Positions 1 to 64,000 of a DNA stretch of 64,000 nt are shown here, in pieces. Under the pieces are notes generated by a model. It was given only the letters and a program-made list of their open reading frames with translations. It did not search any database and was not told where the DNA came from. The position numbers were made by a program, and so were the translations under genes. Origin of the DNA: Cenarchaeum sp. (lineage in GTDB: Archaea; Thermoproteota; Nitrososphaeria; Nitrososphaerales; Nitrosopumilaceae); assembly GCA_963693095.2 (NCBI GenBank), contig OY843768.1, positions 768,001 through 832,000 of the forward strand, given 5' to 3'. Each line of letters begins with the position of its first letter. The stretch's first letter is position 1.

Positions 1-3000
1 GGACAGCCAGAACGCGTGAGCCGCAGCGCCGGCACCGAGCAGCCTTATTGCCACAGGCCTGTCAAATGTCATCGGAGTCGCATCACCGCTCTTGCCGAGC
101 TCGACGAGCGTCGCCGGCGGCCTGGAGGCCAGAACCCTGGTCACTGCCTCGTTGGCCGCAGTCTCCTCCTCGTCTGCTCCCATCGCCGCAACATACTCGG
201 TGTCGCGCGCCGGGGGCGGGAGTCGCACGACGACGACGGACTCGTCAGTGTCAACATCCCCAAAGTCCTCGACCACCGTCGACTGGCGTAATGTGACAGT
301 CGCCCCGTCCACGTTCACCGTTATCGTTCCGGCTAGCGTGTCACTGGGCAGCGAACTCAGGATGATCCTCGTGCTCTCGCCCAGCTCGCCTCTCTCCTCC
401 CCCACAGCCTCGATTGTGTACTCGCCTGTGGCAGGCACGGTGAGCTCGAGCGCGCTAAGAGTGCCGCCAGCCTCGACCAGGGGCGCCTGCATGGTCGGCA
501 CGGGAACAAGCGGGTTACCGGCCCTGTCAGTCAGGCCCGATATGCTGATTGTGAAGGGGCCAAAGTTCACGCGCGAGTGATCTTGTCTGATCGTGTGCGT
601 GGCAGCTTCGGGAGCTATGGTAAGCGTAAAGGTATGGACCTGGCCAAGTGAGCCAGTCGACACTATACTGGCTACGCCGTGCACAGGCTCGGTGTATATT
701 GTCAGCTGATGCGTATTTCCCGGTGGGCGAAACACTTGGAGGAACTCTGGAGGCTCGGTGTCTATGACGGCGTTGCCTCCGGACGTGATGTCCGACTGGG
801 TCAGTTCCAGGGCAGTCGCGGGGTTTGCCCCTGTTGCGCGTATGGCAAACTCTAATGGAGCATTGTCGTCGGCGGCGTCCACCACGAACGAGTGTGACCA
901 CGTCCTGTCGTCGGTGTCACCGGCGTTGTTCATCGCCGTCGGCGCGTTTGTCCTGTGCGTGCCTGGCACCGTTATCGTCGGTGCCGGTGACGTTACGATA
1001 TCCTCGCTGAACGTGACTTCGAATGTGATCCTGTCACCGACGTTGGCGTGCTGTGAGGTTGCCCCTGTCCTGTCCGTGAACGAGCCGCTAGCCTCGTCTG
1101 CGACGGTCAGCGTGAGCGGGTACGCCGAGAGCGGCGCGTCATCGGCAATGTCGTTCGTTGCCGTGCCGGTCACCAGGCCATTGGGTGCCGTGGACGCGTC
1201 AAGTATGTCCGGCTGCTCGGAGGAAGGGACGTCATAGCCCAGCGCAGCCGGCGTGATGGTCGTGTCGCCTGTGCCCCAGCCGGTTGTGATCACGGTCGAC
1301 TCGGCCAGCGTGAGCGTGAGCGTGCGCCCGTCAAGCTCCGCTGTTCCAAAGTTTGTGCCCGCCGTGACGGCCGCGGCGAGCTCTGTTGCCGTGGGCAGTG
1401 CCGGCGAGGTCGTCGCCGTCGCATAGTGGTACCAGCGCGAGGCGTCAGGCCCGCCGGCGGCGGCCGTGACGTCCTCGTCAAACGTGACCTCTATTGACCT
1501 GGGAGACACCGTCTTGGCCGTAAAGAGCGGCGGCAGGCCGTCAATTGCCGTCGTGCGCCCCGCGATGGGCGTGCCGTCAGAGGCCAAGAGCACCGGCATT
1601 GTCTGGCCCGAGGCCGGCCTGTACGCGATGTGGGGGGTGGCATCAGAGGCCTGCGCGTCATACCCGATGTAGAACGTGAGCGGCTCGGTGTCTGTGCCTT
1701 GGCATATGCTGGTAATGTCAAACGGCATGGCTGACACCGCCGTCGGGGCGCCGCCGCTCGTGCACACAGCCGAGAACGCAGTGGCCTGCGTCCCGCCGGT
1801 TCCGTCACGCGCCGTGCCGACAAACCACTCGTTGAGGTGGATGTTGCCCGTGACCATGCTGGTGAACACGATCCTGACATAGGTCGAGTCTGCCGCCCTG
1901 TGGGTCGTCGCCGTGTATGCGGCCGGCGGGATTATCTCCAAATACTCTTGCGTCACCTGCGTGCCGGCCGCAAGCGAGTTGGGCACCGTGGCCTTGTCCG
2001 TGACTTGGCCGAGGCGGATCATATAGGTGTCTCCAAGTGTCGCAGGATTCTCGAGGTTCATGCGTATAAAGCGATCCGAGCCGGGCTGCGTGAGGCTGAC
2101 CGTGCCAAGGCCAGGCGAGATGCTCCATCCGGCAGGCGAGGATGGCAGCGCGACGCCTTCGGTGAACGTCACGTGCACGGTTGTGTGTGAGTGGAACCTG
2201 ACAGTGTCTATGGAGGGCACGAGCCGGTCCGGAGCGATCACCGTTGAGCCGCTGGCCAGGGGGTTGCCGGCCCCGTCACTCAGGCCAGTGCCCATATACG
2301 TCACAGTAGGCGCAAAGCTAGTGTCAACGTCCGCATCCGCGTACCCTATGGTCACGAGGTCGCGCGCCGAGTTGAGGGTCGTGCTCGTGACTGTGACTGC
2401 AGTCGTGCCCTCGGCGACTCCCCAGTCTGCTAGAGCCACCGTTGCGCCTCTAGGCAGGTTCTCGGACAGCTTTACGGTCAGCGACGTGGCTGACGTCGTC
2501 CTCGTGTCAGCGTCTGTGAGCATTGTGGGGGGCGTGCGGTCTATGCTGACGCGGTATCCGGCACCTGCTATGGAGCTGCCGTCAGCATTAGTCGCGCGGG
2601 TCGTCAGGTCAGCGTGCGTGAATGTTGCCGCGTTTCCCTCAGCGTCCCTCACGGTGATGCTGAACGTGACGTCGACCTCTGGCGAGCTGCTCGTCACGGT
2701 GTGCGAATAGTTGTACTGTAATGGGGCAGATTGAAATGGCCTGAACATGTGCGAGGCAGTCACCGGCGAGGCCGAGTCCGTAAAGAACATCGCGTCGCCA
2801 AGAGCCGCCACGTTATTGTTAGTGTTATCATTATACAGTGGAATGAGCGTGTTGCCGACGTAGAGCGGCTCGGTGACTGTTACGTTAACCCACACATTAT
2901 CGTTTAGGCGGGCAGGAGCCGCGAGGTCCATCTTGAACATGCCCATCTCCTTCTTTGTCATGTGCAGCGAGTTTCCGGCTGCCAGTTCGGGCGGCGCGCC

Positions 3001-6000
3001 GTCACTGGCCTCAGTCGAGTACGACAGCACGGCATTCACGCCATCCGTCAGGGTTCCGGCCACATACATGACAGACGGCGTGGCCGCCGTCGAGGAGAGC
3101 GGCCCGTGCGTGATGAGGAGCTCCGTGACGGCAGGACTCGACGGTATGGCCGGCGTGGCTGCGTCACCGGCCCCTTCCGAGGTCTCCGGCGTTGCAGTCA
3201 CCTTGCCGGAGGTGGCCACAGTCGCCACGCTCAATGTCGTCAGCGCCACATTGCCTGCGTCACTGGCCGCGTCGTTCTCGGTGACCGTCCAGTTCATCGT
3301 GTCAAGCGTGCCTCCAAGGCTGCCATCAAACGTGACCCTCGTTGTGGTCAGCGTCTGCGTCTCGGCCGTAAACGAGTCCGCAGGCGTGATCATGGACGAC
3401 TCTTCTGCGCCCACCGCGTTGGCAGGCTCGGCCATGTCCGCTATATCACCGTCTGGAATCACCGTGTACTCCCTGTTAGCCACGATCTCCGAGCCGAGGC
3501 TGAGTGTGTACGTGAGCGGTGTTGCGCGCATGGCGGACAATACGAGTATCTCCACAGGGGAGGCGGAGTTGTCTTCTTCTTCTGCCACAACCCAGTCGTT
3601 GTCCGTGCCTTCGGTGCCCTCGACGTACGGGTCGAACGTGTCCTCTATGTTCTCCACAAACGTGACGGGCTCGGTGAACGTGACGTGCAGCAAGGTCGGC
3701 GTGGATATCACGGAGGACGATATCTCTGGGGGTGCCGTGTCAGCGGCGGTGGCCTGGCTTGTCGTCAACACTGTAGTGCCGTAGGTCAGGTCGCCATCAG
3801 TGGCCGTGTATGTCACCTTTGGCGTCGAGGCCGTCGAGGCCAGGCCGTCGTGCGTTAGGATGATCGAGCGGAGAAGGTCACCAGTGCCTTCGAGAATCCC
3901 CGTCGCCGCCGAGACTGCCGTGACGCGCCTGTCCGTGCCGGCCTCGGTCACGGCCCAGTCGTCGGCATCCAGTGTGCCGCCCGGCTGGAGCGGGAACGTC
4001 ACGGCGATTGTCCTCGAGTCTATCGTCCTGGCCGTAAAGGCCGCCGGCGGGGCGTCCCCAAATGCCGTTGACACCGAGCGCTCCGTGACTGCGTTGTCCT
4101 GCGCGTCGGCCAGGCCGGTCGACGGCAGGCTGACTGTGTGCTCGACGCCAGTCGTGGCCGCAGAGGCCAGCGTGATGGTGAGCGTGTTCGTGCCTGCGTT
4201 GTACGCCGGCGATCCCGCTGCCTGCGGCACGGCGTCCGGATCGCCGCCGGCGTCGTCCCCGTCAGGCACGGTCACGGCGTACGTCAGGGTCGCTATCGTC
4301 CCCGCGTTGGCCATCGCCTCGCCAAAGTTGACCGTGATCGTGTCAGCCGCGCCAAACGAGGCCACGGGCGTCGGGGGGGCGCCGTCTGCGGCCATCCTTG
4401 CCGCCTGTGCGGAGAGCGCGTTGCCCACAGGATCCACGATCCCCGGCGGGGCGTTCGAACCGGTCGGCACCGTGTAGGTGACCGGCGGCGTGGCCCCAGT
4501 CGACGCCGTGTCCGCATGATACAGCGTTAATGCGCCAGAGGGCTGGCTGCCGGCATGCGAGGCCTGATGCCCTCCAACTTGCCATCCAGCGGCGCGCTCT
4601 CCGGCGACAGGCAGCACGACGGCCTCGCTGAACGTAATGTCCGTCCCGGTGCGGCTCACAGTCTTTGCCGTGTACGTCGGAGGCACATTGTCGACTGCCT
4701 CGGCGTTGTGATACGGCACGGAGAGTCCCTGGGCGGCCGACGGGCTACCGCTCACCCCTGGGGGCAGGCCGATTTGGGGGACGAAGTTGTGCCTCACATT
4801 TGGCGTGGATCCCGTCGATGAGAGCGTCGCGTGCGTGATTATCATCTCGGTCGCCGTGTTCGATGCAGGCAGCTTCAATGTGGGAAGGAGTTGCGATTGA
4901 GCCGCAATCAAGGACGTGGTGCCCAGCACGAGTGAGGATATCGGCCTCCTCTCGGATGTCCCCGGATCACCGTCATCATCATCAGTCACTATCCAATGGC
5001 CAAGGTTGAGAAAGCCGCTAGTCAACGGCGGGCCAAAGAACGACACAGTCGTTCTCGTCGGCGAGTCTGTCACTGCCGTGAATGGCGGCGCAGTCGCCAT
5101 GGCAGTCGTGGTCGTCAGGGCGTTGCCAGACGTGTCGGCCAGTCCCGTGGACGGCAGTGCCACCGCGTACACGTCGCGGTGTGTCGCCGTGCCGGCCAGC
5201 ATCAGCTCCAGCGTGTGCGTGAGTGGGTTGTACTCGTGTGGCCCGGACAGCGTCACTGCTGTCGAGTCCTCGGTCACCGTGTAGGTGAGGCCCGCTATCG
5301 TCTCCGGACTGGCAAGGGCCTCGCTAAAGGCCACATTGATCACGCCGGGTGCCCCAAATGACGCGCTCGCCGTGGGCCCGATGCCGTCGGTGAGGGGCAC
5401 AGACGATCCGGTGCGCAGGACGACGCGTCCTGACGCGTCAATGACCCTGTTGGAGGCCGTGTCGGATCCCGTGTACAGCAGTACCGTGCCGGCGGCCAGG
5501 TCGGTAAAGTCCAGTGCCTGCGTGCGCGTGAGCGTGATCCTGTCGGCGGCGACATGGCCCGTGTCAAACGTTATGCCGCCGCCAATGGTCCACTCTGAGC
5601 CCGTGAGGGCAATATTGGCGTCGACTGCCCTTGAGAGCGTCGCGCTCACCTGCGTTGGCGAGTCGAGTGTCGCCGAGACCAGCGTCATCGGGGTGCCGTC
5701 GACGACCGTTTTTGGCGACGGTATCTCACGTGTGCGATCAACCAACATCAGTTCATCCAGCGTGAACGGGTCGGTGTCCATCGGGTCGCCGCCAGAGTCG
5801 GCCATGGCCGTCTGTCCTGCCAAAAGCGTCGCCGGCTTTGCGAACATGATGCCCGGCATTGATGTCAAATCCAAATTCGATATTGACTCGTGCCTTAGCG
5901 TAAACGCAGTCGCCGAGTCGAGCTCTACTGTTGGCGTGCGCAGCAAGTCGAGTGTGCTGTGCTCGCCGGCCCTGACTGACTGGATCTCCACGGTGACCGG

Positions 6001-7950
6001 ACCGTCAGACGTCATGCCACTGAGGCTCCAGTCAGCGGCGCGCAGCGTCCCGCTCACGGCCTCGTCAAGCCTGACTACTGTCGTGCGGTCGCCCGTCAAG
6101 AGCGCCACGGAGATCTCGGGGGCAGGCGAGTTAACGACCGAGATCCCGGATCTCCCAGCGGACTGGTTTGGCGGCGTGGCCCTATCCGCAAAGTTCTGCG
6201 CATCGGGAATGTATTCGCCGCTCTTGAGGCGCTGTGGCAGTGTCCCAACCACCTCGTTGGGGTTGGTCGGCGAGACCATGAGATTGGAGCCCCCAACAGA
6301 GCCTGCAACAGGTCCTGTTGTGCCGACCGCGGTGTGCACACGTATAACGGACTCTGGAAGCACAGTGACGGGGCCACTGAATGTGACTCTCACGCTCGTG
6401 CCATCACTGCTAACAGATGGGGGACGAGTGGTAATGCTCACCTTGTCGACTGCGACGATATCCCACACCCCGGCGCCCAGGTCCGTGCCGCCAAACGCAA
6501 GACCCCCAGTGGCCGGCGAGGTGTACCTGATCGTCGGCGTCTCATCAGGACCCAAGCCGTCAGAAAAGGCAACGCGAATGTCAAAGTCTAGCCTGTTATC
6601 TATCGTGGACGTGACACCTCTACCAGCGGATGAAAAGGGATGTCCAACTGCCGTAACGGGTATTTCCCTCGTAGAATCAGGGAGGTTGATGATGACGAAC
6701 TCGGATGCGCGAATCGTGCTGCCGACCGCATTGGACTTGAGAACTGCAAAATAGCTGTTATCGCCGGTCTTGTCCACACGGAACGGCGGCGTGTGCGTCT
6801 GTGTGCACGTGGCGGCGCACGTTGCGGGGTCAAATGGGGTGCCAGCGCTGTTCTCGAATGTCGGCGCGATGGTGTAAACGACGCCAGGGATCGCATTGGC
6901 GCCTAGCGTGGCCGTGACGATCATGGCGGTAGTACGCGCAACACTCGACACGGTGATCACGTCTGGCAGGGTGTCTGCGTCATGGGGAGTTAACGTGTTG
7001 TCAGGCGCCGTGACCCCAAGGTTGGACGTGGTGACGGTGGACATGTCGATGGTATCGTCAAACGTCATGCGAATCGCCTTTGAGCCCGTAAACTCTGCAG
7101 AGCTCAAAACCAGCGGCGCCGTGTACGTCAGTTCGCACGTGGCACCGCACGTTGCGGGGTCAAATGGGGTGCCATAGCTGTTCTCGAATGTTGGCGCGAT
7201 GGTGTACGCGACGCCGGGGATCGCATTGGCGCCTAGCGTGGCCGTGGCGACAAAGGCGGTAGTACGGACAACATTCGACACCCCGATCATGTCTGGCAGG
7301 GTGTCCCCGTCAGGGGGAGTTATCGTGTTGTCAGGCGCCGTGACCTCAATGTTGGACGGAATGACAGTGGACGTATCGAGGGTACTGGAAAACTGCATGC
7401 GAATCGTCCTTGGGCCCGTAAACTCTGCAGAGGACAGAGCCAGCGGCCGCGCGTTCACCAGGGCATTGTTGCCAGACGTGATCTGTGAACCTGTTATCGA
7501 TCCCGTCCCCGTTGAGGGGTTTGTGTTTGCGGTGGGAGTTGCCGTGTCCGTGGCCACGATGGTAAAGGTGAGGCCGAAACTACCGCGGTCAGCGGCATCC
7601 ACAACGAACGAGTGCGACCAGGTCAGGCCATCAGAGTCACCGGCGTCGCCCATCGCCGTGGCCGTCGGTGTCCTGTGCGCGCCAGGCACCGTTATCGTCG
7701 GCGCCGGCGATGTCACGACGGCCTCGTTGAACGTCACGGCTATGGTGACCCTGTCGCCGGCGTTCGCCCAGTTCAAAGTACCTCCCGTGCGATCCACAAA
7801 GGTGCCGTCAACATTGTCGGCCACGGTGACTGTGAGGACGGTGACCCCCGGAGGCGTCGTGTCTGCCCCCTGGGCCGTCGCACCGCTGACAGAGGCGGCA
7901 AGAAAGAGCGACATGATCGCAAACGCCAGTGTTGGCACTGCAGCCCGCAT
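1..7950 (-). CDS. Giant secreted/surface protein with repeated Ig-like beta-rich modules (>2650 aa, 3' end beyond window)
   Basis: ATG at 7950 begins signal peptide MRAAVPTLAFAIMSLFLAASVSGATAQG; in-frame TGA just upstream (7963-7965). No terminated minus-strand ORF in this frame is listed below 7950, so the frame is open to base 1. Long T/V/S-rich antisense shadow ORFs all lie in one frame. Confidence 0.9.
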   Translation of the reverse strand, partial: MRAAVPTLAFAIMSLFLAASVSGATAQGADTTPPGVTVLTVTVADNVDGTFVDRTGGTLNWANAGDRVTIAVTFNEAVVTSPAPTITVPGAHRTPTATAMGDAGDSDGLTWSHSFVVDAADRGSFGLTFTIVATDTATPTANTNPSTGTGSITGSQITSGNNALVNARPLALSSAEFTGPRTIRMQFSSTLDTSTVIPSNIEVTAPDNTITPPDGDTLPDMIGVSNVVRTTAFVATATLGANAIPGVAYTIAPTFENSYGTPFDPATCGATCELTYTAPLVLSSAEFTGSKAIRMTFDDTIDMSTVTTSNLGVTAPDNTLTPHDADTLPDVITVSSVARTTAMIVTATLGANAIPGVVYTIAPTFENSAGTPFDPATCAATCTQTHTPPFRVDKTGDNSYFAVLKSNAVGSTIRASEFVIINLPDSTREIPVTAVGHPFSSAGRGVTSTIDNRLDFDIRVAFSDGLGPDETPTIRYTSPATGGLAFGGTDLGAGVWDIVAVDKVSITTRPPSVSSDGTSVRVTFSGPVTVLPESVIRVHTAVGTTGPVAGSVGGSNLMVSPTNPNEVVGTLPQRLKSGEYIPDAQNFADRATPPNQSAGRSGISVVNSPAPEISVALLTGDRTTVVRLDEAVSGTLRAADWSLSGMTSDGPVTVEIQSVRAGEHSTLDLLRTPTVELDSATAFTLRHESISNLDLTSMPGIMFAKPATLLAGQTAMADSGGDPMDTDPFTLDELMLVDRTREIPSPKTVVDGTPMTLVSATLDSPTQVSATLSRAVDANIALTGSEWTIGGGITFDTGHVAADRITLTRTQALDFTDLAAGTVLLYTGSDTASNRVIDASGRVVLRTGSSVPLTDGIGPTASASFGAPGVINVAFSEALASPETIAGLTYTVTEDSTAVTLSGPHEYNPLTHTLELMLAGTATHRDVYAVALPSTGLADTSGNALTTTTAMATAPPFTAVTDSPTRTTVSFFGPPLTSGFLNLGHWIVTDDDDGDPGTSERRPISSLVLGTTSLIAAQSQLLPTLKLPASNTATEMIITHATLSSTGSTPNVRHNFVPQIGLPPGVSGSPSAAQGLSVPYHNAEAVDNVPPTYTAKTVSRTGTDITFSEAVVLPVAGERAAGWQVGGHQASHAGSQPSGALTLYHADTASTGATPPVTYTVPTGSNAPPGIVDPVGNALSAQAARMAADGAPPTPVASFGAADTITVNFGEAMANAGTIATLTYAVTVPDGDDAGGDPDAVPQAAGSPAYNAGTNTLTITLASAATTGVEHTVSLPSTGLADAQDNAVTERSVSTAFGDAPPAAFTARTIDSRTIAVTFPLQPGGTLDADDWAVTEAGTDRRVTAVSAATGILEGTGDLLRSIILTHDGLASTASTPKVTYTATDGDLTYGTTVLTTSQATAADTAPPEISSSVISTPTLLHVTFTEPVTFVENIEDTFDPYVEGTEGTDNDWVVAEEEDNSASPVEILVLSAMRATPLTYTLSLGSEIVANREYTVIPDGDIADMAEPANAVGAEESSMITPADSFTAETQTLTTTRVTFDGSLGGTLDTMNWTVTENDAASDAGNVALTTLSVATVATSGKVTATPETSEGAGDAATPAIPSSPAVTELLITHGPLSSTAATPSVMYVAGTLTDGVNAVLSYSTEASDGAPPELAAGNSLHMTKKEMGMFKMDLAAPARLNDNVWVNVTVTEPLYVGNTLIPLYNDNTNNNVAALGDAMFFTDSASPVTASHMFRPFQSAPLQYNYSHTVTSSSPEVDVTFSITVRDAEGNAATFTHADLTTRATNADGSSIAGAGYRVSIDRTPPTMLTDADTRTTSATSLTVKLSENLPRGATVALADWGVAEGTTAVTVTSTTLNSARDLVTIGYADADVDTSFAPTVTYMGTGLSDGAGNPLASGSTVIAPDRLVPSIDTVRFHSHTTVHVTFTEGVALPSSPAGWSISPGLGTVSLTQPGSDRFIRMNLENPATLGDTYMIRLGQVTDKATVPNSLAAGTQVTQEYLEIIPPAAYTATTHRAADSTYVRIVFTSMVTGNIHLNEWFVGTARDGTGGTQATAFSAVCTSGGAPTAVSAMPFDITSICQGTDTEPLTFYIGYDAQASDATPHIAYRPASGQTMPVLLASDGTPIAGRTTAIDGLPPLFTAKTVSPRSIEVTFDEDVTAAAGGPDASRWYHYATATTSPALPTATELAAAVTAGTNFGTAELDGRTLTLTLAESTVITTGWGTGDTTITPAALGYDVPSSEQPDILDASTAPNGLVTGTATNDIADDAPLSAYPLTLTVADEASGSFTDRTGATSQHANVGDRITFEVTFSEDIVTSPAPTITVPGTHRTNAPTAMNNAGDTDDRTWSHSFVVDAADDNAPLEFAIRATGANPATALELTQSDITSGGNAVIDTEPPEFLQVFRPPGNTHQLTIYTEPVHGVASIVSTGSLGQVHTFTLTIAPEAATHTIRQDHSRVNFGPFTISISGLTDRAGNPLVPVPTMQAPLVEAGGTLSALELTVPATGEYTIEAVGEERGELGESTRIILSSLPSDTLAGTITVNVDGATVTLRQSTVVEDFGDVDTDESVVVVRLPPPARDTEYVAAMGADEEETAANEAVTRVLASRPPATLVELGKSGDATPMTFDRPVAIRLLGAGAAAHAFWLS
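6816..7447. repeat. Intragenic tandem duplication, two ~330-bp (110-aa) copies
   Basis: gcacgttgcggggtcaaatggggtgcca...cccgtaaactctgcagag occurs at ~6816-7116 and ~7146-7447 with substitutions. Confidence 0.85.
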
Positions 7951-7972
7951 ACTGCCGCCCTCTCAAGACGCG

Positions 7973-7984
7973 AGTATATAATAC
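7973..7984 (-). promoter_or_regulatory. TATA box of the giant surface protein gene
   Basis: TTATATAC on minus strand ~25-30 nt upstream of ATG 7950, typical of leaderless archaeal transcripts. Confidence 0.6.
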
Positions 7985-8009
7985 CGTTGGTGGGTTTGCG
8001 CCCAAAATG

Positions 8010-8027
8010 CCCCCCCCCCCCCCCCCC
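8010..8027. repeat. C18 homopolymer tract
   Basis: Direct reading; lies just upstream of the TATA box of the giant gene. Confidence 0.85.
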
Positions 8028-8354
8028 ACATACAGGCACCTGCCGAGCCGCAAGGCCGTCTGCGATCAGCAGAGCCTCGGACAGTGGCAGACACGCACGG
8101 GGGCAGGGGCGCCACAAGGCCAGGCGGAAAAGCACCCATTCCAGCATAAACCCAGAATCCCACCGGCAGACAAAAGATCCCACGGGCCATAAACCCCCCT
8201 CCCATGCCATTGGACCATCATCCCCACAGCCACAGCCCCACGCGTGGGCACACCGCCATGAACGGCGAGCCGGCAGAACCCCCACAGCCACGCCAACGGG
8301 CCGCTGCCAGGGCGCCCCAACGGTTTTAACACCAAGGCGCGCGCGCGCGATCGC

Positions 8355-9575
8355 GTGCTAACGATAGACGATCTCGAGCTGCACGGCAGGACGGTCTTCC
8401 TGAGGGCAGACATGAACTGCCCAGTCGACGCTGCGACCGGAGAGATTGCCGGAACGGGCAGGATAGAGGAGACGGCCGAGACGGTCAGGGATTTGCAGGG
8501 CGCAAAGGTAGTCATTGCGTCGCACCAGGGCAGGGTGGGCAACTCGGACTATACCGGAATGGTAGAGCACGCAAAGGTAATGTCGCGCGTCCTGGGACGC
8601 AAGATAGAGCACGTTCAGGACGTCATCGGCGAGGCAGCAAGCAGGGCGATATCAGAGATGAGTGACGGCGACGTTCTCCTCCTAGACAACCTGAGGCTGT
8701 GCGCCGAGGAGAATTACGAGTTCCCCCCAGAGGAGGCAGCGGGCACGATAATGGTAAAGAGGCTATCCGGACTCTTTGACGCGTGCGTTCTAGACTCGTT
8801 TCCAAGCGCGCACAGGGCACACCCGTCGCTAGTCGGAATGCCAAGGGTACTTCCCGCGTGCGCCGGCAGGCTAGTCGAGCGCGAGGTTCGCCGGCTAGGC
8901 GAGATAATGTCAGTCGCAAAGGCGCCGCACGTCCTCGTCCTCGGCGGAGCAAAGGTTCGCGACAGGCTAGAGGCAATAAGGCTGCTCATCGAGGGCGGGA
9001 GGGCCGACCACGTGCTGCTCACCGGCATGGTCGCTAGCGTGTTCCTGCGCGCGCAGGGAAGGATCGGCCACGAGCTTGGGCTGCATGACGAGCGGGGCCT
9101 CGTCTCGACTGCCCACTCGCTAATCGGCGAGCACCCCGGCGTGTTCATGACGCCTGTTGATGTCGCCCTGGAGGGAACGTCTGGCAGGTCAGAAGTCGAC
9201 GTGCGCGAGCTGCCCGGCGGCGCGCACGTCCTAGACATTGGCCAAAAGACCGTCGCGCACTATGCGAGGACGATATCGGGGGCCGGAACCGTCTTTATGT
9301 CAGGTCCGGCCGGAATGTTTGAGCGCGAGGGCTTTGAGGCCGGCACGCGGGGCCTCCTAGAGGCAGTCTGCGACTCGATGGCAACGACAGTCGTGAGCGG
9401 CGGGCACCTGAGCACGGCGCTGAGGAGGTACGGCCTCTCGGGCCGCGTCGACCATGTCAGCACAGCCGGCGGCGCGCTGGTCCAGTACATGGCCGGACGG
9501 CGCCTCCCGATGATGCGCGCACTAGACGAGGCCGGAGAGCGCGAGCTGGAGAGGCGCGCCGGCAAGTCAGGCTAG
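8355..9575 (+). CDS. pgk: Phosphoglycerate kinase
   Basis: RADMNCP, SHQGR, DNLR, SAHRAH, VLGGAKV, SGGH, STAGGA motifs. Confidence 0.97.
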   Translation: MLTIDDLELHGRTVFLRADMNCPVDAATGEIAGTGRIEETAETVRDLQGAKVVIASHQGRVGNSDYTGMVEHAKVMSRVLGRKIEHVQDVIGEAASRAISEMSDGDVLLLDNLRLCAEENYEFPPEEAAGTIMVKRLSGLFDACVLDSFPSAHRAHPSLVGMPRVLPACAGRLVEREVRRLGEIMSVAKAPHVLVLGGAKVRDRLEAIRLLIEGGRADHVLLTGMVASVFLRAQGRIGHELGLHDERGLVSTAHSLIGEHPGVFMTPVDVALEGTSGRSEVDVRELPGGAHVLDIGQKTVAHYARTISGAGTVFMSGPAGMFEREGFEAGTRGLLEAVCDSMATTVVSGGHLSTALRRYGLSGRVDHVSTAGGALVQYMAGRRLPMMRALDEAGERELERRAGKSG

Positions 9576-9587
9576 GCAGCCCGCTCG

Positions 9588-9745
9588 GCGTTTTGGCAAA
9601 AAAAAAATCACACACTAGGGGGCACTGCTCTTTTGCCATACTGCCTGCCCTGCGTTTTGAAAAAAAAATCACACTAGGTGGTACTCTGCTCGTTCGCCAG
9701 GCTGCCGGCCAGGCGTTTTGAAAAAAAGCGCGCACTGGCCGACTA
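9588..9745. repeat. Imperfect ~62-bp tandem repeat (2.5 copies) with A-tracts between convergent genes
   Basis: gcgttttg(gc)-A-tract-tcacact/gcgcgcact recurs at ~9588, ~9652, ~9713. Confidence 0.65.
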
Positions 9746-9822
9746 TGCAAAAGACGCACTCGGAAGAACACCTGGCGCGCGCAGGCCACACGAACACAAG
9801 TTGATCCCGGCAGAAAGGCGCA

Positions 9823-10920
9823 CTAGAGGCGGCGAACCGTCCCAAACATCGTGTCACGCTGGACGGGCGTGCGCCCAATCTCGCGAACCAACGCGCCAAG
9901 CTCGTCAACAGACGAGCCAGTGGACTTGCCGGCTGCCCTGTATATCTCCTCAGAGAACGCGGTCCCGACAAGGTCGTTGCCGCCGTTGGAGAGGGCGACC
10001 TGCGCGAGCTTTTTGCCGTACGCGACCCAATAGACCGAGATGTTGTCTAGCGCGCCGGCGAGCAGGAGGCGCGAGGCGGCCATGACGCGCAGGTCGTATA
10101 TCGAGGAGCACTCGGCAGTCACGTCCCCGTCGCGGACCAGCTCCGTGTTCTCGAGGCTGAACTTTAGCGGGATGAACGTGATAAACCCGCGGGTCCTCTT
10201 TTGGAGCTCGCGCACGCGCAAGAGGTGGTCGACTATATGCTCGGGCCGCTCGACGTGCCCATAGAGCATCGTCACGTTGCTCCTTATGCCCTGCCTGTGC
10301 GCCTCCTCGACTGTGTCAAGCCACTCTTGGCCGCTGCACTTGCCGCGCACGACCCTCTTGCGCACGTCCGGATGCAGGATCTCGGCGCCCCCGCCGGGAA
10401 GCGTGTCAAGGCCGGCGTCCTTTAGCCTCGAGAGAATCTCGCGCACGCTCACCCTTGTGAGGGCCGAGAGGTAGAATATCTCAGCGGCCGTGAACGCCTT
10501 TATATGCATGGCCGGCTGGCTCTTTTTTATCGAGCGGAGCATCTCCTCATAGTACTCGAGTGGGAGCTTTGGGTGAAACCCGCCGACAATGTGGACCTCT
10601 GTTGCGCCCATGCCCCGCGCCGCCGAGACGCGCGCAGTTATCTGCTCGGCGCTAAGCGTGTACGCGTCATCATCGCCGGCCTTGCGGTAGAACGCGCACA
10701 TTTGGCAGCTCGCAGCGCAGACGTTGGTATAGTTCATGTAGTAGGATGCGGCAAACGTCACGTCATCTCCCACGCTCCGGCGGCGGACCTCGTCGGCGAC
10801 GGCGCCGACCATGTGCAGGTTTTCAAGCGAGAATATCTCCATGCCGTCCTCGGCGTCAAGCTCCTCGCCCGCAAGGGCCCGCTCAAGCGCGCGTGACTTG
10901 CCCACTAGGCTCTCTAGCAC
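9823..10920 (-). CDS. CofH/MqnC/MqnE-family radical SAM protein (most like aminofutalosine synthase MqnE)
   Basis: NYTNVCAASCQMCAF (CxxxCxxC), HIKAFTAAEI, LPGGGAEI, MLYGHVE; GTG start chosen downstream of TATA at ~10942-10949. Confidence 0.85.
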   Translation of the reverse strand: MLESLVGKSRALERALAGEELDAEDGMEIFSLENLHMVGAVADEVRRRSVGDDVTFAASYYMNYTNVCAASCQMCAFYRKAGDDDAYTLSAEQITARVSAARGMGATEVHIVGGFHPKLPLEYYEEMLRSIKKSQPAMHIKAFTAAEIFYLSALTRVSVREILSRLKDAGLDTLPGGGAEILHPDVRKRVVRGKCSGQEWLDTVEEAHRQGIRSNVTMLYGHVERPEHIVDHLLRVRELQKRTRGFITFIPLKFSLENTELVRDGDVTAECSSIYDLRVMAASRLLLAGALDNISVYWVAYGKKLAQVALSNGGNDLVGTAFSEEIYRAAGKSTGSSVDELGALVREIGRTPVQRDTMFGTVRRL

Positions 10921-11123
10921 AAGGGTGCGCACCACACGGGCAAATATAACGCTTGAGCGCACAGCCGTCGTGCGCCACCTGCGCGCAAATGCTGGGAAAT
11001 CACGGCACCATGTGCGCCATGGCGCCGCCAGAGAGCTTAATCGCGCAGGGCCCGCATCAGGCCCACAGTCCGCTGCCCTGGGCAGGCTATATCATATATA
11101 GCAGGGCAGCGTGGAATTCGTGC

Positions 11124-11732
11124 ATGACGTCGCCCTATTGGAGAGCGCACGGGGACCCGCCAATAGTAGTGGGGACTGCGGCGACCACGATATATATGCT
11201 AGGCATCATACTGGCCATAGCAAGGGTCACCGGAATCGTGCACGATGTCGGATCGTTTGGCGCCGTCATTGGGACCATGGCGTTGGGGTTTATGGTCTAC
11301 ATATTTGTGAATAGCACAACGCGCGACAACAAGGCCGAGCGGGGCAGAGAGTATGAATTGAGGGAGGCTGACAGTGAAAACATCAGTCGATTAACACACA
11401 TAATCAACCAGTGTGAGATATCGCTGCTAAAATTAGAGCAGCATAAAGAAACACCCAGGGAGAGATCAGTCATGGAGTTACAATATGTGCGAGGCCAGAC
11501 AGATGATATTGTAAAAAATTATGAAAAGTATTTGAGTCCAGAAGGTCGAAAACTAGTCGGAATCATTAAGGACATAATCGACGAGATGAGGTTTAACGGC
11601 CATGCAGGAAATACACGAATGGATGACGCGATTAAAAATATAGTACAATTAAAACAACACGTAATAGATGTGGATGATCATGTGCTCAAAAGCATCAGAG
11701 AGTCAACCATGCACGGAACGCCAAATCAGTAG
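11124..11732 (+). CDS. 2-TM membrane protein with helical C-terminal domain (copy 1, 202 aa)
   Basis: MTSPYW start after TATA-like ctatatcatatatag; two hydrophobic segments then a charged helical region; intact paralog at 16173. Confidence 0.75.
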   Translation: MTSPYWRAHGDPPIVVGTAATTIYMLGIILAIARVTGIVHDVGSFGAVIGTMALGFMVYIFVNSTTRDNKAERGREYELREADSENISRLTHIINQCEISLLKLEQHKETPRERSVMELQYVRGQTDDIVKNYEKYLSPEGRKLVGIIKDIIDEMRFNGHAGNTRMDDAIKNIVQLKQHVIDVDDHVLKSIRESTMHGTPNQ

Positions 11733-11759
11733 AGAGGCAGATTCGCGCCCAACTGCGCA

Positions 11760-12320
11760 TTAGCGCATATAGCCCAACCGGAGCAGCTCGTCATAAATTT
11801 GCTCTACCTGTTTTTTTGTGTAGGTTGGTTTTGTGGACGCAACGTATTTGGGCAATTCTGCTCCAACAATCCTATACTTAAGTTCGACAAGAATTAGCCT
11901 ACTTGCAATTTCAAGCCAAGTGAGATCATGCGTATGCATAAACTGTAAAAATTCGTCCATGCGAGGCCAATAGGCAATATCCCTGGAATCCGCCTCAGAT
12001 ATGTCAGGCAAGACATAATAGTCGCTGGCAAGTTCCGGGGAATATGGCCCATAATCAAAAAGGCCATGGCCATAGGTAAATGCCAGACCAAACACATTTT
12101 GGGCAAAATAGACATACAGTTGGATTTTGATGCGTTCGCTTTCTGACGCATCTCTGGGGTTTTTGTCGCAGTCGATCAATTTGTGCTCAAGAAGGAGCTT
12201 GAGGAGCGGAGCCGTGTTGGGATCGGCAACTAGCGGGTCGTTCAAAAAATCCGGTATCTCCAACGGGGCACGCTCAACTGCTGTTCCATATGCCGCAGGA
12301 ATCATGCTATGGCACCCCAC
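11760..12320 (-). CDS. Panacea/SocA (DUF4065)/YwgA-like helical protein, paralog 1
   Basis: RIKIQLYVYFAQ...YGPYSPELASDYY resembles the KLQKLxY...GPYS signature; six intact paralogs. Confidence 0.7.
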   Translation of the reverse strand: MGCHSMIPAAYGTAVERAPLEIPDFLNDPLVADPNTAPLLKLLLEHKLIDCDKNPRDASESERIKIQLYVYFAQNVFGLAFTYGHGLFDYGPYSPELASDYYVLPDISEADSRDIAYWPRMDEFLQFMHTHDLTWLEIASRLILVELKYRIVGAELPKYVASTKPTYTKKQVEQIYDELLRLGYMR

Positions 12321-12469
12321 TGACCCAGGCTGCTCTCCTCGCCGTCATGACTTGGCAGAGTGGCTTAAATGATTTAACTGTTTTTGGAATTCCACGCGCG
12401 AGAATCTAGCATTCCTGCCCATTTTGGTCAAATGGGCGCGATCCTGCCGATCCGTTTACCGCGGCTACG

Positions 12470-12770
12470 CCCGCCGTGGGGGGGGGGGGGTGCCGTGGCC
12501 AGGCTCCGCCGTGCCCTGCCGCGAATGTTCGCGTTCTGCACGTCGGCGCCGAGCCCACGAACGGCGCCTCTGAGAGGGCGCTGCTGCACGGGGCCGTGCG
12601 CCGCAAGACAGGCGGCCAGCTCAAGTGGGGCGCCGCCCCGGCCGAGCGTATGTCGACCACCCCGGCATGCCTCTTCACGTGGAAGGCCACGGGGAAGAGC
12701 GTGGCCGGGGAGGTCATGCTAGCGATCCGGGTGCTGACCCCATGCCCAGTATTAGCCACAAAGGAGACAA
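12470..12770 (+). mobile_element. IS66-family transposase C-terminal remnant
   Basis: GAEPTNGASERALLHGAVRRK resembles IS66 TnpC V(E/P)PTNNxAERALRxxVxxRK; no intact transposase. Confidence 0.65.
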
Positions 12771-12925
12771 CTGGCGAGATTATGTTTAACGGCCATGCGG
12801 GAAATACACTCATGGATGACGCGATTAAAAAGATCGGCCAGCTAAATCAACACGTGAGGGATGTGGATGATCAAAAGCTCAAAAGAACCAGAGAGACGAC
12901 CATGCACGGGACGCCAGATCAGTAG
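12771..12925 (+). pseudogene. 3' fragment of the 2-TM gene
   Basis: EIMFNGHAGNTLMDDAIKKIGQLNQHVRDVDDQ... matches the C-terminus of 11124-11732. Confidence 0.75.
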
Positions 12926-12950
12926 AGGCAGATTCGCGCCCAACTGCGCA

Positions 12951-13511
12951 TTAGCGCATATAGCCCGACTGGAGCAGCTCGTCATAAACTTGCTCCACCT
13001 GTTTTTTTGTGTAGGTTGGTTTTGTGGACGCAACGTATTTGGGCAATTCTGCTCCAACAATCCTATCGCGGAATTCAACATGAATTAGCGTACTTGCAAT
13101 TTCAAGCCAAGTGAGATCATGCGAATGCGCAAACTGTAAAAATTCGTCCTTGCGAGACCAATAGGCAATATACTGGGAATCCGCCTCAGATATGTCAGGC
13201 AAAAGACGATAGTCACTGGCAAGTCCCGGAGAATGTGCCCCATGTCTAAAAAGCACATGATAATAGCTGAATGCCAGATCAAACACATTTTGGGCAAAAT
13301 AGACATACAGTTGGATTTTGATGCGGTCGTTTTCTGAGGCATCTCTGGGGTTTTTGCCACAGTCGATCAATTTGTGCTCAAAGAGGAGCTTGAGGAACGA
13401 GGCCGTGTTGGGATCGGGAATTTGCGGATCACTCAAAATACCCGGCATGTCTGCCATGGCACGCTCGGATACTGCACCATATGCCGTGGAAGCCATGCTA
13501 TAGCACCCCAC
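12951..13511 (-). CDS. Panacea/YwgA-like protein, paralog 2
   Basis: Colinear 186-codon paralog; motif variant RHGAHSPGLASDY. Confidence 0.7.
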   Translation of the reverse strand: MGCYSMASTAYGAVSERAMADMPGILSDPQIPDPNTASFLKLLFEHKLIDCGKNPRDASENDRIKIQLYVYFAQNVFDLAFSYYHVLFRHGAHSPGLASDYRLLPDISEADSQYIAYWSRKDEFLQFAHSHDLTWLEIASTLIHVEFRDRIVGAELPKYVASTKPTYTKKQVEQVYDELLQSGYMR

Positions 13512-13649
13512 AGACACAGTCTGCTCGCCGCGTCACCATGACTCGGCAGAATGGCCCAAATGATTTAACTGTTATTGGAATTCCACGCGCGGGAATCGGG
13601 CATTCCTGCCCATTTTGGCCAAATGGGCGCGATCCTGCCGATCCATCTG

Positions 13650-13963
13650 CCGCGGTGGCGCCCGCCGGGGCGCGCCGTGCCCGGGCTCCGCTGCGCCCTG
13701 CCGCGAATGTTCGCGTTCTGCACGTCGGCGTCGAGCCCACGAACGGCGCCTCCGAGAGGGCGCTGCGGCACGGGGCCGTGCGCCGCAAGACAGGCGGCCA
13801 GCGCAAGTGGGGCGCCGCCTCGGCCGAGCGCATGTCGACTACCCCAGCATGTCTCTTCACGTGGAAGGCCACGTGAAAGGCCACGGGGAAGGGCGGGCCG
13901 TAGAGGCCATGCGCGCGATCCGGGTGCTGACCCCATGCCCAGTATTAGCCACAAAGGAGACAA
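13650..13963 (+). mobile_element. IS66-family transposase remnant
   Basis: GVEPTNGASERALRHGAVRRKTGG. Confidence 0.65.
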
Positions 13964-14118
13964 CTGGCGAGATTATGTTTAAAGGCCATGCGGGAAATAC
14001 ACTCATGGATGACGCGATTAAAAAGATCGGCCAGCTAAATCAACACGTGAGGGATGTGGATGATCAAGAGCTCAAAAGAACCAGAGAGACGACCATGCAC
14101 GGGACGCCAGATCAGTAG
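13964..14118 (+). pseudogene. 3' fragment of the 2-TM gene
   Basis: EIMFKGHAGNTLMDDAIKK...MHGTPDQ. Confidence 0.75.
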
Positions 14119-14143
14119 AGGCAGATTCGCGCCCAACTGCGCA

Positions 14144-14704
14144 TTAGCGCATATAGCCCAACCGGAGCAGCTCGTCATAAACTTGCTCTACCTGTTTTTT
14201 CGTGTAGGTTGGTTTTGTGGACGCAACGTATTTGGGCAATTCTGCTCCAACAATCCCATACTTGAGTTCAACAAGAATTAGCCTACTTGCAATTTCAAGC
14301 CAAGTGAGATCATGCGAATGCGCAAACTGTAAAAATTCGTCCATGCGAGGCCAATAGGCAATATCCAGGGAATCCGCCTCAGATATGTCAGGCAAAACAT
14401 AATAGTCGCTGGCAAGTTCAGGGGAATACGGCCCATAATCAAAAAGGCCATGGCCGTAGGTAAATTCCAGACCAAACACATTTTGGGCAAAAAAGACATA
14501 CAGTTGGATTTTGACGCGTTCGTTTTCTGACGCATCTCTGGGGTTTTTGTCACAGTCGATCAATTTGTGCTCAAAAAGGAGCTTGAGGAGTGGAGCAGTG
14601 TTGGGATCGGCAAGTAGCGGATCTTTCAAAAAATCTGGTATCTCCAACGGGGCACGTTCATGTATTACCCCATATGACGCAGGAATCATGCTATGGCACC
14701 CCAC
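14144..14704 (-). CDS. Panacea/YwgA-like protein, paralog 3
   Basis: Colinear paralog, GTG at 14704; YGPYSPELASDYY. Confidence 0.7.
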   Translation of the reverse strand: MGCHSMIPASYGVIHERAPLEIPDFLKDPLLADPNTAPLLKLLFEHKLIDCDKNPRDASENERVKIQLYVFFAQNVFGLEFTYGHGLFDYGPYSPELASDYYVLPDISEADSLDIAYWPRMDEFLQFAHSHDLTWLEIASRLILVELKYGIVGAELPKYVASTKPTYTKKQVEQVYDELLRLGYMR

Positions 14705-14844
14705 TGACCCAGTATGCTCGCCGCGTCGCCATGCTCCAGCAGAATTACCCAAATGATTTAACCGTTTTTGGAATTCCACGCGCGGGAATCGGGCATTCCT
14801 GCCCATTTTGGCCAAATAGACGCGATCCTGTCGATCCATTTACC

Positions 14845-15155
14845 GCGGTGGCGCCCGCCGGGGCGCGCCGTGGCCAGGCTCCACTGCGCCCTGCCGCGAA
14901 TGTTCGCGTTCTGCACGTCGGCGTCGAGCCCACGAACGGCGCCGCCGAGAGGGCGCTGCGGCACGGGGCCGTGCGCCGCAAGGCAGGCGGCCAGCGCAAG
15001 TGGAGCGACGTCTCGGCCGAGTGCATGTCGACCACCCCAGCATGTCTCTTCACGTGGAAGGCCACGTGAAAGGCCACGGGGAAGGGCGGGCCGTAGAGGC
15101 CATGCGCGCGATCCGGGTGCTGCCCCCATACCCAGTATTAGCCATAAGGAGACAA
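14845..15155 (+). mobile_element. IS66-family transposase remnant
   Basis: GVEPTNGAAERALRHGAVRRKAGG. Confidence 0.65.
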
Positions 15156-15308
15156 CCGATGAGATGATGTTTAACGGCCATGCGGGAAACACACTCATGG
15201 ATGACGCGATTAAAAAGATCGGCCAGCTAAATCAACACGTAAGGAATGTGGATGATCAAGAGCTCAAAGGGATCAAAGTCGACCATGCATGGAACGCCAA
15301 ATCAGTAA
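15156..15308 (+). pseudogene. Frameshifted 3' fragment of the 2-TM gene
   Basis: DEMMFNGHAGNTLMDDAIKK...ELK, then shifts frame relative to intact copies. Confidence 0.7.
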
Positions 15309-15335
15309 AGAGGCAGATTCGTGCCCAACTGCGCA

Positions 15336-15896
15336 CTAGCGCATATAGCCCAACCGGAGAAGCTCGTCATAAACTTGTTCTACCTGTTTTTTTGTGTAGG
15401 TTGGTTTTAGGAACGTAACGTGTTTGGGCAAGGCTGTTCCAACAATCCCATCGCGAAATTCAACATGAATTAGCGTACTTGCAATTTCAATCCAAGTGAG
15501 ATCATGCGTATGCGCAAACTGTAAAAATTCGTCCATGCGAGTCCAATAGGCAATATCCCTGGAATCCGCCTCAGATATGTCAGGCAAGAGATAGTAATCG
15601 CTGGCAAGTTGCGGGGAATATGGGCCATGTTCAAAAAGCCCATGGGAGTAGGTAAATGCCAGACCAAACACATTTTTGGCAAAATAGACATACAGTTGGA
15701 TTTTGACGCGTTCGCTTTCTGACGCATCTCTGGGGTTATTGCCACAGTCGATCAATTTGTGCTCAAAAAGGAGCTTGAGGAGTGGAGCCGTGTTGGGATC
15801 GGCAACGCGCGGATCGTTCAAAAAAGAGTCCAAGTCCGTCGTGGCACGCTCGGATACTGTGCCATATGCCGCGGAAACCATGCTATGGCACCCCAC
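15336..15896 (-). CDS. Panacea/YwgA-like protein, paralog 4
   Basis: Colinear paralog; EHGPYSPQLASDYY. Confidence 0.7.
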   Translation of the reverse strand: MGCHSMVSAAYGTVSERATTDLDSFLNDPRVADPNTAPLLKLLFEHKLIDCGNNPRDASESERVKIQLYVYFAKNVFGLAFTYSHGLFEHGPYSPQLASDYYLLPDISEADSRDIAYWTRMDEFLQFAHTHDLTWIEIASTLIHVEFRDGIVGTALPKHVTFLKPTYTKKQVEQVYDELLRLGYMR

Positions 15897-16172
15897 AGAC
15901 CCAGTATGCTCCCCGCGTCACCATGACTCAGCAGAGTGGCCTAAATAATTTAACCGTTTTTGGAATTCCACGCGCGGGAATCGGGCATTCCTGCCTGTTT
16001 TGGCCAAATGGACGCGATCCCGCCGATCCGTTTACCGCAATGGGGTGGAATTCCAGCCCATGTGCGCCATAGCGCCACCGGAGAGCTTAATCGTGCAAGG
16101 ACCGCATCAGGCCAAAGTCCACGGCTCAGGGCAGGCTATATCATATATAGCCGGGCAGCGTGGAATTCGTGC

Positions 16173-16781
16173 ATGACGTCGCCCTATTGGAGAACGCACG
16201 GCGACCCGCCAATAGTCGTGGGGACTGCGGCGACGACGATATACATACTAGGCATCATACTGGCCATAGCAAGGGTCACCGGAATCGTGCACGACGTTGG
16301 ATCGTTTGGCGCCGTCATTGGGACCATGGCGCTGGGGTTTATGCTCTACATATTTGTGAATAGCACAACGCGCGACAACAAGGCCGAGCGGGGCAAAGAG
16401 TATGAATTGAGGGAGGCTGACAGTGAAAACATCAGTAGATTAACACGCATGATCAAGCAGTGTGCGATAACGCTGCAAAAATTAGATCAACATAAAGAAA
16501 TATTCAAAAAAAGACCGGACATGGCAATACAACACCTGTTAGGACTGATAGACGATATTTCAACAAATTATGAAAAGTATTTGAGTCTAGAAGGCCGGAA
16601 ACTATTCGAAATTATTAGGGACACAATTGACGAGATGATGTTTAACGGCCATGCAGGAAATACACGTACGGACGATATGATTAAAAAGATCGATCAGCTG
16701 AATCAACATATAAGGGATGTGGATGATCAAGAGCTCAAAAGAAACAGAGAGTCGATCATGCACGGAACGGAAAATCAGTAG
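16173..16781 (+). CDS. 2-TM membrane protein (copy 2, 202 aa)
   Basis: N-terminal half near-identical to copy 1, divergent central/C-terminal helices, same upstream element. Confidence 0.75.
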   Translation: MTSPYWRTHGDPPIVVGTAATTIYILGIILAIARVTGIVHDVGSFGAVIGTMALGFMLYIFVNSTTRDNKAERGKEYELREADSENISRLTRMIKQCAITLQKLDQHKEIFKKRPDMAIQHLLGLIDDISTNYEKYLSLEGRKLFEIIRDTIDEMMFNGHAGNTRTDDMIKKIDQLNQHIRDVDDQELKRNRESIMHGTENQ

Positions 16782-16804
16782 AGGCAGATTCGTGCAACTG
16801 CGCA

Positions 16805-17365
16805 TTAGCGCATATAGCCCAACTGGAGCAGCTCGTCATAAATTTGCTCTACCTGTTTTTTTGTGTAGGTTGGTTTTAAGGTAGCAACGTATTTGGGCAA
16901 TTCTGGTCCAACAATCCTATCGCGAAATTCAATATGAATTAGCCTACTTGCAATTTCAAGCCAAGTGAGATCATGCGTATGCGCAAACTGTAAAAATTCG
17001 TCCATGCGAGACCAATAGGCAATATCCTGGGAATCCGCCTCAGATATGTCAGGCAAGAGATAGTAATCACGTGCAAGTTGCGGGGAATGTGGCCCATGTT
17101 CAAAAAGCCCATAGCGATAGGTAAATGCCAGATTAAACACATTTTGGGCAAAAAAGAAATACAGTTGGATTTTGATGCGTTCGCTTTCTGACGCATCTCT
17201 GGGGTTTTTGTCACAGTTGATCAATTTGTGCTCAAAAAGGAGCTTGAGGAGCGGAGCCGTGTTGGGATCGGCAACGAACGGATCGTTCAAAAAAGAGTCC
17301 AAGTCCGCCATGGCACGCTCGGATACTGTACCATATGCAGTGGAAGCCATGCTATGGCACCCCAC
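16805..17365 (-). CDS. Panacea/YwgA-like protein, paralog 5
   Basis: Colinear paralog; EHGPHSPQLARDYY. Confidence 0.7.
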   Translation of the reverse strand: MGCHSMASTAYGTVSERAMADLDSFLNDPFVADPNTAPLLKLLFEHKLINCDKNPRDASESERIKIQLYFFFAQNVFNLAFTYRYGLFEHGPHSPQLARDYYLLPDISEADSQDIAYWSRMDEFLQFAHTHDLTWLEIASRLIHIEFRDRIVGPELPKYVATLKPTYTKKQVEQIYDELLQLGYMR

Positions 17366-17509
17366 AGACCCAGTCTGCTCGCCGCGTCACCATGACTCAG
17401 CAGAGTGGCCCAAATGATTTAACTGTTTTTGGAAATCCACGCGCTGGAATCGGGCATACCTGCCCATTTTGGCCAAACGGGCGCGATTCTGCCGATCCGT
17501 TTACTGCAA

Positions 17510-17810
17510 CGGCGCCCGCCGGGGCGTGCCGTGGCCAGGCTCCGCCGCGCCCTGCCGCGAATGTTCGCGTTCTGCGAGCACGTCGGCGTCAAGCCCACGA
17601 ACGGCGTCGCCGAGAGGGCACTGCGGCACGGGGTCGTGCGCCGCAAGACAGGCGGCCAGCTCAAGTGGGGCGCCGTCTCGGCCGAGCGCATGTCAACCAC
17701 CCCGGCATGCCTCTTCACGTGGAGGGCCACGGGGAAGAGGGGGCCGTAGAGGCCATGCGCGCGTCCCAAGTGCTGACCACATGCCCAGTATTAGCCATAA
17801 GGAAGACAAC
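17510..17810 (+). mobile_element. IS66-family transposase remnant
   Basis: MFAFCEHVGVKPTNGVAERALRHGVVRRKTGG, the least eroded copy. Confidence 0.7.
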
Positions 17811-17963
17811 CGGCGAGATGATGTTTGATGACCATGTAGGAAATACATGAATGTGTGTGGCGATTAAAAATATAGAGCGATGAAATCAACATGTAGCGGA
17901 TGGGGTGATCAAGAGCTCAGGGGGATCAGAGAGTCGATCACGCACGGAACGCCAAAACAGTAG
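17811..17963 (+). pseudogene. Degraded 3' fragment of the 2-TM gene
   Basis: Homologous DNA with premature stops. Confidence 0.65.
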
Positions 17964-17988
17964 AGGCATATTCGCGCCCAACTGCGCA

Positions 17989-18549
17989 TTAGCGCATATA
18001 GCCCAACAGGAGTAGCTCTTCATAAATTTGCGCTACCTGTTCTTTTGTGTAGGTTGGTTTTAAGGTCGCAACGTATTTGGGCAATTCTGGTCCAACAATC
18101 CTATCGCGAAATTCAACATGAATTAGCGTGCTTGCAATTTCAAGCCAAGTGAGATCATGCGCATGCACAAACTGTAAAAATTCGTCCTTACGAAGCCAAT
18201 AGTCAATCTTCTGGGAATCCGCCTCAGATATGTCAGGCATGACATAATAGTCGCTGTTAAGTCCCATGGAGTATGGCCCATGTTCAAAAAGCCCATGGCG
18301 ATAGGTAAATGCCAGACCAAACACATTTTGGGCAAAATAGACATACAGTTGGATTTTGATGCGTTCGTGTTCTGACGCATCCCTGGGGTTTTTGTCACAG
18401 TCGATCAATTTGTGCTCAAAAAGGAGCTTGAGAAGCGGAGCCGTGTCGGGATCGGCAACGTGCGGATCTTTCAAAAAATCTGGTATCTCCAACGGGGCAC
18501 GCTCATGTATTACCCCATATGACGCAGGAATCATGCTATTGCACCCCAC
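17989..18549 (-). CDS. Panacea/YwgA-like protein, paralog 6
   Basis: Colinear paralog, GTG at 18549; EHGPYSMGLNSDYY. Confidence 0.7.
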   Translation of the reverse strand: MGCNSMIPASYGVIHERAPLEIPDFLKDPHVADPDTAPLLKLLFEHKLIDCDKNPRDASEHERIKIQLYVYFAQNVFGLAFTYRHGLFEHGPYSMGLNSDYYVMPDISEADSQKIDYWLRKDEFLQFVHAHDLTWLEIASTLIHVEFRDRIVGPELPKYVATLKPTYTKEQVAQIYEELLLLGYMR

Positions 18550-18857
18550 TGACCCAGTATGCTCGCCGCGTCGCCATGCTCCAGCAGAATTACCCAAATG
18601 ATTTAACTGTTTTTGGAATTCCACGCGCGGGAATAGGGCATTTCTGCCCATTAGGGCAAGGCAGCAGATCCTCGTGCGCCTGCCCCACGGCCCGTAGACA
18701 CGCCCGCCACGCCCCGGCCAATGCGCGACGTGGCCGCAGGCAGGATCACGGGAGGCCCGAGGCGGCCGCACGGATCACCCTGGCGGCCCCACGCCATGCC
18801 AAGATCACGCGAGTCGCGCCGCAAGCAAGATATGTGCCTGTGCGGCGCAGTCATGCG

Positions 18858-19103
18858 ATGAGCGCAAACACGATCAAAAAGGCCAAGAGGCTCGTAGAGT
18901 CTGGCAGCGTGGCCAAGATCGAGGACGACATCTACCAGGTCAGGTCATCGAGTGACGCATCAAAGTCGTACATTGTTGACGGCGAGTCGTGTGACTGTCC
19001 CGGATACGCCAACTTTTACAAGTTTCACGGCGGCAAGGGGATAAAGGCAAACTGTTCGCACCTAGAGGCAGTCAGGCTGTTCCGAGGCGACGAGAAAGCC
19101 TAG
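18858..19103 (+). CDS. SWIM zinc-finger protein
   Basis: MSANTIKKAKRL...YIVDGESCDCPG...NCSHLEAV (CxC...CxH). Confidence 0.8.
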   Translation: MSANTIKKAKRLVESGSVAKIEDDIYQVRSSSDASKSYIVDGESCDCPGYANFYKFHGGKGIKANCSHLEAVRLFRGDEKA

Positions 19104-19951
19104 GCGCCGGCGCGCATACCGTCGCTGGCCATCCTGTACGCGATGTTCTTTACCATCACGTTGAGCGACTTCATGAGGTCGCTGCCCTCCTCATAGTTGC
19201 CCGTGTATGGCCCCACTGTAGTGCGTCGCGCAAGGGCCAGCGCATGGCCGGCCCGAAACGACGGGTCGCCGGCTATGCCTATGCACTGCCCACCGTTGTT
19301 CTGCACGGCAGAAAAGCATGGCACGTCATTCTTGCTGTCGCCAACATAGATCATGTTGCCAAACGGTATACGGCGACTTGCGTCATCCTTGAACGAGTTG
19401 ACGAGATATGGGTTTTTGCGCAGCTTTGTCCCGCCGATGCCCTTGTTTATCGCATGCAGGAACTTTGTCTTTTCGGTGAACGTGACGGCCGATTTTATGG
19501 CGTGTATCTTGCCATTCTCATCCTCGGCAAACGTGCCGCCAAACACGTCATTGAACGTGTCGGCAAACGGCGCGCCCCGTATGATCTCCTCAAATCCCGA
19601 CGATATTATGTAAAACTCTACGCCTATTCCGGCATCAACAATGTCAGGGTCAGAGTCGACCATGGCGCGAACTCGCGACACGAGATCCATGACCCCCGGA
19701 TTGGGCGTTATCTTACCTCCAAGCCCGCGCAGCAGGGCGTTGGTGTCCTGCGCTATGTCTCTGGTGCGAATCTTGTCGAGTATCATCGTCATCCACGCTA
19801 TTGGCGGATCCCATCCGTCGGCCACGAGCGACTTGTGCGCGTCCCAGAATGCGCGCGTGTCAACGCCGTTGCTCTCGAGCAAAAAGTTAGTCGTGTCTGG
19901 CGCGAGCGTGTCATCACAGTCACACACCACGGCTATCGTGCTCTGGGCCAT
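19100..19951 (-). CDS. HAD-superfamily hydrolase
   Basis: DCDDTL (motif I), IISSG, YVGDSKNDVP (motif IV). Confidence 0.85.
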   Translation of the reverse strand: MAQSTIAVVCDCDDTLAPDTTNFLLESNGVDTRAFWDAHKSLVADGWDPPIAWMTMILDKIRTRDIAQDTNALLRGLGGKITPNPGVMDLVSRVRAMVDSDPDIVDAGIGVEFYIISSGFEEIIRGAPFADTFNDVFGGTFAEDENGKIHAIKSAVTFTEKTKFLHAINKGIGGTKLRKNPYLVNSFKDDASRRIPFGNMIYVGDSKNDVPCFSAVQNNGGQCIGIAGDPSFRAGHALALARRTTVGPYTGNYEEGSDLMKSLNVMVKNIAYRMASDGMRAGA

Positions 19952-20049
19952 ACGCAGCGATCCGTGACGGCGCATATTAAAACGGATTCGGCGCGCGTGC
20001 GGCAGCGGCACCCAAAGGTACATAATCCCAAAGCCGGCCCGCGCGCCCC

Positions 20050-20211
20050 ATGGTCATGCCGCTTGTCCACGAGAGCCGCCCAAAGTGCCACGTGTGCTGC
20101 GAGTCCTTTGAGGACATTGACGCGCTAAGGGAGCACAAAAAGGCTGTCCACGAGGACGCAGAGGGCCGCCGCGAGATGGGGCCGGCCCCAGGGGATGTCA
20201 GCGTGTTCTAG
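20050..20211 (+). CDS. Small C2H2 zinc-finger protein (53 aa, below ORF-track cutoff)
   Basis: MVMPLVHESRPKCHVCCESFEDIDALREHKKAVH...PAPGDVSVF*. Confidence 0.75.
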   Translation: MVMPLVHESRPKCHVCCESFEDIDALREHKKAVHEDAEGRREMGPAPGDVSVF

Positions 20212-20722
20212 GGCGCCGTGGATCGTCGCATGCGCGGCGGCCATGGCCACACACGCGCCGGCGGCCCATGCGCAGCAGGGCACGGCAACAGTCAGCAACG
20301 AGACGCTCGCAGTGCTAGTAGCCTCGATCGTCGCAGTAGTCGCCCTTGCCCTGTACGTCTCGCGCGCTGCCATCATGCGCAAAAAGACCGACTATGACGG
20401 CGCAGACTATGCCTCAAAGTCAGACCGAACGGGCGAAAAGTACAGCTCGGGATGGCATGATGACTATGAGCGACCAGGATCAGAGCACGCTACCGATGAT
20501 GACCACTATGCGACGCTGGGCATTGAAAAAAAGGCCACGGCGCGCGACATAAAGGAGCGCTATAGGGAGCTCGCAAAGAGGCACCATCCGGACAGGGACG
20601 GCGGGGACGCCGCCGAGCTCGTGCGCATAAACAGGGCATACGGCGTGCTCTCTGACCCCGAATCGCGCCGCGAGTACGACAGGTCGCTAGGGCAGGGCAC
20701 GCTCGGCTCGAATGACCCTTAG
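20195..20722 (+). CDS. Membrane-anchored J-domain (DnaJ) protein
   Basis: TM helix then DHYATLG...YRELAKRHHPD...INRAYGVLSD; start uncertain. Confidence 0.85.
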   Translation: MSACSRAPWIVACAAAMATHAPAAHAQQGTATVSNETLAVLVASIVAVVALALYVSRAAIMRKKTDYDGADYASKSDRTGEKYSSGWHDDYERPGSEHATDDDHYATLGIEKKATARDIKERYRELAKRHHPDRDGGDAAELVRINRAYGVLSDPESRREYDRSLGQGTLGSNDP

Positions 20723-21028
20723 CGAGAGCACGACGGTGCCGGACTGCTGCGAATAGCCCGTCAGGTTTGCGTGCATTCTCATCGGCGCATCGCCAAAGGA
20801 GCGAACCTCGATCTCGGCGAACTCGGTGCTAGGCCCGAGCATGGCGCCTGTCAGCATCGGGAGCATGGACGCATCGCGCATGCTCGCCCTGATCGTCGGC
20901 CATGGGCCTTCCGGACCGGCCTCTAGTGCCGCCTTGGCCACGCCATGTGCGGTGCCGCCGAGGATGACCTCGTATCTAGAGCCCTCGTGCGCACGCTCTA
21001 TCTCGCCGGGAAGCACGCCTGTGTCCAT
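20687..21028 (-). CDS. Hypothetical protein
   Basis: 113-aa ORF with plausible composition and AT-rich upstream element. Confidence 0.6.
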   Translation of the reverse strand: MDTGVLPGEIERAHEGSRYEVILGGTAHGVAKAALEAGPEGPWPTIRASMRDASMLPMLTGAMLGPSTEFAEIEVRSFGDAPMRMHANLTGYSQQSGTVVLSLRVIRAERALP

Positions 21029-21085
21029 TGCAGGGCGCGTGCGCGCAAATACAGATTTAAAGAATGCGCAGGCGCGCGCGTCTCG

Positions 21086-22402
21086 TTGCGGGAGTCAGGC
21101 GACACACATGGGCTAAAGTCACGCATACTCGAGGCCGCAGGTGGCATGGGCATAGGCGAGGACGTGTATACCGAGATGCTAGACTATACGATAGAGCTCT
21201 TTGAGTCACAGGGCCTTGGGACCGACTATTACGGGTACCACAACATCACCCACGAGCTCGAAGTCACGTACGCGGCGCTCATAGCGATGCGCGGGCACGG
21301 CGGCGAGGGCGAGTTTGGCCACACGGAGGCTAGGCACATGTATGCGGCCGCGCTGTTTCACGACTTTGAGCCGCAAAAGGACGCCGACAAGCCGCACGAG
21401 GAGGCCGTTCTCCGCTTTATAGACGCGGACCGAAAGGTGGGCGACCTTGTGGGCAGGGCCGGCCTTGACCTTGACCACATACGCGCGCTCATACTGCGCA
21501 CGACATACCCCTTTGAGGGCAAGAACCGCGAGCATGCCGAGCGCGAGATTGGCGCGTGCCATGACCGCATGGGCCTTGATGCCGCAGGGCGCGCGCGCAA
21601 CCTGTGGAGGGGCTGGTTTCTCTCCGTTCTTGACCGCGTGTGCGGGTATGCGCTCGGCCCGTTCCCAAAGGCCATGGAGATGGCAAAGATGAACGCGCAC
21701 GCGCTCGGATGGCACCCAAACCTCATCGTGCGCCGGTCAGTGTCGTACTTTGAGCGCCTCCTCAATGACGAGACGGACATGACGCGCATCGTGCTCGGCG
21801 CGCTGCCGCGCGACATGCGCAAGTGCTTTATGGACAACGTTCTCGAGTTCCTCAACTTGCGCCAGCACGAGATACGCATAGAGTCTGACTATATCTACGA
21901 GAACGTGAGGCTGCACCCGCTCATAGAGAGCCACAAGGCGCGCACGGATCCAGAATTTGCGCGCAAGCTCCTTGCCATATATGACGAGCTCCCAAATCCC
22001 CTCCAGGTTGCGCGCCACACGTTTGCCGAGACGCTGTGCGATCCCGAGTTTGTGGTCAACACGCTGCGCCTGGGTGACGGGAACGGGGAGATCGTCGGCT
22101 TTGCCAAAGGCGGCCCCTTGGAAAAGTACCAGCTCCGGCCGGAGATCCGTGACGAGTTTCGCGGCAGCGGCAACACGGTCTTTTTGGAGCCGATCGCCCT
22201 AAAGATGGGATACTGGGGCATGGGGGGCGGCAGCGGCATGAGGAGCATGTTTGCGATGCAGGCCCACACGCGAAATTTCCGCTACATGACCAGCTTTGCG
22301 CTCCGCGAGGTCGTCCAGGCCCGAATCGACAGTGGCGAGAGAATCGAGTTTGTCACGAGGTTTGACCCCGAGAGATGGGACTATTACCGCATGGAGATAT
22401 GA
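21086..22402 (+). CDS. HD-domain metal-dependent phosphohydrolase
   Basis: YHNITH...AALFHD...HE...D; TTG start approximate. Confidence 0.8.
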   Translation: MRESGDTHGLKSRILEAAGGMGIGEDVYTEMLDYTIELFESQGLGTDYYGYHNITHELEVTYAALIAMRGHGGEGEFGHTEARHMYAAALFHDFEPQKDADKPHEEAVLRFIDADRKVGDLVGRAGLDLDHIRALILRTTYPFEGKNREHAEREIGACHDRMGLDAAGRARNLWRGWFLSVLDRVCGYALGPFPKAMEMAKMNAHALGWHPNLIVRRSVSYFERLLNDETDMTRIVLGALPRDMRKCFMDNVLEFLNLRQHEIRIESDYIYENVRLHPLIESHKARTDPEFARKLLAIYDELPNPLQVARHTFAETLCDPEFVVNTLRLGDGNGEIVGFAKGGPLEKYQLRPEIRDEFRGSGNTVFLEPIALKMGYWGMGGGSGMRSMFAMQAHTRNFRYMTSFALREVVQARIDSGERIEFVTRFDPERWDYYRMEI

Positions 22403-22482
22403 TCGCAGCGCAATGCGATTTGCCAATGTGTGAACAATTTTTAACTGTATCTCGCTAATATTAGGCAAGTGCTCGGGTTGGC

Positions 22483-22626
22483 ATGACGACGGGGTACTGC
22501 GTCAAGTGCAGAACCAAGCGGGAGATCAAGGGCGCAAAGCCTACGGTCATGAAGAACGGCAAGCCCGCTGTCAGCGGCACGTGTGCAACGTGCAGCACCC
22601 GGATGTTCAAGATCGGCAAGCTCTGA
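22483..22626 (+). CDS. DUF5679-like small zinc-ribbon protein (47 aa)
   Basis: MTTGYCVKCRTKREIK...MKNGKPAVSGTCATCSTRMFKIGKL*. Confidence 0.8.
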   Translation: MTTGYCVKCRTKREIKGAKPTVMKNGKPAVSGTCATCSTRMFKIGKL

Positions 22627-22706
22627 GCATCCGAGTTCCCTTTTTTGAAATGCGCACGATTCGCCAACAGTCGATCTAAAAAATGAACTAGTGTGGCTAT
22701 TCGACC

Positions 22707-24224
22707 CTATTGGAAGGGATCTATGAATGGACAGTTGACAATGTGGTCCGAGTCCATCGGGCGCGCGAGCGTGATGCTCACCTTGCCCTCTGACTTCATG
22801 GCCTGCACGTCACCGACGTTCTCTAGAAGGCGCGCGTCATGCGCATCCTCCCACGTGACTACGGATATGCGCCACATTGGCGAGTATCCGGCGTCGCCGA
22901 GGGCCGCCGTGGCTATGCCCGGCTGGAAGCCGAGTGGCCCGGGGCCCTTGAGTCCGTTGGTGAACTGGAACAAGTCAACTGCAGCCGAATTTGCGATCAG
23001 GCTTGCCGACGTGGGCGTGTGTGGCACTCCCATCGCGCCAGCAGGGCCGACCGGTGTGGCGTCAGTCACGATATAGTATATCGTGCGGCCATCCGGACCC
23101 CAGCCCCTGTGAGCAACAAACGTCACGGTCATGGCATCAGTGTCGATCTCGGTGACCTGGCCGCCCCCATAGGGCAGCTTGTCATCAATCTCGGCCTCAT
23201 TTACCATGAGCTGTCCGCCATTCCACATGACATGTGGCATGTTGATCACGACATCAAGCTCGGTAAGTGTTACCTCACCAGCATCGCTTGCGGCCATGAT
23301 CTCGGCCTCTGACATTAGAATCCGCGGCGTTGTGTCGGCGTTCCACGTGACATGGGTGTGCATTGTCAGCGCACTGTACGTGTCTGGCATTGCCGGCGTT
23401 GACGTAAAGACTTCGCCCTGATACCCGTGCACTCCGTTGCCCTCCATGCCATTTGTGAACATGTAGGTTTGCGAGAGGGCCTCGTCTGGCGCATTGGCCA
23501 GTGTCGGGGCAAGCTCCACGGTCCAGCCCTGGCTCTCCGTGATTATGGAGGCGTGGGTTGGGTCGCTAGAGTCCGTTATGACAAAGTATACACTCTGTCC
23601 GTCATGGTATCCCTCGTGTAGCGGCAGTGTTGCCGGCACGCTTGCGCGTGAAAGCAGCAGCTTGTGCGCATATGAGCCATCCTTGTCGTGCATGCGGTCC
23701 ATCTTGTCGTGGTCCATCATTTTGTCATGGTCCATCATCTTGTCGTGATCCATCATTTTGTCGTGGTCCATCATCTTGTCGTGATCCATCATTTTGTCGT
23801 GGTCCATCATCTTGTCGTTGGACATCCTGTCGTGACCCATCATCTTGTCTTGATCCATCATCTTGTCTTGATCCATCATCTTGTCGTGGTCCATCATCTT
23901 GTCATGTTCCATCTCGTCGTGCATGCGGTCATTCATCGCGTCGCCATGTTCCATCTGTTCTCCCATAGCGTCCATGCCGTCATTGTCCATGTGTTCGCCC
24001 ATCGCGGCGTCAGTGTCAGACATTGCCGATTCCATCGCCGGCTCTGCTGGCGAGATCATCGACTCCATTGTCTTTGACAGGTAGTCTGGCCCAACCTCGG
24101 AGCACAGCCTGTCACCACAGACGACACGCGCAGCGTCGGCAGCCGTTAGGCTACCGGCGGTCAGCGAAATGGCCATTGCCGGCACTATCGCAAATAGCAG
24201 CATTCGTTTCTGCAATGTGTTCAT
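22707..24224 (-). CDS. Secreted protein with Met/His/Asp-rich repeats and two internally homologous domains
   Basis: Signal peptide, CGDRLCSE, (MMDHDK)n, duplicated YFVITDSSD / YYIVTDAT domains. Confidence 0.85.
   Translation of the reverse strand: MNTLQKRMLLFAIVPAMAISLTAGSLTAADAARVVCGDRLCSEVGPDYLSKTMESMISPAEPAMESAMSDTDAAMGEHMDNDGMDAMGEQMEHGDAMNDRMHDEMEHDKMMDHDKMMDQDKMMDQDKMMGHDRMSNDKMMDHDKMMDHDKMMDHDKMMDHDKMMDHDKMMDHDKMDRMHDKDGSYAHKLLLSRASVPATLPLHEGYHDGQSVYFVITDSSDPTHASIITESQGWTVELAPTLANAPDEALSQTYMFTNGMEGNGVHGYQGEVFTSTPAMPDTYSALTMHTHVTWNADTTPRILMSEAEIMAASDAGEVTLTELDVVINMPHVMWNGGQLMVNEAEIDDKLPYGGGQVTEIDTDAMTVTFVAHRGWGPDGRTIYYIVTDATPVGPAGAMGVPHTPTSASLIANSAAVDLFQFTNGLKGPGPLGFQPGIATAALGDAGYSPMWRISVVTWEDAHDARLLENVGDVQAMKSEGKVSITLARPMDSDHIVNCPFIDPFQ
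23697..23908 (-). repeat. 18-bp coding tandem repeat (MMDHDK), ~11 copies
   Basis: ccatcatcttgtcgtggt and variants. Confidence 0.9.
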
Positions 24225-24408
24225 TGCGTCCGTGGACCCAAATGAGGGTTAAAAGCCTTTTTCCACATGCGCAGGCGTGCGCGGGGCCAAATCCACAAAC
24301 CCGCGGCCCCATGGCCCCCTGCGCATGGCCGTGGGCCGTCGCTGCCCCCTGTGGGCGCCCCAGCAGGCCCCCGCGCCGCAGGGGTGCACTGTGGGACCGT
24401 ATGGCCCA

Positions 24409-26130
24409 TCACTTTGAGCGGAGCATGTCCTGGATTTGGGCCAGTATGAGCTGCGCCTTTTCCTTGTTCTCAAAGGTCTGGACCTTGTCATCAAGTATCG
24501 TGTCGATCTCGTAGCTCTTGTTGACGAGTATGTCCGCGACATGCTCGTCGAGTGTCTTGTTGCCTATGAGATAGTACGCAAAGACAGTGTTCTTTTGCCC
24601 TATGCGGTGGAGGCGATCCTCGGCCTGCTGGTGGACCGCGGGGCTCCAGTCAAGCTCGGCAAAGATGACATAGCGGGCCTTGCTCAGGTTGATCCCGACA
24701 TTGCCTGCGCGAAGTCCGGCGATCATGAGATTGGACTCGCCCCCCTGGAACGAGTCGATGTTGGCCTGGCGAAACTTGTCCGTCTGGCCCCCGATCACCG
24801 TTGTGGGCTCAAACTCGGCAAGCTTTTCGTTGAGGAGCTTGTGTATTGACTTGTGGTGGCAAAAGACCACAACGCTCTCCTCTATCTCCATGATGTTTTG
24901 CACAAAGTTGATGACATGCGGCATCTTTGCCAGTCCGGCGACCTGTCTTTCGCTCTGGATCGCGCGCTGGTATGAGGAGTACTTGTCAAGCGTGGACTTT
25001 GACTCGAGCTGCTCCTCCTCCAGGCGGTTCCATATTTTCTTGAGCTCTGCCCTGTAATAGTCAATGTCGGCGTCAATGTACTCCTGGTATCTCACCTTGT
25101 CCTGCAGGTCCTTTAGGACATCGCCCTTTTTGCGGCGCAGCATGACGTGCTTGTGCAGCTTTTCGCGCAAGAGCCTGCGCTTGTTCTCCAGCACTAGTGA
25201 CTTGCCGCGCTCGTTCACATAGCAAAAGTACTGGCAAAACTCTGAATAGCTTCCAAGCAGTCCGGGGCTGAGGACATCTACGATTGGCCATATTTCTGAG
25301 CCGTGGTTGAATATGGGCGTGCCAGACAGGCCAATCCTGTGCTCCAGTGACGGCATTGCCGATATCTTTCGTATCGCCGAGTGCTTTTTGGTCGTCTTTG
25401 ATCGCATGTGGTGAACCTCGTCGCACACAAGCGTCTTTAGGTTTATCTTTAAAAAGTCAGGAACGCGCTTTTCAAGAAGCTCATAGTTGATGATGTAAAA
25501 GTCGCTCCTCTCAAGTATCTTGCGCCGGCCACGCCTGATGAGCTTTGATGTTGGCGATGACGCGTTGACCATGCGGCCGTTCTTGCTCCTCTTTTTGAGG
25601 AACTTGTCAATCTCGCGCTCCCAGTTCTTGAGCGTGACGAGCGGCGCGACTACAAGGACCGGAAACGCGTTCTTTTCGGTCGCAAGGTACGCGAGTGTCT
25701 GGACCGTCTTGCCCAGGCCCATCTCGTCGGCAAGCAGGGCGTTGCCGTTGGACTTTATCAGAAAGTCAAGGCCCTCGCGCTGGAATCCCAAAAGCTTGCC
25801 GCGAAACTGCGATCCGGGACTGACCTTTGCGAGCTTTTCAATGGGTGCGCGCATCTTGGGGCCGGCGACCTTGGCCTTGCCGACCCTGCGCTGCCATGCC
25901 GACTTTGATCGCACGTCGAGCTGGCAATGGCCCATTATCTGCTTTATGCGCTCGACGTTCTCGGGCTTGTCTGGCACGATGACCTCATCAGGCCCGTCGC
26001 CATACCACGACTGCGGTATGAGCTGCGAGGCCATTCCGACGGCGCGGCTGCCGGTGAGCTTCCAGCTCCATGCGTTGGAGTACTTGTCCATGACATACTC
26101 TAACTCGCCTGCGCTGCCCAACTCATGCAC
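24409..26130 (-). CDS. SNF2-family helicase/ATPase
   Basis: LADEMGLGKT, DEVH, LSGTP, QAEDRLHRIGQ. Confidence 0.95.
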   Translation of the reverse strand: MHELGSAGELEYVMDKYSNAWSWKLTGSRAVGMASQLIPQSWYGDGPDEVIVPDKPENVERIKQIMGHCQLDVRSKSAWQRRVGKAKVAGPKMRAPIEKLAKVSPGSQFRGKLLGFQREGLDFLIKSNGNALLADEMGLGKTVQTLAYLATEKNAFPVLVVAPLVTLKNWEREIDKFLKKRSKNGRMVNASSPTSKLIRRGRRKILERSDFYIINYELLEKRVPDFLKINLKTLVCDEVHHMRSKTTKKHSAIRKISAMPSLEHRIGLSGTPIFNHGSEIWPIVDVLSPGLLGSYSEFCQYFCYVNERGKSLVLENKRRLLREKLHKHVMLRRKKGDVLKDLQDKVRYQEYIDADIDYYRAELKKIWNRLEEEQLESKSTLDKYSSYQRAIQSERQVAGLAKMPHVINFVQNIMEIEESVVVFCHHKSIHKLLNEKLAEFEPTTVIGGQTDKFRQANIDSFQGGESNLMIAGLRAGNVGINLSKARYVIFAELDWSPAVHQQAEDRLHRIGQKNTVFAYYLIGNKTLDEHVADILVNKSYEIDTILDDKVQTFENKEKAQLILAQIQDMLRSK

Positions 26131-26210
26131 CTGATTTGAGCCGTGATCAACTGCGCGGTTTATGAACCTTGCCGTTATGGGCGTGATCGCAGCGGCCTCG
26201 AGGGCCGAGC

Positions 26211-26345
26211 CTAGGCGTGGCCTTCAGGGCCATGTGGGCCCGTGGAGGCGTCATGGCAGTCACATGTGCAGTCGTGCGTGGAGTGGTTGCTCAGGCAGTC
26301 TATGCACCGATAGTGCTCACGCTTCTCGCACGCCGAGCAGATCAT
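26211..26345 (-). CDS. Putative Cys/His-rich metal-binding peptide (44 aa)
   Basis: MICSACEKREHYRCIDCLSNHSTHDCTCDCHD...; AT-rich element ~25 nt upstream. Confidence 0.5.
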   Translation of the reverse strand: MICSACEKREHYRCIDCLSNHSTHDCTCDCHDASTGPHGPEGHA

Positions 26346-26482
26346 GGCGCGGGGTGGAGGGGTGGCTTTTGTTAAGTTTTGCCCATGCCCACGCCTGTGC
26401 TCCGGTGAGCTCAACTATCGCTATTGTCGCATGAAATTTAATAGACAAGGGGGTTTATGGCACGAAGGCACGAGACCCATGC

Positions 26483-27580
26483 ATGAGGGCGCCCATCATG
26501 GCACTTGCCGCAGCGGCCATCCTGGCTCCCATGGCAGCCGGCGACGCCGAGGCCATCCTGTGGGATCTCCTCATCGACGCCAACGTCACAGCAGACGTGT
26601 CATACGGCAGCAGCATGACGGTGGCAGGGGCCGTGACCAACCATGCCGGCTGGCCGGTTCCGGATGCGGCCGTGACTCTCAGGGCCGGCCCGCACACGGC
26701 CATGGCAACGACGGGCGCCGACGGGACGTTTGAGACCACAGTGGACAGGACCGACATGATACCCGGCCTGCACGTGGCGCAGATGCGCGCTAGCACAAGT
26801 GACGGGCTGCTTGGCATGGCGAGCATACAGGTCTCCGTCGCCGGCGATGTCAGCCCGTCAGCACACACTGCGCGCCTTTTGTCAGAGGGGCATGCGATGC
26901 GCTACCTTGCCGCAGACGCGTCTGACTTTGAGGATGATCCAATTGGCGCAAAGCTGTACGAGCACTATCAGGCGCTGCAGCGAAGGCTGTTAACCGAGCG
27001 CGCAGTAGAGGAGATGGAGCAGGAGCGCAGGGAGGAGCTTGCGCTCATGCAGGCAACGGCTGACACACAGCGCATGAAGATGCTCGAGCGCGAGACCCAT
27101 GGTGATGGCACGTATGAGGGACGCGTGCGCGACGTGTTTGTGGACGGCCTTGACAGGTCTGTCCGCCCCACAATCGTCGCGCAGCTAGACTATACGCTCG
27201 AGGCGTACAGGGCAGGCAAGGAGGCCATGCGAACCGTGCTGGATCGTGGAGGAAGCATGGCCGAGGCGCTAGCGGCGCGCAATGCGGCTGCGGCAATACC
27301 GCGACATGTCATGGAGAGCCTCTCACCGGAAGTTGGGTTTGACATTGACGACTATCCGTGGGCCGCAGCACACATGACAAACTCCACGGCCGGCCCTGTC
27401 GAGGCAGTGCCAGTGGAGGAGACGCCAGAGGCAGAGTCACGCAACGCCACGGGTGCGCCGACAGGAACGGCCGCGCAGGGCGTCGAGGTCGGGCCGGGCG
27501 TCACGACTGTGTACATGAGCGTCAACGGCGAGCTTGTCAGGCACATCTTTAACGGCACTCACTGGACCGCAGCAGAGTAG
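26483..27580 (+). CDS. Secreted hypothetical protein (N-terminal Ig-like domain plus coiled coil)
   Basis: Signal peptide, 365-aa ORF. Confidence 0.75.
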   Translation: MRAPIMALAAAAILAPMAAGDAEAILWDLLIDANVTADVSYGSSMTVAGAVTNHAGWPVPDAAVTLRAGPHTAMATTGADGTFETTVDRTDMIPGLHVAQMRASTSDGLLGMASIQVSVAGDVSPSAHTARLLSEGHAMRYLAADASDFEDDPIGAKLYEHYQALQRRLLTERAVEEMEQERREELALMQATADTQRMKMLERETHGDGTYEGRVRDVFVDGLDRSVRPTIVAQLDYTLEAYRAGKEAMRTVLDRGGSMAEALAARNAAAAIPRHVMESLSPEVGFDIDDYPWAAAHMTNSTAGPVEAVPVEETPEAESRNATGAPTGTAAQGVEVGPGVTTVYMSVNGELVRHIFNGTHWTAAE

Positions 27581-27631
27581 GCGCAGGCAGCCCCAAAATC
27601 GTTATATGCCAACGTGCGGCGTGATGCGACC

Positions 27632-28681
27632 ATGCGCCTAGTGCGCTATGCGCTCACGCGGGCGCTTGCCATGGTTGGTGTCCTTGTCGTGACGCTGTTC
27701 ATCACCGTCGCCCTCGTCGGCTCGGGCATGGACGGCATACTCGAGCGCTCCGTCGCGTTTCACGTCCGCTCCGAGATTGCGACCAATCCTGCCCTCGCAG
27801 GCTCGTTTGCCGATGCTGCCGCACTCGAGGAGCACATCGCCGCACGCATAGAGGAGCGCACGCGCGAGATCGGCCTGGACAGGCCATGGTGGGCGCCGGA
27901 TCGCATAGCAACGTCCATGTGGCGCATACTCGTGCTCGACTTTGGCCGTGCGACCTTTTTGACCTCGGACACCGGATCCACGGCAGTGGCGGACATACTC
28001 GGCGAGCGCCTCCCAAAGACCATCCTCCTGTTCACTAGCGCAACGGCAGTCATATCGATGATCGGCGTGGTTCACGGGGCCATGGCGAGCAGCCGAGCGC
28101 GATCGGTTGCCGACCGCCTCACGTCGGCGTTTGCCGTGATAAGCTCGAGCTTTCCGGTCTGGTGGGTTGGCCTCCTCATGATATTTACGTTCTCGTTTGC
28201 GTGGCAGGTGTTTCCCTCGCGCGCAACGCCAGACGTGCCGCCTGGCGATCCCGCATACATCGCATCGCTCCTCTACCACATGGCCCTTCCCCTAGCGACG
28301 ATCGTCCTGGTCGGATTTGGCGCATGGTCATACCTTGTGCGAAACTTTATGGTTGGCATACTGCAAGAGGATCACATTGCGGCAAGGCGCGCCATTGGCG
28401 TGCGCGAGAGGAAGATAGTGTACTCGCACGCGCTGCGCAACGCCGCGCCGCCGATCCTCACAGTCATGGCACTAAGCCTGTCAGGCTCGCTCGGCGGCGC
28501 AATAATAACAGAGGCAGTCTTTGACTGGCCTGGCATGGGCCGGCTCTACTTTGAGGCCGTCATGGTGATGGACCTGCCAGTCATAATAGGCTCGACGTAC
28601 GTTCTCACGGCGTTCTTTCTTGTGAGCGTGCTTGTCGCAGACCTGCTCTACATGCGCCTCGACCCGAGGACTGCGCGATGA
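27632..28681 (+). CDS. Peptide/nickel ABC transporter permease, DppB/OppB type
   Basis: TM helices, EAA-like loop, HALRNA, ITEAVFDWPGMG. Confidence 0.92.
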   Translation: MRLVRYALTRALAMVGVLVVTLFITVALVGSGMDGILERSVAFHVRSEIATNPALAGSFADAAALEEHIAARIEERTREIGLDRPWWAPDRIATSMWRILVLDFGRATFLTSDTGSTAVADILGERLPKTILLFTSATAVISMIGVVHGAMASSRARSVADRLTSAFAVISSSFPVWWVGLLMIFTFSFAWQVFPSRATPDVPPGDPAYIASLLYHMALPLATIVLVGFGAWSYLVRNFMVGILQEDHIAARRAIGVRERKIVYSHALRNAAPPILTVMALSLSGSLGGAIITEAVFDWPGMGRLYFEAVMVMDLPVIIGSTYVLTAFFLVSVLVADLLYMRLDPRTAR

Positions 28682-30006
28682 GCGCGGGGCGCATCTCGAT
28701 TCGCGAGGAGATACTGCACAGCCGCATGGGAGTCGCCGGAATCACAATACTTGCCGCGCTCCTTGTGCTGTCTGCTGCCACCGTGGCCTCTGGACTGGGA
28801 GATGCGATCCGCGAGTGGAACGATCCGGCCGCATGGCTCACGCTCCCAAAATCGGCAATGCCGGCATGGGCAAACGTGGGGCCTGACAGGCTAGCCGAGC
28901 ACACAGTGGTAGATGGCAGTGCGGCGCGCGGCGGGCATTCGCACGCGACGGCGATCCACGACTTTGGGCTCAGTGCCGGCGGGCTGCCGTCTGATGTAAT
29001 GTTCGAGTATGCGGCACGCTACTCGGGCTCGCCGCTCCTTGAGCTGCGCGTGCTGCGGCCTGACGGGGCAGAGCTCGGCATTGCTGCCGTCGCGCTCCCG
29101 CGCTCTGATGGCGACTCGGTGCGCCACGGGCGCGTATTCTCGACAGACGCCTCGGTTCGCAGGATGGTCGCCATGCAGGCCGACGGTGCCGGTGCCGAGG
29201 AGGCCATGTTTGGGGGCTCGGACGGACGGGCACTGGCCGGAGCTTATGCCGTGGCCGCCACGATATACGGGACAGGTGGCGCCCCGGAGATCGTCTCCTC
29301 GCGGCTAGTCATCAGCGGTGGCGCATATGGCCCGATGGGAACCGACGAGATGCGCCGTGACCTCGCCGTTGGCCTCGCCTGGGGCGCCCCGCTTGCGCTC
29401 TTTGTGGGCGTGAGCGTCGCTGTCGCCTCGGTCATGATCGGCCTCGCATACGGCATGTATGCCGGATACAGGGGCGGCAGGGCCGATGAGACGATGATGA
29501 GGGCAAATGACGTCGTCTATGCGCTCCCCGCACTGCCATTCCTCGTCATACTCGCCGTCACGCTGAGCAACAGCATATTTGTCATGGTCGCATTTCTCGT
29601 CATGTTTGGCTGGGTTGCAGTCGCAAAGGTGTCGCGAAGCATGGCCCTGCAGGCAAGGGCGCGCGGGTACGTCGAGGCTGCCAGGATAATGGGCCAGCGC
29701 GACTCGAGGACGATACTGCGCCATGTCATGCCGCAGCTCCTGCCATACGCGCTGGCAAGCATCGCGATATCGGTTCCGGCGGCGATAACAACGGAGGCCG
29801 GACTCAGCTTTTTGGGCCTGGGGGATCCCGAGTATCCCACGTGGGGCCAGATGCTGCGCGATGCGAGCCTTCACGGGGCGGCAGCACGCGGCCTCTGGTG
29901 GTGGGTCGTGCCGCCGGGACTCATGATTGCGCTGACTGGCCTGGCGTTTGTGTTCATTGGCGGGTCGCTTGATGCGGCGATAAACCCAAGGCTGCGCCGA
30001 CGCTAG
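28678..30006 (+). CDS. Peptide/nickel ABC transporter permease, DppC/OppC type
   Basis: MGTDEMRRD, YVEAARIMG, EAGLSFLGLG, TWGQML; ATGA overlap with upstream gene. Confidence 0.92.
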   Translation: MSAGRISIREEILHSRMGVAGITILAALLVLSAATVASGLGDAIREWNDPAAWLTLPKSAMPAWANVGPDRLAEHTVVDGSAARGGHSHATAIHDFGLSAGGLPSDVMFEYAARYSGSPLLELRVLRPDGAELGIAAVALPRSDGDSVRHGRVFSTDASVRRMVAMQADGAGAEEAMFGGSDGRALAGAYAVAATIYGTGGAPEIVSSRLVISGGAYGPMGTDEMRRDLAVGLAWGAPLALFVGVSVAVASVMIGLAYGMYAGYRGGRADETMMRANDVVYALPALPFLVILAVTLSNSIFVMVAFLVMFGWVAVAKVSRSMALQARARGYVEAARIMGQRDSRTILRHVMPQLLPYALASIAISVPAAITTEAGLSFLGLGDPEYPTWGQMLRDASLHGAAARGLWWWVVPPGLMIALTGLAFVFIGGSLDAAINPRLRRR

Positions 30007-30347
30007 GATCGCTCAAAGGCGCGTATGGCCTCTAGCGTCACGCCGCCAAGCTTTACCGTGTATGCGGCCGCAAGGTTGTTGCCGTTCCTCTCCTCGGCAT
30101 TGGCCTCGAGCTCCTCGGCAAAGGACGTCTTGTCGCGCCCGCGCGAGAATTCGCCGCCGGCCTCCTTTATGCAGAGTGGAAACTTTTTGAGCGCGACATT
30201 TTGCTCGAGGAGGTGCGCGATAAACCCCTTGTACGCCGCAATGTCATACCACTCGCGCGAGCGCTCGCCGCAAAAGGCGATCCACGTGTCTATCGTGTTC
30301 TGGTATATCGCCCTGTCCCGCAACGCCTCTAGCATCATCTGCGCCAC
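30003..30347 (-). CDS. Hypothetical protein
   Basis: 114-aa ORF co-oriented with and abutting the upstream gene. Confidence 0.7.
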   Translation of the reverse strand: MAQMMLEALRDRAIYQNTIDTWIAFCGERSREWYDIAAYKGFIAHLLEQNVALKKFPLCIKEAGGEFSRGRDKTSFAEELEANAEERNGNNLAAAYTVKLGGVTLEAIRAFERS

Positions 30348-30351
30348 AACC

Positions 30352-30675
30352 TCAAAAGTGCGCGCTAGTCGCCCGTGATCCGCAGACGGGGCACTCGCGC
30401 CCCTTGTAGACCTTGCCGCACCTCATGCACGAGAACTGCGCAGACTCTGTCTCGCGGTTCATCCCAAAGAGGCCGCCGCCGAGGCCGGAGCGCTGCGAGC
30501 CAAGCCCCCCGCGAAGCTGGCCCATGTAGCGCCGGCGCAAAAAGAGCGGGAACGCGATGAATATGGCAAGGGCGATGCCAAGGCCGTACGGGAACGGCAG
30601 AACCATCTGCAGGCCTATCGATATTCCAAGCGACACAAAGAGGAACAGGAGGTAGTGCCTGTATGTGAATGCCAT
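30352..30675 (-). CDS. 2-TM protein with C-terminal zinc ribbon
   Basis: Two hydrophobic helices; CMRCG...CPVCG. Confidence 0.8.
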   Translation of the reverse strand: MAFTYRHYLLFLFVSLGISIGLQMVLPFPYGLGIALAIFIAFPLFLRRRYMGQLRGGLGSQRSGLGGGLFGMNRETESAQFSCMRCGKVYKGRECPVCGSRATSAHF

Positions 30676-30773
30676 GCCCCACGCACGAAGGGGTTTTACA
30701 TATAACACTTTGCCCTGCGGGCAGCATCAGGGACGAGGCCTCCACCACAGGCCCGATTGGGCACTGGATTCGC

Positions 30774-30956
30774 CTACCTGCGCCTGCGCCGCTGGCCGGG
30801 CTTGTTTTGGCCCGGAACCCTGCTTAGCGCAAAGCGCTTCTTAAAGTTGGACTTGTTTCTCACGCTGGCGTTGGTTCCGACTCGCTTTCGACCCTCAACC
30901 TTGGGGGTCTGACCGCGAACCTTGCCGGCCTTTGTGAGTGATCCGTGAGTCGCCAT
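30774..30956 (-). CDS. rps30e: 30S ribosomal protein S30e
   Basis: MATHGSLTKAGKVRGQTPKV. Confidence 0.97.
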   Translation of the reverse strand: MATHGSLTKAGKVRGQTPKVEGRKRVGTNASVRNKSNFKKRFALSRVPGQNKPGQRRRRR

Positions 30957-31021
30957 TCTGCAGCAACGCCAAATGGCGACAATTTAAGGATTTATGGCCA
31001 TGCCCACGCCTGCGACCCGCC

Positions 31022-34000
31022 CTAGGTCGTCGGCATGTATGTGACTGTCGGGGTCAAGTCGGTGCCGCCGAGGCTGACGTGCCAGAGCACAAATGTCAGC
31101 GTGTCGTCAAGCTCAATCAGGGGATCGGCCTCGCCGGCTCCGCTGGAGGCGACGCCAGTGGCCACCGCACTGCCCACCATCCACTCTGACGCCCTAATCG
31201 TTCCGCTGACGGGCTCGTCGAACGTCACGGCGGTCTGGCCCATCTCGCCGGTCATGGCGCTAAATGTCGGCGTGATGCCGTCACTGGCGAGATCTGAGTT
31301 CGTGGGGACGGGACTCCCGGCGACACTGAGGGATCCAGGCACGGGCATGATTATGCCTTGCCCGCGCAACACTGGTTGCGTGTACGACACTGACGGCATC
31401 GAGTCCGGAGATGCGAGTGGCGCATGTGAGATGACGAGTGTCTTTTCGCTCGAAGAGTCCGATATCATGTGTGTTGACTTTGCGATCTCCTGTGTTGCAG
31501 GAGTGGCCGCAGGGGCATTTGCGGCATTTCCTAGCGCAATGCGCGTTATCGGGAAATCGGTCTCTCCAACATCGACCTTCCAGTTATCGGTGTCAATTAG
31601 GCCCCCCATAGAACCATCAAATGTCACGGCGGTCGTCTCTAGTCCTGTCGCCTTGGCCACAAAGTTGCCCGGCGTGTATATCGCGATCCGGGACTGGGTT
31701 GGGAGCGTGTTTTGTGCCGTAGACGTGTCTGTTATTGCAGACGAGACGAGTACTATGTAGGATATGGCCGCAGTTGCTTCATCGACAGACAGGCGAGCTG
31801 TAGACAAGTCATAATCGACACGTTCCACATCCAGTCCAGTCTCTCCAGATAATTGTGTGATTACCCTCCAGCCTGAGTTGGGACCTCGCACCGGCTCGCT
31901 GAACGTTGCGACAATGTGCTCAGAGTCCACAAATTCCACACGGGTTAAGACTGGACGCATCATGTCTGTGAGCTGGACTGTGGTTTGGCTGATCGCGTTG
32001 GGTGGAATCGACCGGTCGGTGACCGTGGCAGGATTGGTGATCTCTAGCACGTCGCCGCTGCGCACGCCCGTGTTTGACTGGAGCGGAAAGGTAAAGAGAA
32101 TCTCGTCACGCGACTCGGTGTATACGGCACCGATAGACGTGTCACCTCCAGGAAGGGCAGCAGATGCGCCAAACCCGCCATGAATCTTGTCGTCTAGCGT
32201 AACCAGGACAGAGCTAGTCGTCGCAGCGTTGCTTATCACAGCAGACAGCATCATCGGACCTGTCGTGTCCTCGGGATATGTTGCCCTGACTGCCGCAGCA
32301 GAGGCGGAGCGTGGCGTTCCGGCCGCGTCAGTGACAGTTTCGGGGATTGTGAGTGTCCACGTTCCTGCGCGTGCGCCGGAGCCAAGGGGAAACGTCATCA
32401 CGGGGCCGGCCACCATGGGCACGGCAGTAACACTAGCCGGCCCTGATCCCGAATTCGTCGTGCTCGCCGTGAGCTCAGCGCTGGCGCGCATCTCCTCGCT
32501 GAATGTCACGACGATGTTGTTGCCCACCACCCGCGGAGGCGACGTGATCGATATTAGAGGCGGAATGCTTTCGGTGGCCACAACTGAGACACGCTGGCCA
32601 GTTTCTGCCATGTTGGTTCCCAAAGAGTCCCTGATCGGCACTGCCGGAGCCACGTACTCGACAGTTGGCGTGGAACCCGTCGATTCAAGCGGGTCATGCG
32701 TTAGTGTGTAAAGTGAGGCCGTGCGGATGATCGAGTCGGGACGGACACCATCGACACGCCAGTTTTCCCTGTCAAGCATCAGGGTGGGAGTGCTGCCATC
32801 GGTGGTGATCGCAGAGTTGACCACCGTCTCGCTAAACGCAATGTCAGTCTCGGTAAGGCTAATTGCCCTAGCGCCAAAAGTTGGGGGAATGGCATCGATC
32901 ACAAACACAGTATCCGTCTCCAGGGCAACCCCGGGCGCATCTCCGAGCGTAATGCCGCCAGAGGCAGGTTTTGTGTAAGTGACACCAAAGAATGGCGACG
33001 TGTCGCCAAGGGGCTCGTGCGTGATGACCAGGGCGCTTACAGTAGAGTCATCGGCAATGGTGTGCGTTGACTTTGCCACTGCCGGTGGGCCGGCCACGGC
33101 AGCCCTGGCCACAGGCGCACCCTGTTGGGCGCCAAGCGCGATGCTCAGCACTTTTTTGTCCACAGTCGCCGTGCCTGTCCTGGTGGTGATCTCTTCACTA
33201 GCTGTCCAGTGGTCAGTGTCAATCGTGCCCATTGGCACAGAGTCACTGAACGCGAGGTGCGTGGTTTCAAGATCGACTGCGGTTGCAGTAAAGACGGCCA
33301 TTTGCGTTCCCAGCGTCATAATGGTATATGTCGTGCCTGGCGCTATCTTGGTGGGCGGGGTACCCCTGTCAGTAAGCTCGTCAGGAACGCCTATCACGTA
33401 CGTCGTTCCAGGGGTCGCAGCCATTGTAAACCCCAGGACGATCCTGTGCTCCAGGCTCTCACCTGCCGACGGACTGGCAGTGACCGTGCCAAGCGACGGA
33501 CTGATCGTCCAGGTGCCCGAGGTTGTCACACCCTCGCTAAATTCAACCACGGCACCCATGAGATCATCCGCAAATGTGGCACGCAGGACAACCGGCACTG
33601 TGCTCGCCCCCACAACCACATTGCTCGTTGAGAATACCGGATTGTCATCAGAGTCCACCAGGCTCGAGCCGGCATTCGAATGTGGGGCAAACGACCCATA
33701 TGAGACATACACCGTGCCAGCAGTGAATGCTGTGGGATTATGCTCCAGGACCAGCTCGGTGATGGCATCATCGGCACTTAGCGTAACGGGGTTGACGCGA
33801 TCCACCCGCTCGAACACGGTTTTGTCAGCATTGTGGCCATATTGCAGGGCAAACACGCGCAGATATGCCGGAAACCCCCCTGACTCGATTCGCTGCAGCC
33901 AGTTGTCGGCGTCCAGGACGCCATGAACCGGCTCGCTGAACACGATTGTCGTGCGCGAGGAATCCGCGCCCACTCGGGCAGTGAACGTCGGCATGGCAGC

Positions 34001-34111
34001 GTCGGCCTGCGCGGTGACATCCTCAATGTGCCCCACGGCAGCCACTGCGGCGAGCACACCCACAAACAGCACGAGTCCTCTCGGGCGCAACACGGCCAAA
34101 TTCCGCAGCAT
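31022..34111 (-). CDS. Large secreted surface protein with repeated Ig-like modules (1029 aa)
   Basis: Signal peptide; repeated PTFxA...TxIxFSExV...D/NW...H..L...PTVxY modules. Confidence 0.88.
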   Translation of the reverse strand: MLRNLAVLRPRGLVLFVGVLAAVAAVGHIEDVTAQADAAMPTFTARVGADSSRTTIVFSEPVHGVLDADNWLQRIESGGFPAYLRVFALQYGHNADKTVFERVDRVNPVTLSADDAITELVLEHNPTAFTAGTVYVSYGSFAPHSNAGSSLVDSDDNPVFSTSNVVVGASTVPVVLRATFADDLMGAVVEFSEGVTTSGTWTISPSLGTVTASPSAGESLEHRIVLGFTMAATPGTTYVIGVPDELTDRGTPPTKIAPGTTYTIMTLGTQMAVFTATAVDLETTHLAFSDSVPMGTIDTDHWTASEEITTRTGTATVDKKVLSIALGAQQGAPVARAAVAGPPAVAKSTHTIADDSTVSALVITHEPLGDTSPFFGVTYTKPASGGITLGDAPGVALETDTVFVIDAIPPTFGARAISLTETDIAFSETVVNSAITTDGSTPTLMLDRENWRVDGVRPDSIIRTASLYTLTHDPLESTGSTPTVEYVAPAVPIRDSLGTNMAETGQRVSVVATESIPPLISITSPPRVVGNNIVVTFSEEMRASAELTASTTNSGSGPASVTAVPMVAGPVMTFPLGSGARAGTWTLTIPETVTDAAGTPRSASAAAVRATYPEDTTGPMMLSAVISNAATTSSVLVTLDDKIHGGFGASAALPGGDTSIGAVYTESRDEILFTFPLQSNTGVRSGDVLEITNPATVTDRSIPPNAISQTTVQLTDMMRPVLTRVEFVDSEHIVATFSEPVRGPNSGWRVITQLSGETGLDVERVDYDLSTARLSVDEATAAISYIVLVSSAITDTSTAQNTLPTQSRIAIYTPGNFVAKATGLETTAVTFDGSMGGLIDTDNWKVDVGETDFPITRIALGNAANAPAATPATQEIAKSTHMISDSSSEKTLVISHAPLASPDSMPSVSYTQPVLRGQGIIMPVPGSLSVAGSPVPTNSDLASDGITPTFSAMTGEMGQTAVTFDEPVSGTIRASEWMVGSAVATGVASSGAGEADPLIELDDTLTFVLWHVSLGGTDLTPTVTYMPTT

Positions 34112-34163
34112 TAAGATATAAACATAGTGTGAAAATCCACGCCAAATGCCACGTGGACACTAT

Positions 34164-34583
34164 CTAGCAGGGTCTCTCGTCCACGATGCGGATCGGCGCA
34201 CCAGAGCTGTCCCAGGCGCATATGTCGCCCTCCTCGTACGGGTATGCGACGATGACTGAGACGAGGCCAAAAAAGTTGTGCAGGTCAGGAACCGAAGGGC
34301 GCGCCGTCCCGCTAGGGTGCGAGTGGAACATGCCAACATAGCTCTTGTCAAACGGGAGAAACGAGTGCGGAAACCCCGCAAACGTAGGGCCGCTGTGCGA
34401 GAACGGCGGCACGACGAGGCCATCGACTGCAATGCCGGCCCCCTTTGACTTTCCGCGAAGTATGAGGATCGCCTCGTTCGGGTGCCGCATCTTGCTGTAC
34501 GAGAGTATGCCGTCGCGCACGTCCCCCGATATCCAGAGCTTGCGCTCAGGCGGGGGCGACTTTGGCTTTCTAGAAAAGAACAT
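34164..34583 (-). CDS. JAB1/MPN/Mov34 (JAMM) metalloprotease
   Basis: PNE...FHSHPSGTARPSVPD (E...HxH...S..D). Confidence 0.9.
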   Translation of the reverse strand: MFFSRKPKSPPPERKLWISGDVRDGILSYSKMRHPNEAILILRGKSKGAGIAVDGLVVPPFSHSGPTFAGFPHSFLPFDKSYVGMFHSHPSGTARPSVPDLHNFFGLVSVIVAYPYEEGDICAWDSSGAPIRIVDERPC

Positions 34584-34743
34584 TGCCGGATCAGCGCCCC
34601 GGCGCGTGCCGCACGGGCATGGCTAGCGCCACATGTCGACTTGCCATCACGAGGCGTGTGCGCGCTGACCCGTATAAGCCTGCCGAGTGGGGGCGCGCTG
34701 CCCCATCAGTTGGTTTTTAAGCGCCGCCACGAGCCGCGCACGC

Positions 34744-36138
34744 ATGAAACTCGCGTTGGCCATGGCCATCTGCCTTACCGCAGTCGCCCTCCCTGCCGCA
34801 TACGGCGAGGAGGGCATGGTGACATACATGGGCGAGTCATTCTCGTTCATGTATCCGGAGAACTGGTCCGTATACGACGAGGGCGTGGCGCAGTGGGACA
34901 CCTGGACCGTGCCAGTGTGGGCATTTGGGTCTGATGAGCGCAATGTCGACTCGAGGCTCTATGTCGCCGAGATACCCCCCGTCATAGGCGCAGATGAGAA
35001 GTGGAGCGACTCAAAGTACATTGCGCGCATTGCGACATCAGAGGCAGAGTTTTGCGCAAGCGGGGCGATCGCGTGGGGGCGCTATGCGTGCGTTGACTTT
35101 GAGGTGGTTCACGCGTCACACTATTCGACGAACCACCCATACTATCTTGTCGTCTTTGAGTGGGTTCGCGAGTACGCCGACGGATCCAGGGTCGAGGCCA
35201 CAGCGGCGCGAATCGACGTGCCCGCCGAGTCTGGAACGATGGTGATGTTTGCCGAGGCGCCGTCCACAAAGTGGGAGCGCCTTGGGCTCCTCGACTCGGT
35301 CAGGTCGTTTGCGCCATCTGGCGGGTTTGGTGGACCGACTGAGGCCACGATGACGATGCTAGCCGAGAACGTCTACCACTATTACGACTCGTATGGAACC
35401 CTAGTGGTCATCGGTGAGGATGATGTCCTCATCACGGACACGGCAAACACGGCAAGGGCCGAGGCCCTAAAGGAGGCCATCGCCGAGATCACCGAAACGC
35501 CAGTCACGATGATCGCGCTCTCGCACGAGCACTATGACCACGTTGGCGGAACCGGCGTCTTTGAGGACGCAAATATAGTCTGTCACATAAACTGCGCGCC
35601 AGTCTTTGAGCTCTCGACGTTCATGGACGTGCCGGACAAGGTTGACATTGAGTTTGACGAGTACCACGAGATCGACGTTGGCGGCATTACAGTCGAGCTC
35701 CACCACATTGCGCCGGCTGACGGCGATGCGACAACGGTTATCTACCTGCCGGATCACGGCATTGTCGCAACATCAGACCTCTACACTCCCGGCGGCCTCA
35801 CGGACGCCAGGTGGATAACTGACACAAACCTCCTCGGCACGCGAAAGGTCCTCACCGAGATGGCCTCATGGGACATAAAGCACGAGATAAACAGCCACTA
35901 TCCGGGCACAGACACCTCAAACCTGCGCAAGGCCCTGACGTTCTTTGATGACCTGCAGGATGCCGTCACCGACGAGCTTGCCGCCGGACTCGAGCGCGAC
36001 GGCATCTTTGGCATATACAAGGCAATGGCCACGATGCCTGACACGATAGAGCTCCCCCACTATTCCTCGTGGAACAACTATGAGGACCTTCCGCGCTATA
36101 TCGAGAGAATGGCCGAAGCGATAACGCACGGCGACTAG
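34744..36138 (+). CDS. Secreted metallo-beta-lactamase-fold hydrolase with extra N-terminal domain
   Basis: Signal peptide MKLALAMAI; SHEHYDHVGG (HxHxDH); later ATSD and NSH ligands. Confidence 0.85.
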   Translation: MKLALAMAICLTAVALPAAYGEEGMVTYMGESFSFMYPENWSVYDEGVAQWDTWTVPVWAFGSDERNVDSRLYVAEIPPVIGADEKWSDSKYIARIATSEAEFCASGAIAWGRYACVDFEVVHASHYSTNHPYYLVVFEWVREYADGSRVEATAARIDVPAESGTMVMFAEAPSTKWERLGLLDSVRSFAPSGGFGGPTEATMTMLAENVYHYYDSYGTLVVIGEDDVLITDTANTARAEALKEAIAEITETPVTMIALSHEHYDHVGGTGVFEDANIVCHINCAPVFELSTFMDVPDKVDIEFDEYHEIDVGGITVELHHIAPADGDATTVIYLPDHGIVATSDLYTPGGLTDARWITDTNLLGTRKVLTEMASWDIKHEINSHYPGTDTSNLRKALTFFDDLQDAVTDELAAGLERDGIFGIYKAMATMPDTIELPHYSSWNNYEDLPRYIERMAEAITHGD

Positions 36139-37586
36139 TATCCGCGCGCAAAGAGCGGTGCCGGACCGGCGCACGCCCCGCCACACACAACGCACTTGCC
36201 CCCGCCCTCGCCGCCAAACGGGATGACCCTAATCTCGGCGCCCGTCTTGTCCTTGACCTTCTCCTCGCACTCCGGAGAGCCGCACCACGCGGCCCTGATG
36301 AACCCGCCGCGCTCGACGAGGCGCGCAAGCTCGTCATACGAGGAGGCATCATGCGTCATTGCGCCCTGCGCCTTGCGCGCGGCCTCTAGCATCTCGGCGT
36401 GCATCGTGTCCATGATGCCCGTGACTGTGGCAATCTCGCCAAAGGCGACGCGCGACTTTGCCCTGTTGTGCCTTGTCACGACGACGGCCTCGCCGGACTC
36501 GATGTCCTTGGGCCCGACCTCTATCCGGACTGGCACGCCACGCAGCTCCCAGTCGTTAAACTTGAAGCCCGGCGTGAGGCCCTCGCGCGAGTCGACGTGC
36601 GCCCTCACGCCGGCGCCGGAGAGCGCATCGCGCAGCTCGGAGGCCTTGGCCATTACGCGCGACTCGGCATCATCGTCATAGTATATTGGCACTATGACGG
36701 CCTGGATCGGCGCGACGCGCGGGGGCAGGACAAGGCCCTTGTCATCACCATGGACCATTATCATCGCGCCAATTAGCCTCCACGAGACGCCCCAGGATGT
36801 CTGCCAGGCGGGCTGCTCAACATTGTCACGGTCGGCGTACTTTATCCCAAACGGGACAGAAAAGTTTTGTCCCAAAAAGTGTGACGTGCCCATCTGGAGC
36901 GCCTTGCCGTCAGGCATCATGGACTCCACGGCGAGCGTGTGGACCGCGCCGACGAACTTTTCGCGCTCGCTCTTTGTGCCGCGCACAACGGGGATGGCAA
37001 GCTCGCGCTCCATGACGCCCGCATACGCGTCGAGTGCGCGCTCGGTCTCGGCCTCTGCCTCCTCGCGCGTCTCGTGCGCAGTGTGGCCCTCCTGCCACAG
37101 GAACTCGGATGTGCGCAGGAACGGGCGCGTCGCCTTTATCTCGGCGCGCAGTGCCGTGTTCCAAAAGTTGATGCGAAGCGGCAGGTCGCGCCAGCTCTTT
37201 ATCCACTTTGAGTACATTTCGTATGCGAGCGCCTCAGACGTCGGGCGCAGCGCGAGCCTGTCGCCGAGCTCAGAATTGCCAGAGTGCGTGACCCAAAAGA
37301 CCTCAGGGGTAAACCCCGCAAAGTGGTCCGCCTCGCGCGACAGGAGCGACTCGGGTATGAGCGTGGGCAAAAACGCGTTGCGCACGCCGTTCTTTGCAAA
37401 CTCGGCATCAAGCGTGGACCGGAGGGACTCCCAGATGGAGTATCCGTCAGGACGCAGGACCATGAGGCCCTTGACTGGCGCATAGTCGGCAAGCTCGGCC
37501 TTTAGGACCACCTGCGTGTACCACTCGCTAAAATCCCCCGACTTTGGTGCAGTTATGCCGACGAGCGGCGCGTTTCGCCTTGCCAA
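36135..37586 (-). CDS. proS: Proline--tRNA ligase (archaeal/eukaryotic type)
   Basis: FSEWY, LRPTSE, FLRTSEFLWQEGH, QTSWGVSWR, C-terminal ARGY. Confidence 0.97.
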   Translation of the reverse strand: MARRNAPLVGITAPKSGDFSEWYTQVVLKAELADYAPVKGLMVLRPDGYSIWESLRSTLDAEFAKNGVRNAFLPTLIPESLLSREADHFAGFTPEVFWVTHSGNSELGDRLALRPTSEALAYEMYSKWIKSWRDLPLRINFWNTALRAEIKATRPFLRTSEFLWQEGHTAHETREEAEAETERALDAYAGVMERELAIPVVRGTKSEREKFVGAVHTLAVESMMPDGKALQMGTSHFLGQNFSVPFGIKYADRDNVEQPAWQTSWGVSWRLIGAMIMVHGDDKGLVLPPRVAPIQAVIVPIYYDDDAESRVMAKASELRDALSGAGVRAHVDSREGLTPGFKFNDWELRGVPVRIEVGPKDIESGEAVVVTRHNRAKSRVAFGEIATVTGIMDTMHAEMLEAARKAQGAMTHDASSYDELARLVERGGFIRAAWCGSPECEEKVKDKTGAEIRVIPFGGEGGGKCVVCGGACAGPAPLFARGY

Positions 37587-37614
37587 TGCGGCAGACTGCG
37601 CGCGCAAGCGTTAA

Positions 37615-38163
37615 TTAGCCTTGCGAGGGCACGTTCGCCTTTATGGGGAGGCCCATGCACAGAACCTTGCCACGCACGCGACTCTGAAAGTTAGAGCACA
37701 CAAAGCATTTTAGGAACTGCACGTCACGCTCAAGGACAGGACAGTCCACGTACTCTCGCTTCATGCGCCTCAGCATCTTGGCGCTCACGCCCTTTATGTT
37801 GATCTTGCCGCCGGGCATCATGCCGGCCGCCACTAGCTCCTCGCGCGTGTCAGCCTCGATCTTTGGGGCGACCTCGTGCTCGTGTATCTCGACTTCGTAC
37901 TTGTGCGTCATGGTGCGGCCATTCTCCACGATAGGATCAGGCGCACCATCCTGGGCGGCCTCTGGGGCGGCCTCCTGTGTCTCCGGTGCGGCCCCCGGGG
38001 CGGCCTCCTGTGTCTCCGGTGCGGCCTCTGATGCGGCCCCCTGCGACTCCGGTGCGGCCTCTGGCGCATCAGGCATTGGCTCGGCCATTGCAGGGGCGTT
38101 CTGCCCCTCTGGCGTGCCCGTCATGTCTGGCTGCGACGACATGCCGCTCCACTCTTTGCTCAA
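37615..38163 (-). CDS. Hypothetical protein with acidic low-complexity N-terminus and Cys-rich C-terminus
   Basis: EAAPETQEAAP repeats; DCP...KCFVC...LC; overlaps ppdK stop. Confidence 0.75.
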   Translation of the reverse strand: MSKEWSGMSSQPDMTGTPEGQNAPAMAEPMPDAPEAAPESQGAASEAAPETQEAAPGAAPETQEAAPEAAQDGAPDPIVENGRTMTHKYEVEIHEHEVAPKIEADTREELVAAGMMPGGKINIKGVSAKMLRRMKREYVDCPVLERDVQFLKCFVCSNFQSRVRGKVLCMGLPIKANVPSQG

Positions 38164-40910
38164 TCCTGCCCGTCCCTCTTTGTTGGCGCCTGCGCGTCAG
38201 GTGCGGGCCGTGATCGTGATGGCTTTTTGCGCGAAGAGGCAGTCGGGGACTTGCGCGAGGGCGCCTTTGTCTCGCCGAGGGCAGCCTGCGCTGCGGCCAC
38301 GAGCGCTATGGGTATGCGGTGCGGCGAGGCGCTCACATAGTCCACGCCGGCCGCATGGCAGAACGCTATCGAGGACGGATCGCCGCCGTGCTCGCCGCAG
38401 ATTCCGACCTCCATTCCGGCCCGCGCGGCGCGCCCTGAGGACATGCTGATCCGCATGAGCTCGCCGACGCCATCCTCGTCTATTGACTGGAAGGGGCTGG
38501 TCCGGATGATCTCCTTTGCCATGTACTCTGGCAGGAACTTGCTCTCGGCATCCTCGCGGCTAAAGCTGAACGTCGCCTGCGTGAGGTCGTTGGTCCCAAA
38601 GCTGAAAAACTCGGCAGTCTTTGCGAGCTCGCCAGACGTCAAGGCCGCGCGAACCACCTCGATCATGGTCCCAAAGCTTATGCGCGGGGTAACCTTGTGC
38701 TTTTTGGCAATGTCCGCAGAAACGCGGTCAAAGATGCCACGAACCAGGAGGAGCTCGGCGGCGCTGCCCACCTGCGGAACCATTATCTGCGCTATCGCGC
38801 GAACCTTTTTGCGCGAGAGCGATATTGCCGCCTCAAAGACTGCGCGTATCTGCATCTCGTATATCTCGGGGAACGTCACGCCGACACGGACGCCCCTGTG
38901 GCCCATCATTGGGTTGACCTCAGAAAGGTCGACGGCGCGCTGCTGAAGGGCCTTTTCGGCCTCCATCTTTCTCTTGGCCTTTATCTTGCGCAGGCGGGAC
39001 ATGCGCTCGCCAAACTCTGCGGGGTTTGGCAGGAATTCGTGGAGCGGCGGGTCAAGGAGGCGTATAGTCACGGGACGGCCGTCCATTGCGCGGAGTATCT
39101 TTGCAAAGTCGTTGCGCTGCAAAACCTCGAGCTTTGTGAGGATTGCGCGGCGCTTCTCCTCGTTGTCGGCCATTATCATGTCGACAAAGAGGCCGATCCG
39201 GTCCTTTTCGTTAAACATGCGCTCGGTCCGGCACAGGCCAATTCCCTCAGCGCCGTTCTCGCGCGCGGCGCGCGCAGCCTCTGGCGTGTCGGCGTTGGCC
39301 CGCACGCCAAGCTTTTTGGAGGCGCGAGCCCAGCCCAGGATGGTCTTAAAGTCGCGCGTCACGCGCGGCGCGTTGGTCTCGACCTCGCCAGCATAGACTG
39401 TCCCGCTGTTGCCGTCGATCGTTATCGTGTCGCCCTCCTTTATCCTCGACTCGCCTGAGACGCACACGCGCGAGTTGGTGTCGATCCTCATGGCCGATGC
39501 CCCGACTATGCAGGGCTTGCCCATGCCGCGCGCGACTACTGCCGCATGCGAGGTCTTGCCGCCCTTGCTAGTGAGTATCCCGACTGACGAAAAGAACGCC
39601 GGCACGTCCTCGGGACGCGTCTCCTCGCGGACAAGAATGACGGGCTTGCCAGACTCGGCGGCGGCCGTCGCGCGCGCCACATCAAGGATCACAATGCCAG
39701 TCGCCGCGCCCGGCGAGGCGGCAATGCCCGATGTGAGCTGCTGCGCGGCGCGCGCAGCAGACATGCTGATCGTCGGGTGGAGGAGCTGCTCGAGCTGCTG
39801 TGCGCCAAGGCGCATTATCGCGCGATCGCGATCGATGAGGTCTTCAGAGACCATGTCAACTGACGTCTTTACCATTGCGGCGGCGTTCATCTTTGCGTTG
39901 CGCGTCTGCAGTAGGTAAAAGCTGCCAGTCTCGACTGTGAACTCGATATCCTGCGGCTCCTTAAAGTGCGTCTCCAAAAGCTTGCACGTCTCCTCGAGGC
40001 GCGCGTACATCTTTGGCATGTCCTTGCGCATCTCCGAGACCGGCTTTGGCGTGCGGCTTCCGGCAACGACGTCCTCACCCTGCGCATTGACAAGGTACTC
40101 GCCAAATATCCTCTTTTCGCCCGTGCCGGGGTTTCGCGTAAAGACCACGCCAGTCGCGCTGTTCGTGCCCCTGTTGCCAAAGACCATCGTCACTATGTTT
40201 ATCCCCGTCCCGTCGGCGATATCCTCGGTGATGCCGTTCTTGTCGCGATAGACGACGGCGCGCTCGCCCATCCAGCTGCGAAAGACGGCCTCGATCGCAA
40301 GCTCTAGCTGTTCTGTGGCGTCTGAGGGAAACGCCCTGCCGGCATGCTTTGAGAATATCTCCTTGTAGCGCGTGACGAGGCGGCGCAGCGAAATGTCATC
40401 TAGCTGCGAGTCGAGCTCGACCTTTGCTGCCCTCTTTGACTCGGCGAGTGCGGCCTCGAATAGCGAGTCGTCGATCCCAAAGACGACCTTGCCAAAGAGC
40501 TGCACGAGGCGCCGGTACGAGTCCCACGCAAAGCGCCGGCTCCCCGAGGATATCGCAAGGCCCTCGACGCTAGAGTCGTTGAGGCCGACGTTGAGTATGG
40601 TGTCCATCATGCCCGGCATGGAGATTGCGGCCCCAGAGCGGACCGAGACGAGTATTGGGTTGTTGCGCGAGCCCCATGTCTTGCCGGTTCGCTCCTCGAG
40701 CTTTGCCACGCTCTTGCGAACCTGGGCCATTAGCGTGGGCGGGAGCTTGCCGCCTGACGCATAGTAGGACTTGCACGCCTCTGTCGTTATGACAAAGCCC
40801 GGCGGGACCGGCAGGCCCATGCGCGTCATCTCGCAAAGTCCGGCGCCCTTGCCGCCTAGGAGCCTCCTGTTTGAGGGGTCGCCCTCGTCAAAAAAGTATA
40901 TTGGCTTCAT
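38160..40910 (-). CDS. ppdK: Pyruvate, phosphate dikinase
   Basis: LGGKGA, SVRSGA, MPGMMDT, TSHAAVVAR, GLCRTE, FSFGTNDL, CGEHGG. Confidence 0.97.
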   Translation of the reverse strand: MKPIYFFDEGDPSNRRLLGGKGAGLCEMTRMGLPVPPGFVITTEACKSYYASGGKLPPTLMAQVRKSVAKLEERTGKTWGSRNNPILVSVRSGAAISMPGMMDTILNVGLNDSSVEGLAISSGSRRFAWDSYRRLVQLFGKVVFGIDDSLFEAALAESKRAAKVELDSQLDDISLRRLVTRYKEIFSKHAGRAFPSDATEQLELAIEAVFRSWMGERAVVYRDKNGITEDIADGTGINIVTMVFGNRGTNSATGVVFTRNPGTGEKRIFGEYLVNAQGEDVVAGSRTPKPVSEMRKDMPKMYARLEETCKLLETHFKEPQDIEFTVETGSFYLLQTRNAKMNAAAMVKTSVDMVSEDLIDRDRAIMRLGAQQLEQLLHPTISMSAARAAQQLTSGIAASPGAATGIVILDVARATAAAESGKPVILVREETRPEDVPAFFSSVGILTSKGGKTSHAAVVARGMGKPCIVGASAMRIDTNSRVCVSGESRIKEGDTITIDGNSGTVYAGEVETNAPRVTRDFKTILGWARASKKLGVRANADTPEAARAARENGAEGIGLCRTERMFNEKDRIGLFVDMIMADNEEKRRAILTKLEVLQRNDFAKILRAMDGRPVTIRLLDPPLHEFLPNPAEFGERMSRLRKIKAKRKMEAEKALQQRAVDLSEVNPMMGHRGVRVGVTFPEIYEMQIRAVFEAAISLSRKKVRAIAQIMVPQVGSAAELLLVRGIFDRVSADIAKKHKVTPRISFGTMIEVVRAALTSGELAKTAEFFSFGTNDLTQATFSFSREDAESKFLPEYMAKEIIRTSPFQSIDEDGVGELMRISMSSGRAARAGMEVGICGEHGGDPSSIAFCHAAGVDYVSASPHRIPIALVAAAQAALGETKAPSRKSPTASSRKKPSRSRPAPDAQAPTKRDGQD

Positions 40911-41084
40911 TCTCGCGCGCGCGCGTAATTTAGCGGTGCTTTAAAGGGTTGCCCATTTTCACGGATTCTAGATCTGCCGGGGCGGGCGCGGCCCATGTGG
41001 ACAGGCCCTGAAAGCAGGTGCCCCACGCAGGCCGGCGGTGCCCAACCCCGTGGCCACCAGAGCCCTCCTGCAAACGCCTCGCCG

Positions 41085-42311
41085 TCACGGGGCGCCAGGA
41101 GGCGCCGGCGGCGGGACATGGCCATCAGGCCCTCCAGGACCGTTCCCCATGCCGCCCTCCCCCATGATGTCCAGGACCTCGCGCGCCGCATAGACGACTG
41201 TCTTTGTGCCAGAGGGCACGCGCTCGAGTATGCCGGCCTTTATGGCGTTGCCGACTATGTGCGTCGTGCTGCGGTTGCCCAGGCCGATGGCCTGCTTTGC
41301 GGCCGGCACGGTCATGCAGGGGTTTTCAAACAGCATGTCCACAATGCGCGCCGCGCTGGGGCTCGAGGTGACTGTGCGCATCCTTGCGACATACTCGGCG
41401 TGCAGGCCCGCAAGGCCTGTCATGGTGCGCAGTCCGGCACCTGCGCGCAGCTCGCACGCGTCAAGAAAGAACGCAATCCAGGCCGGCCATGCGCCAGAGC
41501 CCGCCGCACCGCGTAGGAGGCTGCGGTACTCGGTTTGCCTTGCCCCAAAGTGCTCGCTCAGGTCAAGGACTTGCGACGTGAGGAGGCCGTACTTTCGCAT
41601 CAGCAGCGCAGTGAATATCCTTCCAACCCTGCCGTTGCCTCCCATAAACGGGCTAATTGCCTCAAACTGGCAGTGGGCCACGGCACAGCGCACGAGATCG
41701 GCATCACGGCAGTCCGGCAGGTTGACATATTCCACAAGGTTCTCCATCAGTGGGCCGACCATGTCAGGTGCTGGCGGTGCGCACGTGTTGTGCGCATCAG
41801 GGCTGCCATCCCCGACGACTGGATCCTGGACGCGCCGAAGCTCGCCGGGCACATGTCCGGACTCGGAGCCCTGCGCGTACTGCCTCCCCTCAAAGAGGAG
41901 CTCGTGCGCGCGCGCAATGTCATGCAGGCCAATGTCTGAGCCCTGGTCAGTCGCATCCAGGGTATGGCGCAGCGAGCGAGCCGCAGCCTCGGCGTCGCCC
42001 AGCGCATCGGTCCCGTCACCACGGCGCCGTGGCGCTCCCATTATCATGCGCTGCAAGAGCTCGCCGTGCGTCACGCCTATCCCGTCCATGCGGCAGCTCG
42101 CCACTGCCTCGCCGGCAATGCGCATGGTGGGGCGCGCCGAGGCGCCCCCGCTGACGCCGGCGAGTCCAAACCTCTCGACTGCGGCCACGGCGTCGCCCAG
42201 CCTGCCCTCGGCCCCGTCACCCTCCCAGTGCGCGGCTGCCAGGTCCAGGGGCGCCAGGTCGTGGCCAACGCCGCCCTCATGCGTCCCGTCTCCGGCCGAG
42301 TCTGGCTCCAT
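41085..42311 (-). CDS. Fic family protein with C-terminal wHTH and degenerate active site
   Basis: AHCQFEAISPFMGGNGRVGRI versus canonical HPFxDGNGRxxR; PGELRRVQ; LFENPCMTV-type wHTH. Confidence 0.85.
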   Translation of the reverse strand: MEPDSAGDGTHEGGVGHDLAPLDLAAAHWEGDGAEGRLGDAVAAVERFGLAGVSGGASARPTMRIAGEAVASCRMDGIGVTHGELLQRMIMGAPRRRGDGTDALGDAEAAARSLRHTLDATDQGSDIGLHDIARAHELLFEGRQYAQGSESGHVPGELRRVQDPVVGDGSPDAHNTCAPPAPDMVGPLMENLVEYVNLPDCRDADLVRCAVAHCQFEAISPFMGGNGRVGRIFTALLMRKYGLLTSQVLDLSEHFGARQTEYRSLLRGAAGSGAWPAWIAFFLDACELRAGAGLRTMTGLAGLHAEYVARMRTVTSSPSAARIVDMLFENPCMTVPAAKQAIGLGNRSTTHIVGNAIKAGILERVPSGTKTVVYAAREVLDIMGEGGMGNGPGGPDGHVPPPAPPGAP

Positions 42312-42351
42312 GGGCCAATTCGGCGGCAGTCTGCCTATTAATGTCGCGGAC

Positions 42352-42581
42352 ACGTTCAGTAGTTGGTCATGTGCTCGTGGAGGGCACAAAACGGCCCCCG
42401 TGGCCGCCCGAAATGCAAACAGGGCAATTGGGGGGCGGCCCCTGGCGGCCCGCTTGCTTCGAATAGGGGGCCGCCTGACCCTGGTGGCGTTCATGGCCGC
42501 CGTGGCGCTGGACGACGAGTGCGTGCGCTCCCCGGAAGCCGCCCCCCAGGCTGGTCTCCCTGTCAGGCACATGATCGACTA
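42352..42581 (-). repeat. ~230-bp inverted repeat, left copy (MITE/IS-remnant-like)
   Basis: Reverse complement of 43357-43581 with few substitutions and one short indel. Confidence 0.9.
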
Positions 42582-42693
42582 GAGCCTCAGTCGATCATGC
42601 GCTCTAGCCGATCAGCCATGATGCGGCAGCCGCGGGAGGACGCACGGGTCACTCTGCCGATCCAAGCCACGACCGACAGACACGCGCTGCGCG

Positions 42694-43059
42694 TCATCGA
42701 AAGATGTCCCACAGGCCCGTAGTTGAGCGCATAATCTCCACGAACAAGATGACGGCCATGCCGCCCCACACACTGATCGCGACGTTCCACCCATAGCGCC
42801 TCCACCACGTCTCCTTGAACCTCTCCAGTACACATATGCTAACATTGGGGAATGTGTTGTTCAGCTTGCGTTGCACCTTGTGCAACGCAAACGAGTTTGG
42901 CACGCTTACACTAAACACGCATACGCACACATTGCCAGTTTGAACAACAACGCCTACATCAATGGGCCTTTTGAACTGCTCTTCAAATACTGGAACCAAG
43001 TCTTCGACAAGGTTGATGTCATCATGGTATACAACCACAATGGAGATTAGGCGGGTCAT
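42694..43059 (-). CDS. Hypothetical protein with C-terminal TM helix (cargo gene 2)
   Basis: 121-aa lower-GC ORF, 10 bp downstream of cargo gene 1. Confidence 0.55.
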   Translation of the reverse strand: MTRLISIVVVYHDDINLVEDLVPVFEEQFKRPIDVGVVVQTGNVCVCVFSVSVPNSFALHKVQRKLNNTFPNVSICVLERFKETWWRRYGWNVAISVWGGMAVILFVEIMRSTTGLWDIFR

Positions 43060-43069
43060 TCACGATCCA

Positions 43070-43306
43070 TCAAGACTCCACCCTCACACTTATGTCGATT
43101 ACGTCCCTGCCCGCCAGCTCTTTGAGCTCTAACATGCGGCCCACGGCGGCGGCAGCGGACGGAAACTCGCGCTCCCCGACATGGTTATATGCCGCATACG
43201 GCGAGGCGTCACTCACCTTACAGTCGTGCATCAGGGCCTTTATGCGTGCACACGCCTCCTTGTCATCCTCGTTACGGCACAAAACATGAAACTTTGCCCT
43301 TGCCAT
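43070..43306 (-). CDS. Small hypothetical protein (cargo gene 1)
   Basis: 78-aa ORF with TATA-like ttaatatatt ~25-30 nt upstream. Confidence 0.6.
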   Translation of the reverse strand: MARAKFHVLCRNEDDKEACARIKALMHDCKVSDASPYAAYNHVGEREFPSAAAAVGRMLELKELAGRDVIDISVRVES

Positions 43307-43356
43307 GATGGCAGGGCGAGCAGGCGGCGAATATATTAATGATTTGGTGGCTCCAG

Positions 43357-43581
43357 TAGTCGATCATGTGCCTGACAGGGAGACCAGCCGGGGGGCTTCC
43401 GGGGGCGCACGCACTCGTCGTCCGGCGCCACGGCGGCCATGAACGCCACCAGGGTCAGGCGGCCCCTTGTTCGAAGCAAGCGGGTCACCCGAGGCCGCCC
43501 CCCAATTGTCCTGTTTGCGTTTCGGGCGGCCACGGGGGCCGTTTTGTGCCCTCCCCGAGCACATGACCAACTACTGAACGT
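43357..43581 (+). repeat. ~225-bp inverted repeat, right copy
   Basis: tagtcgatcatgtgcctgacaggg...catgaccaactactgaacgt. Confidence 0.9.
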
Positions 43582-43664
43582 TGCGCCGCGCGCACAATTG
43601 CCACGGGGCAGGCGCACGAGGGGCAGAATCAGAGATATATTCGCGCGCCGCAGCGGGGTGCGGC

Positions 43665-44021
43665 ATGGAGTTTCACCCGTCGATGGTGCCACTGGGCCCC
43701 ACGTACGACGTGGCCGACGAGCGCGGGGCCGCCGAGGCCGCCGGCGAGATCGCCTCGGCGTGGTCGCCGGGATCAGGCAAGGGCTTCAAGGTCCTCATGC
43801 CAAAGGAGAAAAAGCTCGCACAGAGGATGGGCCACACGGTCATGACGACGGTCAGCTATATGCTGCGAAAGGCCGGCATGGAGCGCGACGTCAGGTACTG
43901 GGTGTACCACGAGGACGCCGAGCACTATGCCATAGTCCTCGTCGACTCGGCGACGCTAGCGGGGATCGAGTCCAAGGCGGAGCTTGCCGGAGATGAGTCC
44001 GGCGATGAGAAGCCCAAGTAG
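43665..44021 (+). CDS. Hypothetical protein
   Basis: MEFHPSMVPLGPTY...; TATA-like gatatatt ~25 nt upstream. Confidence 0.75.
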   Translation: MEFHPSMVPLGPTYDVADERGAAEAAGEIASAWSPGSGKGFKVLMPKEKKLAQRMGHTVMTTVSYMLRKAGMERDVRYWVYHEDAEHYAIVLVDSATLAGIESKAELAGDESGDEKPK

Positions 44022-44615
44022 TGCACCGCCAATGACATCAGACGGATAGTGCTGCAGGACATACACGCGCGAGACCGAGACCATTGCCGGATAGAGCAGC
44101 ATGAGGTATGCGGCCGCGCCCAGTCTCGGGTACAGCGCGGCTCCAAGGACGAGCCCAAAGACTGCGGCGCGCGAGGCGTGGCCTGACGGGAATGACGCCG
44201 AGTATCCGCCCTCGCAAAAGAGCGAGTACGTGTCTGCGCCAATGCCGAGCGGCAATGTTGCGCCCATGTACTCTAGGCCGGGCCTGTCGCGCTCTATGCC
44301 GCACTTTGCGTATCCTGTGGCGAGTGTCGCGATGACAAGGGAGATCATTATTGCGAGGCCAATTTTCCGTGTTGGCCTGATGATGAGTATGATGACGCCA
44401 AAGATGAACATATAGTAAATGTCGCCAGTCTCGGTGATCACGTGCATGATGAGGTCTGCCGTGTCGTTCTGCCCGCTGACTGTCTGTGTGGCCTCGATGA
44501 CTGCCTCATCGAGCGGGGTGAGGACGCCCTGCATGACGAGGAGCGTCGTGGCCACGAGGAGAACCGAGAGGAGCGCCGTGGGGCGTGACCTCACCTCGAA
44601 TGCCCAGCTGCGCAT
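43956..44615 (-). CDS. PAP2-family membrane phosphatase
   Basis: KCGIERDRP, SFPSGH, SRVYVLQHYPSDV. Confidence 0.9.
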   Translation of the reverse strand: MRSWAFEVRSRPTALLSVLLVATTLLVMQGVLTPLDEAVIEATQTVSGQNDTADLIMHVITETGDIYYMFIFGVIILIIRPTRKIGLAIMISLVIATLATGYAKCGIERDRPGLEYMGATLPLGIGADTYSLFCEGGYSASFPSGHASRAAVFGLVLGAALYPRLGAAAYLMLLYPAMVSVSRVYVLQHYPSDVIGGALLGLLIAGLISGKLRLGLDPR

Positions 44616-45629
44616 GACGCGCGGGAGGAAAAGGCGGGTATTAATCATTTAGGCGCAAGGACAAAACAAAATCACAGTAATGTCAGCACAAGACGATGTA
44701 AAACCGCCATATATTGGCCATTGGACACACCTGCTAGCAAAATTTCACACATGCACGAACTATCACAAATTAACAGTAGAGAGAACACAAGGTTTGAATC
44801 AGAATTCCACACGGAGACGTTTATCAATAGACCAAACGCCATAGCATAAATACACTGATCGGCGAAATGCAGCACCGGGTTTTGACAGAGGCTGCCGAAA
44901 AACCACACAGATTGCGTTAGATCAGCCATGGTGATCGGAAACAGCCACTGTACAAGATAAAGCAGGCCAATAGCCCCAAACAGCGAAAGGGCAAGATCCA
45001 ATGATCAGCGGTTGATAAATACTATGTCAGATCTAGGGTCAAATTATGAACAAAACGCACCGATAATCGAATGAAGCATGAAAACTAATAAACCCCCAAG
45101 TATCGCATGGCGATAGCCATGATGGAATTAAAGCCCGGTCTGGCGGCAGGTAACGCAGTGCAAATAGCACATCCCCAGAACAAGCAAACACAAAACTATG
45201 AGGCAAAATTTAGCACTAATGAGTGGCATTATCAAAGGATCGAGAGTTTCCACACAGACACATATGCACGAATTGTGAAAAATATGAAAAGTGTCAATAA
45301 TATGTATCCAGTATGTGAAACGTGTCTAGAATCGGACGCCCGGCAACGCCCAGAGCCAAGGCAAGTGAATAGAATCTGGAAGCAGAGCATTTTCACTAGG
45401 GGGGGGGGGGCAAGTGTCAAACAGGCCATAATTATTCACAAAAATTAAAAAACGAACCCATAAGCGACAAATCGTCAAACGCAATTATATACAATATATG
45501 GCTACATGAAAGAAAATGTGTTGATTTGTATAATAGTTGTAAATACGAACAAGTGTGCAACATAGTACATTCAACCAATATCAACAAACAAAAAAAGATC
45601 ATACATCAATATGTAAGGAATGAAATAGC

Positions 45630-46697
45630 ATGAACAAAAAATCACCTGCAAATAAAAATTTGAATGTGTTAGATCTGTTTGCTGGAGCAGGGGGATTAAG
45701 CTATGGATTGCAATTAGCTGGATGTAATGTAATTGCCGGAATTGATAAAGATGCTGATTGTAAAGAAACGTTTTTGAAAAATCATCCCAATTCAAAATAT
45801 CTTACCAAAGACATAAAAACAATATGTAGGAAAGACATATACGATATCATTGGAAAAAATAACATAGACATAATTGTTGGGGGGCCGCCATGCCAAGGAT
45901 TTAGCATATCAGGCAAACGTATAGAACACGATCCTCGAAATCAGCTATACAATCATTTTTTAAAAATAATAGATGTGATCAAACCACAGGCAGTTTTAGT
46001 AGAAAATGTTCCAGGATTACGCACGTTATTTAATGGTACAATATTAGATGATTTGTTGACAAAACTACAAACACGGAGATATAATGTTAATGTGAGTATA
46101 TTGTCATCAGAAAGATACGGTGTGCCACAAGCACGTAAACGGATATTCATAGTGGGGATAAAAGGAGAACACTACAGATTTCCCAAACCAAGCAATAAAC
46201 AAATTACATTGTGGGATGCCATAAGTGATCTTCCACTATTGAATAAAAATATCACATCAACAGAATATCGTTCGAAACCAAAAAACAAATATCAAGAATT
46301 TATGCGAAAAGAGTCCAATCATATATCAAACCACACTGCAACAAAACATACCAAACAAACAAAAAGGATAATATCTATGGTCCCGGAAGGTAAAAATTAT
46401 AAAGCACTTCCAAAACACTTACAAAAAATTCGTAATGTTCACATTGCATGGACTAGACTGGATAGTTCAAAACCTTCGTTGACCATCGATACTGGTCATC
46501 GTCACCACTTTCATCCCAAAGCAAATAGAGTGCCAACAGTGAGGGAATCAGCCAGAATACAGTCTTTCCCAGATAACTTTAGATTTTTTGGGAATAAGAC
46601 CTCACAATATCGTCAGGTCGGAAATGCAGTACCACCGTTGTTAGCATTGAAGCTTGGGGAGAGACTATTAGAAACATTGGGTGGCAATCATGTATAA
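45630..46697 (+). CDS. DNA (cytosine-5) methyltransferase M1
   Basis: DLFAGAGG, GGPPCQGFS, ENV, QARKR, RESARIQSFP, YRQVGNAV. Confidence 0.96.
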   Translation: MNKKSPANKNLNVLDLFAGAGGLSYGLQLAGCNVIAGIDKDADCKETFLKNHPNSKYLTKDIKTICRKDIYDIIGKNNIDIIVGGPPCQGFSISGKRIEHDPRNQLYNHFLKIIDVIKPQAVLVENVPGLRTLFNGTILDDLLTKLQTRRYNVNVSILSSERYGVPQARKRIFIVGIKGEHYRFPKPSNKQITLWDAISDLPLLNKNITSTEYRSKPKNKYQEFMRKESNHISNHTATKHTKQTKRIISMVPEGKNYKALPKHLQKIRNVHIAWTRLDSSKPSLTIDTGHRHHFHPKANRVPTVRESARIQSFPDNFRFFGNKTSQYRQVGNAVPPLLALKLGERLLETLGGNHV

Positions 46698-48141
46698 TGT
46701 TCCGTCCAAATATCAATTTAGAATACACCACATACGACCAAGGTTTAAGAACAGCATAGAAGATGTAATTATATTTATGGGAACGAACATAGCTTATATG
46801 AAACCAAATAAAAAAATAGAATTCGACAAGGAATTAGATAAAAAAATTAGGATGTATCCAGGCAATACAAGACGAACGGAAAAAACTATTTGCAATTGGA
46901 GAACCGAGATATCATCAATATTTGGATTTGTGATGGAAAATAAAAATGGCGAAATGTGCGCAGGAGACAATGCAGTAATGCTTGCCGAGCATCAAGATTT
47001 AGTAGAATTTTTCAAATATTTCACATATTTGTTTCAGTATCCCGGCGGACATATGAAGCCTGAAAAAACTCACGAGGTGATCAAAAAAAGGATAAAGTTT
47101 AAACCTGCACAATACATCATAAACGTTTTGTGGTCGGCAAATAATCGGTTTGGAAAATCATGGGGCATAACACGGGCAGAAACAACTCATTGTATTTTTA
47201 ATGATTTGAGAGTAACGAGAGATCATCGAAATGTTGATGAAATTATAGATTTGATTACACAAAACCGTGAAAATAAACAGCAGTACGATTGTAAAGGAGA
47301 TGTGATTAGATATGCCGGGGATATTCTCGACTATATGGTTCATGCAAACATATTATATTTGAAACCATCAGGTAAATATCATTTAAATGTAAACGAATCA
47401 GACACAATAAATCTTTTTAAAGATAACAACATATGGTTTAAGGGATTTGATAAATTATACGGTGTGGATAATTCTATAAATGATATTCGTAAAATATATA
47501 AAAAATGGTTTTTGTATGTAAATAGCCATGCAGGTAAAATAGAATTTGGAGAAAATAAAATAAAGACAGAAATACGACAAACAGCTAAACGCCAGACAGA
47601 TGACATAATTAAAGAATGTGCAGCGATAGGAAAAAGTGAGCACATAGCTGTAGAAATTGACTCAATTTTGAATAATCCAAATAAATCACCAAAAATCACT
47701 GGCGACACCGGAGAGGCGTTAGCACATAATCATGAATGTGAAGTACTTCGACTCAATAACAATAAACAGCTAATACACAAAATCATCAAACTTCCCAATA
47801 GCTTTGCTATGGGCTATGACATAAAATCATTTAATTCAAAACAAGTATTCAAACATATTGAAGTAAAGACCACGTCAAGCAAACACGCATTACGAATAAA
47901 GACTGTTCATTTAACAGATAATGAATGGGACGCTGCACATCATTATGGGTCAAGCTATTACATATACAGAATCACAATATTTGAACGTGATGAAAAAGCA
48001 TCTGCCGAGCTATACATTGTAAAAGACCCAGTACAACAAGCAAAAAATGGAAAATTATCAGTGAACGTAAATAATGGTGTGAATATTCTGTTTAAAGACG
48101 GGGCTGGGGAAAAAGTAGAGTTGTTACAATGGAAAAAATAA
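46690..48141 (+). CDS. Putative type II restriction endonuclease with C-terminal DUF3883-like PD-(D/E)XK domain
   Basis: GDTGE...GYDIKSF...IEVKTT...LTDNEW...YYIYR; overlaps both flanking MTase genes. Confidence 0.8.
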   Translation: MYNVPSKYQFRIHHIRPRFKNSIEDVIIFMGTNIAYMKPNKKIEFDKELDKKIRMYPGNTRRTEKTICNWRTEISSIFGFVMENKNGEMCAGDNAVMLAEHQDLVEFFKYFTYLFQYPGGHMKPEKTHEVIKKRIKFKPAQYIINVLWSANNRFGKSWGITRAETTHCIFNDLRVTRDHRNVDEIIDLITQNRENKQQYDCKGDVIRYAGDILDYMVHANILYLKPSGKYHLNVNESDTINLFKDNNIWFKGFDKLYGVDNSINDIRKIYKKWFLYVNSHAGKIEFGENKIKTEIRQTAKRQTDDIIKECAAIGKSEHIAVEIDSILNNPNKSPKITGDTGEALAHNHECEVLRLNNNKQLIHKIIKLPNSFAMGYDIKSFNSKQVFKHIEVKTTSSKHALRIKTVHLTDNEWDAAHHYGSSYYIYRITIFERDEKASAELYIVKDPVQQAKNGKLSVNVNNGVNILFKDGAGEKVELLQWKK

Positions 48142-49118
48142 GAATAGCGTCATTATTTACAGGATGTGGGGGAATGGATCTTGGGATACAGGGAGGATTC
48201 AGATATTTGGGGAAGTATTATTCCAAAAACCCAATTCAGCACGTATTTGCCAATGACATAGAACAGGGAGCATGTGACATATTTAGGGACAATTTTAATA
48301 CACCCATTACAAAAATGGATATGAAGCACGTCTCAACGACTAACATACCAGATCACGATATACTTATTGCAGGATTTCCGTGTCAGTCATTTTCAATTGT
48401 GGCACAGAATCCAGTCCGATTAGGAATAAAATCAGACAATGGAATACTATTTAGAGAGATGATCAGGGTGTTAAAAGATAAAAAACCATTGTGTTTCATA
48501 GCAGAAAATGTAAAAGGAATATTATCCGCAAACAATAAAAAAGCATTCCCGCTAATCATAAATGAATTTAAAAATGCTGGATACACGGTAGAGTGGAAGT
48601 TGGTCAATTCAGCAAATTTTGGAATTCCACAACGGCGTGAACGAGTATTTATAATTGGATTCAGAAACCAACTGAACAAAAAACCAGTAATTACCATACC
48701 GGATCTAAAATTAACACCATTAAAAAAAGTGTTATTAGATCGAGAGTCAATTGATAAACGTTATTACTTCAGTAAAAAAGCAATTGAGGGGTTAAAACGG
48801 TCATGTAAAAATCATCCAGATATGAACAAAGGCAGATTTCAAGATAGAGACGCACCTAGCGCCACAATGAGTGCGCATCTTTGTAAAGCTAGTTTAAACA
48901 GCATGGATCCAGTATTAAAAGAAGGTAGAAGATTCAGGAGATTCACACCTAGAGAAGTGGCCAGAATTCAATCATTTCCAGATGAGTTTAAGCTCAACAC
49001 ATCTGATAAAAAACAATATGTCGCACTAGGTAATGCAGTACCCCCAATAGTAATGTGGCACATATCAAAATCAGTTTTACGGCAGATCAAAGCTCTAAAA
49101 CAGAATCAAGAAAAATAG
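48129..49118 (+). CDS. DNA (cytosine-5) methyltransferase M2
   Basis: SLFTGCGG, GFPCQSFS, ENV, QRRER, REVARIQSFP, LGNAV. Confidence 0.96.
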   Translation: MEKIRIASLFTGCGGMDLGIQGGFRYLGKYYSKNPIQHVFANDIEQGACDIFRDNFNTPITKMDMKHVSTTNIPDHDILIAGFPCQSFSIVAQNPVRLGIKSDNGILFREMIRVLKDKKPLCFIAENVKGILSANNKKAFPLIINEFKNAGYTVEWKLVNSANFGIPQRRERVFIIGFRNQLNKKPVITIPDLKLTPLKKVLLDRESIDKRYYFSKKAIEGLKRSCKNHPDMNKGRFQDRDAPSATMSAHLCKASLNSMDPVLKEGRRFRRFTPREVARIQSFPDEFKLNTSDKKQYVALGNAVPPIVMWHISKSVLRQIKALKQNQEK

Positions 49119-49178
49119 TTTATAAAATCGAAGTTTTACGTTATGGACTAACGGGGAAATCAATGGCAGGCCGTACGG

Positions 49179-49772
49179 CTAAACAGGAAACTTCATCCCA
49201 AGCACACGCCTCGTGGTGTCCGCGGCATCGGCCAGGCCCATGACCACTTGCCAGTTGTCAGGCTCGGCGATGATGTCGGCCACCTTTGGGGGCAGGCCGC
49301 CCCTCCAGTCATCATTGCCGCCCAGGGCCGCCCTGTACATCCTGTCTCGCACACCAGTCGCCGAGACGGACTTGCGCGTCCCCACAATCGGGCGCAGTCC
49401 ATAGACCTTTAGCGCAAGCCACTCGGCCCTGTCGCCCGTGTACGTGAAATAGTCATCACCGGCCTCGGCCACTATGCCCTGCCGCAGGCTCCAGGACGCG
49501 CGCGAGAGCAGCGGCGGCAGATAGCGCGAAAAGGGGGCCGTGAACGTGTATGCGCGCGAGACAGAGACCGAGTCCCCAAACAGCGCCCTGACCATCCGCT
49601 TGCGCGCATCATACGTGAACGGAAAGCTGCGGCTGTTGACCTCGGTCCCGTCACGCATGAACGTGACGGGCATGACGATGACCGAGTCGGCCATGCCGCG
49701 CAGCTCGGAGATTATCTGCTCGTGGGCCACGGTCACGGGGTTTATGTGCGCAAGGTACAGTGCCGTCTTCAA
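49179..49772 (-). CDS. HIGH-like nucleotidyltransferase (cytidylyltransferase-like)
   Basis: AHINPVTVAH, FPFTYDARKRM, VSATGVR. Confidence 0.75.
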   Translation of the reverse strand: MKTALYLAHINPVTVAHEQIISELRGMADSVIVMPVTFMRDGTEVNSRSFPFTYDARKRMVRALFGDSVSVSRAYTFTAPFSRYLPPLLSRASWSLRQGIVAEAGDDYFTYTGDRAEWLALKVYGLRPIVGTRKSVSATGVRDRMYRAALGGNDDWRGGLPPKVADIIAEPDNWQVVMGLADAADTTRRVLGMKFPV

Positions 49773-49873
49773 CGCCCCACGTGCGGGGTGCTGCCGTATT
49801 TCAAGGTGTGGCGCAAGTCCGGAGACCCGGCGCCCAAACGGTTTTTAGCGCCGCCACAAGGGGAGCGCACGCC

Positions 49874-50014
49874 ATGAAGGATCCCGTCTGCGGAATGGAG
49901 GTCAGCGAGGGCGCCGAGGCAGTCACGGGTCCGGACGGCAAGACGCACCGCTTTTGCTGCGCGGCGTGCCGCTGGGCCTTTGAGCGGGATCCCGAGAGGT
50001 TCTCTAGACCATGA
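49874..50014 (+). CDS. YHS/TRASH-domain small protein
   Basis: MKDPVCGMEV...HRFCCAACRWAFERDPERF. Confidence 0.85.
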   Translation: MKDPVCGMEVSEGAEAVTGPDGKTHRFCCAACRWAFERDPERFSRP

Positions 50015-51857
50015 GCTGAGCCCGCGCCGAGAGGAGGCGCGGCAGGTTGGGCGCAGATGTCGGCATGTCCCGCGTGCCCTCAGATATTGCGCCTGCGAGC
50101 TCGTCGACTGACATGTCAGACGTCTTGCCGGTCATGCGCGAGCGCACGCTGAGCTTGCCCGACTCTGCCTCGGCGGCGCCTATCACGACAATGTGGTGAA
50201 TCCACTCCTTTTCGGCCTGCCTTATGCGCTTGCCGATGCTCTCAGAGCGGTCATCAATGTCAGCGCGCACGCCAGAGGCGGCAAGCGCGTCGGCGACCTC
50301 TACGGCGCGCGCGTTGTGCTCGGCCGAGAGCGGGATTATGCGAGCCTGCGTGGGCGAGAGCCAGAGCGGAAGCGAGGGCTTTGAGCCGGTCCGAGAGTCG
50401 CGCGCGGCGTTCTCTAGGAGCGCATACATTACGCGCTCGACGGCCCCACTGGGAGAGTTGTGCAGGATTATCGGGTGCCTTAGCGAGCCGTCAACGTCGG
50501 CAAAGCGTATCGCATAGCGCTCGCCGTTCTCGACGTCTATCTGGTCAGTCGAGAGCGCAGAGGCCTTGCCGGACGCATCGACATAGTTAAACTCCCACTT
50601 TAGGACAAAGTAAAAGAACCGCTCTTGCCACATCTCGACTAGCATGGGCCGGCCGTGGCGCTCAGCAAGGCGCCTGACGGCATCGCCGTTGCCCTCGTAA
50701 AACTCGCGCGTGAGGCGAACGGACATTTCATAGTCTGATGACGCAAGGCCGATTCCCTCCATGACCGAGCGAGAGAGATCAAACCGCGTCTCTAGCTCGG
50801 ATATCGCCTGGTCCATGTCCGCGCAGAACGCATGGCAGTCCGGCATTGTGAACGCGCGCAGTCGGCGCAGGCCAACTAGCTCGCCGGACTGCTCGCGCCG
50901 AAAGCTATAGCGCGTGAGCTCGTACAGCCTGTACGGCAGGTTGTGGTGCGAGAGCTGGGCCTGTGCGGCTATGAGAAACTGGCCAAAGCACGCCGCAAAG
51001 CGCAAAAAGAACCGCCTGCCCTCAGAGTCAATGTTGTACTGGCGCGCCGGAAAGCGGTCAAAATAGCTCTTCATGCTAGGGTGTGCCGAGTCGTACATTA
51101 TGGGAGTCTCGACCTCTGAGGCCCCGTACGCGCGCACGCGCTCAGTCACATAGCGCTCGATGAGCGACTTTACGAGGCGGCCGTTGGGCAGAAACCTCAT
51201 GTTGCCCGAGTCTGATGCGGGCTCATAGTCGGCCATGCCCATCTTTTTCATCAGCGCCACGTGGGCAGGGGCGTCATCGGCGCTGCGCGTGCCAGACTCC
51301 TCGTGCGCATATAGCCTGCGCAGCGAGTCATGGCCAGCAAAGTCAAATCCGGCCGCATCGTGGAGCGTGCCGTCCGGCGTGAGGACATGCCACGTCGACT
51401 CTAGGCGCGACTCGGAGCCTAGCGCAGACGGCGCGTCGGCCTCGGCAGGCTCGCCGGGCTCAAAGACGCGCAGGCTCTCGGCGAGGGGGTGCGCCTTTAC
51501 GCGCACGGCGTATGACTTTGTCCAGCCAAACGGCGCGCGGCTCACCTCGGCGGCCTTGATTGCGGATGCCACCTCGCGCAGCACCCCAAAGGCGTCCTGC
51601 GGCGGGGCGAGTGACGAGCTCAGGTGCGCGTACGGGTACACGAGGACGCGCGCGCACCCAAGGCGCGAGGCCAGCGACGTAATGTCCTCGGCCGCACGCG
51701 CCGCAGTGCCCGAGTCATCGCCGGTCTCGACTGCGATAAAGGCGACCAGGACGTTCTCGAGGCGCACCGTGCCGCCGTCGGCCTCCTCGGCTGACTCTAT
51801 CTCCCTGGCAGTGGCCGTGTACTCTATGCTGTCACAGTGTAGCTGCAGAACCCTCAT
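50004..51857 (-). CDS. thrS: Threonine--tRNA ligase (archaeal type)
   Basis: MRVLQLHCD, YPYAHLS editing domain, LRFAACFG, RLRAFTMPDCH. Confidence 0.97.
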   Translation of the reverse strand: MRVLQLHCDSIEYTATAREIESAEEADGGTVRLENVLVAFIAVETGDDSGTAARAAEDITSLASRLGCARVLVYPYAHLSSSLAPPQDAFGVLREVASAIKAAEVSRAPFGWTKSYAVRVKAHPLAESLRVFEPGEPAEADAPSALGSESRLESTWHVLTPDGTLHDAAGFDFAGHDSLRRLYAHEESGTRSADDAPAHVALMKKMGMADYEPASDSGNMRFLPNGRLVKSLIERYVTERVRAYGASEVETPIMYDSAHPSMKSYFDRFPARQYNIDSEGRRFFLRFAACFGQFLIAAQAQLSHHNLPYRLYELTRYSFRREQSGELVGLRRLRAFTMPDCHAFCADMDQAISELETRFDLSRSVMEGIGLASSDYEMSVRLTREFYEGNGDAVRRLAERHGRPMLVEMWQERFFYFVLKWEFNYVDASGKASALSTDQIDVENGERYAIRFADVDGSLRHPIILHNSPSGAVERVMYALLENAARDSRTGSKPSLPLWLSPTQARIIPLSAEHNARAVEVADALAASGVRADIDDRSESIGKRIRQAEKEWIHHIVVIGAAEAESGKLSVRSRMTGKTSDMSVDELAGAISEGTRDMPTSAPNLPRLLSARAQLMV

Positions 51858-51948
51858 GCGGCACGGCGCGCAGGCACAATTGAATTAAGTGTTGTGGGGA
51901 ATTCGTGGGCTGCGCGCCACGGCCATCGCAGCCGGCAGGCACCTGTCC

Positions 51949-54828
51949 CTACTCTACTAGGATCGCCGGCTTGAACGCGCGCGCAGTCTTTGCCTTGCCG
52001 CGCGGGTCATCCGGGCCGGCATCAGACTCGGCGAGAACGACAAGGCTGGCGCCAAGCTCGGCCTGAACGAGCGGGCCGAGGCCTGACTCGTATGTCGCCG
52101 CCTCATCAAACGGGCCAGCCCCCGCCATGAGGCGCCTGTTGCGGGGAGTCTCAGACAGAATGTCAGCAAGCGTCTTTTTGACAAATGCCGCATCGCGGCG
52201 CACGTCTGCCGTGCTCGCATCCTCGCCGAGCGCGCGCATCATCGAGCCCAGGTCGGCGGCCCCGCCCTCGGCTGCCCCGAGCATGAGTGAGTGTGCGCGC
52301 GACTTTGCGTCGCCGGCCACATAGAGCGTGATTCTAGAGGCCTTTATGCCCGTAGTCTTTAGTATCTTTTGAATGTCGGCCATCGCCGAGGAGACGAGTG
52401 ACTCGGCAAGGAGCATTCGCGCATCGCCCTCATGCGGGGTCACCTCGGGCCACGGCGATGATGACACCATGCCGGCGTTTCCCAGGGCAGCCCACATCTC
52501 CTCGGCGGCATGTGGGGCAAACGGTGACAGTAGGGCTGCGCGCGCAGACCACGCCTCGCGCAGCGCTGCCCCGCCTGCGCCCCCCGTAGAGTCGGCGCGG
52601 CGCGCGTGCCATGCGAGGTCAGAGTCAAGGCCGGCTATAACGTGGCGGACGGCCTCGCGGAGACGCATCTTTTCGACGAGCTCGGAGACTGTTGCCGCAG
52701 TCTCGCGCACGCGCGCGTCGAGCCACGCGTCAGCTGGGTTTGCGTCGCCCTGTGTTGCCGCACCAAGGCGCGCGCACTCGGCCATCATCGACTCGAGGTG
52801 CCTCGAGGATGAGCGCACTAGATCCATCTTAAAGTCAGCATCCTGCAATAGCTCTGCAGACGACAGGATCGCCAGGCGTATGGGGTCGGCCCCGTGCTCG
52901 CGAACCGCCTGCCGGAGCGGGATGATATTGCTCATAGACTTTGACATCTTTTTGCCCTCCATGAGGACAGAGCCGTTCACGACTATCTGGCGCGGCCAGT
53001 GCACCTCGGGGAATATGAGCGCGTGGTTGAATACAAAGAACGAGAGGTGGTTTGGCACGAGGTCGCGGCCCGAGTGCCGCGAGTCGACGGGATAAAAGTA
53101 CTCAAACTCTGCCCTAATGTCAGAGATCACGGTCTCATCTGAGCCGCACGAGGCGGCCACAGAGGCCGCATCGCCGAGGCCAAGGAACACGTGGTCAAAG
53201 AACGCGTCATCGAGTGAGCCGGCCTCGATGAGGCCCTCGTTGACAAAGCGCGAGACGACATAGTATGCCATGTATATGACCGAGTCTGACAGGCTCTCGA
53301 CTATCCAGCCGTCATCCCACGGCAGGCGCGTTCCCAGGCCGCTCTGGCGCGCGCATGCGCGCTCGCGCAGCCACCCAAACACGTGGTCAAACTCTGGCCT
53401 CATGTCAGCGGGGACTATCTCGAGGCGCCCAAGGGCGCGGCGCGCAGTCTCCTTCCACTCGGGGCTCGAATAGTCAAGAAACCACTGGTTGCTCAGGACA
53501 TGGACGACGCACTCTGTCCCGCAGCGGCACACTATGGGCGCGTTGGAGAACTCGTACATTGCGCCCGGCGGGCCGTCCTGCACGCGCGCAAGCCATGCAG
53601 AGGCCGCCTCCTTTGCGTCCTGCGCGCCCATTCCCGCAAGCTCGCCGGTGTTCTCGAGCATCGTGCCCCCATAGTACTCATCAGCATAGAGCTTTTTTGT
53701 GAGCTCCTCAAGCCTCGTGTCATCCTGCGAGTCCACGCCGGCGCCAGAGACGAGTGATGCTGCCGGATTGTCGCCATGGCCGTCAGTGGCGATTATGCGA
53801 ATGGGCTCGATCTGCGCGGCGAACGAGGCGGCCTCGCCGGCGGCACCGCGCAGGTCGGCGAGTGCGGCATGGTCATATGGCGCGTGGGCAGGCACGGACA
53901 TTACGGCGCCTGTCCCGACGTTGCCGCGCACAAAGCTCGCAGGCAGCACGCGCACGTCTCGCTCGATGCCCGGAATGCGCGCGACGCGCCCGACTAGCTC
54001 CGAGCCGGCCACGGCCTCGCCACCAAGCGCGCGCGCACCGGCGTCAAGGTGCGCAAGCTTGGAGGCGCACTCGGGGCTCACAAGCCACACAGAGCCGCCG
54101 ACGTCGACCTTTACGTATCCAATCTCGGGGTTTATCCACATGTTCGTCACCCCGTATATCGTCTCTGGCCTCATCGTTGCCGCCGGCAGGACCGTCCCGT
54201 CATCGAGCACGGCGCGCACGACCGAGTATTCCACAAAGTCCGGCTCGACGTCCCCGCGCGTGTCATGCTGCGAGACTGGGTTGGAGTCACGCGGGCACCA
54301 CCCCACGGGGTGCGAGCCCTGCACGATGACGCCGCGCTTGCGCAGGAGTCGAACCTGCCACGCGATGAACTTTTGGTATGCGGCATCTATCGTCGTAAAC
54401 TCGCGGCTCCAGTCAATAGAGTAGCCCATCTCGACCATGCCGGAGCGTATCTCGGCATGAAAATAGCGCGCAATGTTGACCGGCTCGGTGAACTCGGCGA
54501 TCCTCTCGCGCGGGACCCCATACAGGTCGACGAGGCCAGATATCAGGCCCTCGTCACCGGACTCTATTCGCGCGGCCATTCCGAGTATCGGCGTGCCCGT
54601 GTAGTGGAACGCCATCGGAAAGAGGACGTTGCGGCCTCGCATGCGCTCAAAGCGCGCATGGACGTCGGCCAGCGTGTACGTCCGGCCGTGGCCGATGTGC
54701 TGTGGCGAGTTTGGGTAGGGGTACGCGACGGTGATAAAGCGCTTTTCGCGTGATGTGTCCACGCGTGCGGCCTCTGTGCCGCTCCAGCGCTCGCGCCACT
54801 TTGACTCTATTGCGCCCCAGTCGGCCAT
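51949..54828 (-). CDS. leuS: Leucine--tRNA ligase
   Basis: AYPYPNSPQHIGH (HIGH), KMSKS, ATMRPET, SVPAHAPYD. Confidence 0.97.
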   Translation of the reverse strand: MADWGAIESKWRERWSGTEAARVDTSREKRFITVAYPYPNSPQHIGHGRTYTLADVHARFERMRGRNVLFPMAFHYTGTPILGMAARIESGDEGLISGLVDLYGVPRERIAEFTEPVNIARYFHAEIRSGMVEMGYSIDWSREFTTIDAAYQKFIAWQVRLLRKRGVIVQGSHPVGWCPRDSNPVSQHDTRGDVEPDFVEYSVVRAVLDDGTVLPAATMRPETIYGVTNMWINPEIGYVKVDVGGSVWLVSPECASKLAHLDAGARALGGEAVAGSELVGRVARIPGIERDVRVLPASFVRGNVGTGAVMSVPAHAPYDHAALADLRGAAGEAASFAAQIEPIRIIATDGHGDNPAASLVSGAGVDSQDDTRLEELTKKLYADEYYGGTMLENTGELAGMGAQDAKEAASAWLARVQDGPPGAMYEFSNAPIVCRCGTECVVHVLSNQWFLDYSSPEWKETARRALGRLEIVPADMRPEFDHVFGWLRERACARQSGLGTRLPWDDGWIVESLSDSVIYMAYYVVSRFVNEGLIEAGSLDDAFFDHVFLGLGDAASVAASCGSDETVISDIRAEFEYFYPVDSRHSGRDLVPNHLSFFVFNHALIFPEVHWPRQIVVNGSVLMEGKKMSKSMSNIIPLRQAVREHGADPIRLAILSSAELLQDADFKMDLVRSSSRHLESMMAECARLGAATQGDANPADAWLDARVRETAATVSELVEKMRLREAVRHVIAGLDSDLAWHARRADSTGGAGGAALREAWSARAALLSPFAPHAAEEMWAALGNAGMVSSSPWPEVTPHEGDARMLLAESLVSSAMADIQKILKTTGIKASRITLYVAGDAKSRAHSLMLGAAEGGAADLGSMMRALGEDASTADVRRDAAFVKKTLADILSETPRNRRLMAGAGPFDEAATYESGLGPLVQAELGASLVVLAESDAGPDDPRGKAKTARAFKPAILVE

Positions 54829-54838
54829 CGCAGAGCCC

Positions 54839-57550
54839 TCACGCACCCGCCGAGGCCATCGCCTCAGCACGCTTTACGGCCTCTTGTGCGCGCGAGGCGT
54901 CAACGCCGCCGCCCTGCCCAAAGCGCGCGCTGCCGCCCCCCGAGCCGCCAAGTATCGCCGAGGCCTCCTTTGCCAGCTCGCCGGCCTTTACGGCCTTTTC
55001 TGCCTCAGAGCCCGAGTATGCGATAATGCGCTCGCGCTCGCCGTCACGAACGAGCGCAAAGTAGACGAGGCGCGGCTCGGCCTTTACGGCCGCCTCGCCG
55101 ACTGCAATGTGATAGTCAGCGTCAAGCTCGCCGTCGATGAGCGTATAGAGCCTCACAGTGCCGACATCGCGCGCCGAGCCGACAGCGGCTGCAGCGGCCG
55201 CATCGCGCGACCTCCTAGTCAGTGACTTTAGGCGGCTTCGCGCCGTGTCCCCCGAGGAGAGCTTGCGCTCGAGTGACTCGGGAATCTTTTGCCTGTCTGC
55301 GCCGATCTTGCCGGCGACCCACTCTAGCGTGCGGTCATGGCCCTGCACGTGCGAGAGTGCGGGCTCGCCGGCCTTGAAGACGAGGCGTATCACGCCGTCC
55401 TGCACGCGCTCTGTCTGTGTTATCTTTAGGAGGCCGATCTCGCCGGTTCGCCGCACGTGCGTTCCGCCGCACGCCTCGACGTCAAAGTCGCCAACGCTCA
55501 CAATACGAACCGCGTCGACGGGGACCACGCCGCCCTGGTATATCCTAAACCCAAACCTTGACTCGGCCTCCTCTCGCGCATACTCGCGGATTCGGACCTC
55601 GAGGTTTTGGCGCACTATTGAATTTGCCGCCGACTCTATCCTTGCGACATCATCTGGCGTGAGGGCCGAGTGGTGCGTGATGTCAAGGCGCGCGTGATCC
55701 TCGTCCTTGAATGCCGAGTGCTGCCAGACCCACGATCCCAGGACGCTGCGTGCCGACGAGTTTAGTATGTGCGTTGACGTGTGGTGGACCGTGACTGCCT
55801 CGCGGCGTGCCGCGTCAACGACGCACCTGACAGTCTCGCCGACGCGAGGGAGGTCGCCTTCGATCGTGTGCGCAATGACGCCGTCATGCGACGTGACGTC
55901 AGTCACCCTGGCCGCACCTATCGTGCCATGGTCAGGCTCCTGGCCCCCGCTGCGCGCATAGAATGACGTGCGGTCCAGGACGACAGTCCGGTCGGCCGCA
56001 TGGAGGACACGCGCGTCAAACTCGCCGGGGTCATCTGCGTGAAAGAGCGCAACGGTGCGGTCCAGGCCGGCGAGTCCGGCGGGTGGTGCCTCGGCGGCCT
56101 TTGAGGCCGACTGGTGGAGCTCGGAGAGGCGCTCATAGAACTCGGGCGGTATCTCCTCAATTGCGCCGAGCTCCTTGAGATAGTCAGGCGGCACGCCGTC
56201 AGACTCGTAGAGCGTGATGAGCTCGTCAACTGTGGGCTCGGCCTTTTTTGAGCGCATCTTGGACGCAATCGACTCCATCCTGGAGCGCATGCCCGAGTAG
56301 CGCCGCGCCTCAAGGCCGACGATCTCGCCTATCTCGCCGGCGGCCTCGGCTAGCTCGGGATATGTCCCGCGAAGGTACTCGACGTGGAGCGCGATGAGCT
56401 CGTCGAGGTCGTGGCGCGCCCCGAGGCGCCCGAGCTGCGCCATCATGCGGCGCAGGAGCACGCGCAGGTTGTAGCCCCCGCCGACGTTGCTCGGAAGCGC
56501 GCCGTCGGCTATGGCAAAGGCGAGCGTGCGCAGGTGGTCGGCCACCAGGTATATGCCCTCAAGCGGCGCGATGACACCCGAGACGTACGAGTCGTCTAGT
56601 GCGCACGCCGAGATTGCGCGCCGGCGCGCGCGCGCAAGGTCTGGCTCAGACGACAGGCCGCGCGCTATCTCCCTGAAGTACGCGCAGAGTGCCTCCGTGC
56701 CGGCCTCAACGCCCTCGGCGTCGGCCATGCGAGACGTTATCGGCCCAAAGCAGCAGTCATACGCAGTTGGCGTTCCCATCGTGATCCAGGCAAAGCGCTC
56801 GAGGCCTGCCCCCATGTCAATGACGCGCCGGTCGAGCCGGCGCGGCTCGCCGAGGCTGCCCTGAAACTCGGTAAAGACCGCATTGCCAAGCTCGAGGCCG
56901 CCCACAAAGTACTCTAGTGAGGAGCCAAACGAGCCGCCGCCTGACCACACATCCTCGACGAACGTGACGTCCTTTCCCGGTATGCCAAGTGTGCGCGTGA
57001 GCATCTCATAGTCGAGCTCGATGCACCTGTCCTTCCAGTACCCGCCCTCATCAGGCATGCTAAGCTGCCCGATCATGCAAAAGCTCGAAAAGTGCCTGCC
57101 CGTCACGCCGACATTGCCAATGTCATTAAAGCGGACGCACGGTTGCGGGACGACGAGCGGGTTGGCCGGAAACTCGAACTGTATGCCAGAGCCCGTCGGG
57201 CGCTGAAAGTCGACGATCGAGGCGATTGTAAAGTAGAGGTCATCGCGCCACCTGCACACGACAGGATAGCGCCCAATGGACTTGTGGCCATTCGCGACAA
57301 AGAACGACTCGACGGCCCGCCACGCGTCCGCATAGTCGAGCCTCTTGGCGGTGGGCGGGTTGCCGATAAAAGAGTAGGCGTCCCCGACGTCATCATCGGG
57401 GCAGAGCGTCCGGGACGGGTCTTGCGTCCAAAAGTGCCTAGAGCACCTCGCGCACGCGTGCCTCTCAAAGCCCAGCTCGTCAAAGAGGGCCACGCGATAG
57501 TGCGCATCGGGGTCTGCAGACATCCCAGAGAGGAGCTCCGCCTTGTCCAT
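54839..57550 (-). CDS. alaS: Alanine--tRNA ligase
   Basis: RWRDDLYFTIASI, DMGAGLER, HTSTH, ACGGTH, GGSGGG. Confidence 0.97.
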   Translation of the reverse strand: MDKAELLSGMSADPDAHYRVALFDELGFERHACARCSRHFWTQDPSRTLCPDDDVGDAYSFIGNPPTAKRLDYADAWRAVESFFVANGHKSIGRYPVVCRWRDDLYFTIASIVDFQRPTGSGIQFEFPANPLVVPQPCVRFNDIGNVGVTGRHFSSFCMIGQLSMPDEGGYWKDRCIELDYEMLTRTLGIPGKDVTFVEDVWSGGGSFGSSLEYFVGGLELGNAVFTEFQGSLGEPRRLDRRVIDMGAGLERFAWITMGTPTAYDCCFGPITSRMADAEGVEAGTEALCAYFREIARGLSSEPDLARARRRAISACALDDSYVSGVIAPLEGIYLVADHLRTLAFAIADGALPSNVGGGYNLRVLLRRMMAQLGRLGARHDLDELIALHVEYLRGTYPELAEAAGEIGEIVGLEARRYSGMRSRMESIASKMRSKKAEPTVDELITLYESDGVPPDYLKELGAIEEIPPEFYERLSELHQSASKAAEAPPAGLAGLDRTVALFHADDPGEFDARVLHAADRTVVLDRTSFYARSGGQEPDHGTIGAARVTDVTSHDGVIAHTIEGDLPRVGETVRCVVDAARREAVTVHHTSTHILNSSARSVLGSWVWQHSAFKDEDHARLDITHHSALTPDDVARIESAANSIVRQNLEVRIREYAREEAESRFGFRIYQGGVVPVDAVRIVSVGDFDVEACGGTHVRRTGEIGLLKITQTERVQDGVIRLVFKAGEPALSHVQGHDRTLEWVAGKIGADRQKIPESLERKLSSGDTARSRLKSLTRRSRDAAAAAAVGSARDVGTVRLYTLIDGELDADYHIAVGEAAVKAEPRLVYFALVRDGERERIIAYSGSEAEKAVKAGELAKEASAILGGSGGGSARFGQGGGVDASRAQEAVKRAEAMASAGA

Positions 57551-57658
57551 GCGCGGCGCGCAGATCGGCCCGTATTAAGAAATTGTGCCAAGCGCAGGGG
57601 AGGCCCTGTGCGCCCCGTGCGGCGAGCGATTAAATACAAACGCGCCGGCGTGGGCGCA

Positions 57659-58165
57659 ATGTTTGGCAAAAAGCGCGGGATCTCCGAGGGAACGCACGTC
57701 TTTGCGCGCGTGCGTGACGGCGAGACGGTCAGGTGCTTTGTGGGCGTGGCGACCGGAGTCGACGGCAGGAGGATAGGCGTGAACGGCGCGCTCATCGACC
57801 CCGTGGGCCTGCGAAACAAGGTCGCGCAGGGAAAGGCCGGCTCGAGGTCAGAGGAGATACTCCGCGAGCCCACGCCGGAGAACTGTGTGTTTGCCCTGAT
57901 ATACCGCATAGAGCACGAGCCGTTCACCGGAGTCCTCGATGAGGGGCCTGACGTTGTGCCAATATCGCCGCGCGACTATGCCGTACTCGACGCGTGGGTT
58001 CGCGAGTCGCTGCCCGAGCTGATAAACGAGGTCCTCTCGCTGCCTGATGGCGCCGAGCGCGAGCGCGCAAAGGTTCGCCTTCGCCAAAAGATGGAGACGC
58101 TGCTTGACAAGAACCTCAGGCGCAACCTGTACGCGGTGTGCCGAAGCCTAAAGATACTCAACTGA
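57659..58165 (+). CDS. Hypothetical protein
   Basis: MFGKKRGISEG...; TATA-like ttaaata ~25 nt upstream, divergent from alaS. Confidence 0.75.
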   Translation: MFGKKRGISEGTHVFARVRDGETVRCFVGVATGVDGRRIGVNGALIDPVGLRNKVAQGKAGSRSEEILREPTPENCVFALIYRIEHEPFTGVLDEGPDVVPISPRDYAVLDAWVRESLPELINEVLSLPDGAERERAKVRLRQKMETLLDKNLRRNLYAVCRSLKILN

Positions 58166-58199
58166 CCGGCTAGCGTCAAGCAGCCATGGGCACCGGCTC

Positions 58200-59726
58200 T
58201 CACATTAGCATTAGCAGCATCGGCAGCGGAACGAGCGCATAGTCGCGCCGAATCTCGTACTCGCGGCGTGTGGCCACAATTCCGTGCTCCACTCCGCTCA
58301 CGTTTAGAAACTCGGCCATGCCGCCAAGGTTCCTGTAATCAACCTTTGAGCGATACTTTACCTCAATTGGAACTGGAATGTCATCGACTCCAATGTACAC
58401 ATAGTCCACCTCGTGTTTCCCTGACTTCCAATAGTAGACATAGTCGGCCGGATTAAAGAATGCCTTTCGCACCGATGCAGAGTAGGCAAATCGGGAGAGA
58501 TGGTCAGCCATCACGCACTCGGCTACATGGCCACGTAGAGTGGGATCATCCACACACGCTTTGCTGTACTCAAAAGGAGAAGAGCGTTCAGCATACAGCG
58601 TATCAAACATGTGGTAAAACAGCGGATCTCGAAAGTGGAGCTTTTTGGACTTATGGAGATGCGCAGATTTGCCATGCACGTTATAATTATCCATAACCGA
58701 TATTACATACATATCACGCAACGCGTATAGCTGGTTTTTGGCCTCTTGGCGAGAGCACGAAAGCGCATCTGCCATGCTGTTCCATGAAAAAGTGCTTCCC
58801 GCACTATCCACCAGGTGTGGAGCAAGACCACGAAGAGAGTCAGTTGAGTATCCAAGAAATTTCCATTCGTCCAATATGCCGTCCAGGTATTTGTTGTATA
58901 GCATATTCGGTATGGGGTTGGGACACATATTTGTTACATGTGGTATTCCGCCCCACACCATGTATTGCATGAAAAGCATATCTAGATCTGTCATGTGGAA
59001 CGCGAGTTTATCCAGAGCCTCATTATTGGTTTTGGTAGTGATGTTCATAAGTGTGGAATGTTTTCGGGCAAGCGTGGAAAAGCCATAAGACTTGGCAAGT
59101 TCAGACAGGTCATTGTTCATGATTGACACAAACTCCCTAAAATTCATCGGGAGGAGGGATTTATGGTTTCCGTCTTCAACAAGTCCCATACGTCCCGTAA
59201 GCGTCTCAGTTGCATGTGTCAAGTCAGTCGAGTTTGATCCAGTGGCCACGATGGTACAGTTTACCAAACGTCCCATGTTGGAGATGTCCTTTAATCCCTC
59301 TTGCCATTGTGGCACATATGATATTTCATCGAGAAATATGTAGCATCTACGATCACCGCGAGCCCGTTCGCTCAGACTCAGGTATCCCAACATAACATCG
59401 TACAGATCATCAAGCGTCGCACGTGGGCCAAACGAGTAGTAAAGCACACGTTGCGGGTCCACCCCACGATCCAAGAGATCCATGATCTGCAGCTTTACCA
59501 TGGTCGTCTTGCCCACCTGGCGAGATCCTCGTACCGTATAGATTACCTGCATGTCAGACTCGAAGTCAAGTGCCATCTCGCCCATGAGCGCAGGCCTATA
59601 GCGCTCACCAGAATTATGCCATATCCTAACCTCACGATCCTGCCGTATCGCGTCTGGCGATGTCCACCACGGATTCATGCCCCGCAGCACCTGTGACGCC
59701 CACGGTCCAACACTCATATCAAACAC
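58200..59726 (-). CDS. AAA_14 ATPase with DUF4143 / PD-(D/E)XK C-terminus (COG1373-like)
   Basis: GSRQVGKTT (Walker A), IFLDE (Walker B), ATGS, GGIP, KLHFRDP, EVDYV...PIEVK; lower GC than flanks. Confidence 0.9.
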   Translation of the reverse strand: MFDMSVGPWASQVLRGMNPWWTSPDAIRQDREVRIWHNSGERYRPALMGEMALDFESDMQVIYTVRGSRQVGKTTMVKLQIMDLLDRGVDPQRVLYYSFGPRATLDDLYDVMLGYLSLSERARGDRRCYIFLDEISYVPQWQEGLKDISNMGRLVNCTIVATGSNSTDLTHATETLTGRMGLVEDGNHKSLLPMNFREFVSIMNNDLSELAKSYGFSTLARKHSTLMNITTKTNNEALDKLAFHMTDLDMLFMQYMVWGGIPHVTNMCPNPIPNMLYNKYLDGILDEWKFLGYSTDSLRGLAPHLVDSAGSTFSWNSMADALSCSRQEAKNQLYALRDMYVISVMDNYNVHGKSAHLHKSKKLHFRDPLFYHMFDTLYAERSSPFEYSKACVDDPTLRGHVAECVMADHLSRFAYSASVRKAFFNPADYVYYWKSGKHEVDYVYIGVDDIPVPIEVKYRSKVDYRNLGGMAEFLNVSGVEHGIVATRREYEIRRDYALVPLPMLLMLM

Positions 59727-59799
59727 GCGTGTAAATTGCTTTATATATTAACCCAAATTTTATGCATTAAGGTTTTTAAGTATCAAAAACACATAAAAT

Positions 59800-60041
59800 A
59801 CTCTTAAGTAATGGATCGTACATCGTTCCCCTACTCTTAAGTAATGGATCGTACATCGTTCCCCTACTCTTAAGTAATGGATCGTACATCGTTCCCCTAC
59901 TCTTAAGTAATGGATCGTACATCGTTCCTCTACTCTTAAGTAATGGATCGTACATCGTTCCCCTACTCTTAAGTAATGGATCGTACATCGTTCCCCTACT
60001 CTTAAGTAATGGATCGTACATCGTTCCCCTACTCTTAAGTA
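59800..60041. repeat. Near-perfect 33-bp tandem repeat, 7 full copies plus 11 bp
   Basis: actcttaagtaatggatcgtacatcgttcccct x7, one substitution in copy 4, no spacers. Confidence 0.97.
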
Positions 60042-60110
60042 TTTGACAGTGCAAAATAGAGTCCCACGCGCGCAGGGATAGCGATATACGCCCCCTCGTG
60101 CAGGCCTCGC

Positions 60111-60393
60111 GCGTGCGAGCCAGAGAGCGACACGCTGCTAACGCAGAGGAAACTCCTCCCTCCACGCAGGGAGCGCGACCCGGAGATGGGTGGCCAGAGA
60201 TGGCCGGCAACAGAACAGAAACGAATCCGGCCCGGCGCACCGTGACGGCTGTGCCTGAGGTTTCCGGAGCCGGAATGGAACGGCTGTCCCGCGCGGAGCA
60301 AGGCCAGACAGAGCCCCAGCACCCTGCAGCAGGCTCGGGTAGGCCGCATAGCCAAATGTCGCCAGAACAGAAGGAGGGTTACTCCTGGCACGC
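60111..60393 (+). ncRNA. rnpB: Archaeal RNase P RNA
   Basis: GAGGAAACTCCTCC and AACAGAAGGAGGGTTA (complementary P4 strands), ACAGAAACG, GGAACGG, GGAGCAAG, GGTAGGCCGCATAG; P1 gccag/ctggc, P2 gcgaca/tgtcgc, P3 ctgc-taac-gcag. Confidence 0.92.
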
Positions 60394-60395
60394 AC

Positions 60396-61622
60396 CTATT
60401 TCTTTTCCCAGCCCTTTGGCATAGAGCCGCGCGTCGTGTCCGGCTCGGTGAGCTCCGGCGAGGACGACGAGCCAGAGTCATAGTCAGAGCGGAGCTGTGA
60501 CTCTCCCCTGTTCGTCTGGTATCCGCCGGCAGCCGTGCTAGTCGCCGACGCCTGGAGGTTTGACGGGTCAATGCCAGTCTGCGTTGCGCCCTTTTCCTTC
60601 TTTAGCTGCCGGCTGCTGATAAAGAAGAACATTCCGGCGCCGACTGCGGCCATTGCGGCCATGCCATACACGATAAACACGGGGAAGTCCCCTGTTGCGG
60701 TGGTCGTTCCGATCGGGTCGCCAAACGAAAAGCCGAGCGTCTCGAGGTCATCGAGTGAGGATATTGACGTATAGCCGACGACGGCAGTCTCGGCTATGTC
60801 GATGGTGTTTATCGTGCGTATATAGTACTCGCGATCTAGCGTAAAGGGCATGTTGATGAGCTCGTCAGTCTTGCGACCCTCGCGTATGCTGCTCTCGCCA
60901 AGCGTGTACTTTGAGATGACCTTGCCGGCGATATCCTCGCTGAGCCCAAACTGGTTGGCGTCTATGCTGATTCCCGTGGGGTCAACGAGAAAGTGCCACA
61001 CGTCGAGCGGATCAGAAAAGCCCTCTGCCTGCATGAGGCTCTCGGAGAGCAAGTCGCCGGCCACACTGCCCTCTATTGCGGCATAGACGCCGGGAGAGTT
61101 GTCCTCAATCGCCGCAATCGGCGTGTTGACGTCAATGCCGTCGACGACGATCGGGCCGGCGATGTCAAAGTACCTCCAACCCATGTCGATGATGCCCGGA
61201 TTCCTCGGATCCTCCTCCTTTATGACAAAGTCCACGAGGTCACCGGAGATCAGGAGGTTATAGTTGATGTCAGAGGACTTTTCGCGCTCGACTAGCGATG
61301 CCTTGTAGGCAATTTCGAGCTCAGAGACCTTGACTGTGCTGCGGTTGTCAAGTATGCCGCTGTTGATGCGCTCGGCGAGCTCGATGACGCCGGGATTCCC
61401 AGAGCCGAACCTTTCGTCGATCACCCATTCCTGGCCCGCAAGGAGGCCGGCGAGCTCGCCCTGTGAGTCATGGCGTATCGTGAACGTCTGGAGGTAGCTG
61501 AGCGTAAAGGTCGCCTCGTTGTCCTGAGGATCGATAAAGGCCGTGAGAGTCGCGCCCCAGGCAGACGGAACCATGACCATGAGGGATGCCACGAGTGCAA
61601 CGGGCACCGCCACGCTGTTCAT
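60396..61622 (-). CDS. Secreted, C-terminally membrane-anchored hypothetical protein
   Basis: Signal peptide MNSVAVPVALVASLM, TM helix near C-terminus, tail GGYQTNRGE...MPKGWEKK. Confidence 0.8.
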   Translation of the reverse strand: MNSVAVPVALVASLMVMVPSAWGATLTAFIDPQDNEATFTLSYLQTFTIRHDSQGELAGLLAGQEWVIDERFGSGNPGVIELAERINSGILDNRSTVKVSELEIAYKASLVEREKSSDINYNLLISGDLVDFVIKEEDPRNPGIIDMGWRYFDIAGPIVVDGIDVNTPIAAIEDNSPGVYAAIEGSVAGDLLSESLMQAEGFSDPLDVWHFLVDPTGISIDANQFGLSEDIAGKVISKYTLGESSIREGRKTDELINMPFTLDREYYIRTINTIDIAETAVVGYTSISSLDDLETLGFSFGDPIGTTTATGDFPVFIVYGMAAMAAVGAGMFFFISSRQLKKEKGATQTGIDPSNLQASATSTAAGGYQTNRGESQLRSDYDSGSSSSPELTEPDTTRGSMPKGWEKK

Positions 61623-61735
61623 CGGGTCTCGCGCGCGTGCGTGCGCTAATAAACCTTGTTGGGCGCTGCCGGCCCTGAAAAGGGTAATATTTGCCCGTGC
61701 GGCGCGCCTGCCCGTTCTAGGAGCGTGAAGGACAC

Positions 61736-62653
61736 ACGATAACGGTACTTGCAGGTGGCACGGGATCAATAAAGCTCGTACGGGGTCTTGCCGCATGCGA
61801 GAGCGACGTCAATGTCGTGTGCAACGTGGGCGACAACCTGTGGATGTACGACATGTACATCTGCCCTGACATCGACACCACCGTGTACGGCCTAGCCGAC
61901 CTCCTCGACCGTGACAAGGGATGGGGAATCCGAAAGGACTCGTTCAACTTTTTGCGCCAGATGGAGGCCTTTGGGGAGGAGACGTGGTTCCGCATAGGCG
62001 ACCGCGATGCGGCGACGCACCTGATGAGGACGAACATGCTAAAGAACGGCAAGAACCTCAGCGAGATAACGAGGTGGATGTGCGGCAGGTTTGCGATAAA
62101 CGTCAATGTCATGCCGTCCACTGACAGCAAGGTCGAGACGATAATATCTACCAAAAAGGGCGACATGCACATACAAGAGTACTGGGTAAAGCACAGGGGG
62201 CGCGAGCCCGTAACGGGCATACGCTATGACGGGGCCGATAGGGCGCGCCCAAACCCCGAGGTCAGCCGCGCAATACAGGACTCTGATCTTGTCGTCATTG
62301 CCCCCGGAAACCCGCTGACTAGCATTGGGCCAATACTAAAGCTGCAGGCAATACGGAAGGACCTGGCACGCGCGCGAAAAAAGACAATTGCCGTGAGCCC
62401 CATCGTCGGCAACGAGGCCGTGAGCGGACCGGCCGCAAAGTACATGGAGGCGGCCGGAATAGAGGTCAGCGCACTCGGCGTCGCAAAAATGTACGCGCAT
62501 GCGTGCTCGTCAATAGTCGTCGACACAAAGGACAAGGCACTTGTCAACAAGATGTCCAATATTGACATGACCGTGCATACCGCAAAGATAGTGATGAAGA
62601 ACAGGCAGGCCGAGAATGCCCTGGCGGCGTTTGTCCTAAAGCAGGCGCGCTAG
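61736..62653 (+). CDS. cofD: 2-phospho-L-lactate transferase (F420 biosynthesis)
   Basis: ITVLAGGTGSIKL, NVGD, CPDIDT, WFRIGDRD, PGNPLTSIGP, SGPAAK; N-terminal motif lies upstream of the ORF-track GTG, apparent start ACG 61736. Confidence 0.93.
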   Translation, partial: TITVLAGGTGSIKLVRGLAACESDVNVVCNVGDNLWMYDMYICPDIDTTVYGLADLLDRDKGWGIRKDSFNFLRQMEAFGEETWFRIGDRDAATHLMRTNMLKNGKNLSEITRWMCGRFAINVNVMPSTDSKVETIISTKKGDMHIQEYWVKHRGREPVTGIRYDGADRARPNPEVSRAIQDSDLVVIAPGNPLTSIGPILKLQAIRKDLARARKKTIAVSPIVGNEAVSGPAAKYMEAAGIEVSALGVAKMYAHACSSIVVDTKDKALVNKMSNIDMTVHTAKIVMKNRQAENALAAFVLKQAR

Positions 62654-62659
62654 GGCGCA

Positions 62660-63289
62660 ATGGACGCCGTGGCAATCATACCAGTAAAGTCATTCGCGCA
62701 CGCAAAGTCCCGGCTAGACGCCGGCCGTGCGGCACGTGAGGCAGTGTGCGAGACAATGCTCAAAGCTGTACTAGACGCCGCCGTCTCCTCGCAGGTGTCA
62801 GCAACAGTCGTCGTCACCAGAGACGCGCGTGCGGCGTCTGTCGCATCAAGGGCAGGTGCCGAGGTCATCGACGAGCCGCGCGAGGCCGGCGTCAATGTGG
62901 CAGTATCGCTTGCTGACGACGTGGCCGGCGACTATGGGTCATCGCTAGTCATCCCGCAGGACATACCCCTCGTGGAGGCCGGCGACATTGGCGCGATTCT
63001 GCGCCTGGCCCCGCAAAAGGGAACCCTCGTGGTGCCCTCGAGGCGCCTTGATGGGACCAACGCCCTTGTGCGCTCGCCTCCGTGCGCGCACGAGACGCAC
63101 TATGACGAGGACAGCCACAGGATACACGTGGCGACTGCCCAGGCGGCGGGCCTGCGCACGACGCTTGCCATGGTCCGCAGGGCAATGCTTGATGTCGACA
63201 CGCGCGAGGACCTCGACTATGTCATTGCGCAGCCAGACAAGCCATCACTATCTGAGAGCCTCCGCGCGGCCCTAGGCGCCCGAGATTAG
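62660..63289 (+). CDS. cofC: 2-phospho-L-lactate/PEP guanylyltransferase
   Basis: IIPVKSFAHAKSRL, DIPL, DGTNAL, DVDTREDL; follows cofD. Confidence 0.93.
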   Translation: MDAVAIIPVKSFAHAKSRLDAGRAAREAVCETMLKAVLDAAVSSQVSATVVVTRDARAASVASRAGAEVIDEPREAGVNVAVSLADDVAGDYGSSLVIPQDIPLVEAGDIGAILRLAPQKGTLVVPSRRLDGTNALVRSPPCAHETHYDEDSHRIHVATAQAAGLRTTLAMVRRAMLDVDTREDLDYVIAQPDKPSLSESLRAALGARD

Positions 63290-64000
63290 CGCATCGCACG
63301 CCTTGCGCGCGTCCTGGTCGCCCATCTGGCGCGGCGGGTGCTTCATGAGGTACGCGCACGCCTCGTGAACCGGCCCCCCAATCCCGCGCTCAAGGGCAAG
63401 CTTTGCGAGGCGGATCGCGTCAATCACAATGCCTGCCGAGTTGGCCTTGTCATCGACATCGAGGCGAACCTCCATGTTGTATGGGATGTTTGCCCATTGC
63501 CGACCCTCTATTCGCATAAACATGAGCTTTGTGTTGCCAAGAAACGGTATAAAGTCAGACGGCCCGACGTATATGCTGTCATCGTCCAGCCTCTCGTCGA
63601 GCTGGCTCTGGACGCTCTCGGTCTTTGAGATTCGCTTGCTCACGAGGCGATCCTGCTCCTTCATGTTCAAAAAGTCGGTGTTGCCACCAACGTTGATCTG
63701 GTATGTCTTTTCTATCTTTGTCCCGCGGTCATTGCAGAGCTTTGCGAGCGTGCGATGGACGATCGTTGCGCCAACCTGCCCCTTGATGTCATCGCCGATA
63801 ACGGGCACGCCGGCATCGGTAAACTTTTTTGCCCATGTCTCGTCTGATGCGATAAACGACGGGATGCAGTTGACAAACGCCGTCTTTGTGTCAAGGCACG
63901 CCTGCGCCCAGAACTTTGTGGCCTCCTCAGAGCCCACAGGGAGGTATGACACGAGAACATCGGCCCCTGTCTCGCGCAGTATCCTTCTTGCCGTCTCGCC
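63272..64000 (-). CDS. ino1: Inositol-3-phosphate synthase (5' end beyond window)
   Basis: YLPVGS, GDDIKGQVGAT, GGNTDFLNM, DKANSAG. Confidence 0.95.
   Translation of the reverse strand, partial: GETARRILRETGADVLVSYLPVGSEEATKFWAQACLDTKTAFVNCIPSFIASDETWAKKFTDAGVPVIGDDIKGQVGATIVHRTLAKLCNDRGTKIEKTYQINVGGNTDFLNMKEQDRLVSKRISKTESVQSQLDERLDDDSIYVGPSDFIPFLGNTKLMFMRIEGRQWANIPYNMEVRLDVDDKANSAGIVIDAIRLAKLALERGIGGPVHEACAYLMKHPPRQMGDQDARKACDALISGA

Follow-up and report, generated by a model that had tools for sequence, protein, structure and literature searches.

On balance, we lean towards reading a gene array in the ammonia-oxidising archaeon Cenarchaeum sp. as a tandemly amplified toxin-antitoxin-like module, composed of a membrane effector (M) and a neutraliser of the Panacea/DarG C-terminal domain type (P), that has become a bank of orphan antitoxin-like genes. 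The array occupies 11.0-18.6 kb of the window, i. e. of the 64,000 nucleotides analysed here (contig OY843768.1, positions 768,001 to 832,000), and contains six intact P genes, two intact M genes, four 3' remnants of M (m') and four internally deleted IS66 copies. Their order, M1> <P1 IS m' <P2 IS m' <P3 IS m' <P4 M2> <P5 IS m' <P6, is the one given in the first-pass annotation, and the repeat units follow each other with start-to-start spacings of 1191, 1193, 1192, 1469 and 1184 bp. The P genes are on the reverse strand (P1, 11760..12305; P2, 12951..13496; P3, 14144..14689; P4, 15336..15881; P5, 16805..17350; P6, 17989..18534), and all six are open over 181 codons from the ATG used in public gene calls or over 186 codons from a GTG (position 12320 for P1). 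The putative effector genes M1 (11124..11732) and M2 (16173..16781), both recognised by the M-family HMM (E=1e-67 for M1), are on the forward strand, and P4 and M2 diverge across about 290 nt. Since P and M genes of the array are convergent or divergent and form no bicistronic operon, co-expression and stoichiometric control of the two are not implied in the window. As the first-pass annotation had stated, the P genes have a common upstream block: alignment revealed an A-rich block with the TATA-like TTAAAT, which we take to be promoter-like by analogy to the archaeal BRE/TATA consensus, nearly invariant before each of the six (12367..12385, reverse strand, for P1, with TTAAAT 67-72 nt upstream of the ATG). 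The cassettes have a GC content of 0.39-0.50 in a genome of 60% GC, and the array is flanked by housekeeping genes rather than by a defence island.

The fold of P, the DarG matches of its relatives and profile comparisons support the assignment of P to an antitoxin-type Panacea/DarG C-terminal domain superfamily. P1-P6 gave no match to Pfam and NCBIfam models, and none to the DarG and Panacea models even at E<=1; the link is made through paralogues, profiles and the predicted fold. The structural comparison proposed in the first-pass annotation pointed to a toxin-binding domain: among 48,161 chains, the sole strong match of the AlphaFold model of P1 (pLDDT 87) was DarG's C-terminal domain within the complex with DarT (7yk3_D; Z 11.4, 142 residues at rmsd 3.3), with the next-best chain at Z 4.5, and Foldseek gave a probability of 0.97 and a TM score of 0.56 to 7yk3 at a sequence identity of only 12-15%. 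According to the available text of PMC7003065, this domain of DarG alone binds and neutralises DarT, sequestering it without catalysis. A P-family profile retrieved 2686 representatives at E<=1e-3, and the 150 best of these often match the PADLOC DarG model (PDLC02990, 122 of 150) or NCBIfam antitoxin_DarG (NF048014, 73 of 150), in each case over the C-terminal half (positions ~165-329 of 329). Unlike DarG, P has no macrodomain: no match to this ADP-ribosyl glycohydrolase domain was found in P, which is only 181 amino acids long, or in the 150 relatives. Moreover, the putative partner of P is a membrane protein, whereas that of DarG is an ADP-ribosyltransferase; a search for DarT (PF14487) found 0 matches in the genome, but equally 0 in 14 control genomes, which deprives this absence of weight.

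The kinship to Panacea is more remote than first proposed. The SocA_Panacea model (PF13274, DUF4065; gathering score 25.7 bits) matched nothing in the whole genome at E<=1, although the control was positive in 7 of 14 genomes, and none of the 150 P relatives at E<=0.01. In place of GPV, the signature motif of Panacea in the available text of PMC8832971, the P copies carry GPYS, GPHS or GAHS, with GPYS as the family consensus; some Pfam-positive archaeal Panacea members likewise have GPFS or GPYS. Thus, the Panacea/SocA assignment of the first-pass annotation holds as remote homology by fold and profile but not as membership by the Pfam model or the GPV motif. In hhalign, the P-family profile reached a probability of 96.4% (E 1.3e-9, 101 columns) against 12 Pfam-positive Panacea proteins, and the window's own P family 94.3% (E 1e-7, 46 columns); a bridging archaeal protein matches both the DarG and the Panacea models. 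Like PanA, the antitoxin of the PanA-PanT pairs, P is predicted to form a small globular domain of the antitoxin type, the motif core of which is K.QK...Y...GP.

M1 and M2 are 78% identical, comprise 202 amino acids from a MTSPYW start and have two hydrophobic helices each. The transmembrane segments of M1 (12-43 and 42-65) and its model (AF2 pLDDT 84; helices 14-36, 42-106 and 112-197) predict two membrane helices followed by a cytoplasmic four-helix bundle. The fold of the soluble domain is generic (160 chains at Z>=8, no specific relative) and M has no match in Pfam, so that nothing but context marks M as a toxin. This context is the pairing with P that the first-pass annotation had suspected, and it recurs genome-wide: the 2.0-Mb genome holds about 51 P-family ORFs, and of the 13 M-family loci beyond the window, 12 are located immediately downstream of a P ORF and are co-oriented with it, which supports the view that the pairing is not a local coincidence. 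Downstream of seven further P genes lies another ORF with TM segments, and the five of these that were inspected encode 2-TM proteins of ~190 amino acids. In other Thermoproteota, the 16 ORFs adjoining P relatives comprise six PIN, one PemK/MazF and four HD+HD_assoc_2 proteins (three downstream, one upstream) and five without a family, and the PIN and MazF genes sit directly downstream of P. The layout of type II toxin-antitoxin systems, two small adjacent genes in the same direction and usually with the antitoxin first, is thus absent from the window array but present at the 12 M-family loci and for the PIN and MazF partners. Such promiscuity, with PIN, MazF, HD and 2-TM partners, is shared with PanA, and, according to the available text of PMC8832971, TM toxins that depolarise membranes have been validated as partners of Panacea antitoxins. 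M is probably the toxin partner of P. The pair differs from PanA-PanT in that M is a 202-aa 2-TM and four-helix-bundle protein rather than a short peptide, and in that the window genes are not co-directional.

The amplification is not confined to the window array. A second, larger array of the genome (its 13.8-33 kb array) contains 17 P genes and seven M loci, three of them intact, and thus repeats the loss of effectors with retention of P that had been noticed in the first array. A survey of copy number and neighbourhood, likewise suggested in the first-pass annotation, showed the family to be amplified within the genus: all four further genomes of the genus have 3-23 P-family matches, as compared to 1-5 in 5 of 14 genomes from other genera of the family and none in 12 genomes from the other families of this order. 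For PanA-PanT, those parts of the Panacea literature that were searched describe no arrays of 6 or ~17 copies, and the papers searched for the layout as a whole contained no description of it, in line with the first-pass annotation.

The fold and the linkage fit equally an unlikely alternative, in which the pair serves virus defence by abortive infection: P would silence M, the varied P proteins would be sensors or decoys, each set free by its own viral trigger, and the array would widen the range of viruses detected. Indeed, 60 of the 150 P-family representatives also match the PADLOC candidate-defence model PDC-M19A, the P genes are amplified in a lineage-specific manner and accumulate fast, unevenly placed replacement changes while their frames stay open, and the authors of the Panacea work favour a sensor role for the domain in the available text of PMC10440598. 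However, searches for P relatives found none in IMG/VR (pattern and tblastn) or in GenBank phages, and the best hit in a BFVD structure search had an E of 0.25, so that neither a viral trigger nor a viral homologue emerged. Moreover, the array sits between housekeeping genes, and as only two M genes are intact, the majority of P copies are without a local effector.

The bundle of M also resembles HPt and sensor domains (CheA P1, Z 12.2; NarX and McpN, Z ~10), and one might therefore regard M as a membrane-anchored four-helix sensor or scaffold, P as a docking winged-helix regulator or adaptor, and the array as the paralogue expansion of a regulator family. The divergent intergenic region common to P4 and M2 and some purifying selection on the intact M genes (omega 0.26-0.42) would suit such a signalling pair; as a pure poison need not show such constraint, this omega also speaks against the amplified-module reading. 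We nevertheless consider signalling improbable: the bundle matches are generic, the winged-helix matches in the C-terminal part of P (Z 3.4-4.2) are at noise level, and the one structure that P matches strongly is a domain which sequesters a toxin. In addition, P relatives directly upstream of PIN and MazF genes are in the classic antitoxin position, and the repeated breakage of M genes would be odd for a needed sensor.

An M gene of the array was probably broken by an IS66 sequence. The four spacer pieces, all on the reverse strand and located by blastn (12408..12749, 13605..13942, 14798..15135 and 17459..17788), match a full-length IS66 at another site of the genome (~45.8-47.3 kb) at 74-80% nucleotide identity (78-81% for copy 1) and its two ends at 74-88%; this element has 18-bp terminal inverted repeats and a 472-aa ORF matching PF03050 (DDE_Tnp_IS66; E=1e-38). 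Both element ends are retained, and the ORF of one of the four fragments (copy 4) matches PF03050 at E=3e-4 with 20.7 bits, below the cut-off of 23.1. The IS66 homology claimed in the first-pass annotation is therefore real, but the pieces represent a single miniature deletion derivative in several copies rather than products of independent decay. Next to them, on the forward strand, lie the m' pieces found by tblastn, which retain the last ~54 codons of M: remnant 1 (12761..12925; 67-70% identical to residues 149-202 of M1/M2), remnant 2 (13954..14118), which is 1.2% diverged from remnant 1, and the frameshifted remnants 3 and 4 before P4 and P6. Remnant 3 (15146..15305) is split into two pieces in different frames with a 2-bp alignment gap, and remnant 4 (17797..17960) is degraded to two short pieces of 51-67%. 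The units are also mosaic. P3 is 91% identical to P1 at the protein level, yet its flanks match unit 2; P6 resembles P3 in its N-terminus and P5 in its C-terminal half; P2 is the most divergent copy, with GAHS replacing GPYS. We suggest that a (<P ... M>) unit was repeated, that a miniature IS66 was then substituted for the 5' two-thirds of a single M, and that the resulting [IS-m'-P] unit may have multiplied through unequal crossing-over, with gene conversion shuffling it.

The P genes themselves were spared. The 546-nt coding sequences of the six copies contain no gap run, as the claim of an indel-free 186-codon frame implied, in contrast to the m' segment and the upstream block, each of 165 nt and with seven gap runs, and to the IS segment, with 21 over four units. 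The picture of intact P genes among decaying spacers is thus accurate for the indel-rich flanks and the frameshifted remnants, but not for the IS pieces as copies of one derivative. There is no frameshift or stop in any P copy; if the observed deviations of each copy from the consensus of the six are distributed at random, the chance of no stop is 0.19-0.51 per copy and about 5e-4 for all six if the copies are independent, an independence that is overestimated. The proteins are 74-91% identical and share 106 of 181 residues, arranged in blocks such as PDISEADS, DEFLQF, HDLTW.EIAS and KPTYTK. The omega (dN/dS) among P paralogues is about 0.76, as compared to 0.06-0.20 for the flanking genes between two species, and about 1 for residues 101-181 and the N-terminal tail. 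An omega near 1 in half of P also resembles early pseudogenisation, and it is one argument for viewing the locus as a decaying selfish repeat, in which a mobile TA-like cassette has spread with its miniature IS66 and the P genes are open because the duplications are recent. The nearly equal distribution of changes over codon positions (102, 68 and 79), the deviating GC content, the IS association, the mosaic units and the different copy number in the sister species, where this locus, bordered by the corresponding genes, has three P and two M genes, are compatible with this idea. We would give it little credence, since the frames lack both indels and stops, although one or more stops would be expected per copy, the invariant residues and the promoter-like block are kept, and the three P copies of the sister species (one of which, Gc, is 95% identical to P5 at the nucleotide level) are open as well.

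Nothing makes the array an obvious artefact of assembly: misassembly of fewer real copies into a repeat that is collapsed or expanded is very improbable even though no contig or read spans the array and a contig in one run joins 17524 back to 14865, because the units can be distinguished by P coding sequences that differ by 6-17%, because unit-specific stretches (such as 17646-17999, 15211-15408 and 13353-13594) recur with 0 differences in short, non-spanning contigs from four public runs that belong to one study and may represent the source sample, and because the independently assembled single-contig genome of the sister species shows this architecture at the corresponding site, with three copies. 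A copy number other than six would touch this explanation only, as the amplified-module reading does not need the number.

In the amplified-module reading, P would be a small cytosolic member of a superfamily whose characterised members neutralise a partner toxin by binding, and M, its partner, would most likely be a membrane-perturbing effector that is restrained by P. Selection would keep each P open and permit or favour amino-acid changes, while M copies were lost. The outcome would be mostly orphan genes for variant neutralisers, each with its own promoter-like block, that cover the two M proteins and may also cover the products of the dozen other genomic M-type genes or of M-type genes arriving on mobile elements. 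Bacterial arrays of orphan immunity or antitoxin genes and chromosomal anti-addiction antitoxins offer a parallel: many protective genes stand in tandem with few, truncated or absent toxins, and the orphan protective genes diversify rapidly. The P genes, too, are kept in tandem and diversify next to few or truncated M genes; however, the bacterial arrays are part of plasmid addiction modules or of toxin systems that are contact-dependent or secreted, whereas the P array is found in an ammonia-oxidising archaeon, involves another protein family and has no evident delivery system.

Our work thus points to an unannotated, heavily amplified TA-like gene family in an ammonia-oxidising archaeon. It is tempting to speculate, if only tentatively, that the arrays serve this archaeon as a repertoire for recognition, in which dozens of fast-diversifying P paralogues, amplified in this genus only and each tuned to another viral trigger or incoming M-type toxin, gate a few shared membrane effectors; it is just as conjectural that unequal crossing-over and gene conversion among the units make new specificities. 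If true, this would amount to a germline-encoded, cassette-shuffled bank of innate immunity in an ammonia-oxidising archaeon.

The array is built of repeat units that carry six P genes, all on the minus strand (P1, window 11760-12320; P2, 12951-13517; P3, 14144-14704; P4, 15336-15896; P5, 16805-17365; P6, 17989-18549), with the P3 and P6 frames being part of longer ones; according to the ORF listing and the repeat finder, the units are spaced by 1191, 1193, 1192, 1469 and 1184 bp. M1 (11124-11732) and M2 (16173-16781), both intact and on the plus strand, encode proteins of 202 amino acids that have two hydrophobic helices and are 78% identical. At four further sites just the final ~54 codons of M are retained, and two of these four remnants (m') are frameshifted. 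The order of P genes, full M genes, M fragments and insertion sequences proposed in the first-pass annotation was borne out by this mapping of ORFs, repeats and remnants. In public gene calls, P starts at an ATG five codons within the GTG frame, resulting in a protein of 181 amino acids. No internal gaps are needed to align the six proteins, which show 74-91% identity to P1 and have 106 of the 181 residues in common. In the window, M and P converge on a spacer of 27 nt (11733-11759 and its equivalents between the M or m' and P stops of each unit), which is 97% conserved, more than either coding region, and includes a short GCGC...GCGC palindrome; the divergent pair P4 and M2 is ~290 nt apart. 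A nearly invariant A-rich/TTAAAT block is located 67-72 nt upstream of the ATG of every P gene. A scan for sigma-70 promoters and intrinsic terminators found fewer sites than in shuffled sequences, and such a scan is inapplicable to archaea.

A single internally deleted IS66, present four times, makes up the GC-rich spacers; of the 1.5-kb element, every copy retains one end over ~70-80 nt and the other over ~260-285 nt. The full IS66, located at another place in the genome, carries inverted repeats of 18 bp and encodes a transposase of 472 amino acids (PF03050, E=1e-38); a direct PF03050 match was obtained for one of the four spacer-fragment ORFs scanned (E=3e-4, under the cut-off). At window 9599-9720, between a pgk-like gene and a radical-SAM gene of the CofH/MqnC type, there are two tandem direct repeats of 61 nt that are 75% identical and each open with A9TCACAC. 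Just past the array (18837-19103), a small conserved ORF without a Pfam match at E<=1 has a C.C...C.H pattern that resembles a SWIM-type zinc finger; between this species and a sister species, its product is 98% identical (omega 0.11).

None of the P1-P6 proteins has a significant match in Pfam or NCBIfam, and a word-based search found within-lineage relatives and three weakly matching proteins of 146-148 amino acids, nothing else. The P family is large: its own genome holds 19 paralogues by tblastn and 51 ORFs by profile HMM (E<1e-3), and a profile of 25 members matched representative proteins (clusters at 50% identity) mainly of 145-200 amino acids, 2686 with E<=1e-3 and, at the stricter E<=1e-10, 591. 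Among the best 150 of these 2686 representatives, 73 matched antitoxin_DarG of NCBIfam and one SocA_antitoxin (E=0.009), 122 matched the DarG and 60 the PDC-M19A model of PADLOC, and none matched PF13274. The matches to the DarG model span its C-terminal half. The AlphaFold2 model of P1 (pLDDT 87, residues 1-21 disordered) had as its best hit among 48,161 chains DarG's C-terminal domain in the M. tuberculosis DarT-DarG structure (7yk3_D; Z 11.4, rmsd 3.3 over 142 residues); the runner-up reached Z 4.5, so that the DarG match stands alone, and Foldseek concurred (probability 0.97). DarG's C-terminal domain binds and neutralises DarT by itself, as reported in the available text of PMC7003065. 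The comparison with Panacea rested on an alignment of 12 proteins: a survey of 201 Thermoproteota genomes had yielded 13 with a Pfam PF13274 match, and the one among these that is matched by the P profile as well was set aside. By hhalign, this set matched the P-family representatives with 96.4% probability (E 1.3e-9, 101 columns) and the window's own P family with 94.3% probability (46 columns). By the fold match, the DarG-model matches and the hhalign scores, P is thus distantly related to Panacea and more closely to DarG's C-terminal domain. The label Panacea, initially given to these genes, holds as remote homology; by that family's own Pfam model, P lies outside of it, and the GPV signature named in PMC8832971 is missing from P. 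A 164-aa archaeal protein (G143:C192:10102-10491; loci L053/L063), which matches both the P profile (E 5e-10) and, above the cut-off, SocA_Panacea (E 4e-8), forms a link between the two families. Atlas searches with P returned unnamed clusters and a lead (0.79) to a cluster with PF13274 in 13% of its members. PDB sequence searches with two profiles, one of them made from the window's own P family, gave nothing significant (7yk3_B at E=2 at best). No fused, longer form of P turned up at E<=1e-5 in a set of 8000 candidates, a result of little weight, and a search for DarT in the genome gave no match, but neither did its control.

An iterated HMM search detected M-family ORF pieces at 18 loci of the genome, five of them within the window. 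At 12 of the 13 loci outside, a P ORF on the same strand lies directly upstream of M, the exception being a broken copy at 24.9-25.5 kb of the contig; M and P are thus co-directional at these 12 loci, whereas they are convergent or divergent in the window. Seven further P genes are followed by another ORF with transmembrane segments, and the five inspected have an M-like architecture (~190 amino acids, two N-terminal transmembrane helices, a helical tail). In the phylum, a P-family gene (E<=1e-8) was detected in 30 of 301 sampled genomes, mostly in one to three copies. Of the 30 loci returned, 24 were inspected, leaving aside five partial matches and the locus from the genome under study; an adjacent ORF as defined for this survey was missing at five of the 24, and the neighbours at L030, L031 and L053 were omitted as apparently spurious or unrelated. 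Among the 16 P-adjacent ORFs scanned, six matched PIN (two above the cut-off), one PemK/MazF, four HD plus HD_assoc_2 (three downstream and one upstream of P) and five no family. The HD plus HD_assoc_2 proteins of ~430 amino acids (L048, L050, L052 and L054) are a recurring neighbour of P, and a putative phosphohydrolase, not a classical toxin. The gene position and the partner swapping of the P family are those of an antitoxin. Membrane-depolarising transmembrane toxins are described as validated partners of Panacea antitoxins in PMC8832971, as far as its available text goes. We also observed that one P paralogue in this genome adjoins two genes of very low GC content (35%; L003:9686-11075, ~1745.7-1747.1 kb of the contig), one with a motif known from C5 cytosine DNA methyltransferases; the two may be a restriction-modification pair.

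The genome encodes an archaeal AmoA (E=3e-117), in agreement with the taxon given at the outset. P-family matches are present in all four further genomes of the genus (3-23 each), in five of 14 genomes of other genera of the family (1-5 each) and in none of 12 genomes of other families of the order; among the genomes sampled, amplification of the family is confined to this genus. A second, larger array in the same genome (contig positions 13855-33143, 13.8-33.1 kb; L018, L019) comprises 17 P genes and seven M loci, all on the plus strand, and since only three of the seven M genes are intact (four are broken or truncated), the pattern of retained P and lost M recurs there. Directly beside a full IS66 (~45803-47322) there are two additional P genes together with a fragment of M (43776-45667, 43.8-45.7 kb).

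On balance we judge it probable, if only just, that the array is an amplified toxin-antitoxin-like module, composed of a neutraliser of the Panacea/DarG C-terminal type and a membrane effector, which has left orphan and diversifying P genes. In this scenario, a module of P as neutraliser and M as membrane effector would have been amplified in tandem, a miniature IS66 would have cut one M short and the resulting unit would then have been re-amplified, with orphan, diversifying P genes as the outcome. It is possible, though we consider it distinctly less probable, that the array serves as a bank of sensors for abortive infection: the six P genes differ from each other and remain intact. Against this reading, neither P1 nor M1 has close relatives on IMG/VR viral contigs. 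Likewise, P0020, one representative of the P family, had no match in GenBank phages, and a BFVD fold search gave a best E of 0.25. The single weak match of P0020 on plasmids (NC_012624.1 of Sulfolobus islandicus Y.N.15.51, 14648-14950, 30% identity, E 9e-4) falls within a gene annotated as type I restriction S subunit, and weak matches to Specificity_I of PADLOC also occur among the P relatives.

That P and M form a signalling pair without toxicity is unlikely in our view. M has no match in Pfam or NCBIfam, word searches find relatives within the genus only, and its Atlas matches are unnamed clusters. The model of M (pLDDT 84) has two transmembrane helices, the second of which extends into a four-helix bundle, and comparison of its fold gave only generic matches, with 160 chains reaching Z>=8. 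By the positive-inside rule, the Lys/Arg-rich stretch after the second helix suggests that the bundle is cytoplasmic. A complex prediction for P1 (residues 22-181) and M1 (residues 62-202) scored 0.00, which speaks neither for nor against a complex.

Functionless decay of the array has as little appeal for us, and here both the substitution ratios and the integrity of the reading frames have to be considered. Between this genome and the sister species, omega (dN/dS) is 0.06-0.20 for the flanking genes, 0.26 for M1, 0.42 for M2 and 0.32-1.03 for the P pairs. Among the six P paralogues its mean is 0.76, with 1.11 for residues 1-30, 0.46 for residues 31-100 and 1.07 for residues 101-181, and the differences at codon positions 1, 2 and 3 number 102, 68 and 79. 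The 546-nt coding sequence of P has no gap runs in six copies, the adjacent 165-nt m' and upstream segments have seven each and the IS segment of four units has 21. If the consensus differences of each P copy are placed at random, the probability of a stop-free frame is 0.19-0.51 per copy; the product for all six, 5e-4, overstates the independence of the copies. The units have a mosaic make-up: the divergence between U2 and U3 is 1.2% for m', 4.6% for the IS piece and 16% for P, P3 differs from P1 by 6.7%, and the N-terminus of P6 resembles that of P3, its C-terminal half that of P5. Recombination or gene conversion thus shuffles the cassettes. For the same reason we rejected the idea that the stronger divergence of the P coding sequences as compared to the IS fragments reflects positive selection, and we do not claim such selection from the omega and divergence figures. 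The GC content of P and M is 39-50%, as compared to 60% for the genome.

The array can hardly be a mis-assembly: the same locus, with the same genes on either side, is present at 89-94% nucleotide identity in the single-contig genome of the sister species, where it has three P genes and two M genes, and unit-specific stretches recur with zero differences in short contigs from four runs of one study, none of which bridges the array and which possibly come from the source sample. Of the sister species' three P copies, the middle one (L017:9797-10390) lacks the ATG of the other copies, with VVPPAYR replacing M.S.AYG; its frame is open further upstream, and another start may be used.

We found no description of the P family, of its link to the DarG C-terminal domain and Panacea or of such arrays in the papers searched; subscription work may bear on the relationship between the latter two, and in the available text of PMC8832971 DarG is mentioned merely as an analogy. 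Our analysis reveals a large family without a name in Pfam or NCBIfam, with 2686 clusters, that unites the DarG C-terminal domain and Panacea in one antitoxin-type superfamily and whose archaeal genes precede PIN, MazF, HD and 2-TM genes. About 51 of these genes in one small genome are invisible to surveys based on COG or Pfam, and since such annotation is blind to the family, the toxin-antitoxin or defence content of the lineage would be undercounted. Annotation of this type was used in a survey of sponge-associated Thaumarchaeota, according to the available text of PMC7848895. Finally, with its intact and diversifying putative neutraliser genes beside decaying effector genes, the locus offers a clean natural setting in which to test the ideas of anti-addiction and of sensor banks about orphan antitoxins.
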